From: Dehalococcoidia bacterium
Lineage (GTDB): Bacteria; Chloroflexota; Dehalococcoidia; SHYB01
Direction of reading: 5' to 3'
Assembly: GCA_964291475.2 (NCBI GenBank)
Contig: OZ220062.1
Coordinates: forward strand, 29,358 to 61,357
Length of the DNA stretch: 32,000 nt
Below, piece after piece: positions 1 to 32,000 of the stretch. The translations under genes were made by a program, and so were the position numbers. The notes beneath the pieces were generated by a model. It was not told where the DNA came from. It was given only the letters and a program-made list of their open reading frames with translations, and searched no databases. How positions within the stretch are numbered: position 1 is the first letter of the stretch; the number at the start of each line of letters is the position of its first letter.

Positions 1-1116
1 GCCGAAGGTGTGGAGGCCGACGACCTTGGCGCGGCCCCGGGACTGGAGCGCGCCGGCGGCGACCTCGCTGCCGCTGGCGCTGCCGCCGTTGACGAGGACG
101 ACCATGGGGGTGTCGACGGCGAGGCCGCCCTCGCGGACCTCGTGGTCGGTGCGGTCGCCGTCGGCGTTGATTTCGTACATAACGAGGCCGTCGTCGAAGA
201 ACTCGCTGACGATGTTGACGACGGAGTCGATGACGCCGCCGGGGTTGTTGCGGAGGTCGAGGATGATGCCTTCCGTCTCCTGTTGGTCCAGGTCTGCGAG
301 GACGCCTTCGAACTGCTCGTCGCTGGGGCTGGTGAAGTGGGAGAGGCGGATGCGGGCGATGCCGTCGAGGTCGTAGACCTCCACGGTGCGGCGCTCGATG
401 GTGTCGCGCTCGATTTCGACCAGGACCGGCTCGTCCACGCCGGGGCGGCGGATGGTGATCATGGCGATGGATCCCTTGGGGCCGCGGACGAGGTCGATGG
501 CGTCTCGGAGGGAGAGGCCGGCGAGGGGGGCGCCGTCGACCTCGACGAGGACGTCGCCGGCGAGGACGCCGGCCCGCTCCGCCGGCGAATCGGGCAGGGG
601 CGAGACGATGGTGGGGAAGCCGTCGACCATGGTGACCTCGGCGCCGATGCCGGAGAAGGCGCCCGTGATGAGCTCGCCGGTGACGTGGCCGTACTCGCGG
701 GGGGCGTGGTAGCCGGTGAAGGGGTCGTCGAGGGCGGCGATCATGCTGATGAGGGCGCGCTCGTTGAGGACTTCGAGATCGACCTCTTCGCGAGAGAAGT
801 AGCTCTCTTCGAGGGACTCGTAGACGGCGAGGAGGCCGTCCATGCCCTCGATCTCCATCGTGGAGAGGATGATGCGGGGGTCGAAGCCTTCGGAGGAGAC
901 ACCGAGGCCGTCGAGGAGGCCGGTGACGGCGCCCTCGTTGAGCGCGGTGAGGTCGAGGTTGTCACCGTCGACGTGATGCTCTTCGAGGACTTCGAAAACC
1001 TCGATGGTCTTGGCCATGTCGCGCTCGGCCTGGCTGGGACCAAACAGCGAGCAGGCCGTCGCGGTCAACGCGGCGGCCAAGACGACGGTCAGCAGTGTGA
1101 GACGCCGAATGCTCAT
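1..1116 (-). CDS. S41 family C-terminal processing peptidase (PDZ + tail-specific protease core); C-terminus lies beyond the left window edge
   Basis: Missing from the ORF track because it is open at base 1. Reverse-strand translation from ATG (1116..1114) reads MSIRRLTLLTVVLAAALTATACSLFGPSQ (signal peptide, lipobox-like TATAC). It continues with a PDZ-like block (GAFSGIGAEV..SPLPDSPAERAGVLAGDVLVEVDG) and the S41 core (GIILDLRNNPGG ... VLVNGGSASGSEV). The frame stays open to base 1. The 400-aa '+' ORF 10..1212 is its antisense shadow. Confidence 0.85.
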   Translation of the reverse strand, partial: MSIRRLTLLTVVLAAALTATACSLFGPSQAERDMAKTIEVFEVLEEHHVDGDNLDLTALNEGAVTGLLDGLGVSSEGFDPRIILSTMEIEGMDGLLAVYESLEESYFSREEVDLEVLNERALISMIAALDDPFTGYHAPREYGHVTGELITGAFSGIGAEVTMVDGFPTIVSPLPDSPAERAGVLAGDVLVEVDGAPLAGLSLRDAIDLVRGPKGSIAMITIRRPGVDEPVLVEIERDTIERRTVEVYDLDGIARIRLSHFTSPSDEQFEGVLADLDQQETEGIILDLRNNPGGVIDSVVNIVSEFFDDGLVMYEINADGDRTDHEVREGGLAVDTPMVVLVNGGSASGSEVAAGALQSRGRAKVVGLHTFG

Positions 1117-1151
1117 GGGGCACCTAGGGAAATGGGACGGGGGACACGGTC

Positions 1152-1157
1152 ATTATA
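1152..1157 (-). promoter_or_regulatory. candidate -10 hexamer TATAAT for the S41 peptidase gene
   Basis: The plus-strand 'attata' reads TATAAT on the minus strand, 36 nt upstream of the ATG at 1116. No clear -35. Confidence 0.3.
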
Positions 1158-1450
1158 CGCCGCGTCACCGCATTTCAGCCTTCGGAGCGCCGCGTTTCGG
1201 CGTTTCGCATAGCTTTGCGCCCTGGAGGCTTCGCGCTGTGTCCGGCAGGTGTGACATCGGGGTCTGGCCCGTGTGTTAGGGGGGTGGCTATGATGGCGCG
1301 GCTCAGGTGGAGCCAAAGGGAGCGGAGGGTGACCCGCGGGCGCCTGCGCAGTCTCCGCCAGAATGGGGAAGAAGTTCGGGGACCGTTCCCCAGAGGAGAC
1401 GTGTGCGTAACTGGACTGGGGGCGCGAGGGAGGCGAACTTGGTAACCCTT

Positions 1451-1507
1451 GGTGGTGATCAGAGGGCCCCTCATCTCAATCTTCTCCCGGGGGAGAAGAG
1501 GCAAGAC
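1451..1507 (+). repeat. A-family intergenic element, copy 1
   Basis: ggtggtgatcagagGGCCCCTCATCTCAATCTTCTCCCgGGGGAGAAGAGGcaagac. A 24-nt core is identical in copies at 3716 and 5463. It contains the hairpin CTTCTCCC/GGGAGAAG. Confidence 0.8.
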
Positions 1508-1622
1508 CCCGCCACCCATGCCGCAGCGCTCGAAGGGTTGCGCAAGGGCCTCCAGAGGGAGAGAAGTTAAAGGCTTCCCAGGAAAGAGTTGGGAGCAGGT
1601 ACGGGGAACAAGGGAGTAGAGT

Positions 1623-2555
1623 ATGACGACGCAACCGATTAGGACGACGCAACCGATCAGGATGATGGAGGCGGCCCCCGCCTCGATTGCCGTGGACCGC
1701 GACAGCGAACGCCTTGCCACCTTCTACGAGGAACATTCCTCGGTGGACTCGATCGTGCGGGCACTTTCGGCGGAGCGGGTCGACGTGGCCGGGTTGAGCG
1801 CCCGCGACCTGTACACGCGGGGGCTCGACTGCCAGAACCTCGGCGGCTTCGCGGTGCTGGAGCACGTGGCGGAGGTCGCCGGAGAGCACGCGCGGCTGGA
1901 GTCGTCGCACCGCGTCCTCGACCTCGGCAGCGGCTTGGGCGGACCGGCGCGGTACCTGGCCGACCGGTTCGGCTGCGCGGTGGACGGGATCGAGCTGCTG
2001 CAACTCAGAGTCGACACGGCCCGACTGCTCTCTCAGATGACGGGAGGGACGCAGATGGGCGGCGGAGGACGGGCCTTCGACCGTGTCCGGTTCGAGCAGG
2101 GGGAGGCGACGCGCCTGCCGGCGATCGAGGCGACCTACGATCAGGCGTGGGCGCTGGACGTGACGGTCCACATCCGGGGGAAGGCGGCGCTCTTCGGTGA
2201 AATCGCCCGCGTGCTCAGGCCGGGCGGGCTGCTGGTGGTGCACGACCAGCCGGGGCCGCTGCCCAAGGCGATGGCCCCGCTGACCCGCGGTGCGCCGTAC
2301 CACGCGCCATCGCTGCCGCATCTGCTGCGCTGCGTCGAGGATGCCGGTCTGCGCGTCATCGAGTGGCGGGACACGACGGAGCTCGTGCGCGGCCAACTCG
2401 CGGAGCGATTGGCCTTCCACGAGTCGCTCCCGGCCGCGGGCGACGGCGCGTCGCGGCGGCGCCATGAGCGCCGCATCATGAGGCTGGCGGCCTACGTCGA
2501 GGCGCTGTCCGGCGAGGGCCGGACGGGAGTGCTCATAGCGCGCAAACCGTCGTAG
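1623..2555 (+). CDS. class I SAM-dependent methyltransferase
   Basis: RBS AGGGAG lies 6 nt before the ATG. Motif I is VLDLGSGLGGPARYLADRFG, followed later by GGLLVVHD, as in Methyltransf_11/25-type enzymes. High GC3. Substrate not inferable. Confidence 0.8.
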   Translation: MTTQPIRTTQPIRMMEAAPASIAVDRDSERLATFYEEHSSVDSIVRALSAERVDVAGLSARDLYTRGLDCQNLGGFAVLEHVAEVAGEHARLESSHRVLDLGSGLGGPARYLADRFGCAVDGIELLQLRVDTARLLSQMTGGTQMGGGGRAFDRVRFEQGEATRLPAIEATYDQAWALDVTVHIRGKAALFGEIARVLRPGGLLVVHDQPGPLPKAMAPLTRGAPYHAPSLPHLLRCVEDAGLRVIEWRDTTELVRGQLAERLAFHESLPAAGDGASRRRHERRIMRLAAYVEALSGEGRTGVLIARKPS

Positions 2556-2573
2556 GTCGGGGCCGGCGGCGCG

Positions 2574-2602
2574 TTGACAGCCCGCCGGAGCAAATCTAGG
2601 CT
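2574..2602 (+). promoter_or_regulatory. candidate sigma-70-type promoter TTGACA-17 nt-TAGGCT
   Basis: Perfect -35 TTGACA (2574..2579), 17-nt spacer, -10 TAGGCT (2597..2602), about 45 nt upstream of the ATG at 2648, which has a GAGGAGG RBS. Confidence 0.45.
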
Positions 2603-2647
2603 ACCCCTGCATTCGGCGGGGCCGCAGACCGCCGCGAGGAGGCGCCG

Positions 2648-3643
2648 ATGAGCGACGTCGTCGTCGGCATGACGTTCCACCCCAACGACGAGGTGCGGCG
2701 CATCATCCTCAAGGTGTCGCCACGCGTGCGGCTGGTGGACATCAGCCGCCTGTGCCGCGAGGAGGCGTCGTCGGAGGAGGCCCGCGCCAAACTCGACGAG
2801 GCCCTCGCCGACATCGAGGTGCTGTTCATGGGCGCGACGCCGGAGTCGCTGCCCGAGCGGGCGCCCAAGCTGAAGTGGGTGCAGTTCCTGGGCACCGGCG
2901 TCGACCGGCTGGAGCGCGCCGGTCTCTTCAACCAATCGTTCGTCGTGACCAACGTCACCGGCACCAACGCGCTGGCCATCGCCGAGCACTGCTTCATGTT
3001 CATGCTCAATTTCGTGAAGCGGACGAAGCCGACGCTGGCGAACCAGGCGCGGCACGCCTATGACCGGTCGTTGCGGCCGGACTTCCTGGAAGGGAAGACG
3101 CTCGGCGTCCTGGGTCTGGGCGCGATCGGGCTGGAGACGGCGAGGCTGGGCAAGGCCTTCCGCATGAAGGTGCTGGGGATGCGGCGGAGCGTCCGCGAGC
3201 ACCAACACAACGTCGGCGACCTCGACGACCTGTACCCGACCTCGATGCTCCACGTGCTGCTGGAGCGGAGCGACTTCGTGGTCGACGCGCTGCCGCTGAC
3301 CGCGGAGACGACGCACATTCTCGGCGCGCCGGAGTTCAAGGTGATGAAGCGCACCGCCTACGTCATCAACGTGGGCCGGGGGCCGCAGATCGACGAGGCG
3401 GCGCTGGTCGAGGCGCTCAAGCAGGGCGAGATCGCGGGGGCGGGGCTCGACGTCTTCGAGCAGGAGCCGCTGCCCGCCGACAGCGAGCTGTGGGATATGG
3501 AGAACGTGCTGATCTCGCCCCACGTCTCGGGCGACCTGATCGACAACCGCGAGCGGGCGGCGCGCTTCTTCGCCGACAACCTGAGCCGGTACATCGAGGG
3601 CGGCTCGCTGCAGAACGTCATCGACCCCAGCCGCGGCTACTAG
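2648..3643 (+). CDS. D-isomer-specific 2-hydroxyacid dehydrogenase family protein (NAD-binding)
   Basis: Contains GKTLGVLGLGAIGLETARLGKAF (GxGxxG), NVGRGPQIDEAALVEAL, GAGLDVFEQEPLP and ISPHVSG, the signature blocks of the family. Confidence 0.85.
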   Translation: MSDVVVGMTFHPNDEVRRIILKVSPRVRLVDISRLCREEASSEEARAKLDEALADIEVLFMGATPESLPERAPKLKWVQFLGTGVDRLERAGLFNQSFVVTNVTGTNALAIAEHCFMFMLNFVKRTKPTLANQARHAYDRSLRPDFLEGKTLGVLGLGAIGLETARLGKAFRMKVLGMRRSVREHQHNVGDLDDLYPTSMLHVLLERSDFVVDALPLTAETTHILGAPEFKVMKRTAYVINVGRGPQIDEAALVEALKQGEIAGAGLDVFEQEPLPADSELWDMENVLISPHVSGDLIDNRERAARFFADNLSRYIEGGSLQNVIDPSRGY

Positions 3644-3715
3644 GGGGCGAGTCAAGGGGCAGCGTTGGGTGCCTGGGGTGACTGGGGTGGGGAAGCCGAG
3701 CGCTGATTCAACTTT

Positions 3716-3773
3716 GGTGGTTGTGAGGGGGCCCCTCATCTCAATCTTCTCCCGTGGGGAGAAGAGGTAGGAC
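3716..3773 (+). repeat. A-family intergenic element, copy 2
   Basis: ggtggttgtgaggggGCCCCTCATCTCAATCTTCTCCCgtGGGGAGAAGAGGtaggac. Same orientation as copies 1 and 3. Confidence 0.8.
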
Positions 3774-3817
3774 ATCCCCCCCTTGCCGCCCCGCCGGCGC
3801 GCCCTAGTGGGCGCGTG

Positions 3818-3857
3818 CCCTCTCTCAAATCTCCCCCAGAGGGGGAGAGGGAAGAGG
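3818..3857 (+). repeat. B-family hairpin element
   Basis: ccctctctcaaatCTCCCCCagaGGGGGAGagggaagagg. A pyrimidine arm, 3-nt loop and purine arm, as at 5535, 6182 and 6445. Confidence 0.7.
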
Positions 3858-3903
3858 CGCTGCCGCAAGGGGTGGCGGACTTCGATGGGCCGCTCTGGGG
3901 ATG

Positions 3904-3942
3904 GGGGAATGGGCGATTCGTGAATCGCCCCTACAGGGGAGG
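3904..3942 (+). repeat. C-family (REP-like) hairpin followed by CTAC
   Basis: ggggaatGGGCGATTCgtGAATCGCCCCTACagggga. An inverted copy with compensatory stem changes lies at 17626..17669. Confidence 0.75.
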
Positions 3943-3978
3943 AGCGGCGGGTCTCGATGGCGGTTGGTGGTGATCAAG

Positions 3979-4014
3979 GGTTGGGCGACCACAAGGGTCG
4001 CCCCTACAGGGAGG
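3979..4014 (+). repeat. C-family (REP-like) hairpin followed by CTAC
   Basis: ggttGGGCGACCacaagGGTCGCCCCTACagggagg. Related copies at 6306 (same orientation) and 17565 (inverted). Confidence 0.75.
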
Positions 4015-4029
4015 CCGGAGGGGAGGGCG

Positions 4030-5190
4030 CTAGGTGGGGGCGGGTTGGCGGCCGGGGCCGACGGTGCCCACGTTGTGCATGTCGCGCATTCTGAAGTAGG
4101 CGGCGACGGCCAGGACCGCGAGCAGGGCTCCCATGCCGAAGACGGTGTAGGCCGTCGAGGTGTATTGGGCGATGACGCCGGCGATCAGGGCGCCGAGCGG
4201 GGTGATGCCGAACTCCATCATCAGGACGCTGGCCATTCGGCCCCGCATGCGCTCGTCGACGTGGGTCTGGACGAGGACGTTGTTGAACGAGAAGTAGAAC
4301 ATGCTGAAGGCGCCGGCGAAGAAGTTGGCGATGAAGGCGACGGCGTAGGCGGTGGAGAGTCCGAGGACCATCACGCTGACGCCGAAGAGGAGCCCGATGA
4401 CGATGAGCAGCGCTCCACCGCGGCGGATGGGGCCCATGGAGGCCAGGGCAAAGCCGGCAATCAGGGAACCGATGCCCGCGGCGCTCATCAGGACGCCGAA
4501 CCCGCCCTCGGCCGCGCCCAGCGTGTCCTTGGCGATCACCGGAACCAGGGCGGTGTAGGGAAGGCCAATGGCGATGGGAAGGATTGCGAGCACGAGAAGT
4601 CCCCGCATGGTGGCGTTCCCGCGGACGTAGCTGAGCCCACCGAGGAAGTTCTGCAGCGGCGTCTCGGCGCGGGTGTCCGCGTCAGGGTCGGTACGGGTGC
4701 GGATCGCCAGCGTGGTCAGGGTGCAGGTCGCGTAGACGAAGACGAGGATGACGTAGATCCACTCGAAGCCGAAGAAGGCCAGCAGCAGTCCGCCGACGGT
4801 CGGTCCGAGGGCGCGCGAGACGTTGAAGCCCATGGAGTTGAGCGCGATGGCGTTCATCAAGTCGCCGCGGGAGACGAGGCTTGGCACCATGGCTTGGCGG
4901 GCGGGGTTGCTAAGGGAGAACGAGGTGGCCCACGCGACGATGAGCAGGTAGATGTGCCACAGGGCGAGCGTGTCGTTGATGGCCAGGACGAGCATCGTCG
5001 CCGCGGTGCCGATGGGCGCCAACTGGGCCCCGGCGAGGACGACCCGGCGGTCGAGCCGGTCGGCGAGCACCCCGGCGAGGGGGCTCATGATGAGGTTGGG
5101 GACGGAGCGGATGCCGAAGAGCGCCGCGACGGCGAGGACGGAGCCGTCGAGGTCTTCCAGGATGTACCAACTGAGGGCGACCATCTCCAT
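4030..5190 (-). CDS. MFS transporter (MFS_3/EntS-like); true 5' end unresolved
   Basis: Multi-TM hydrophobic protein with the loop motif SPLAGVLADRLDRRV. TM1-like sequence (FRSLRYRDYRLLIYGVLGASAGQW) continues in frame upstream of the listed Met to about 5290. There is no ATG/GTG/TTG there, and an in-frame TAA sits at 5373..5371 (see finding). Confidence 0.7.
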   Translation of the reverse strand: MEMVALSWYILEDLDGSVLAVAALFGIRSVPNLIMSPLAGVLADRLDRRVVLAGAQLAPIGTAATMLVLAINDTLALWHIYLLIVAWATSFSLSNPARQAMVPSLVSRGDLMNAIALNSMGFNVSRALGPTVGGLLLAFFGFEWIYVILVFVYATCTLTTLAIRTRTDPDADTRAETPLQNFLGGLSYVRGNATMRGLLVLAILPIAIGLPYTALVPVIAKDTLGAAEGGFGVLMSAAGIGSLIAGFALASMGPIRRGGALLIVIGLLFGVSVMVLGLSTAYAVAFIANFFAGAFSMFYFSFNNVLVQTHVDERMRGRMASVLMMEFGITPLGALIAGVIAQYTSTAYTVFGMGALLAVLAVAAYFRMRDMHNVGTVGPGRQPAPT

Positions 5191-5462
5191 CCACTGACCG
5201 GCGCTGGCGCCGAGGACGCCGTAGATCAGCAGGCGGTAGTCGCGGTAGCGGAGGGAGCGGAAGGTGTCGCGGCGGAACGAAACGGGGGCGGCACGGGGCC
5301 GGTCCCGTCTGGGAGGCCGCTTGGCGGATCGCGAGGTGCTCGTTGGTTTCGGTCCCGGAGGTGCGGTGAGTTAGACGCAGCGGTACATTAGCCCGTCGGT
5401 GGGGGGCGTTCAAGCGTGGGGGTGGGCGCGGGCTTCGAGGGTGGCGGGGTCGGGCGGCATGC

Positions 5463-5520
5463 GGTGGTGGTCAGGGGGCCCCTCATCTCAATCTTCTCCC
5501 GGGGGGAGAAGAGGTAGGAC
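5463..5520 (+). repeat. A-family intergenic element, copy 3
   Basis: ggtggtggtcaggggGCCCCTCATCTCAATCTTCTCCCggGGGGAGAAGAGGtaggac. Confidence 0.8.
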
Positions 5521-5534
5521 CGCCCCACGGTGCC

Positions 5535-5602
5535 CGCCCTCAGTCCCTCCCAGAGGGAGGGAGGTTTAAGGTGGTCTCCCCCAGAGGGGGAGGTTTAAGG
5601 TG
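5535..5602 (+). repeat. two abutting B-family hairpin elements
   Basis: cgccctcagtCCCTCCCagaGGGAGGGaggtttaaggtg followed by gtCTCCCCCagaGGGGGAGgtttaaggtg. The arms differ, but each stays self-complementary. Confidence 0.75.
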
Positions 5603-5635
5603 CCCCATGCGGGGGACGGGTCTAGGGCGCGCCGG

Positions 5636-5644
5636 TGCTACAAT
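5636..5644 (+). promoter_or_regulatory. candidate extended -10 promoter TGCTACAAT
   Basis: Matches the TGnTAnnnT pattern recurring in this window. It lies 62 nt upstream of the TTG at 5706. The identical 9-mer occurs on the minus strand at 31334..31326. Confidence 0.4.
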
Positions 5645-5705
5645 CGGGGTGCGGCGGCTTGACGTAAGGTTGCCGCCCCGAACGTCCGCCGCTTGGAGGC
5701 CGCGC

Positions 5706-6143
5706 TTGAACTGCCCAAGGGACGGGATGACGCTCACCGTGGTGGACCACCGCGGGATCGAGGTCGACCGGTGCGGCGAGTGCAAGGGGCTGTGGCTCGA
5801 CTACGAAGAGCTGGGGATGCTCGAGGACAAGGTCTTCGACCTGGGCGACCTGAAGGGCTCGACGGTGTACAGTCCGCGGACGGTCGACCGGGCCTGCCCC
5901 CGGTGCGGGAAGGACCTGGTGGAGTTCCAGTACCACGGGAGCCGCACCGAGCTCGACATGTGCCCCGACCACCATGGGTTCTGGCTCGACGAGGGCGAGG
6001 ACAAGCAGGTCCTCGACTACATGCGGGAGCGCAAGCGGGCCCTGGGGCGCATCGCCGCCGCCGAGCGGAGCTGGCATACCGCGCGCCTGGGCGGCCGCGA
6101 GTCGTTTTTCGACAAGATCAAGCGGTTCCTGGGGATGTCGTAG
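5706..6143 (+). CDS. zinc-ribbon protein with two zf-TFIIB-like repeats
   Basis: Repeat 1 is CPRD..VDRCGECKGLWLDYEEL. Repeat 2 is CPRCGKDLVEF..LDMCPDHHGFWLDEGE. Start placed at TTG 5706 (GGAGG at 5695..5699, 6-nt spacer), with ATG 5727 as the alternative. The track's 190-aa version begins inside B-family repeats. Confidence 0.65.
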   Translation: MNCPRDGMTLTVVDHRGIEVDRCGECKGLWLDYEELGMLEDKVFDLGDLKGSTVYSPRTVDRACPRCGKDLVEFQYHGSRTELDMCPDHHGFWLDEGEDKQVLDYMRERKRALGRIAAAERSWHTARLGGRESFFDKIKRFLGMS

Positions 6144-6181
6144 GGCGGGGAGTGGGGTGGTTAGGGGCGGCCCCGCCCCGG

Positions 6182-6250
6182 CCCTCTCTCAGTCTCCCCC
6201 AGAGGGGGAGAGGTTTGAGGTGCTCCCCCTGCGGGGGAGGGTTTTGGGTG
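6182..6250 (+). repeat. two abutting B-family hairpin elements
   Basis: ccctctctcagtCTCCCCCagaGGGGGAGaggtttgaggtg followed by CTCCCCCtgcGGGGGAGggttttgggtg. Confidence 0.75.
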
Positions 6251-6305
6251 ATGCCCCACCTGCGGGAAGTGGGCGGGGCGGCTCGAAGGGACGTTGGCGG
6301 TTGTC

Positions 6306-6344
6306 GGGAGTGGGCGACCACAAGAGTCGCCCCTACAGGGATGG
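6306..6344 (+). repeat. C-family (REP-like) hairpin followed by CTAC
   Basis: gggagtGGGCGACcacaagaGTCGCCCCTACagggatgg. Confidence 0.7.
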
Positions 6345-6444
6345 CCCCTGCCGGCGTCTCCCGCACATCATTGAGGGGTGTGCGGAGACATGGTTTACAC
6401 CTGCCGCAGGCTGCGTGGAGGTTGGCGCACCCCTCCCGGCCCCC

Positions 6445-6556
6445 CGCCCTCACCCCAACCCTCTCCCAGCGGGAGAGGGAGAAGACCACCCCACCGGCCC
6501 GCCCTCAGTCCCTCCCGAAGGGAGGGGGGTTTAAGGCGCTCCCTGCAGGGGAGGAG
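6445..6556 (+). repeat. cluster of three B-family hairpin elements
   Basis: ..CTCTCCCagcGGGAGAGggagaag (6445..6484), cgccctcagtCCCTCCCgaaGGGAGGGgggtttaaggcg (6500..6538), CTCCCtgcaGGGGAGgag (6539..6556). Confidence 0.7.
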
Positions 6557-6573
6557 CCAGAGGGGACTGGTGG

Positions 6574-7860
6574 CTATGCGCGGGAGCGCTTGGGCTTGGG
6601 CTGCGGTGTGAAGAGGATGATGGCGGTTGAGGCGGCCGTGGCGGCGAAGAAGGCCCACAGGGCGATGTCGTAGCTGCCGGTGCGGTCGTAGATGCGGCCG
6701 GTGACGAAGGGGCCGACCACGATGCCGATCACCATGAGCGTGTTGAACATGCCGCCGATGGTGGCGAAGAAGCGCAGCCCGAAGTAGTCGGCGCGAAGCG
6801 CTGTATTCAAGTTGGCCCCGCTGCCGCCCCAGGCGACGGCGTAGACGAGCGCGAAGGCGATCAGTTGCCAGAACTCTTGCGCGGTGAACAGGATGGCCAA
6901 GGCCCCCAGCTGCACCAGGCCGAGCACGGCGGCGAGCACGTTCTTGGACACGCGGTCGGCGACCACGCCGAGAACGAGCCGGCAGGGGATCGTGGCGACG
7001 GCGAAGATGCTCAGCAGCGCCGCCGCCTCGGCGCCCGAGAACTTCTTCTCCTCGATGAGCGGTATGAAGTGAAGCGAGATGGAGGCGACGACGAACATGC
7101 GCAGCCCGAACCAGAGGACGAGCTTCCAGAAGGCCGGCGTGGCCAGGGCCTCGCGCGGCGTGAAGTCGGCGCTGGGGGCGTAGGGCTCGCGCGCCTGCCC
7201 CTCGGGGAGCGGCTCTCCGTCGGGTACCTCGCCCATGTCCTGAGGCTTGTCGCGCATGACAAAAAGCGCGACGGGAAGGCCGACGGCGAGGATCACGACG
7301 GCGGCGGCGCGCGCGGCGATTCGCCAGTCGAACTCGTCGATGAAGAACTGGAGGAGCGAGACGAAGAGGCCGCCGGCGCCAAGGCCCACCGTCGCTATCG
7401 AGAGCGCGGTCGTACGGCGCCGGCGGAACCAGTGGCCTACGGCCGTGATCGCCGGCGAGAATACGCCGACGCTGACGCCCGGAGAGATCACCAGCGGAAA
7501 GACGAGGAAGACGAAGAGGAGGCTCGGCGCAAGGCTGAGGAGGAAGAAGCCCAGGGCGAAGAGGGGTATGCCCACCAACATCATGCGCCGCGAGCCGAAC
7601 CGGTCGATGAGATAGCCCAGGAGGGGGCCGATGACCGCCTCGCTGCAGGTAGAGGCGGAGAAGACGAGCGCGACGGTGCCCAGGCCCACGTCGAACTCTT
7701 CGGCGAGGGGACGCATGAAGGGCGAGAAGCCGTGGATGTAGAAGCCCCCGCCGAGGGTGGTGACCAGGAGGGTGCCGCCGACCACCCACCAGCCGTAGAA
7801 GACGGGACGCCCGCGGAACGTGATCTCCGGCGGTCCGAACCGCCGCCGTCGTTGTTCCAA
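6574..7860 (-). CDS. MFS transporter (MFS_1; OFA-like), tandem paralogue 1
   Basis: Has the loop 2-3 motif GYLIDRFGSRR and 12-TM-type hydrophobicity. Collinear with the gene at 8047..9336. Start placed at TTG 7860, preceded by AAGGAGG with an 8-nt spacer. This SD-spacer-TTG block is the best conserved stretch between the two paralogues' 5' regions, so the 484-aa track ORF is probably over-extended. Confidence 0.8.
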   Translation of the reverse strand: MEQRRRRFGPPEITFRGRPVFYGWWVVGGTLLVTTLGGGFYIHGFSPFMRPLAEEFDVGLGTVALVFSASTCSEAVIGPLLGYLIDRFGSRRMMLVGIPLFALGFFLLSLAPSLLFVFLVFPLVISPGVSVGVFSPAITAVGHWFRRRRTTALSIATVGLGAGGLFVSLLQFFIDEFDWRIAARAAAVVILAVGLPVALFVMRDKPQDMGEVPDGEPLPEGQAREPYAPSADFTPREALATPAFWKLVLWFGLRMFVVASISLHFIPLIEEKKFSGAEAAALLSIFAVATIPCRLVLGVVADRVSKNVLAAVLGLVQLGALAILFTAQEFWQLIAFALVYAVAWGGSGANLNTALRADYFGLRFFATIGGMFNTLMVIGIVVGPFVTGRIYDRTGSYDIALWAFFAATAASTAIILFTPQPKPKRSRA

Positions 7861-7903
7861 GCGGCGGGCCTCCTTCGAGCGCGCGGATGGTGCAGGGGGA
7901 GCG

Positions 7904-7912
7904 AGCCTAGCA
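7904..7912 (-). promoter_or_regulatory. candidate extended -10 promoter TGCTAGGCT
   Basis: Reverse complement of 'agcctagca'. It lies 43 nt upstream of the TTG at 7860, inside the over-extended version of the ORF. Confidence 0.35.
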
Positions 7913-8046
7913 CGGGCGCCGATGGCGCTCAATGAGTCTGGTCCGGGAGGTTGGCCGCGGATGGACCGGGGAGTGGGAGGGCCGGAGGGCGCCCCCGCGG
8001 GAGGAGCCACCCTGCCGGCACGAGTCATGCAAGAGAGGAACGGTGG

Positions 8047-9336
8047 CTAGGGGCGGGAGCGCTTGGGCTTGGGACGCGGTGTGAGGAGGATGATCGTGGC
8101 GGAGGCCGCCGTCGCGGCGAGGAAGGCCCATATGGCGAGGGTGTAGCTACCCGTCCGGTCGTAGATGAGCCCGGTGGTAAAGGGGCCGACAATGATGCCG
8201 ATGATCACCACCGTGTTGATCATGCCGCCGATGGTGGCGAAGAAGCGCAACCCGAAGTAGTCGGCCCGAAGCGCCGTGATCAAGGTGGCCCCGCCCCCGC
8301 CCCAGGCGATGGCGTAGACGAGCACGAAGGCGATGAGATGCCAGAACTCGTGCGCGTTTAACAGAATCACCAGTGCGCCGATTTGCACCAGGCCGAGCGC
8401 GGCGGCGAGCCGGTTCTTCCGGACACGGTCGGTGACCGCGCCAAGGACGAGCCGGCAGGGGATGGTGGCCACGGCGAAGATGCTCAGCAGCACCGCCGCC
8501 TGCGCGGCGGAGAAGTCCTTGGCTTCGATAAGCCGTATGAAGTGTATCGAGATGGAGGCGATGACGAACATGCGCAGCCCGAACCAGAACACGATGCCCC
8601 AGAAGCCCAGCGAGCCCAGGGCCTCGCGCGGAGTGAGGTCGCCGGCCGGCGGGACGGCGCGGGCCCCGGGCCGTTCTTCCGGGGGTGGTCCTCCGTCGGG
8701 GACTAGCCCTTCGTCCGCGGGGCGGTCGCGTACGAGGAAGAACGCGGCGGGAAGGCCGACGGCGGCAATCACAACAGCCGCGGCACGGGCCGCGACTCGC
8801 CAATCGTACGCGTCGATGAAGTACTGGAGGAACGAGACCAGGAGGCCGCCGACACCGAAGCCAACCGTCGCAATGGAGAGGGCGACGGCCCGACGGCGAT
8901 GGAACCAGTGGCTCACCGCCGTGGCGCTGGAGGCGAAGACGCCCATATTCACTCCTGGAGAGATGACGACCGCGATCGCGATGACGACGACGAGGATGCT
9001 GGGCGCGTGGCTAAGGAGAAAGAACCCGGCGGCGAAGAGAGGAATGCCCGCCAGCATCACGCGCCGCGAGCCGAAGCGGTCGATGAGGTAGCCGACGAAG
9101 GGGCCGAGGACCGCCTCGCTGCCCGCGGCGGCGGCGAAGAAGAGCGTGGCCGTCGCTAAGCCTACGTCGAACTCCTCGGCGAGGGGTCCCAGGAAGGCCG
9201 AGAAGCCGTGGATGTAGAAACCGCCGGCGAGGGTGCTAAGCAGCGAGCCGGCGCCGACCACCCACCAGCCGTAGAAGACGGGACGCCCGTGGAACGTGAT
9301 CTCCGGCGGTCCCAGCCGCCGACGCCGTTGTTCCAA
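8047..9336 (-). CDS. MFS transporter (MFS_1; OFA-like), tandem paralogue 2
   Basis: GYLIDRFGSRR motif. Collinear similarity to 6574..7860 along the whole length. AAGGAGG-8 nt-TTG start at 9336, as in its paralogue. Confidence 0.8.
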   Translation of the reverse strand: MEQRRRRLGPPEITFHGRPVFYGWWVVGAGSLLSTLAGGFYIHGFSAFLGPLAEEFDVGLATATLFFAAAAGSEAVLGPFVGYLIDRFGSRRVMLAGIPLFAAGFFLLSHAPSILVVVIAIAVVISPGVNMGVFASSATAVSHWFHRRRAVALSIATVGFGVGGLLVSFLQYFIDAYDWRVAARAAAVVIAAVGLPAAFFLVRDRPADEGLVPDGGPPPEERPGARAVPPAGDLTPREALGSLGFWGIVFWFGLRMFVIASISIHFIRLIEAKDFSAAQAAVLLSIFAVATIPCRLVLGAVTDRVRKNRLAAALGLVQIGALVILLNAHEFWHLIAFVLVYAIAWGGGGATLITALRADYFGLRFFATIGGMINTVVIIGIIVGPFTTGLIYDRTGSYTLAIWAFLAATAASATIILLTPRPKPKRSRP

Positions 9337-9489
9337 GCGGCGCGCCTCCTTCGAGTGAGCGGGTGCTTCAGGGGGAGCGGGCGGACGACGAGCGCTCGTG
9401 GCGCTCACCCTGTACAGGCTTCGATGGGTGACGGTACCATAGACCGCGCCCGCGGCTCGCGGCAATCATCATCGCCCCGGAGGCCTCTT

Positions 9490-10152
9490 TTGAGCGAACG
9501 CGTCCTCTCCTTCATCGGCGGCACCGGACCGGAGGGTCTGGGCCTGGCGATCCGTTTCGCCCACGCCGGCTACCCCATCATCATCGGCTCACGGAAACAG
9601 GAGCGCGCCGACGAGGCGGCCCAGACGGTGCTTGAAGCCGTCCCCAAGGGGAACGTCCGAGGGATGGAGAACGCGGCGGCGGTCGACGCCGGCAGCGTCA
9701 TCTTCATCACCATTCCCTACAACGGGCAGCGGCCCACCCTGGAGTCGCTGCACGACGTCATCGGCGACAAGATCGTGATCAACACCGTCGTGCCGCTGGC
9801 CTTCGAGAAGGGGCAGCCGGTGCGGTACATGGACCTCGAGGACAACTCGGCGGCCGAAGAGTCGCAGAATCTTGCGCCCAAGGCGCGAGTCGCGGGGGCG
9901 TTCCAAAATCTGAGCGCGCCGGCGTTGATGGACCTGAGCCACACCGTAGACGCCGACGTGATCGTGTGCAGCGACGACGCGGACGCCAAGGCCATGGCGA
10001 TCGAGCTGTCGGAGAAGATCGAGGGCGTGCGCGGGGTCGACGGCGGGGCGCTGGAGAACTCGCGGTACGTGGAGTCGATCACGGCGCTGCTACTGAACAT
10101 AAACCGGCGCTACAAGGGCGCGCACTCCATGGTGAAAGTCTCCGGCGTCTAG
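9490..10152 (+). CDS. npdG: NADPH-dependent F420 reductase
   Basis: LSFIGGTGPEGLGLAIRFAHAGYPIIIGSR (Rossmann N-terminus), VIVCSDDADAK, GVDGGALENSRYVESITALLLNINRRYK. Start placed at TTG 9490 (GGAGG at 9479..9483, 6-nt spacer). The track start at 9208 overlaps the divergent MFS gene. Confidence 0.8.
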   Translation: MSERVLSFIGGTGPEGLGLAIRFAHAGYPIIIGSRKQERADEAAQTVLEAVPKGNVRGMENAAAVDAGSVIFITIPYNGQRPTLESLHDVIGDKIVINTVVPLAFEKGQPVRYMDLEDNSAAEESQNLAPKARVAGAFQNLSAPALMDLSHTVDADVIVCSDDADAKAMAIELSEKIEGVRGVDGGALENSRYVESITALLLNINRRYKGAHSMVKVSGV

Positions 10153-10161
10153 GCGCGGGCC

Positions 10162-10920
10162 ATGCCTGTTCCCGAGCTACGCATCTTCGGCGTCGAGGGG
10201 CTGCCCGAAGTCCATGAGGGCGACGACGTGGGCGCGATGGTCGCCCAGGCCGCCGCGGCGGGCGGCGCCCCCATCGAGGCGGGCGACGTCGTGGTGGTGA
10301 CCCAGAAGATCGTCTCGAAGGCGGAAGGGCGCGTGGTCGTGCTCTCCGACGTGACGCCGTCGGGGTTCGCGGAGAAGATCGCGGCGCGGTACGAGAAGGA
10401 CGCGCGGCTCGTCGAGGTGGTGCTTCAGGAGAGCAGCCGCGTGGTGCGCATGGACCAGGGCGTCATCATCACCGAGACGCGGCACGGCTTCATCTGCGCC
10501 AACGCCGGCGTCGACCAATCGAACGTGGAGACGCACGGCGAGGTCGCGTTGCTGCCGCTCGACCCCGACGCGTCGGCGGCGTCGATCAAGGATGCCATCG
10601 CGCGGGAGGCCGGCGTCGAGGCCGCGGTGATCATCTCCGACACCTTCGGGCGTCCGTGGCGCGAGGGGTGCACCGACGTGGCCATCGGCGTCGCCGGCAT
10701 GGAGGCGCTGGTGGACTACCGCGGCGTCACCGACCCCGCCGGCCACGAGCTTCGCGCCACGGTCATCGCCGTCGCCGACGAGCTCGCCTCCGCGGCGGAG
10801 CTGGTCATGGGCAAGCTCGACCGCGTACCCGCCGCTATCGTCCGGGGCTATGCCTTCAACCCCGGTGGAACGGGGGCCTCGGCCCTGGTGCGGCCGCCTG
10901 AGGGCGACCTCTTCCGCTAG
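10162..10920 (+). CDS. cofE: coenzyme F420-0:L-glutamate ligase
   Basis: GDVVVVTQKIVSKAEGR, ITETRHGFICANAGVDQSN, IISDTFGRPWREG, ADELASAAELVMGK. These are the characteristic CofE/FbiB-N blocks. Starts 9 nt after the npdG stop. Confidence 0.85.
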   Translation: MPVPELRIFGVEGLPEVHEGDDVGAMVAQAAAAGGAPIEAGDVVVVTQKIVSKAEGRVVVLSDVTPSGFAEKIAARYEKDARLVEVVLQESSRVVRMDQGVIITETRHGFICANAGVDQSNVETHGEVALLPLDPDASAASIKDAIAREAGVEAAVIISDTFGRPWREGCTDVAIGVAGMEALVDYRGVTDPAGHELRATVIAVADELASAAELVMGKLDRVPAAIVRGYAFNPGGTGASALVRPPEGDLFR

Positions 10921-10952
10921 CCGTTCGCTCGACGCAAGGAAGGGACTCCCGC

Positions 10953-11333
10953 GTGCAGATCTACGTCGAGGTCGAGGACAACGAGAACTCCTACGGCGTG
11001 CCGCTGCGCACCTTCCAACTGAAGGGGACGGCCTACCCGGTGCGGCAGGTGAAGATGGACACGCGGGCGGGGACGGGCGTCCCGTGCTGGGTCGTGGGGT
11101 GGAGCAGCGAGGGCGACGGGACGCCGGCGGACGGCGTCGAGTGCGTCGCCGTCGAGGACTCGGGGGCGGCGGTCTCCTACCTCGTGCACGGCGGCGACTG
11201 GGGCCTGCGCTTCCAGCCCGCGCGCGACGACGGCTCCCCTCCGTCACCCTGGCGCCTCGACGACCCCGACCAGTTCGGCGAGCCGTACCTGCTGCTGGCG
11301 GACGAGGCGGACGTTATACGGGCCGATACGTAG
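10953..11333 (+). CDS. hypothetical protein (126 aa)
   Basis: GTG start with an AAGGAAGGGA RBS. Third codon positions are almost all G/C, like neighbouring genes. I recognise no motif. Confidence 0.5.
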   Translation: MQIYVEVEDNENSYGVPLRTFQLKGTAYPVRQVKMDTRAGTGVPCWVVGWSSEGDGTPADGVECVAVEDSGAAVSYLVHGGDWGLRFQPARDDGSPPSPWRLDDPDQFGEPYLLLADEADVIRADT

Positions 11334-11337
11334 CGCT

Positions 11338-12021
11338 ATGGCCAAGCATGACTACATATTCGTCGACGAATCGGGCGACCCGGGATACACGCTCGATCCA
11401 GATTCCGGCGAATTGCTCAGCAGCGCTTACTACGTCGCCGCCGCATTGCATCTATGCGACGACTCGTTCGATGCCCTGAACAAGCATGTGGCAGCGTTTA
11501 GGTACTACTCGGGAATGAACAGAGAACTGAAGATCCATTCGGGAAAGGAGGAGTTTACGAGGCTGCTCGGCCCGATTCGAGCCTTGGCGGATGGAGGCAG
11601 GAAGATTTGGGCTTCCGTGGTCTACGTAGACAAGCGGCTGTACAGCGGTAGTTCGCTTAAGCCAGGAGGGAGTAAGGCGCCGAACCCCGTCAGATTTCGC
11701 AACGCTATGCTACGCCGCCTACTTGAGCACCACTTTGAAAGATACGCGCTGCAATCGAGGCAATATGACTTGGTTCTCGACCGAGTGACTTTGATGAGGG
11801 ACGAGGTCGAGAATCTCCGGCTGTACATATCCAACAACCGGAATTTCCCTACGCCGACGTACATTACCCATGCTTCATCGATATATGTGGAGGGCTTGCA
11901 GGTTGTTCACCACATCGCCAACGGCTACAAGGACGTCGTCGACGGCGGCCCGATACCAGCCGAACTCTCATTTGTGAACGTGAAGGATCTGATTGTGGAG
12001 CAGGAAGCGCCGGGCCCTTAA
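11338..12021 (+). CDS. DUF3800-like protein
   Basis: N-terminal YIFVDESGDPG is the hallmark I associate with DUF3800 (PF12686). Codon usage (AGA/AGG/ATA) and G+C are clearly atypical for this window: hand counts of 60-nt lines give about 52-58%, against about 77% in one cofE line. Confidence 0.65.
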   Translation: MAKHDYIFVDESGDPGYTLDPDSGELLSSAYYVAAALHLCDDSFDALNKHVAAFRYYSGMNRELKIHSGKEEFTRLLGPIRALADGGRKIWASVVYVDKRLYSGSSLKPGGSKAPNPVRFRNAMLRRLLEHHFERYALQSRQYDLVLDRVTLMRDEVENLRLYISNNRNFPTPTYITHASSIYVEGLQVVHHIANGYKDVVDGGPIPAELSFVNVKDLIVEQEAPGP

Positions 12022-12026
12022 ATTCT

Positions 12027-12073
12027 TGTGGCCGGGTCGGGCCTCCATGTTTCGGGAGACCTGCCCGGCCACA
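12027..12073 (+). terminator. long GC-rich hairpin just after the DUF3800 stop
   Basis: TGTGGCCGGG (12027..12036) pairs perfectly with CCCGGCCACA (12064..12073) and is followed by TTGTTAG. No strong U-tract. Confidence 0.3.
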
Positions 12074-12189
12074 TTGTTAGCAAAGTGGGCAATTGCTATC
12101 GTGGTCTATCGCCCTGCGTCTTGTCAACACCCTATGGTGGTAGCAAGTTTAGGCGGGGTCAGGGCGCGCGCCACCGGCACGTGCGGCGG

Positions 12190-12576
12190 TTATGCGGCCT
12201 CGATGTCGGTGAGTTCGAAGTCTTGGCCCTTGAACAGGAGGGGCTCCCGCACGGCTTCCGCGAGCGCATAGGCGAAGCAGTCGCCGAAGTTCAGCCCGGC
12301 TGGGTGGTTGCCCTTGCCGAATCTCCGCCAGGCCCGGCGCGCCGCCTGCGCATGTTCAGGTGTGACCGGCTCCAACTCGATCCCCGCCTCTTGCAAGAAG
12401 GCATCAAGCTCATAACCGGACGCGGGGCCACTGCGGCTTTCAAGGACGATGGTCGTTTCCAGGAGGGTGGCGACCGACATGCGGCGGGACGATGCCATCG
12501 TGATAGCCCTGGCGAAGCGCTCCGCGTCCGGCTCATGGAAAAGGACCGCGAGGACCGCCGAGGTATCGACGATCAC
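12190..12576 (-). CDS. vapC: type II toxin VapC (PIN-domain ribonuclease)
   Basis: MIVDTSAVLAVL.. (PIN Asp1), ..ETTIVLE.., ..LNFGDCFAYALA.. (PIN acidic residues). The GTG start overlaps the vapB stop by 4 nt (GTGA). Confidence 0.9.
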   Translation of the reverse strand: MIVDTSAVLAVLFHEPDAERFARAITMASSRRMSVATLLETTIVLESRSGPASGYELDAFLQEAGIELEPVTPEHAQAARRAWRRFGKGNHPAGLNFGDCFAYALAEAVREPLLFKGQDFELTDIEAA

Positions 12577-12830
12577 TTGGGCAGTCCCCGCTCGTCATAA
12601 AGGAAGTCGCCGTGCTCGACGGCGGAGGGGCCGTCGCCCAGCGTGCTCGCACAGCGTTGACCGATGGCGAGAAGTCTCTGAACGCGGGCCTCTATGCCGC
12701 GCTCGCTCTTCTCGCGCGCCAAGCGCTCCTTGAGGGCCACCGTGATGGCGCCGGTCATGGTCTCCCCGGTAAGGCGCGCCAACTCACCGGCGAGGTCGCA
12801 CGTCTCTTTGTTCTTGATGTTGAGGCTCAA
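12573..12830 (-). CDS. vapB: type II antitoxin VapB
   Basis: 85 aa, MSLNIKNKETCDLAGELARLTGETMTGAITVALKERL (VapB/Rv0623-like N-terminus). TTG start with GGGAGG RBS. Translationally coupled to vapC. Confidence 0.8.
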   Translation of the reverse strand: MSLNIKNKETCDLAGELARLTGETMTGAITVALKERLAREKSERGIEARVQRLLAIGQRCASTLGDGPSAVEHGDFLYDERGLPK

Positions 12831-12847
12831 CGGGGCCTCCCTATACG

Positions 12848-12875
12848 GGTAGATTCGTCGTACATAAGTCTACCA
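12848..12875 (-). promoter_or_regulatory. candidate vapBC promoter (extended -10 TGGTAGACT) overlapped by an inverted repeat
   Basis: TGGTAGACT on the minus strand at 12875..12867, 36 nt upstream of the TTG. The 6-bp arms GGTAGA (12848..12853) and TCTACC (12869..12874) could be an autoregulatory operator. Confidence 0.35.
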
Positions 12876-12909
12876 TGGGCCTGATCGCCGTCTGCAACCG
12901 CGCAGGCTG

Positions 12910-13929
12910 CTACTCGGCCTCGGCGAGCTCCAGCATGCGCTGGTACATGGCGGCTGAATCGAAGGCGCCGCTGTTGTCGGCGATCCAGTCGTCGACGACG
13001 CTGCTTGTTGCTTCTCTCCACTGGTCGAGCTGGTCGTCGTCGAGCTGGACCTTGGTGATGCCGGCGGCAGCATTCTCCTCGGCCGCCGTGGCGTTCCCCT
13101 CGTCGTAGTACCTCGCCGCCGCTTGCGAGAGCTTCTCGCCCGACAATTCCTCGACGGCGGCCTGCTGCTCCTCGGACAGGCTGTCCCAGGTGTCAAGGTT
13201 CATCACGAGAAACGAGGCCACGACGTAACACCTGCACTCCGTGCCGCTCTCCAACACGTCAAGGAGGTCATGTATCCTCAAGGACGCTGCAACCGTGAGC
13301 ACGCCATCGATCTCGCCCGCCTCTAAGGCGTCCCGCAGGTCCGGCGCGGCCATGTTCACCGGCGTGGCGCCCAGGGCTCGGATGACGGCCGCTTGCGCCG
13401 GGCCCGGCGACCGGAGCGTCAGCCCGGCGACGTCGGCGGGCGTGGAGGCGGTACCCTCGGCGAGCCACAGATCGCCGGGAGTAGTTGTCCATAGTCCGAG
13501 CACCTTGACGTCGGCGTACTCGTCGCGCAGGGCCTCAAACTCGTCGTACAGGGCGTGCAGGACCTTGGTGCCCTTCACTCCACTCCCGAAAACGAACGGC
13601 ATCTCGATCACGTCGGTCGCCGGAAAGCGCCCTGGGGAGTATCCCTGGACCGCCCACCCGATGTCCTGGCCGCCCGCAACCACGTTCGCGTAGGTCTCGG
13701 CGGCCGGGCTGAGGGCCTGCTCGGTGTGGAACTCGACAGTGACCGAGCCATCGGTCGCGGCGCGCAGGTCTTCGGCCCACGGCTGAAGTACCTGTACGCG
13801 CAGTGGGTGATCGGCGGGGAAGGGGTCGCCGAACCTGAGCGTGACCGGGTCGGATTCACCACCGCATGCCGCCGCGACCATGCCGAGCACAAGCATGAGG
13901 GGGATCAACCGCGTCAGTCGGGAGGTCAT
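12910..13929 (-). CDS. TRAP transporter substrate-binding protein (DctP family), lipoprotein-type signal
   Basis: Signal peptide LMLVLGMVAAAC-GG. Size and blocks (FHTEQALSPAAETYANVVAGGQDIGW, IEMPFVF, LRSPGPAQAAVIRALGATPVNM) fit DctP-type SBPs. No dctQ/dctM in the window. Confidence 0.75.
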   Translation of the reverse strand: MTSRLTRLIPLMLVLGMVAAACGGESDPVTLRFGDPFPADHPLRVQVLQPWAEDLRAATDGSVTVEFHTEQALSPAAETYANVVAGGQDIGWAVQGYSPGRFPATDVIEMPFVFGSGVKGTKVLHALYDEFEALRDEYADVKVLGLWTTTPGDLWLAEGTASTPADVAGLTLRSPGPAQAAVIRALGATPVNMAAPDLRDALEAGEIDGVLTVAASLRIHDLLDVLESGTECRCYVVASFLVMNLDTWDSLSEEQQAAVEELSGEKLSQAAARYYDEGNATAAEENAAAGITKVQLDDDQLDQWREATSSVVDDWIADNSGAFDSAAMYQRMLELAEAE

Positions 13930-14022
13930 CGTCGTGGCGCTCCTTGTGGGTCACTTGGTCGGGTAGGACCGGCGTTCATGCGTAAATCCATCCCCCGCCA
14001 TGCGCAGCGAAGGCCGGCAGGA

Positions 14023-14028
14023 AGTATA
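14023..14028 (-). promoter_or_regulatory. candidate -10 TATACT for the SBP gene
   Basis: The 11-mer GCTATACTTCC (minus strand) also forms the echA-side -10 region at 15762..15770. It lies 94 nt upstream of the ATG at 13929. Confidence 0.3.
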
Positions 14029-14424
14029 GCGACAGGCCGCCAGCGCCGCGTTCGGCGGCGTAGACGGCGTGGGAGTCGTCCGCGGGCGGAAACGTCGCGC
14101 TGCGGGCCGCTGGGGTGCGCGGGCCCTTCGCCGGCCTAGCCGCGTCGGCGTCCTTTATGTAAACGTAGGGGCTCTTCCCTGTGCGGTCGCACATAACAAC
14201 CATTAGGCGACACAGACAGAAGTGGGATTATGTAACCAAGGGGCGCGGGGAGGGTGTGCGGCACGGCGTTTGGCGGCAGGAGGCGCTCAGAGCCGCGCGG
14301 CATGGCGGAGACGGCTTGGGGGGCGTTGAGGGCGGGGAACGGGGCGCTGGGAGCGGCGTGGGGCGTGAGTACGCATGCTTGACGTCAACGTGAGCCTGAC
14401 GTTTCATTCGACGGGGAGATCGTG

Positions 14425-14751
14425 ATGAAGACGAAGACGGAGTGGTCGACGGGCGAGGTCTGCGAATGGGACGGCACGTATCTCGGTGCGTGTGACGCTT
14501 CCTGCGTCGAGCGGCAGGTCGAGCTCATCGTGATTGAGCGTGGCGGGCCATTCCCTGCCTGCGAGGCCTGTGGTGGGCCGGCGTCTTGGTGGCCGCAAGT
14601 GCAGCGTGTCGTCGTGGAGGTCAATGCCGGAAAGGGCTTCTGGGACGGACTGGGAGACTTGATCGGCTGGGCCGCCGCCGTCGTTTTCGGTTGTGTGGTA
14701 CTAGTCTTCGCGGTGACCGGTATCTACTACCTCGTCACGTGGCTGTTCTAG
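14425..14751 (+). CDS. small Cys-rich protein with C-terminal transmembrane anchor (108 aa)
   Basis: RBS GGGGAG lies 6 nt before the ATG. Six Cys sit in the soluble part (..VCEWDGTYLGACDASC..PACEACGG..), followed by a hydrophobic tail IGWAAAVVFGCVVLVFAVTGIYYLVTWLF. I recognise no family. Confidence 0.45.
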   Translation: MKTKTEWSTGEVCEWDGTYLGACDASCVERQVELIVIERGGPFPACEACGGPASWWPQVQRVVVEVNAGKGFWDGLGDLIGWAAAVVFGCVVLVFAVTGIYYLVTWLF

Positions 14752-14811
14752 GGGTTCCTGTCCCCCTGGTGCTTCTTAGTTCGTTCCCTCCTGGCCGCCT
14801 CGCATAAACAC

Positions 14812-14841
14812 AGACGGAGCCCCGGCAACGGAGCTCCGTCT
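14812..14841. terminator. hairpin between convergent genes (possible bidirectional terminator)
   Basis: AGACGGAGC (14812..14820) and GCTCCGTCT (14833..14841) form a perfect 9-bp stem with a 12-nt loop. It is flanked by AGCTTCTTC on the plus side and TGTGTTTAT on the minus side. Confidence 0.4.
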
Positions 14842-14870
14842 AGCTTCTTCGGGACGCGACGCGGCCGCGG

Positions 14871-15701
14871 CTACGCCTTGGCGATGCCGCTGCTGGACTT
14901 CATGGAGTCCACCGTCATGCCCATGATGGCGCTGCCGGTGGTGAGCTCGGAGTGGGCGTGGGCGAGCTGGTGCATGTCGAAGACGGCTTGCATGGCGGTG
15001 CGCTGGCCCTGGTGGTCGAGGGTGCGGTTGACCGACTGCTTGGCCATGGCGAGGGCGAAGGCGGGCATCTGCGCGATCTGACGGGCGAGGGTCATGGTCT
15101 CCTCGACGAGGTCGTCGAGGGGGACGACGCGGTTGACCATGCCGAGGCGGTGGGCTTCTTCGGCGCCGAGGAAGAGGCCGGTGAAGAGCATCTCCTTGGC
15201 CTTGCGGTGGCCGACCTCCCAGGGGTGGGCGTGGTACTCGACGCCGCCCACGCCCATGCTGACGACGGGGTCGCTGAACTGGGCGTTGTCGGCGGCGATG
15301 ATGAGGTCGCAGGGCCAGCAGAGCATGAGGCCGCCGGCGATGGTCTTGCCGTGGACGGCGGCGATGGTGGGCTTGGGAATGTCGCGCCAGCGCTGGCTGA
15401 GGCCGAGGTAGAACTCGGACTCCCACCAGTAGCGGTCGGCGGCGCCCTCCCAGTCCTGGGCGTTGTTGGCGCGCCAGCGCTTCGCTTCCTCGCTGCCGAT
15501 GTCGTGGCCGGAGGAGAAGTGCGGCCCGTTGGCCTTGAGGACGATGACCTTGACCTCTTTGTCCTGCTCGCCCATGCGCCAGGCTTGGTCGAGCTCTTCG
15601 AGGAAGCCCTGGTGCTGGGCGTTGCGGGTCTCGGGCCGGTTGAGGGTGATGACGCCGACGTTGTCGTCCTTTTCGTAGATGATCCAGTTGAGGTCCGTCA
15701 T
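14871..15701 (-). CDS. enoyl-CoA hydratase/isomerase (crotonase) family protein
   Basis: MTDLNWIIYEKDDNVGVITLNRPETRNA, VIVLKANGPHFSSGHD, AAVHGKTIAGG. Start moved to ATG 15701 (AAAGGAG RBS). The track start lies in the promoter region. Confidence 0.85.
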   Translation of the reverse strand: MTDLNWIIYEKDDNVGVITLNRPETRNAQHQGFLEELDQAWRMGEQDKEVKVIVLKANGPHFSSGHDIGSEEAKRWRANNAQDWEGAADRYWWESEFYLGLSQRWRDIPKPTIAAVHGKTIAGGLMLCWPCDLIIAADNAQFSDPVVSMGVGGVEYHAHPWEVGHRKAKEMLFTGLFLGAEEAHRLGMVNRVVPLDDLVEETMTLARQIAQMPAFALAMAKQSVNRTLDHQGQRTAMQAVFDMHQLAHAHSELTTGSAIMGMTVDSMKSSSGIAKA

Positions 15702-15761
15702 CTGGCTCCTTTCGGGTGTTCCGGGCCGCCGGAAGGGGGCGGGAGGCCGGAGGTGCACGGA

Positions 15762-15770
15762 AGTATAGCA
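15762..15770 (-). promoter_or_regulatory. candidate extended -10 promoter TGCTATACT (crotonase gene)
   Basis: Reverse complement of 'agtatagca'. It lies 61 nt upstream of the ATG at 15701 and back-to-back with the plus-strand promoter 11 nt away. Confidence 0.4.
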
Positions 15771-15780
15771 CCGGGGCGCG

Positions 15781-15789
15781 TGCTAGAAT
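15781..15789 (+). promoter_or_regulatory. candidate extended -10 promoter TGCTAGAAT (BKACE-SDR operon)
   Basis: TGnTAGAAT lies 22 nt upstream of the ATG at 15812, with a GGAGG RBS in between. Confidence 0.45.
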
Positions 15790-15811
15790 CGCGGCCTTCA
15801 GGAGGGGCGCG

Positions 15812-16693
15812 ATGCAGAAGATGATGATCGAGGCGGCGATCAACGAGCTGGCGTCGAAGCGGCACAACCCCAACGTGCCCTACGGGCCGGAGGAGATTGC
15901 CGAGGACGCTCTGAAGTGCATCGAGGCGGGGGCGACGATCGTCCACTTCCACGCCCGCCACCCGGAGACCGGGGCGCAGCTGTGGACCGATGCCCAGGTC
16001 TACGGCGAGGCGATGGCGATGATCCGCCGGGAGCGGCCCGACGCGCTGCTGTACCCGTCGTACCCCGGCGCGCGGCCGAAGGAGGAGCGCTTCGCACACA
16101 TCGGGGCGCTGGCCAACGACCCCGCGGCGAAGCTCGACCTGGCGACGTTCGACGTCGGGGCGACGAACAACTCGGGCATCGACCCCGACACCGGGGCATT
16201 CCGTCCCGCCGGGACCTACGTCAACAGCCACGACGACCTGATCTACTTCATGGAGCAGTCGCGGGAGCTTGGGATCGCGTTCAGCCTCGGGGTGCGGGAC
16301 GTGGGGCACATGCGGCACGTCAACGAGTACCTGCGGATGGGGTTGGCCTCGGAGCCGTTGGTGCTGAAGATCTTTATGTCTACCGGCAACGCCCAGGGGC
16401 CCTATCCCAACGTCAAAGGGCTTTCGATGTACCTGGACATGATCCCGCCGGGGGTGGAGTCGCACTGGTTCATCACGATGTTCCGGTCGCCGGAGGAGGC
16501 GGGCCGGATGTACATGCTGGCCGCGGCGATGGGCGGCCACATCCGGATCGGGCTCGGCGACACGCCGGTGATCGATGGGCGGCAGCCCACGAACGCCGAG
16601 CTGGTGAAGGAGGCCGTCGACCTGGCCCACAAGGCGGGGCGCGAGGTGGCGACACTCGCCGAGGGGCGCGCGATGATGGGGATGACGGCCTGA
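15812..16693 (+). CDS. BKACE family enzyme (3-keto-5-aminohexanoate cleavage enzyme-like, DUF849)
   Basis: MIEAAINE, PYGPEEIAEDALKCIEAGATIVHFHAR, MGGHIRIGLGDT. These are the Zn/substrate motifs of the beta-keto acid cleavage enzyme family. Start at ATG 15812. Confidence 0.85.
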   Translation: MQKMMIEAAINELASKRHNPNVPYGPEEIAEDALKCIEAGATIVHFHARHPETGAQLWTDAQVYGEAMAMIRRERPDALLYPSYPGARPKEERFAHIGALANDPAAKLDLATFDVGATNNSGIDPDTGAFRPAGTYVNSHDDLIYFMEQSRELGIAFSLGVRDVGHMRHVNEYLRMGLASEPLVLKIFMSTGNAQGPYPNVKGLSMYLDMIPPGVESHWFITMFRSPEEAGRMYMLAAAMGGHIRIGLGDTPVIDGRQPTNAELVKEAVDLAHKAGREVATLAEGRAMMGMTA

Positions 16694-16696
16694 CCC

Positions 16697-17494
16697 ATGC
16701 ACATCCGCTTCGACGGCAAGACGGTGATCGTCACCGGCGCGGGCAAGGGCATCGGGAAGCGGGCCGCGCTAAGCTTCGCGGAGCTCGGCGCGTCGGTCGC
16801 GATCTGCTCGCGGACGCAGTCCGAGATCGACGCCGCGGCGAGCGAGATCGAGGGCGCCGGCGGGAAGGCGCTGGCGGTGGTCACCGACGTCGCGGACGAG
16901 GAACAGGTCAAGGCGTTCGTCGAGCGCACCGCGGAGACGTTCGGCGGCGTCGACGTCTTGATCAACAACGCGGCGGTCCTCGGAGCCCCTGGGGGCTATG
17001 CGGTCGATCTCGTCGACATGCCGTTCGAGGAGTTCGACCTCGTCTACGGCATCAACCTGCGCGGCCCCGCGCTCTTCGCCAAGTACGTCCTGCCTCACAT
17101 GATCCGCCGGAAGAAGGGCGCGATCATCAACGTGTCGTCGGACGTCATCCGCAGGGGGATGCGGGGCCGGTCGCACTACACCGCGGCGAAGATGGGCGTC
17201 ATTGGGCTTACCTACTCCCTTGCGTGGGAGGGCGCCGAGCATGGGATACGAACGAACTGCATCGTTCCCGGGTCCGTGGCCACCGAGATGCTGGACGGCG
17301 TCCAGCAACGGTTGGCGAGGGAAGAGGGTGTGACCATCGAGGAAGTGCGGGCCCGCTTCGCCGCCGTCTCGCCGGAGAAGCGCGTCGTCAGCACGGATGA
17401 GGTGGCCGACCTGATGATCTACCTGGCGTCGGATGCGTCGAGCGGCGTCAACGGGCAGAGCCTCTTTATCAACGCCGCCTCGTACATGCAGTAG
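16697..17494 (+). CDS. SDR family oxidoreductase
   Basis: TVIVTGAGKGIGKRAA (TGxxxGxG), NNAA, catalytic YTAAK, PGSVATEM. Starts 3 nt after the BKACE stop. Confidence 0.85.
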   Translation: MHIRFDGKTVIVTGAGKGIGKRAALSFAELGASVAICSRTQSEIDAAASEIEGAGGKALAVVTDVADEEQVKAFVERTAETFGGVDVLINNAAVLGAPGGYAVDLVDMPFEEFDLVYGINLRGPALFAKYVLPHMIRRKKGAIINVSSDVIRRGMRGRSHYTAAKMGVIGLTYSLAWEGAEHGIRTNCIVPGSVATEMLDGVQQRLAREEGVTIEEVRARFAAVSPEKRVVSTDEVADLMIYLASDASSGVNGQSLFINAASYMQ

Positions 17495-17511
17495 GCGCGG
17501 GGCGCCTCCCG

Positions 17512-17543
17512 CCTCTTCTCCCCCGGGAGACCTTTGCGCAACC
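17512..17543 (+). repeat. D-family element
   Basis: cctcttctcccccgggagacctttgcgcaacc. The reverse complement of 19569..19600 matches it, with differences only in the hairpin loop. Confidence 0.65.
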
Positions 17544-17564
17544 CGCGACGCCGCAGGGGGTCAT

Positions 17565-17593
17565 CCCTGTAGGGGCAACCCTTGTGGTTGCCC
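17565..17593 (-). repeat. C-family (REP-like) element, inverted copy: GTAG + hairpin
   Basis: ccctGTAGGGGCAACCcttgtGGTTGCCC. The stem carries an A/T pair where the copy at 3983 has G/C (a compensatory change). Confidence 0.7.
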
Positions 17594-17625
17594 TGGGGAT
17601 GTAGTGGGTTCCCCTCTTCTCGCCC

Positions 17626-17669
17626 CTCCCCTGTAGGGGCGCTTCGCGAAGCGCCCGTTCCCATTCCCC
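17626..17669 (-). repeat. C-family (REP-like) element, inverted copy: GTAG + 20-nt perfect palindrome
   Basis: cccctGTAGGGGCGCTTCGCGAAGCGCCCgttcccattcccc. This is the reverse complement of the 3904 copy, except for paired stem substitutions (GCGCTTC/GAAGCGC vs GCGATTC/GAATCGC). Confidence 0.75.
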
Positions 17670-17698
17670 CAGCCGGGCCTCACGGAAGCGCCCACCCC

Positions 17699-18277
17699 CT
17701 ACAGGCCGGAGAAGCGGGCGGGGTCGATTATGTCCATGACGCGGCGGGAGTGTTCGACTTCCTTGGCGATCTTTTCGTTCCACTCGTCGGTCCAGGACTG
17801 GGGGATGACGTCGCGCCAGTGGGGGCCGTCGAGGGGCTCGCCTTCGGAGCGCATGCCGCCGTCGACGACGTCGGCGAGGAAGACGGTCATGTCGCCGCCG
17901 TCCATGGCGTTGATGACGCGGCAGTCGAGGAAGCCGAGGCAGTCGTCGAGGACGGGGCTGCCGGTGACGCCCTTGGAGTAGGCGAGGCCGGCCATCTTGT
18001 CGCCTTCGTGGCCGCTGGCGAAGCCGAGGTCGTGGACGAGGTCGAGCTGGTCGCGGCGGGTGAAGCAGAGGGCGAATGCGCCGCTCTCGACGGCGAGGTC
18101 GTGGGTGAGGTTGGTCTTGTAGAGCTGGACGACGACGCGGGGGCGGTCGGCGACGATGGACGCGCCGCCGATGGAGACGGCGGCCTGGGCGTTGTCGCGG
18201 CCCTCCGACGAGGCGGTGACGATGGCGATGGGGGCCCAGAGGCGCCGCATCATGGGAGCGATCTTGTCGTAGTCCAT
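17699..18277 (-). CDS. flavin reductase-like (FMN-binding split-barrel) protein
   Basis: The layout PIAIVTASSEGRDNAQAAVSIGGASIVADRPRVVV..THDLAVESGAFALCF fits the Flavin_Reduct domain. GGAAGAGG RBS. Confidence 0.7.
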   Translation of the reverse strand: MDYDKIAPMMRRLWAPIAIVTASSEGRDNAQAAVSIGGASIVADRPRVVVQLYKTNLTHDLAVESGAFALCFTRRDQLDLVHDLGFASGHEGDKMAGLAYSKGVTGSPVLDDCLGFLDCRVINAMDGGDMTVFLADVVDGGMRSEGEPLDGPHWRDVIPQSWTDEWNEKIAKEVEHSRRVMDIIDPARFSGL

Positions 18278-18347
18278 GGCCTCTTCCGCGGTCTCCGGGC
18301 GGCGCGTCGTGCTTCAGGCGACGGGCCGTCCGGGGGTGTAGGCGCTG

Positions 18348-18353
18348 TATAAT
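18348..18353 (+). promoter_or_regulatory. -10 TATAAT only 9 nt upstream of the dapF ATG (near-leaderless)
   Basis: ctgTATAATacccccgctATG. No Shine-Dalgarno between the hexamer and the ATG. Confidence 0.4.
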
Positions 18354-18362
18354 ACCCCCGCT

Positions 18363-19196
18363 ATGCGATTCACCAAGTATCACGGGGCAGGGAACGATTT
18401 TCTCGTCGTCGAAGCCGACGGCGGCGCGGCCGATTGGCCGGCGCTGGCGGTGGCGATGTGCGAGCGGCACACCGGCGTGGGCGCCGACGGGCTGCTGGTG
18501 GTCGAGGCCTCCGAGAAGGCGGCGCACCGGATGGTGCTGTTCAACGCCGACGGCTCGGAGGCGGAGACGTCGGGGAACGGCATCCGCTGCTTCGCGAAGC
18601 ACGTGATCGAGGAGCTTGGCGCGCCGAGCGACCCCCTCATCATCGAGACGCTGGCGGGCATCCACGAGATCACGCCACGCTTCGAGGACGGGAAGGTCGT
18701 CGCCGCCCGCATCGGCATGGGCGCGCCGCGCTTCGACCCGGAGCAGATTCCGGTGGCGCTGCGCGGCGTCGACCGGGTGATCGACCACCCCCTCGAGGTC
18801 GGCGAGGCGAGCCTGACCATCACGAGCCTGTCGATGGGCAACCCCCACGCCGTCGCGTTCATCGACGAGCCGGTGGAGGCGTGGCCGCTGGAGCGGGTCG
18901 GCCCGCTGGTGGAGCGCGACCCGTTCTTCCCCCGCCGGGTGAACTTCGAGATCGTCAACGTCGAGAGCCCGGACCGCGTGAAGGCGCGGGTCTGGGAGCG
19001 CGGCGCGAGCGAGACGCTGGCCTGCGGCAGCGGGGCGTCGGCGATCGCCGTCGCGGCCCGGCTGAAGGGGCTGGCGGGCGAGTCGCTCGTGGTGAGCCTG
19101 CCCGGCGGCGATCTGAAGATCGACTGGGACGGCGAGGGCGAGGTCTGGCTGGAAGGGCCCGTCGCGCGCGTTTTCGCCGGCGACTGGCCGCTGTAG
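18363..19196 (+). CDS. dapF: diaminopimelate epimerase
   Basis: MRFTKYHGAGNDFLVV, SGNGIRCFAKH (catalytic Cys 1), MGNPHAV, ETLACGSGASA (catalytic Cys 2). Confidence 0.9.
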   Translation: MRFTKYHGAGNDFLVVEADGGAADWPALAVAMCERHTGVGADGLLVVEASEKAAHRMVLFNADGSEAETSGNGIRCFAKHVIEELGAPSDPLIIETLAGIHEITPRFEDGKVVAARIGMGAPRFDPEQIPVALRGVDRVIDHPLEVGEASLTITSLSMGNPHAVAFIDEPVEAWPLERVGPLVERDPFFPRRVNFEIVNVESPDRVKARVWERGASETLACGSGASAIAVAARLKGLAGESLVVSLPGGDLKIDWDGEGEVWLEGPVARVFAGDWPL

Positions 19197-19275
19197 GCGG
19201 CGGGCGCCCCGCCCCGGCCCGCCCCTCCGACGCGCGAGCGCCACCCCTACGGCGGCCGGCTGTGACACGCCCCCT

Positions 19276-19304
19276 TTGACGACCCGCGGCGGCCCTGCTA
19301 GTCT
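19276..19304 (+). promoter_or_regulatory. orphan promoter: TTGACG-14 nt-TGCTAGTCT (extended -10)
   Basis: -35 TTGACG (19276..19281), 17-nt spacer, -10 TAGTCT (19299..19304) preceded by TGc. It lies between two convergent gene ends and has no CDS downstream. Confidence 0.4.
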
Positions 19305-19313
19305 AACGATAAC

Positions 19314-19325
19314 GAACGTACGTTC
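19314..19325. promoter_or_regulatory. perfect palindrome GAACGTACGTTC (Cheo/LexA-box-like GAAC-N4-GTTC)
   Basis: cGAACgtacGTTCt matches 13 of 14 positions of the CGAACRNRYGTTYC consensus. It begins 10 nt downstream of the -10 at 19299..19304. Confidence 0.35.
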
Positions 19326-19568
19326 TTGGCTCTGGCCCGTGGCCGCGGTGAATGGCGGCCGGCCCGCCCTTAGAGGGGGCGGACGCACTGCCTCTAACAG
19401 TGTAACGGGCGAAGCCGGAGGGAACGCCGGTCGTGGCCCGTAAGGGCCATGCGCCGGCGTTCCCGGAAGCGCTGGGCCGATTGCGGGAGAGACAGGGCCA
19501 TTGCCCCTTGCCGGCAAAGGGAGACAGGGCCATTGCCTCCCGCGGAGTTGCGGAGACGGAACGGGTCC

Positions 19569-19600
19569 GGTTGCGCAAAGGTCTCCGTGCGGAGAAGAGG
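19569..19600 (-). repeat. D-family element, inverted copy
   Basis: ggttgcgcaaaggtctccgtgcggagaagagg, the reverse complement of the 17512 element. Its 3' part (GGAGAAGAGGTAAGAC) also matches the tail of the A family. Confidence 0.65.
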
Positions 19601-19611
19601 TAAGACTGTTC

Positions 19612-20721
19612 CTACGGGACGAGGACGGCGCGGGTGATGGCGGGGCGGCGGGCGTCCCATTCGGCTTGCTCGAAGGCCTGGTTGATTTCGTCGAGCTTGA
19701 AGCGGTGGGAGACCATCTTCTTGAACGGGACCTTGTCCTGGCTGCGCGAGAGGAAGTCGAGGATCTTGGGGATGACGTCGGGGGTGTAGGCGACGGAGCC
19801 GACGATGTGCTTCCCGGTGAGGACGAGCGTCGAGGCGTCGAAGGTGACGGTGTGGCCGGGGAAGTAGAGGCCGATCTCGACGAAGGTCCCGCCCTTGCGC
19901 AGCATGGCGACGCCCTCGGGGAGCAGCTCGGGGCGGCCGACGAGCTCGATCACGGCGTCGGCGCCGAGCCCGCCGGTGAGGTCCTTGACCCGCTGGACGC
20001 GCGTCTCGGGGGTGTTGAACTCCTCGATGTTGATGGTGTGGTCGGCGCCGAACTCCTCGGCGAGCTGCAGTCGGTTCTCGAGGCGGTCGAGGACGATGAC
20101 GTTGTAGGCGCCCATGTCCTTGGCCATGGCGATGGCGGTGAGTCCGAGCCCGCCGGCGCCCTGGATGACCACCGACGAGCCGTGGCCGACCCTGCCCTGG
20201 ATGAGGCCCTGGGTCGCGGTGCCCATGGCGCAGTTGATGGGGCCGAGGACTTCGTCGTCGATTTCGTCGGGGACGCGGTAGAGGGAGCGCTGGGGGTGGA
20301 CGTAGTAGTAGTCGGCGTAGGTGCCGACGAAGTAGGGCCAGTCGCCGACGCCGGGCGGCGCGCCGCGCTGTCCGATGCAGAGGTTGGCCTCGCCGTGGAG
20401 GCACATGCGGCAGCTTCCGCAGTGGGTGCCCATGGTGTGGACGACGCGGTCGCCCTCCTTGAGGGGGACGCCGGCGGAGTCGGTGGTGACGCCCTTGCCG
20501 AGCTTGTAGACGACGCCGGCGCCCTCGTGGCCCATGACGCGGCCCGCGGGCGGGAGGGGCCAGCCGGTGGTGTCGCCGCGCCAGGTATGGAGGTCGGTGC
20601 CGCAGATGCCGGCCTGGGTGATCTTGAGGAGGACGTCGCCGGGCTCGGGGTCGGGGACGTCGTACTCGACGATCTCGAACGGCTTGCGGTACTCCCTGAG
20701 CACGACGACTCGGCCCTTCAT
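19612..20721 (-). CDS. zinc-dependent alcohol dehydrogenase family (MDR) oxidoreductase
   Basis: GICGTDLH, GHEGAGVV, structural-Zn cluster CGSCRMCLHGEANLC, NAD fold VVIQGAGGLG. Confidence 0.85.
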   Translation of the reverse strand: MKGRVVVLREYRKPFEIVEYDVPDPEPGDVLLKITQAGICGTDLHTWRGDTTGWPLPPAGRVMGHEGAGVVYKLGKGVTTDSAGVPLKEGDRVVHTMGTHCGSCRMCLHGEANLCIGQRGAPPGVGDWPYFVGTYADYYYVHPQRSLYRVPDEIDDEVLGPINCAMGTATQGLIQGRVGHGSSVVIQGAGGLGLTAIAMAKDMGAYNVIVLDRLENRLQLAEEFGADHTINIEEFNTPETRVQRVKDLTGGLGADAVIELVGRPELLPEGVAMLRKGGTFVEIGLYFPGHTVTFDASTLVLTGKHIVGSVAYTPDVIPKILDFLSRSQDKVPFKKMVSHRFKLDEINQAFEQAEWDARRPAITRAVLVP

Positions 20722-20750
20722 GCCAACCTCCCGGCGCTGCGCCGCCCGGC

Positions 20751-20756
20751 ATTCTA
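20751..20756 (-). promoter_or_regulatory. candidate -10 TAGAAT for the ADH gene
   Basis: cggaTAGAATgcc on the minus strand, 30 nt upstream of the ATG at 20721, with a GGGAGG RBS between. Confidence 0.35.
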
Positions 20757-20823
20757 TCCGAAGCGGGCGGACGTAGGGTAGAGAGGCGGGCCGGGGGCGA
20801 AGCTAGTCCCTACAACCGTAGTT

Positions 20824-20832
20824 TGGTAGACT
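20824..20832 (+). promoter_or_regulatory. candidate extended -10 promoter TGGTAGACT
   Basis: Identical 9-mer to the vapB promoter candidate. It lies 51 nt upstream of the ATG at 20883. Confidence 0.4.
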
Positions 20833-20882
20833 CCGCACCATCCACCGGTGAGGAGAGGGCGTTGGTACAGTCACTTGAAGGA

Positions 20883-21962
20883 ATGGACCTGATTGACCGT
20901 GTACGCGAAGTTTCAGGCCGGGCGCAAAAGCGGCTCGATAAGATCGAGACCGAAGAGGCGACCAAGAACGCCTTGGTCATGCCGTTCATCAACCACGTCC
21001 TCGGCTACAACGTCTTCGACCCGGCCGAGGTCGTACCCGAGTTCACGGCCGATGTCGGCACCAAGAAGGGCGAAAAGGTCGACTACGCGATCTTGCATGA
21101 CGACGCGCCTGTCATTCTCTTCGAGTGCAAAAGGTATGGCGCGGAGTTGGACAAGGACCATGCCTCGCAGTTGTACCGGTACTTCAGCGTGACCCAGGCG
21201 CGGTTCGGCGTCCTCACCGACGGTATGATCTATCGGTTCTTCTCGGACCTTGAAGAGCCGAACAAGATGGATGGCCGGCCGTTCTTTGAGTTCAACTTGC
21301 TGGACTTCCACGACGCCGAGGTGGAAGAGCTCCGGAGGTTTACGAAGACTTCCTTCGACCTTGATCAGATCCTAAGCACCGCAAAAGACCTAAAGTACAC
21401 TCGTGAGATAAAGCGACTGCTGGCACGAGAGTGGGCAGAGCCATCTGAGGAATTTGCTCGCTACTTCGCGGGTCAGACCTATGACGGTCGTCAAACCAGA
21501 GCGGTGGTCGACCAGTTTGTCCGCGTTACGAAGAAGGCATTCCATCAATTCCTGGCTGACCGGGTCAATGATCGCCTAAAGTCTGCCTTGCAAGGTGATG
21601 CGGAGGAGGAAGACGTGCCCGAGCAGACGGTGCCCGAGCCCGTCGCAGAGGACACGGGCGCCCCAGGCATCGTAACCACCGAGGATGAACTGCAGGGCTA
21701 CTTCGTAGTCAAGGCCATCGTCAGCCAAGACACGTCCGCCGCCCGGGTCGCTATCCGTGACACGAAGTCATACTGCGGCGTACTACTCGACGACAACAAC
21801 CGAAAGCCAATCTGTAGACTGTTCTTCGATAGCGACCAGAAATACCTGGGACTCGTGAATCCGGACAAATCCATAAGGCGCGTACCTATCGAGTCCATCG
21901 ACAGCATCTACGAGCACGCGGACGAACTGCGGGAAACTGCTCGCCGGTACGATTCGCCGTAG
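20883..21962 (+). CDS. stand-alone type I restriction enzyme HsdR N-terminal-domain (PD-(D/E)xK nuclease-like) protein
   Basis: TEEATKNALVMPFINHVLGYNVFDPAEVVPEFTADVGTKKGEKVDYAIL...VILFECKRYG...QLYRYF...FGVLTDGMIYRFF is the HSDR_N_2-type nuclease core (D..E-C-K). The C-terminal part (YCGVLLDDNNRKPICRLFF) is typical of this roughly 360-aa family as I remember it. Start at ATG 20883. Lower G+C than the flanks. Confidence 0.7.
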   Translation: MDLIDRVREVSGRAQKRLDKIETEEATKNALVMPFINHVLGYNVFDPAEVVPEFTADVGTKKGEKVDYAILHDDAPVILFECKRYGAELDKDHASQLYRYFSVTQARFGVLTDGMIYRFFSDLEEPNKMDGRPFFEFNLLDFHDAEVEELRRFTKTSFDLDQILSTAKDLKYTREIKRLLAREWAEPSEEFARYFAGQTYDGRQTRAVVDQFVRVTKKAFHQFLADRVNDRLKSALQGDAEEEDVPEQTVPEPVAEDTGAPGIVTTEDELQGYFVVKAIVSQDTSAARVAIRDTKSYCGVLLDDNNRKPICRLFFDSDQKYLGLVNPDKSIRRVPIESIDSIYEHADELRETARRYDSP

Positions 21963-21991
21963 AGGTTTGCCGCGGTAGCGTGGGCCGAGGG

Positions 21992-22303
21992 CTAAGCGGG
22001 TTTGGCGCGGGCCTTGGCGAGGTCGTAGGTTGTCTGGAGGTTCATCCAGGTGCGGGCCGAGATGCCGAGGGCGCTTTCGAGATGCAGGGCGGTCTCGGCG
22101 GTGATGGCCTTCTCCCCGTTGACGATCTCGTTGATCGTCTTGAACGGGCGTCCTGCGGCCTTCGCGAGCGCCGACTGCGTCATGCCCCGCTCGGCGAGCT
22201 CTTCTGCCAGCAAGGTTCCGGGGTGCGCCGCGACTTCCAGCGTCGGAGCCGCGGGGCCGTAGACCCTGCGCCCGCCTAGCGCCGTTTCGTTCGCTTCAGA
22301 CAT
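21992..22303 (-). CDS. higA: HigA-family antitoxin / XRE-type HTH protein (no cognate toxin seen)
   Basis: HPGTLLAEELAERGMTQSALAKAAGRPFKTINEIVNGEKAITAETALHLESALGISARTWMNLQTTYDL is the classic HigA HTH_3 layout, preceded by a roughly 25-aa N-terminal extension. Confidence 0.8.
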   Translation of the reverse strand: MSEANETALGGRRVYGPAAPTLEVAAHPGTLLAEELAERGMTQSALAKAAGRPFKTINEIVNGEKAITAETALHLESALGISARTWMNLQTTYDLAKARAKPA

Positions 22304-22325
22304 CTGTGCGCACCCTACGACCTTC

Positions 22326-23225
22326 TTACGTTAACACCGGGTGGCCGGGGATGACGCGGTCGGTGAAGCCGAAGACGCCGCCGAAGGCTTCGTCGTGGTC
22401 GAGCTCGAAGGTGTGGGGGCCGCGGTCGTGGATGGTGAGGCCGAAGCGCTCGGCGTGGTGCCTGGCGGCGGCGAGGTCGCGGACCTTGAAGGTGAAGGCG
22501 TAGATGATGGGGCCGTGCTCGGCCATGTGCTTGGCGATGTCGGACTCGGGGTCGACGGGGTTGGCGAGCTCGATGATGGAGTCGGCGATGGCGTAGTAGC
22601 GGCTCTGGGTGCCCTTGGCCTCGTAGCGCTCCTCGTGGACGAGGGTGCAGCCGAGGAGGTCTTCGTAGAACCGCGATGCGCCGTCGAGGTCGGCGACGGC
22701 GACGGTCGAGTGGCTCAGGCCCTCGACGCCGAGAGGATGGCGGTCGCTCCAGTAGGAGGCGTCCCACCACGGACGGCGGCGGGGGTCGTGGAAGTCAGGG
22801 TCTTCGCCGATGAACTCGAAGAGCGTGCCGTAGGCGTCCTTGGGATGGGGGACGAAGAAGCGGAAGTCCTCGTCGGGGAGCTCGGTGACCTGCCGGCCGC
22901 CGGGGAGGGCGACGCGGACGCCGTTGTCGAGCAGGTGCTGGGCGAGTCCGCGGAGGTCTTCGACCCAGAAGGCGATGTTGATGAAGTGCGGGCCGTGGCG
23001 CCTGAGGAAGCGGGCCGAGGGGGCGTCGCCGTTGGGGTCGACGGGGGCCAGCGTTTCGAGGGAGAAGGTGCCGCCCATGAGGTTTGCGCCGTTGCGGCTG
23101 CCCTCGAACTCGAGGAACTGCGCCTCGTAGACCCAGCTTCCCAGGAAGTCGTGGTAGAACCTGCCCGCTTCGAGCACGTCGGGCACGATGTTGGAGCCGT
23201 GGAAGAGCTTGACGATCTTGAACAT
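22326..23225 (-). CDS. two-domain VOC (glyoxalase/bleomycin resistance/dioxygenase) family protein
   Basis: Two repeats of the VOC fold (HGPHFINIAFWVEDL.. and GLSHSTVAVADLDGASRFYEDLLGC..ELANP). Start moved to ATG 23225 (AGGAGG RBS). The track's extra 181 N-terminal residues are R/P-rich and overlap the CoA-transferase gene. Confidence 0.8.
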   Translation of the reverse strand: MFKIVKLFHGSNIVPDVLEAGRFYHDFLGSWVYEAQFLEFEGSRNGANLMGGTFSLETLAPVDPNGDAPSARFLRRHGPHFINIAFWVEDLRGLAQHLLDNGVRVALPGGRQVTELPDEDFRFFVPHPKDAYGTLFEFIGEDPDFHDPRRRPWWDASYWSDRHPLGVEGLSHSTVAVADLDGASRFYEDLLGCTLVHEERYEAKGTQSRYYAIADSIIELANPVDPESDIAKHMAEHGPIIYAFTFKVRDLAAARHHAERFGLTIHDRGPHTFELDHDEAFGGVFGFTDRVIPGHPVLT

Positions 23226-23265
23226 GGACGCCTCCTGCCGGCGGAAGCCGCCGGGCGCTCGGCGC

Positions 23266-23271
23266 ATTCTA
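23266..23271 (-). promoter_or_regulatory. candidate -10 TAGAAT for the VOC gene
   Basis: gggTAGAATgcg on the minus strand, 41 nt upstream of the ATG at 23225, immediately after the upstream stop codon. Confidence 0.3.
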
Positions 23272-23275
23272 CCCG

Positions 23276-25689
23276 CTAGTCGGCGTAGAGGACGACGGGG
23301 GCGGGGATGGTGGGCGGCGGCGAGTCGGCGACGAGGCCCTTCTCGTAGAGGTCCGCTATCCGTTCCTCCGATAGACCGAGCAGGCCGCGCAGGACCTCGG
23401 CGTTGTGCTCGCCGTAGAGGGGCGAGGGCATCCGGATCCGCGCCGGCGAGGCGGGGAGCTTCCATGGCGCGCCCGGCATCGGCCAGAGTCCCATTTCGGC
23501 GTGGGGGACGCGCTCGTAGAAGCCGCGGGCGTGGAAGTGGAGGTTGCTCACCAGCTCCCAGTTCTCGAGCACGGGAGCGGCGGCGATGCCGTGCGCTTGC
23601 AGCAGGTCGGCGGCCTCGTGGTGGTCGAAGCCGGAGGTCCAGGCGGCGATGGCCTCGTCGATGTCGTCGTGGCGGGCGCGGCGCTCCTCGACGGAAGCCA
23701 GGGCGGGGTCGGCGAGGGCGGGGTCGGCGATGAGCGCCACAGGCGGGCCCACTCTTCGTCCGAGCGCACACAGAGCACGAGCCAGGAGTCGTCGCCCATC
23801 GTGGGGTAGCAGCCCTGGGGGGCGAAGCGGCGGTGCCGGTTGCCTCGGCGCTCAGGGAGGACGCCGGTCGCCTGGTACTCGATGAGCGGCTCGGCGAAGA
23901 AGATGATGCCGTTCTCCTCCAGCGAGAGGTCGATGTACTGGCCCTCGCCGGTGCGGTCGCGGTGTTCGAGGGCGGCGAGGACGGCGGCGGCGGTGTGCGC
24001 GGCGGTGATGGGGTCGGCGTAGAACATGCCGGTGTGGTAGGGGCGGGCCTCGTCGCGGTAGCCCATGACGGCGGAGAGGCCGCAGGATGCCTCGATGTTG
24101 GCCCCGTAGGCCACGTAGTCGCGCGCCGGGCCGGTGTGCCCGAAGGCGGAGATGGCGGCCATGATGAGCCGGGGGTTGACCTCGCGCAGGGTCTCGTAGT
24201 CGAGCTTCAGGTTGGTCATGACGCGGGGGCTGTTGTTCTCGATGAAGACGTCGGCCTCGCGGATGAGGTCGAGGAAGACGGCGCGGCCCTCCGGGTCGGC
24301 GACGTCGAGGGTGAGCGAGCGCTTGTTGCGGTGGAGCTTGTTGAAGTAGGGCGAGCGGTTGTAGTGGTGCTTCAGCGGCTGCTTGCCGGGGTAGATGACA
24401 GTGCGGCCCAGGGGCCGGTTGGGGTTTTCGACCTTGATGACGTCGGCGCCGAGGTCGCCGAGGAGGCGTCCGGCGTAAGGTCCCGCCCAGTTGCCGGTGA
24501 TCTCGACGACGCGCAGGCCGGTGAGGGGGAGCTTGGCGTCGGCGTAGCCGTCGGGCGCGGCGGGGCGGGGACGGGGAGCGCGCTCCGGCCAGCCGGCGGC
24601 TTCGCTCTCCGTAGGCGGGGCGGGCCGGCGGACCGACGCCGGAGTCCGGCTGAGCTTGTAGGGGAAGCCGGGGAGGGTCATCGGCTTGCCGTCGTCGCCG
24701 CCGCCCTCGATCCACCAGTCGCGGGCCTGAATGACGGGGGAGCGCAGCAGGTCGGCGGCGTCGTAGACCGGGGTCGCGGGAATGCGCAGCTCTTGGGCCT
24801 GGGCGAAGACCTCCTCCTTGGTGTGGGCGAGGAGCCAGCCGGCGACCAGTTGGGCCAGGAAGTCCTCGTGCTCCTTCCAGCCCTCGCGGGTGGCGAAGCG
24901 GGGGTCGCCAACGAGGTCGGGGCGGTCGACGAGGGTGAAGAGCGCGGGGTCGAAGCGCGGCGTCATGAAGCGGACCCAGCCGTCGGCGCAGCGCAGGGGT
25001 TCGGCCTTCCGGCGGCGCTCGACGATGCCCTGGTGCGTCCAGTTGCCCAGCGTCCAGATGTGCGCCGAAAGCAGCGCCTCAACGGCGGAGACGTCGACGT
25101 GCTGGCCGCGCCCCGTGATCGCCGCCCAACGCAGCGCCGCAAGCGATGCGACGGCGCCCTGCGCTCCGGCGTGGAACATCGACTGGTTGTAGGGCACCAT
25201 CAGCGGCTCCCTGGCGGCGTCGCCGCCGAAGAAGAGGTAGCCGCCGAGGGCCCAGTCAACGATCTCCTCGCTCTCCCACTGGGCGTAGGGGCCGTATTGC
25301 CCGAAGTGGGTGATTGAGGTCAGGGTCAGCGCGGGATTTGCCTGGGCAAGGTCGTCGAAGGCGAGGCCCAAGGCGGCGAGCTCGCCGGGCTTGCCGCTTT
25401 CGACGACGAGGTCGGCCCCGGCGGCAAGCTCGCGGAAACGGGCGCGGCCCGCCTCGGTTGCCAGGTTGACGGACACCCGTTCTTTGTTGCCGCCGAGGTA
25501 GGCGAAGAGCGCGCCGGCGCGGTCGGCGGCGCCGGCGGTCGGGGGCAGAAGCCGCAGGGGATGGCCCGTCGGCGGCTCGCCGATGAGGACGTCGGCGCCA
25601 AGGTCGGCGAGCAGGCGCGTGCAGTACGACCCGGCGACGTTGCTGCTTATGTCGAGGACGCGGAGGCCCTCCAGGGCGAGCGGCGGCAT
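23276..25689 (-). pseudogene. tandem-fused double family-III (CaiB/BaiF) CoA-transferase, reading frame broken once near 23740
   Basis: Module 1 is LEGLRVLDISSNVAGSYCTRLLADLGADV ... GFPYKLSRTP. A linker follows, then module 2, LTGLRVVEITGNWAGPYAGRLLGDLGADVIKVE ... CVRSDEEWA. Module 2 continues only in another frame (ORF 23276..23752: ALIADPALADP...RHDDIDEAIAAWT...LLQAHGIAAAPVLE...SPLYGEHNAEVL). This could equally be an assembly error in an intact gene. Confidence 0.75.
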
Positions 25690-25752
25690 GGCGGGCGCAA
25701 GGATACCGGAAGGGCGGCTAATCGGGCGAGGGCGGGCGCGGCGGCGTTGCGG
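25688..25752 (+). repeat. 65-bp direct repeat, copy R1 (covers the CoA-transferase start codon and upstream region)
   Basis: atggcgggcgcaaggataccggaagggcggctaatcgggcgagggcgggcgcggcggcgttgcgg. 63 of 65 positions are identical to 26423..26487. Confidence 0.9.
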
Positions 25753-25772
25753 CCAAGGTGGCTGGACCAGGT

Positions 25773-26387
25773 CTAGGATGTCACCGAGATGGCCTGCTTC
25801 CGGTAGGTCTCGTCCCGCACCTGTGCAACGAGAAAGTGGGCTAGGTCCTCGCGGCCAATCCGTCCCACCCTTCCGACGTTGTCAGCGGTATAGCGGCCGG
25901 AGGCTGGTACGTCGGTCAGGATGGCGGCGCGAACAATGGTCCAATCGAGAGAGCTCTCCCGGACCAGTCCTTCCTGGGCGGTGTGGTCGGCGTAGATATT
26001 GCGCAGTAGCGTCCGGAACATGAGACGGGGTAGCCAGGGGACTTGCCGCCAACTCTCGCCCACCCCCGCCGCGGACAAGACAACGAGGCGGCCGACACTG
26101 TGATCGCACATCCCAGCCACCACGTTCGCGGTGCCAGCGGAAAGGGTCGTCCTATCCCGCAGGCCGTTGCTTCCCAAGGCAATGATGGCCGCATCGTGAC
26201 CGGCAAGCGCCGCGGCCACCGACTCGCTATCCATCACGTCTCCCTGGGCAACCTCCAGGGCGGCATCCTGCCGGTCAATTTTGTGCGCCGAGCGGGTGAA
26301 GGCCGTGACCCGGTAGCCCTGCGCCAGGGCCTGCCGGCATACCTGCTGTCCCGTTTTTCCCGTGGCCCCAAACACAATGACTCGCAT
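25773..26387 (-). CDS. NAD(P)H-binding NmrA/atypical-SDR-like protein
   Basis: MRVIVFGATGKTGQQVCRQALAQGYRVTAFTRS (NAD(P)-binding GxxGxxG), about 204 aa, AAGGATGGAG RBS. Only this C-terminal part of the 735-aa track ORF looks real. Confidence 0.8.
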   Translation of the reverse strand: MRVIVFGATGKTGQQVCRQALAQGYRVTAFTRSAHKIDRQDAALEVAQGDVMDSESVAAALAGHDAAIIALGSNGLRDRTTLSAGTANVVAGMCDHSVGRLVVLSAAGVGESWRQVPWLPRLMFRTLLRNIYADHTAQEGLVRESSLDWTIVRAAILTDVPASGRYTADNVGRVGRIGREDLAHFLVAQVRDETYRKQAISVTS

Positions 26388-26422
26388 AGCTGCTCCATCC
26401 TTGAGCGGACTGACCTCGGACG

Positions 26423-26487
26423 ATGGCGGGCGCAAGGATACCGGAAGGGCGGCTATCCGGGCGAGGGCGGGCGCGGCGGCGTTGCGG
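26423..26487 (+). repeat. 65-bp direct repeat, copy R2 (covers the last 11 codons and stop of the DHA2 gene)
   Basis: atggcgggcgcaaggataccggaagggcggctatccgggcgagggcgggcgcggcggcgttgcgg. Confidence 0.9.
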
Positions 26488-28036
26488 TGTCTTCGGGGTA
26501 GTACTGCTCGCGGGCGGGCATGAACTTCGCCACGAGGAGCGCGCCGAAGACGGCGATGCCGCTGCCGGCGAGTATGGCGTAGCCGAGTGCGTCGGCGAAG
26601 GCGGCGCGGGCGGCGAGGTCGAGCGACGCGGCGGCGGGGCCGTCGAGGGCTCCGGCGATGCGAACGGCCGCGCCGACGGAGTCGCCGGCGGCGTCGACTT
26701 GGCCTGGGGAAAGGCCCGCGATGCCGTCGAGGGTGTCCGAGATGTTGCTGGAGTAAAGCGAGGCGAAGATGGAGCCGATGACGGCGACGCCCAAGGCCCC
26801 GCCGACCTGCCGCACCACGTCGTTCATCGCCGAGCCGACGCCGGCGTCGGCGCGGGGTACGGCGCCCATGACGGCGTTGGTCGAGGGCGCCATGATCAAC
26901 CCCATCGACGTAGAGATGGACAAGATCACGGCGCCGATGACCGCGTAGGGGGTGTCTACGTCGTAGACGTTGATCACGGAAAGGGCGCCGGCAAGCATGA
27001 GCAGGCCCAAGGCGACGGTGCGCTTGGTGCCGATCCGCTCGTTGAGCCGCTCTCCGGCACGGGAGCCGATGGCGACTCCCGCCGCGATGGGGAGCATGGC
27101 CATCCCGGCTTCCAGCGGCGAGAAGCCTTTGACGAATTGCAGGTATTGCGTCATGCCGAACGCCATCCCAAAGAGGGCGAAGAAGGCACAGCCGAGCGCC
27201 GCGGCGCCCGCGCAAAAGCGGAAGCGGCGGAGGAAGCGGAAGTCGAAGAGGGGATTGGACGTGCGAAGCTCGTAGACGGCGAAGGCAACGGCAAGGACCG
27301 CCGCCGCCACAAAGCCGCCGATGACGAGCGGGGCCGTCCACCCGAGCTCCGGCGCTTCGATGATCGCGAAGACGAGGATGGCGACGGAGGCGGTGGAGAG
27401 CACGGCGCCGGGGACGTCGAGGCGGCGGGGGACGGCGTCCTTGCTTTCGGGCACCAGGCGCACGCCCAAGGCAAGCGCGGCAAGCGTGAACGGGACGTTG
27501 ATCAGGAAGACGGCCTCCCACGAGAAGGCCTCGATCAGCGAGCCTCCCACAAGGGGGCCGAGACCGACGCCGATGCCGCCCACGGCGGCCCAGATCGCGA
27601 TGGCCTTGGCGCGTTCGGGGCCGACGAAGACGTCGGTGATGATCGACAGGGTCGACGGCATGATCATCGCGCCGCCGACGCCCATGCCGGCCCGCGCCGC
27701 GATGACGTGCGCGGCACTCTCCGCGAAGATGGCGCTGAAGGCGGCGGCGCTGAAGACTATGAGGCCGAGCCGCAGCATCATGGCGCGGCCGTGGCGGTCG
27801 CCCAGGCTTCCCATCGTCAGCAGGAGGCCGGCGAAGACGAGGATGTAGGAGTCGACCATCCACTGGAGTGTGGATGCGCCGGCGTCGAACTCGCGTTGCA
27901 GCGTCGGAATGGCGACGTTGAGGACGGTGTTGTCCATCCCGATGATGACGAGGCTCAGGGAGAGCGTCCCCAGCGTCCACCAGCGGAGGGGGCTTGCTCG
28001 AAGCTCATCGGCGGTGAGGGCGCGGAGTCGGATCAA
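26453..28036 (-). CDS. MFS transporter, DHA2 (EmrB/QacA-type, 14-TM) family, tandem paralogue A
   Basis: RWWTLGTLSLSLVIIGMDNTVLNVAIPTLQREFDA, LVFAGLLLTMGSLGDRHGR. 527 aa. TTG start with GGAAGGA RBS. Confidence 0.85.
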   Translation of the reverse strand: MIRLRALTADELRASPLRWWTLGTLSLSLVIIGMDNTVLNVAIPTLQREFDAGASTLQWMVDSYILVFAGLLLTMGSLGDRHGRAMMLRLGLIVFSAAAFSAIFAESAAHVIAARAGMGVGGAMIMPSTLSIITDVFVGPERAKAIAIWAAVGGIGVGLGPLVGGSLIEAFSWEAVFLINVPFTLAALALGVRLVPESKDAVPRRLDVPGAVLSTASVAILVFAIIEAPELGWTAPLVIGGFVAAAVLAVAFAVYELRTSNPLFDFRFLRRFRFCAGAAALGCAFFALFGMAFGMTQYLQFVKGFSPLEAGMAMLPIAAGVAIGSRAGERLNERIGTKRTVALGLLMLAGALSVINVYDVDTPYAVIGAVILSISTSMGLIMAPSTNAVMGAVPRADAGVGSAMNDVVRQVGGALGVAVIGSIFASLYSSNISDTLDGIAGLSPGQVDAAGDSVGAAVRIAGALDGPAAASLDLAARAAFADALGYAILAGSGIAVFGALLVAKFMPAREQYYPEDTATPPRPPSPG

Positions 28037-28063
28037 GTGGTTCCTTCCATGACCCGCGCCGGC

Positions 28064-29611
28064 CTAGTCGCCGTAGTCCTGGTGGCGGGAGGGCATGAAT
28101 CGGGCGATGAAGAGGGCCGCGACGAAGGTGACGCCGCCGCCGGCCATGATGGCGATGCCCATGGCGTCGGCGAAGTTGGAGCGGGCGGCGACGTCGAGGG
28201 TCGCGCCCGCCGGGCCGCCGATGTCGGCGGCGATGGTGGTGGCCAGGCCCACGGCGTCGGAGGCGACGTCGATCTGGTCTGGGGAGAGCACGCCGAGGTT
28301 GTCTAGCGTGTCCGCCATCTTGCCCGCGTAGAGGGAGGTCATGACCGAGCCGATCACGGCGATGCCGAGGGCGCCGGCGATCTGTCTGGCGATATCGTTC
28401 ACGGCGGAGCCGACGCCGGCGTCGGAGCGGGGAGAGGCGCCCATGATGGCGTCGATCGACGGCGGCATGACGAGGCCTAGCGAGAACTCGTTGTAGAAGA
28501 TGACGAAGGCGATCACGGCGAGGGGAGTACCCAGGTTATAGAAGCCGATGGCGGTGAACCCGCCGGTCAACATCAGCAGGCCCAAGGTCACCGACCCCTT
28601 GATGCCAACCATCCCGACGAGGCGCTGCCCGGCGCGCACACCGGTAGGGAACCCCACGGCAATGGGAAGCATCAACGCGCCCGCCTCCAACGGGGAAAGC
28701 TCCTTCACAAACTGCAGGTACTGCGTCATGCCGAACATCATTCCGAAGAGGGCGAAGAAGGAGAGGCCGAGCGCGGCGACGCCGGCAGTGAAGAGCGGAC
28801 GGAGGAAGAAGCGCAGGTTGAGGAGGGGATAGGGGGTGCGAAGCTGGTAGATGACGAACGCCGCCCCCAGCACGGCAGCCGCGGCGAATCCGCCGAAGAC
28901 CGTCGGGTCGTTCCACCCATGGGCGGGGACCCGGATGATGGCGAAGACGAGGATGGTGGTGGCGGCGGTGGAGAGGGCGGCCCCGGGGAGATCGAGGGGG
29001 CGGTAGGCGGGGTCTTTGGTGTCGGGGACGAGCCTGAACCCTGAGAGCAGCGCGGCGAGAGCGACCAGAATGGTGACGATGAAGACCGCCTTCCAGGAGA
29101 AGGCGACGATCAGCGCTCCACCGGTCAGGGGCCCGACACCGACGCCGACGCCGCCGATCGCCACCCAGATCGCGATAGCCTTGGCCCGCTCGGGGCCGGC
29201 GAAGATCTCGTTGACGTTGGAGAGCGTGCAGGGCAGGAACATGGCCCCGCCCGCCCCCATGACGGCCCGCGCCAGGATCAACTGCAGGGCGCTCCCAGAA
29301 AAGATGGCCCCCAGCGAGCCGATGATGAAGACGACGAGCCCCAGGCGCATCAGCCGCGCTCGTCCGAAACGGTCGCCGAGGTTGCCCATGGTGAGGAGCA
29401 GCCCGGCGAAGGCGAGGATGTGGGCGGTCGCGATCCACTGGAGCATGGAGGCGCTGGCGTCGAACTCGCGCTGCAGGGTGGGCAGCGAAATGGAGAGGAG
29501 GGTGTTGTCCATCCCCGTGATGACAGCGCTCATCGAGAGGGCACCGAGCGCCCACCAGCGCAGGCGGCTGCCGCGAAGCTCCTCGAGCTTGAGGGCGGTC
29601 AGCTTGAACAC
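28064..29611 (-). CDS. MFS transporter, DHA2 (EmrB/QacA-type, 14-TM) family, tandem paralogue B
   Basis: RWWALGALSMSAVITGMDNTLLSISLPTLQREFDA, LAFAGLLLTMGNLGDRFGR. 515 aa. GTG start. Collinear with paralogue A. Confidence 0.85.
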   Translation of the reverse strand: MFKLTALKLEELRGSRLRWWALGALSMSAVITGMDNTLLSISLPTLQREFDASASMLQWIATAHILAFAGLLLTMGNLGDRFGRARLMRLGLVVFIIGSLGAIFSGSALQLILARAVMGAGGAMFLPCTLSNVNEIFAGPERAKAIAIWVAIGGVGVGVGPLTGGALIVAFSWKAVFIVTILVALAALLSGFRLVPDTKDPAYRPLDLPGAALSTAATTILVFAIIRVPAHGWNDPTVFGGFAAAAVLGAAFVIYQLRTPYPLLNLRFFLRPLFTAGVAALGLSFFALFGMMFGMTQYLQFVKELSPLEAGALMLPIAVGFPTGVRAGQRLVGMVGIKGSVTLGLLMLTGGFTAIGFYNLGTPLAVIAFVIFYNEFSLGLVMPPSIDAIMGASPRSDAGVGSAVNDIARQIAGALGIAVIGSVMTSLYAGKMADTLDNLGVLSPDQIDVASDAVGLATTIAADIGGPAGATLDVAARSNFADAMGIAIMAGGGVTFVAALFIARFMPSRHQDYGD

Positions 29612-29641
29612 GCGGGCCTTGCCGTCATCGTGGCGCGGGCG

Positions 29642-30175
29642 CTATGCGCCGCCCTCGAGGAGGACGCTCCGCACCTGGGGCCAGGCCCGTTCGAGGTGGG
29701 CTTCGAGACGCTCCTCGTCGAGGCTTTCGGCATAGGGGTAGTCGATGACCACGAAGGGGTAGTCGGGGTAGCCGTGGCGCTTGGCCATGGTGCGCCCGAT
29801 GGTAAGGATGAGCTTATCGGGGCCGATGGCGGCGACGGGGATGCCGCGGTCCTCGAGCCGGGTCGCGTCGGCCGCAAGGGCCGACGAGCAGGAGCCTCAG
29901 TCGCCGACGCCGGTGATGACGGCGTCGCAAGCGGCGGCGATTTCTTCGAGCAGCTCTGGCGGCATGGGCTCGCCGTGGTAGACCTTCTGCCGCCACGACG
30001 TCTCCAATGGCTCGTACTCCTCGACCAGCCGGTCGCGGATGCGCGTAAGGAGTCGGTCGCCGTGGACGCGGTGGTTCCAGAGGATGCCGACGCGCTTGCC
30101 GTCGAAGGTGTCGAGGCGCGGGGCGAGCCGCGGGCCGCTGTCGCCGGGCTCGGAGACGGGAACGTAGACCTTCAT
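29642..30175 (-). CDS. predicted selenoprotein with U-G-S-C motif (177 aa; TGA at 29899..29897 read as Sec)
   Basis: The track ORF ends ..AVITGVGD-TGA. The same frame continues GSCSSALAADATRLEDRGIPVAAIGPDKLILTIGRTMAKRHGYPDYPFVVIDYPYAESLDEERLEAHLERAWPQVRSVLLEGGA-TAG, 84 codons with near-uniform G/C third positions and no nearby start/RBS for an independent gene. A hairpin begins after a 10-nt spacer downstream of the TGA. From memory, the motif matches the NCBI family name 'UGSC family (seleno)protein'. Confidence 0.7.
29866..29886 (-). promoter_or_regulatory. candidate bacterial SECIS hairpin
   Basis: mRNA: UGA-GGCUCCUGCU-CGUCGGCC-CUUGC-GGCCGACG. An 8-bp perfect stem and a 5-nt loop containing U and G, with the stem starting after a 10-nt spacer downstream of the UGA. 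Confidence 0.45.
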
Positions 30176-30198
30176 CGCGGCGGTTCTCTCCTAGACCG

Positions 30199-31293
30199 CT
30201 ATTCCTTGACCGGCACGGTGACCGGCTCCGTCCCTTGGGGGTAGGGGCCGACGTAGGCGCCGTAGTTCCCCGCCTCGCCGCCGCAGGCCATGATGAGGAA
30301 GTCGAGGGTGCGGTCGTACTCGGCCTGAGTGTAGAGGATATCGATCAGCGCGGGGTCGTGGCGCATGGGGATGAGGTTGGTGTCGTCGCCGGGCTCGATG
30401 GGGGGAGCGGTCGGCGAGAGGCGCGTGCCGTAGCGCTCCCAGCGCCCGTCGACCTTGAGGCTGGCCACCGAGCGGCGGGTGTGCTGGGTGAGGTAGGTCT
30501 TCACGTCGTCCTGCGTCCAGCCGGCATCGATGAAGTGCTGCTGGAAGACCGGGGCCATCATCACCACGAACGTCCCCAGGGTGAAGAAGCCGTAGGCGAT
30601 GCGCTGGGCGATGAGCTCGCAGAGGTCGGTGGGGTCGGTGAAGTTGGGGGTGACGAACTGGAGGACGCCGTCCATGGTGCCGACGACGGTGACGGCGCTG
30701 GTCCCGCCGTCGAGCCCGCGCTGCTGGTGGACGCGGGGCCAGGGACTGTCCTCGCGCTCGGCGGCGCAGAACGACCAGCGGTTGGGGTTCCCCATCGTGC
30801 CGCGCTGGACGCCGCCGACCTTGGCGCCGAAGCAGTTGGCCATGGTCAGGCTCACCGCCCGGCCGATGGTGGCATTGGCGCGGTTCCCCGTCGGGCCGAG
30901 CAGGTACTGACCGGTGTTCATTTCCAGGCGCTCGACGATGGGGCCGTTGACGATGACGAGCGGCCACGGGCTGCCCAGGCTCGCCATGTGGTTCATCCGG
31001 AAGGCGGGGTCGGTCAGGCCCTCGAAGGCGGCGACGAGCACGGGCATGTACTCCGGCTTGCAGCCGGCCATGACGGCGTTGATCGCCAGCTTCTCGGCGG
31101 TGAGAGCGGAGGCGCGGGCCTCGTAGGAGCCGATGACGTCATCGGGGTGGAGGGCGGCGTGGGCGAGGCAGGCCTCGATGCGGTCTTGGGTCGGGGCGAC
31201 GATGGGGAGGCCGTCGGTCCAGCCCTGGTCCCAGAAGTACTCCATGGCGGCGTACTCGTCGGTTACGTCAACCGTGCTCGACCGCAGGTCCAT
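30199..31293 (-). CDS. conserved-looking hypothetical protein (364 aa), first gene of the selenoprotein operon
   Basis: GGAGG RBS, high GC3. N-terminal block YFWDQGWTDGLPIVAPTQDRIEACL and AINAVMAGCKPEYMPVLVAAFEG. I cannot assign a family. Its stop lies 23 nt before the UGSC gene start. Confidence 0.7.
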   Translation of the reverse strand: MDLRSSTVDVTDEYAAMEYFWDQGWTDGLPIVAPTQDRIEACLAHAALHPDDVIGSYEARASALTAEKLAINAVMAGCKPEYMPVLVAAFEGLTDPAFRMNHMASLGSPWPLVIVNGPIVERLEMNTGQYLLGPTGNRANATIGRAVSLTMANCFGAKVGGVQRGTMGNPNRWSFCAAEREDSPWPRVHQQRGLDGGTSAVTVVGTMDGVLQFVTPNFTDPTDLCELIAQRIAYGFFTLGTFVVMMAPVFQQHFIDAGWTQDDVKTYLTQHTRRSVASLKVDGRWERYGTRLSPTAPPIEPGDDTNLIPMRHDPALIDILYTQAEYDRTLDFLIMACGGEAGNYGAYVGPYPQGTEPVTVPVKE

Positions 31294-31325
31294 ACCGGGC
31301 GCCTCCCCGCCGACTCAACCGATGA

Positions 31326-31334
31326 ATTGTAGCA
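31326..31334 (-). promoter_or_regulatory. candidate extended -10 promoter TGCTACAAT for the 31293..22326 gene array
   Basis: Reverse complement of 'attgtagca'. It lies 32 nt upstream of the ATG at 31293. Same 9-mer as at 5636..5644. Confidence 0.45.
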
Positions 31335-31392
31335 AAGGGCGCCGCCCGCTCTGGTAGCGCGGGGGCGGCGATTCTCTTACCATGCCTCCGCC

Positions 31393-32000
31393 ATGCAACA
31401 GCCCTGCGACGGGATAACCGTCGTCGACTTCAGCCAGAGCCTCGCCGGGGCGCTCGCCACGATGTTCCTCGCCGACACCGGCGCCGAGGTGATCACCGTG
31501 GAGCCGCCGGGCGGCGATCCGCTTCGGGCGCACCCCGCTCACCTGCAATGGCGGCGCGGGCAGAAGAGCGTGGTCCTCGACCTGAAGTCGGAGGATGACC
31601 GTCAGACTGCGCGGAGGCTCGCGGCGCGGGCCGACGCGGTGGTCGAGGCGTTCCGCCCTGGGGTCGCCGAGCGGCTTGGTATCGGTTACGAGGCGCTGTC
31701 CGCGGAGAACCCGGGGCTGGTGTACGCGGCGATCCGGGGTTTCGGCGAGCGCAGCCCCTACGCCGGAGTGAAAGGGTACGAGGGGATCGTCGCGGCGAAG
31801 GCGGGGCTGCTGCTGGGGCGGCATCCCTGGCGGCGCGAGGGGCCGATGTTCGACGCCATACCGCGTATGACCCTCGGTGCGGCCCACCTGGCGGCTCAGG
31901 GCGTTTTGGCGGCGCTCTGGGCCCGCGACCGCACCGGCCGGGGTGCCCGGATCGAGGCGACGCTGCTCGCCGGCGCCGCGGCCCACTCGCTCAATGGCTG
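31393..32000 (+). CDS. family-III (CaiB/BaiF) CoA-transferase, N-terminal part (runs off the right window edge)
   Basis: Missing from the ORF track (open-ended). Translation from the ATG at 31393 reads MQQPCDGITVVDFSQSLAGALATMFLADTGAEVITVEPPGGDPLR...VVEAFRPGVAERLGIGYEALSAENPGLVYAAIRGFG, the typical N-terminal Rossmann-like module. Confidence 0.85.
   Translation, partial: MQQPCDGITVVDFSQSLAGALATMFLADTGAEVITVEPPGGDPLRAHPAHLQWRRGQKSVVLDLKSEDDRQTARRLAARADAVVEAFRPGVAERLGIGYEALSAENPGLVYAAIRGFGERSPYAGVKGYEGIVAAKAGLLLGRHPWRREGPMFDAIPRMTLGAAHLAAQGVLAALWARDRTGRGARIEATLLAGAAAHSLNG

Follow-up and report, generated by a model that had tools for sequence, protein, structure and literature searches.

A predicted UGSC-family selenoprotein gene of a divergent clade and its conserved, unannotated neighbour in a Dehalococcoidia bacterium

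Introduction

UGSC proteins (the 'UGSC-containing protein' of Zhang & Gladyshev; profiles NF041046 and PF24696) have been repeatedly predicted as a selenoprotein family and listed as a major one since at least 2008, when a 'Trx-like fold' was guessed for them (PMC2398784). The family and the alternation of selenocysteine (Sec) with Cys at its motif are thus already known (PMC2398784; PMC13188914; NF041046; PF24696). Its function is uncharacterised, its members are experimentally unconfirmed, and nearly all such proteins were found bioinformatically (PMC13188914); the first-pass annotation of the DNA studied here had likewise called the biochemical role undescribed, in agreement with that source. 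In aquatic metagenomes, UGSC and GrdB/PrdB (pfam07355) both belong to the selenoprotein families of highest abundance, and they share a U-x-x-C motif (PMC2398784), which we treat as a functional analogy only, with no claim of homology.

Bacterial SECIS elements of the Escherichia coli fdhF type are placed in the coding sequence, directly 3' of the UGA codon. The bSECIS model describes them by a loop of 3–9 nt, a stem of 4–16 bp, a UGA-to-loop distance of 16–37 nt, a folding energy of -7.5 kcal/mol or lower, and a G within the first two nucleotides of the loop; some bSECIS elements do not conform to this consensus model (PMC13188914). Dehalococcoidia are known users of Sec: MAGs of the same assembly series as the present genome have 46–49 selenoproteins in BSepDB, which places them among the most selenoprotein-rich bacteria (PMC13326102).

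Here, we describe a gene with an in-frame TGA in a 32-kb stretch of DNA from a Dehalococcoidia bacterium (the whole stretch that was analysed, hereafter called the window). The gene is an added member of the UGSC family and belongs to a divergent clade, with a conserved neighbour that carries no family annotation.

Results

Gene structure and coding signal

The following features were located at the gene itself.

29642..30175, (-) strand: full coding sequence of a predicted UGSC-family selenoprotein of 177 aa, comprising 92 codons, the predicted Sec-TGA, and 84 codons, with a TAG stop at 29644..29642
29897..29899, (-) strand: in-frame TGA, predicted selenocysteine codon (residue 93, motif D-U-G-S-C), aligned with an invariant Cys in Cys-type homologues and with TGA in relatives
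29888..29890, (-) strand: TGC codon of Cys96, likely the resolving Cys of U-x-x-C, in an invariant alignment column
30186..30192, (-) strand: Shine-Dalgarno-like AGGAGAG, a putative ribosome-binding site 10–12 nt 5' of the ATG at 30175

The ORF starts with the ATG at 30175 and reads MKVYVPVSEPGD...CDAVITGVGD, followed by the TGA at 29899..29897. Past the TGA, the frame begins with GSCSSALAADATRLEDRGIPVAAIGPDKL... and reads GSCSSALAADATRLEDRG... over 84 codons as far as the TAG at 29644..29642, so that the product would have 92 + 1 + 84 = 177 aa. Both the sequence and its translation confirmed this read-through frame, as it had been proposed in the first-pass annotation. The ORF list of the window covers the 92-aa piece alone and not the 177-aa frame, and none of its ORFs of at least 50 aa starts in this frame 3' of the TGA. 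The first Met downstream of the TGA is codon 37, and the downstream part has no ribosome-binding site (RBS); it is therefore unable to stand alone, as had been claimed.

Taken alone, the openness of the 84 codons is weak evidence at a GC content of 68%, at which base composition gives such a stretch an estimated chance of ~16% of being open. The GC contents at the first, second, and third codon positions were 0.72, 0.42, and 0.88 in the 50 codons 5' of the TGA and 0.66, 0.54, and 0.94 in the 50 codons 3' of it, respectively; the strong third-position bias reported earlier thus continues beyond the TGA. When ORFs were called again with the stops restricted to TAG and TAA, the TGA at 29899..29897 was the sole TGA in the window with a coding signal on both sides.

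Family membership and alternation of Sec with Cys

The 177-aa product, in which C was substituted for U, matched the Pfam profile PF24696 'UGSC family' at 149.8 bits (cut-off, 25), with residues 4–173 aligned to positions 3–171 of the 172-position profile, that is, over its full length and across the TGA. No other Pfam family was matched by the product, even at E ≤ 10. The NCBIfam profile NF041046 'UGSC family (seleno)protein' was matched at 110 bits (E = 9.8e-32; residues 25–172 against positions 1–146 of 147), below its equivalog cut-off of 125 bits. Because the product is clearly related and nevertheless scores under this cut-off, we assign it to a divergent subclade. The family name, which the first-pass annotation had given, is real and is carried by some of the matched proteins.

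In protein databases, the joined sequence retrieved only Cys-type relatives, with at most 42% identity and mostly from actinobacterial or soil sources, which are single proteins of 180–195 aa. In an alignment of 31 Cys-type homologues, the position of the TGA is held by an invariant Cys within an invariant TGVGD-C-GSCS block, and the column of Cys96 is also invariant. Since gene callers truncate Sec forms, these were sought in genomes at the DNA level with the motif T-G-V-G-D-TGA-G-S-C. At least 119 true homologues carry TGA at the motif codon (119 of the 120 matches listed), and they are mostly from Dehalococcoidia. Dehalococcoidia or other Chloroflexota account for 63 of the 120 matches listed, and the other hosts of TGA-type genes among these matches include Alphaproteobacteria (Pseudolabrys and Xanthobacteraceae), Acidobacteriota, 'Ca. 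Multivorans', and two cultured Bacillaceae. Robertmurraya sp. 2P01SA (NZ_CP154845.1) and Mesobacillus maritimus PL-B2 are carriers in culture. The alignment spans the Sec position in 115 of the 120, with a median of 85 codons after the TGA. Both kinds of homologue that the first-pass annotation had named as support, with Cys or with Sec aligned to the TGA, therefore exist.

Although the protein search did not go beyond 42% identity, the DNA-level search yielded relatives of up to 98.9% identity to the window protein (L012, a Dehalococcoidia MAG with contig CBDBNG010000001.1, isolate bf0c3db4-aa9a-4590-80fe-59eb253c834e), with L016 at 78% and L058 at 68%. Clade members from independent assemblies (L247, L248, L251, and L252/L253) keep the TGA with 84–88 codons after it, so the TGA is not a sequencing error. 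Every clade member retains it, down to ~61% identity of the partner protein described below.

The gene shares with the UGSC family the full-length profile match, D-U-G-S-C at the conserved position, the alternation of Sec with Cys, a SECIS-like hairpin just 3' of the UGA, and a size of ~180 aa. The window clade is divergent in that its identity is at most 42% to Cys-type proteins and 28–45% to most Sec-type proteins. The window protein also lacks a third Cys, with U-G-S-C-S-S-A in place of the common U-G-S-C-S-S-C, and the apical loop of the hairpin is CUUGC, compared with AGUNU in the family.

Selection downstream of the TGA and splitting by gene callers

Homology continues past the TGA, and comparison with relatives bore directly on whether the 84 downstream codons are conserved. 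Against L012, 76 codons after the TGA are identical, 9 differ synonymously, and 0 differ non-synonymously. Against the more distant L058, synonymous and non-synonymous differences number 18 and 25 after the TGA and 22 and 38 before it, respectively, which are similar ratios. From these counts, we conclude that the downstream part is under protein-level (purifying) selection, and such selection is seen on both sides of the TGA.

The gene calls of relatives show how the frame is treated by standard callers. In L247, L248, and L251, a fragment of 92 or 93 aa is called, followed by one of 66–76 aa, and both fragments match PF24696; in L252/L253, the 92-aa fragment alone is called. The expectation that callers would split or truncate the gene was thus borne out. 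Sec-type UGSC genes are cut into two 'hypothetical' fragments in this way, and protein databases consequently lack most of their products. The first-pass annotation had also taken homologues that end consistently at the GVGD position as evidence against read-through. This proved misleading, as the 92-aa database entries are caller artefacts.

SECIS-like hairpin

A GC hairpin exists at the place of a bacterial SECIS, as noted in the first-pass annotation.

29866..29886, (-) strand: SECIS-like stem-loop, with the 5' arm at 29885..29879, the loop CUUGC at 29878..29874, and the 3' arm at 29873..29867; an extra C-G pair is formed by 29886 and 29866

The hairpin GUCGGCC-CUUGC-GGCCGAC (29885..29867, (-) strand) is separated from the UGA by an 11-nt spacer and has a 7-bp stem, extendable to 8 bp, with a folding energy of -15.3 kcal/mol. 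As a single sequence, the 66-nt region folds no better than its shuffles (z = 0.28); the significance of the hairpin therefore comes from comparison with relatives and not from the window sequence alone. At a fixed register, at least 6 of the 7 pairs were present in 103 of 106 unique Sec-type sequences (also counted as 106 of 109), compared with 3 of 113 unique Cys-type sequences from a metagenome scan. The hairpin is rare in the latter even though Cys-type DNA is more GC-rich than Sec-type DNA (78% vs 62%).

The stem differs in sequence among clades (UCGUGC/GCACGA, UCGGGC/GCUCGA, UCGGCC/GGCCGA, and UCAUGG/CCAUGA), and the peptide encoded by it varies while the stem stays (SSCSVHD, TSGSVLD, SSALAAD, and TSWSVHD). 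Among 57 sequences, 91.7% of cells were paired and 5 of the 7 pairs had changed on both sides; the covariation score was 0.227, compared with 0.077 for shuffles, and 0 of 500 shuffles reached it. When the register was slid, pairing fell to 14–49%. In the window clade, the stem is kept in 9 members, with G.U variants. Conservation of the peptide could account for part of the conservation of the stem.

The geometry of the window hairpin lies within the bSECIS ranges (5-nt loop, 7–8 bp, 18 nt from UGA to loop, -15.3 kcal/mol). The AGUGU, AGUCU, and AGUUU loops of most other UGSC genes have a G within their first two nucleotides, but the loops of the window clade do not; they read CUUGC in 8 of 9 members and CUGGC in L247. 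The apical region of most UGSC genes is UGC-AGUGU-GCA. It resembles the apical part of the fdhF element, GC-AGGUCU-GC. Strict conservation of the rare Leu codon CTT in the loop was also considered and holds only partly, as 8 of the 9 clade members keep CTT and L247 has CTG.

In L247, a 95%-identical relative, a UGSC paralogue lies ~4 kb beyond the position corresponding to the window's end and has a TGA and a canonical AGUUU loop, which means that the lineage has both loop types. No other in-frame TGAs were found in the loci of close relatives, which were scanned for the SECIS repertoire of the lineage.

Predicted fold and putative redox site

The structure was modelled with AF2 on a Cys-type homologue (P0001) that is 42% identical to the window protein. 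The model (pLDDT, 89.7) has the order b1-a1-b2-a2-b3-a3-b4-a4-b5-a5, with the Cys/Sec position at the b3-to-a3 junction. Its best Foldseek matches in the PDB were flavodoxin-like domains, lumazine synthase, and the RecJ DHH domain (TM, 0.4–0.48), with no thioredoxins among the PDB fold matches. The modelled UGSC fold is thus flavodoxin/Rossmann-like and not thioredoxin-like. The 'Trx-like fold' guess of 2008 was not supported by the model, which alternates strands and helices, as opposed to the mixed sheet of thioredoxin (b-a-b-a-b-b-a). Thioredoxin-fold CxxC/UxxC oxidoreductases share with UGSC a redox-style U/C-x-x-C at a helix N-terminus and differ from the UGSC model in its five strands and five helices in alternation.

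The N-terminal ~20 residues (DPTG...APR) are conserved and have low model confidence, a pattern that would fit a segment that becomes ordered on a partner. No GRDB match to UGSC was obtained in Pfam at E ≤ 10, nor among the PDB sequence or fold matches.

The 364-aa partner gene

A second reading frame directly precedes the UGSC gene on the same strand.

30199..31293, (-) strand: conserved partner gene of 364 aa, unannotated, whose stop lies 23 nt 5' of the UGSC start

The two genes probably form one operon. No Pfam or NCBIfam family was found for the 364-aa protein, even at E ≤ 10, and a PDB sequence search with it returned nothing. No database record matches the partner protein of the window exactly; its homologues in the database number at least 7,983, all of them unnamed. 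A partner homologue occurs in 87 of the 120 Sec-type loci listed, mostly directly upstream of UGSC, and about half of the Sec-type loci without one have too little upstream DNA to tell. In Cys-type actinobacterial loci, the order is the opposite, with UGSC followed by the partner, accompanied by an ORF of ~82 aa with a CxxC motif. Trebonia kvetii is one Cys-type actinomycete that has the pair.

In the cultured Robertmurraya sp. 2P01SA, UGSC with its TGA and the partner are fused in one ORF. This is probably the 'UGSC/Unknown_1 fusion' described in 2008 (PMC2398784). Another apparent fusion of the partner with UGSC, in L098, was rejected after a frame check, which revealed a spurious extension of a high-GC ORF.

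The AF2 model of the partner was of high confidence (pLDDT, 89.7; pTM, 0.91) and had no convincing solved relative. The only recurring Foldseek matches, at ranks 1–16, were Toblerone-fold cyclic amide hydrolases and YjgF-like proteins, with a best E-value of 5.7e-3, a TM of ~0.2, and an rmsd of 12–13 Å. AtzD and barbiturase (Toblerone-fold) and pseudo-trimeric YjgF-like enzymes are similar in size to the partner, at ~360 aa. No internal repeat was detected in the partner by hhalign on thirds of its alignment. A Toblerone-like relation may accordingly be taken as a weak lead from the model, not as a classification. The selenoproteins of glycine reductase (GrdB) and proline reductase (PrdB) work with a separately encoded partner subunit. 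No similarity of the UGSC partner to PrdA or GrdE was detected.

The other neighbours of UGSC are variable. They include a HIBADH-like dehydrogenase (29 loci), an FlK-type thioesterase (14), SDRs (13), a metallo-beta-lactamase (11), a NuoF-like protein (7), and family III CoA-transferases. These genes may point to a metabolism of small acids or CoA esters.

Discussion

We regard it as highly likely that 30175..29642 on the (-) strand is one gene for a predicted 177-aa selenoprotein of the UGSC family, in which the in-frame TGA very probably encodes selenocysteine. In the mechanism that we propose, the UGA at 29899..29897 would be read as Sec and not as a stop, with the mRNA stem-loop at 29886..29866, 11 nt 3' of the UGA, acting as a bacterial SECIS that would bring SelB.GTP.Sec-tRNA(Sec) to the ribosome; if selenium or SelB were lacking, the gene would give no more than the 92-aa N-terminal fragment. 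The mature protein would adopt a flavodoxin/Rossmann-like alpha/beta fold, in which Sec93 would stand where strand beta3 ends and helix alpha3 begins, with Cys96 three residues further on (U-x-x-C). Such a predicted geometry would suit a selenolate nucleophile or a redox centre based on a reversible selenenylsulfide. UGSC most likely acts with the 364-aa partner, possibly in a physical complex in which the latter would probably be the catalytic or substrate-binding subunit, and the substrate may be a small organic acid or a CoA ester.

Of the other readings, the one that survives best, though it is still unlikely, is that the UGA is decoded otherwise than as Sec, either as Cys or Trp by a near-cognate or suppressor tRNA or through a lineage-wide weakening of UGA termination. 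TGA is indeed rarely a stop in the window (2 of 21–22 genes), and the apical loop is not of the consensus SelB-binding type. A general reassignment is nevertheless contradicted by the lack of any other in-frame TGA in the window with a two-sided coding signal, and simple suppression would need no conserved hairpin at SECIS distance. The codon, moreover, occupies the Sec/Cys redox position in a family whose members have repeatedly been predicted to be selenoproteins (PMC2398784), in a class that is rich in Sec (PMC13326102).

It is very unlikely that the annotation is right as it stands, with a 92-aa product followed by a separate short gene or non-coding DNA. Both called fragments match one Pfam domain, which is complete only when they are joined; the downstream fragment lacks an RBS and offers its first start codon only at codon 37, and the Cys-type homologues are single 180–195-aa proteins. 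The output of the callers, a 92-aa fragment usually followed by a 66–76-aa one, is what speaks for this reading, and the 92-aa product may really form under selenium limitation. A pseudogene, in which a Cys-type UGSC gene of the kind seen in homologues had acquired a nonsense mutation from TGC or TGT to TGA by a single-base change and its 84 downstream codons were decaying, is the least probable reading and is effectively refuted already by the comparative data, given that at least 119 species and all members of the window clade (to ~61% partner identity) retain the TGA, that the downstream codons show 0 non-synonymous against 9 synonymous differences from L012 and a GC3 of 0.94, and that the gene carries a hairpin that is specific to the TGA type.

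The gene itself adds little biologically, because the UGSC family has been listed since 2008 and Dehalococcoidia were already known to use Sec. Its locus and relatives offer starting points for the study of UGSC function, namely, the unnamed conserved partner, the natural fusion in a cultivable Bacillaceae strain, the predicted flavodoxin-like fold, and a clade with a non-consensus SECIS loop. Tentatively, UGSC may be the small Se-bearing subunit of an undescribed two-component enzyme rather than a stand-alone thiol oxidoreductase, and the lineage would decode Sec via two types of apical loop (CUUGC here and AGUUU in the paralogue). The partner, from a very large family (at least 8,000 sequence clusters) that has no Pfam model, is encoded beside UGSC in either gene order, and in Robertmurraya the two are fused. 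Sec decoding via both loop types would call for a SelB whose recognition of the loop is relaxed or dual.

Selenocysteine machinery and stop codon usage in the window

Within the 32-kb window, no selA, selB, or selD was found, and neither a tRNA (ARAGORN) nor an Rfam match at gathering thresholds was obtained. Among the 21–22 genes of the window, 19–20 end with TAG, 2 with TGA, and 0 with TAA. The corresponding TAG/TGA/TAA counts were 98/98/49 in pooled Dehalococcoidia loci, 51/136/20 in other taxa, and 19/8/7 in close relatives, and the stop usage of the window differed from that of the pooled Dehalococcoidia loci with P ~2e-6. A general reassignment of TGA, prompted by the TAG-rich stops, was considered and rejected, as no TGA in the window other than that of the UGSC gene has a coding signal on both sides. 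Rare TGA stops might lower the competition by RF2 at Sec-UGA codons.

Partner gene of the UGSC gene

The 364-aa partner gene directly upstream of the UGSC gene is a member of a very large family, with 7,983 or more homologues; searches found neither a Pfam or NCBIfam model for this family nor a relative of solved structure. Its AF2 model was confident, and the predicted fold appeared to bear only a weak likeness to Toblerone-fold or YjgF-like proteins. The partner is conserved beside UGSC genes of both the Sec-type (TGA) and the Cys-type (Cys codon), and in the cultured Bacillaceae strain Robertmurraya sp. 2P01SA (L005), the two genes form a single fused ORF. The coupling is not absolute, because in one relative (L249, 3001..4332), what follows the partner gene (62% identical) is approximately 240 nt of DNA that appears to be non-coding, rather than a UGSC gene.

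Partner-UGSC neighborhoods and other genes noted, by window or locus position
Window 30199..31293, -, partner gene, 364 aa, upstream of the UGSC gene
Window 23548..25881, -, family III CoA-transferase flanking the pair
Window 31333..31998, +, family III CoA-transferase flanking the pair
L247 1311..3743, family III CoA-transferase flanking the pair in a relative
L248 6059..8746, family III CoA-transferase flanking the pair in a relative
L252 5049..6988, family III CoA-transferase flanking the pair in a relative
Window 26453..28036 and 28064..29611, -, tandem DHA2/EmrB-like MFS transporters directly downstream of the UGSC gene
Window 6574..8046 and 8047..9465, -, second tandem pair of MFS transporters
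L121 6714..6974, ORF of ~82 aa with CxxC
L123 6649..6897, ORF of ~82 aa with CxxC
L125 6703..6948, ORF of ~82 aa with CxxC

Genomic neighborhood of the pair

In the window, as in several relatives of its clade, the pair is flanked by large family III CoA-transferases (777–895 aa), which hints that the substrate is a CoA ester or organic acid; CoA_transf_3 was matched in two stretches of the window's copy. The window also encodes two tandem pairs of MFS transporters, of which the DHA2/EmrB-like pair may be co-transcribed with the UGSC gene; in L247, a 95%-identical relative, the gene is trailed by the same MFS pair. In Cys-type actinobacterial loci, the pair is followed by an ORF of ~82 aa that lacks a Pfam match and carries a conserved CxxC (PEAC-x-x-CLVP); this ORF may represent a third component beside UGSC and the partner; no counterpart was present beside the pair in the window.

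A second UGSC paralogue was located in L247 (1..1329), corresponding to ~4 kb past window position 32000, and was followed by a 347-aa ORF without a Pfam match. It is likewise split by TGA, with the motif U-G-S-C-S-S-S-S-L-H-D, and its SECIS loop is the canonical AGUUU; thus, one lineage carries two UGSC genes with differing SECIS loop types.

Stop-codon usage

At 68% GC, TGA is usually the predominant stop codon, but the window was extremely skewed toward TAG (19–20 TAG, 2 TGA, and 0 TAA in 22 high-GC3 ORFs). Across loci L001–L120 (the motif scan) and L247–L252 (clade relatives), the TAG/TGA/TAA counts among the matches listed were 98/98/49 in the pooled Dehalococcoidia loci (binomial P ~2e-6 for the window against this pool) and 51/136/20 in other taxa; close relatives of the window showed 19/8/7. 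General TGA read-through does not occur in the window, and the TAG skew may be linked to heavy use of Sec-UGA or to RF2 status. One of the two TGA stops ends the BKACE gene, directly followed in the same frame by an SDR gene (together 15692..17494, +). They were regarded as two genes rather than a read-through fusion because each Pfam match was complete.
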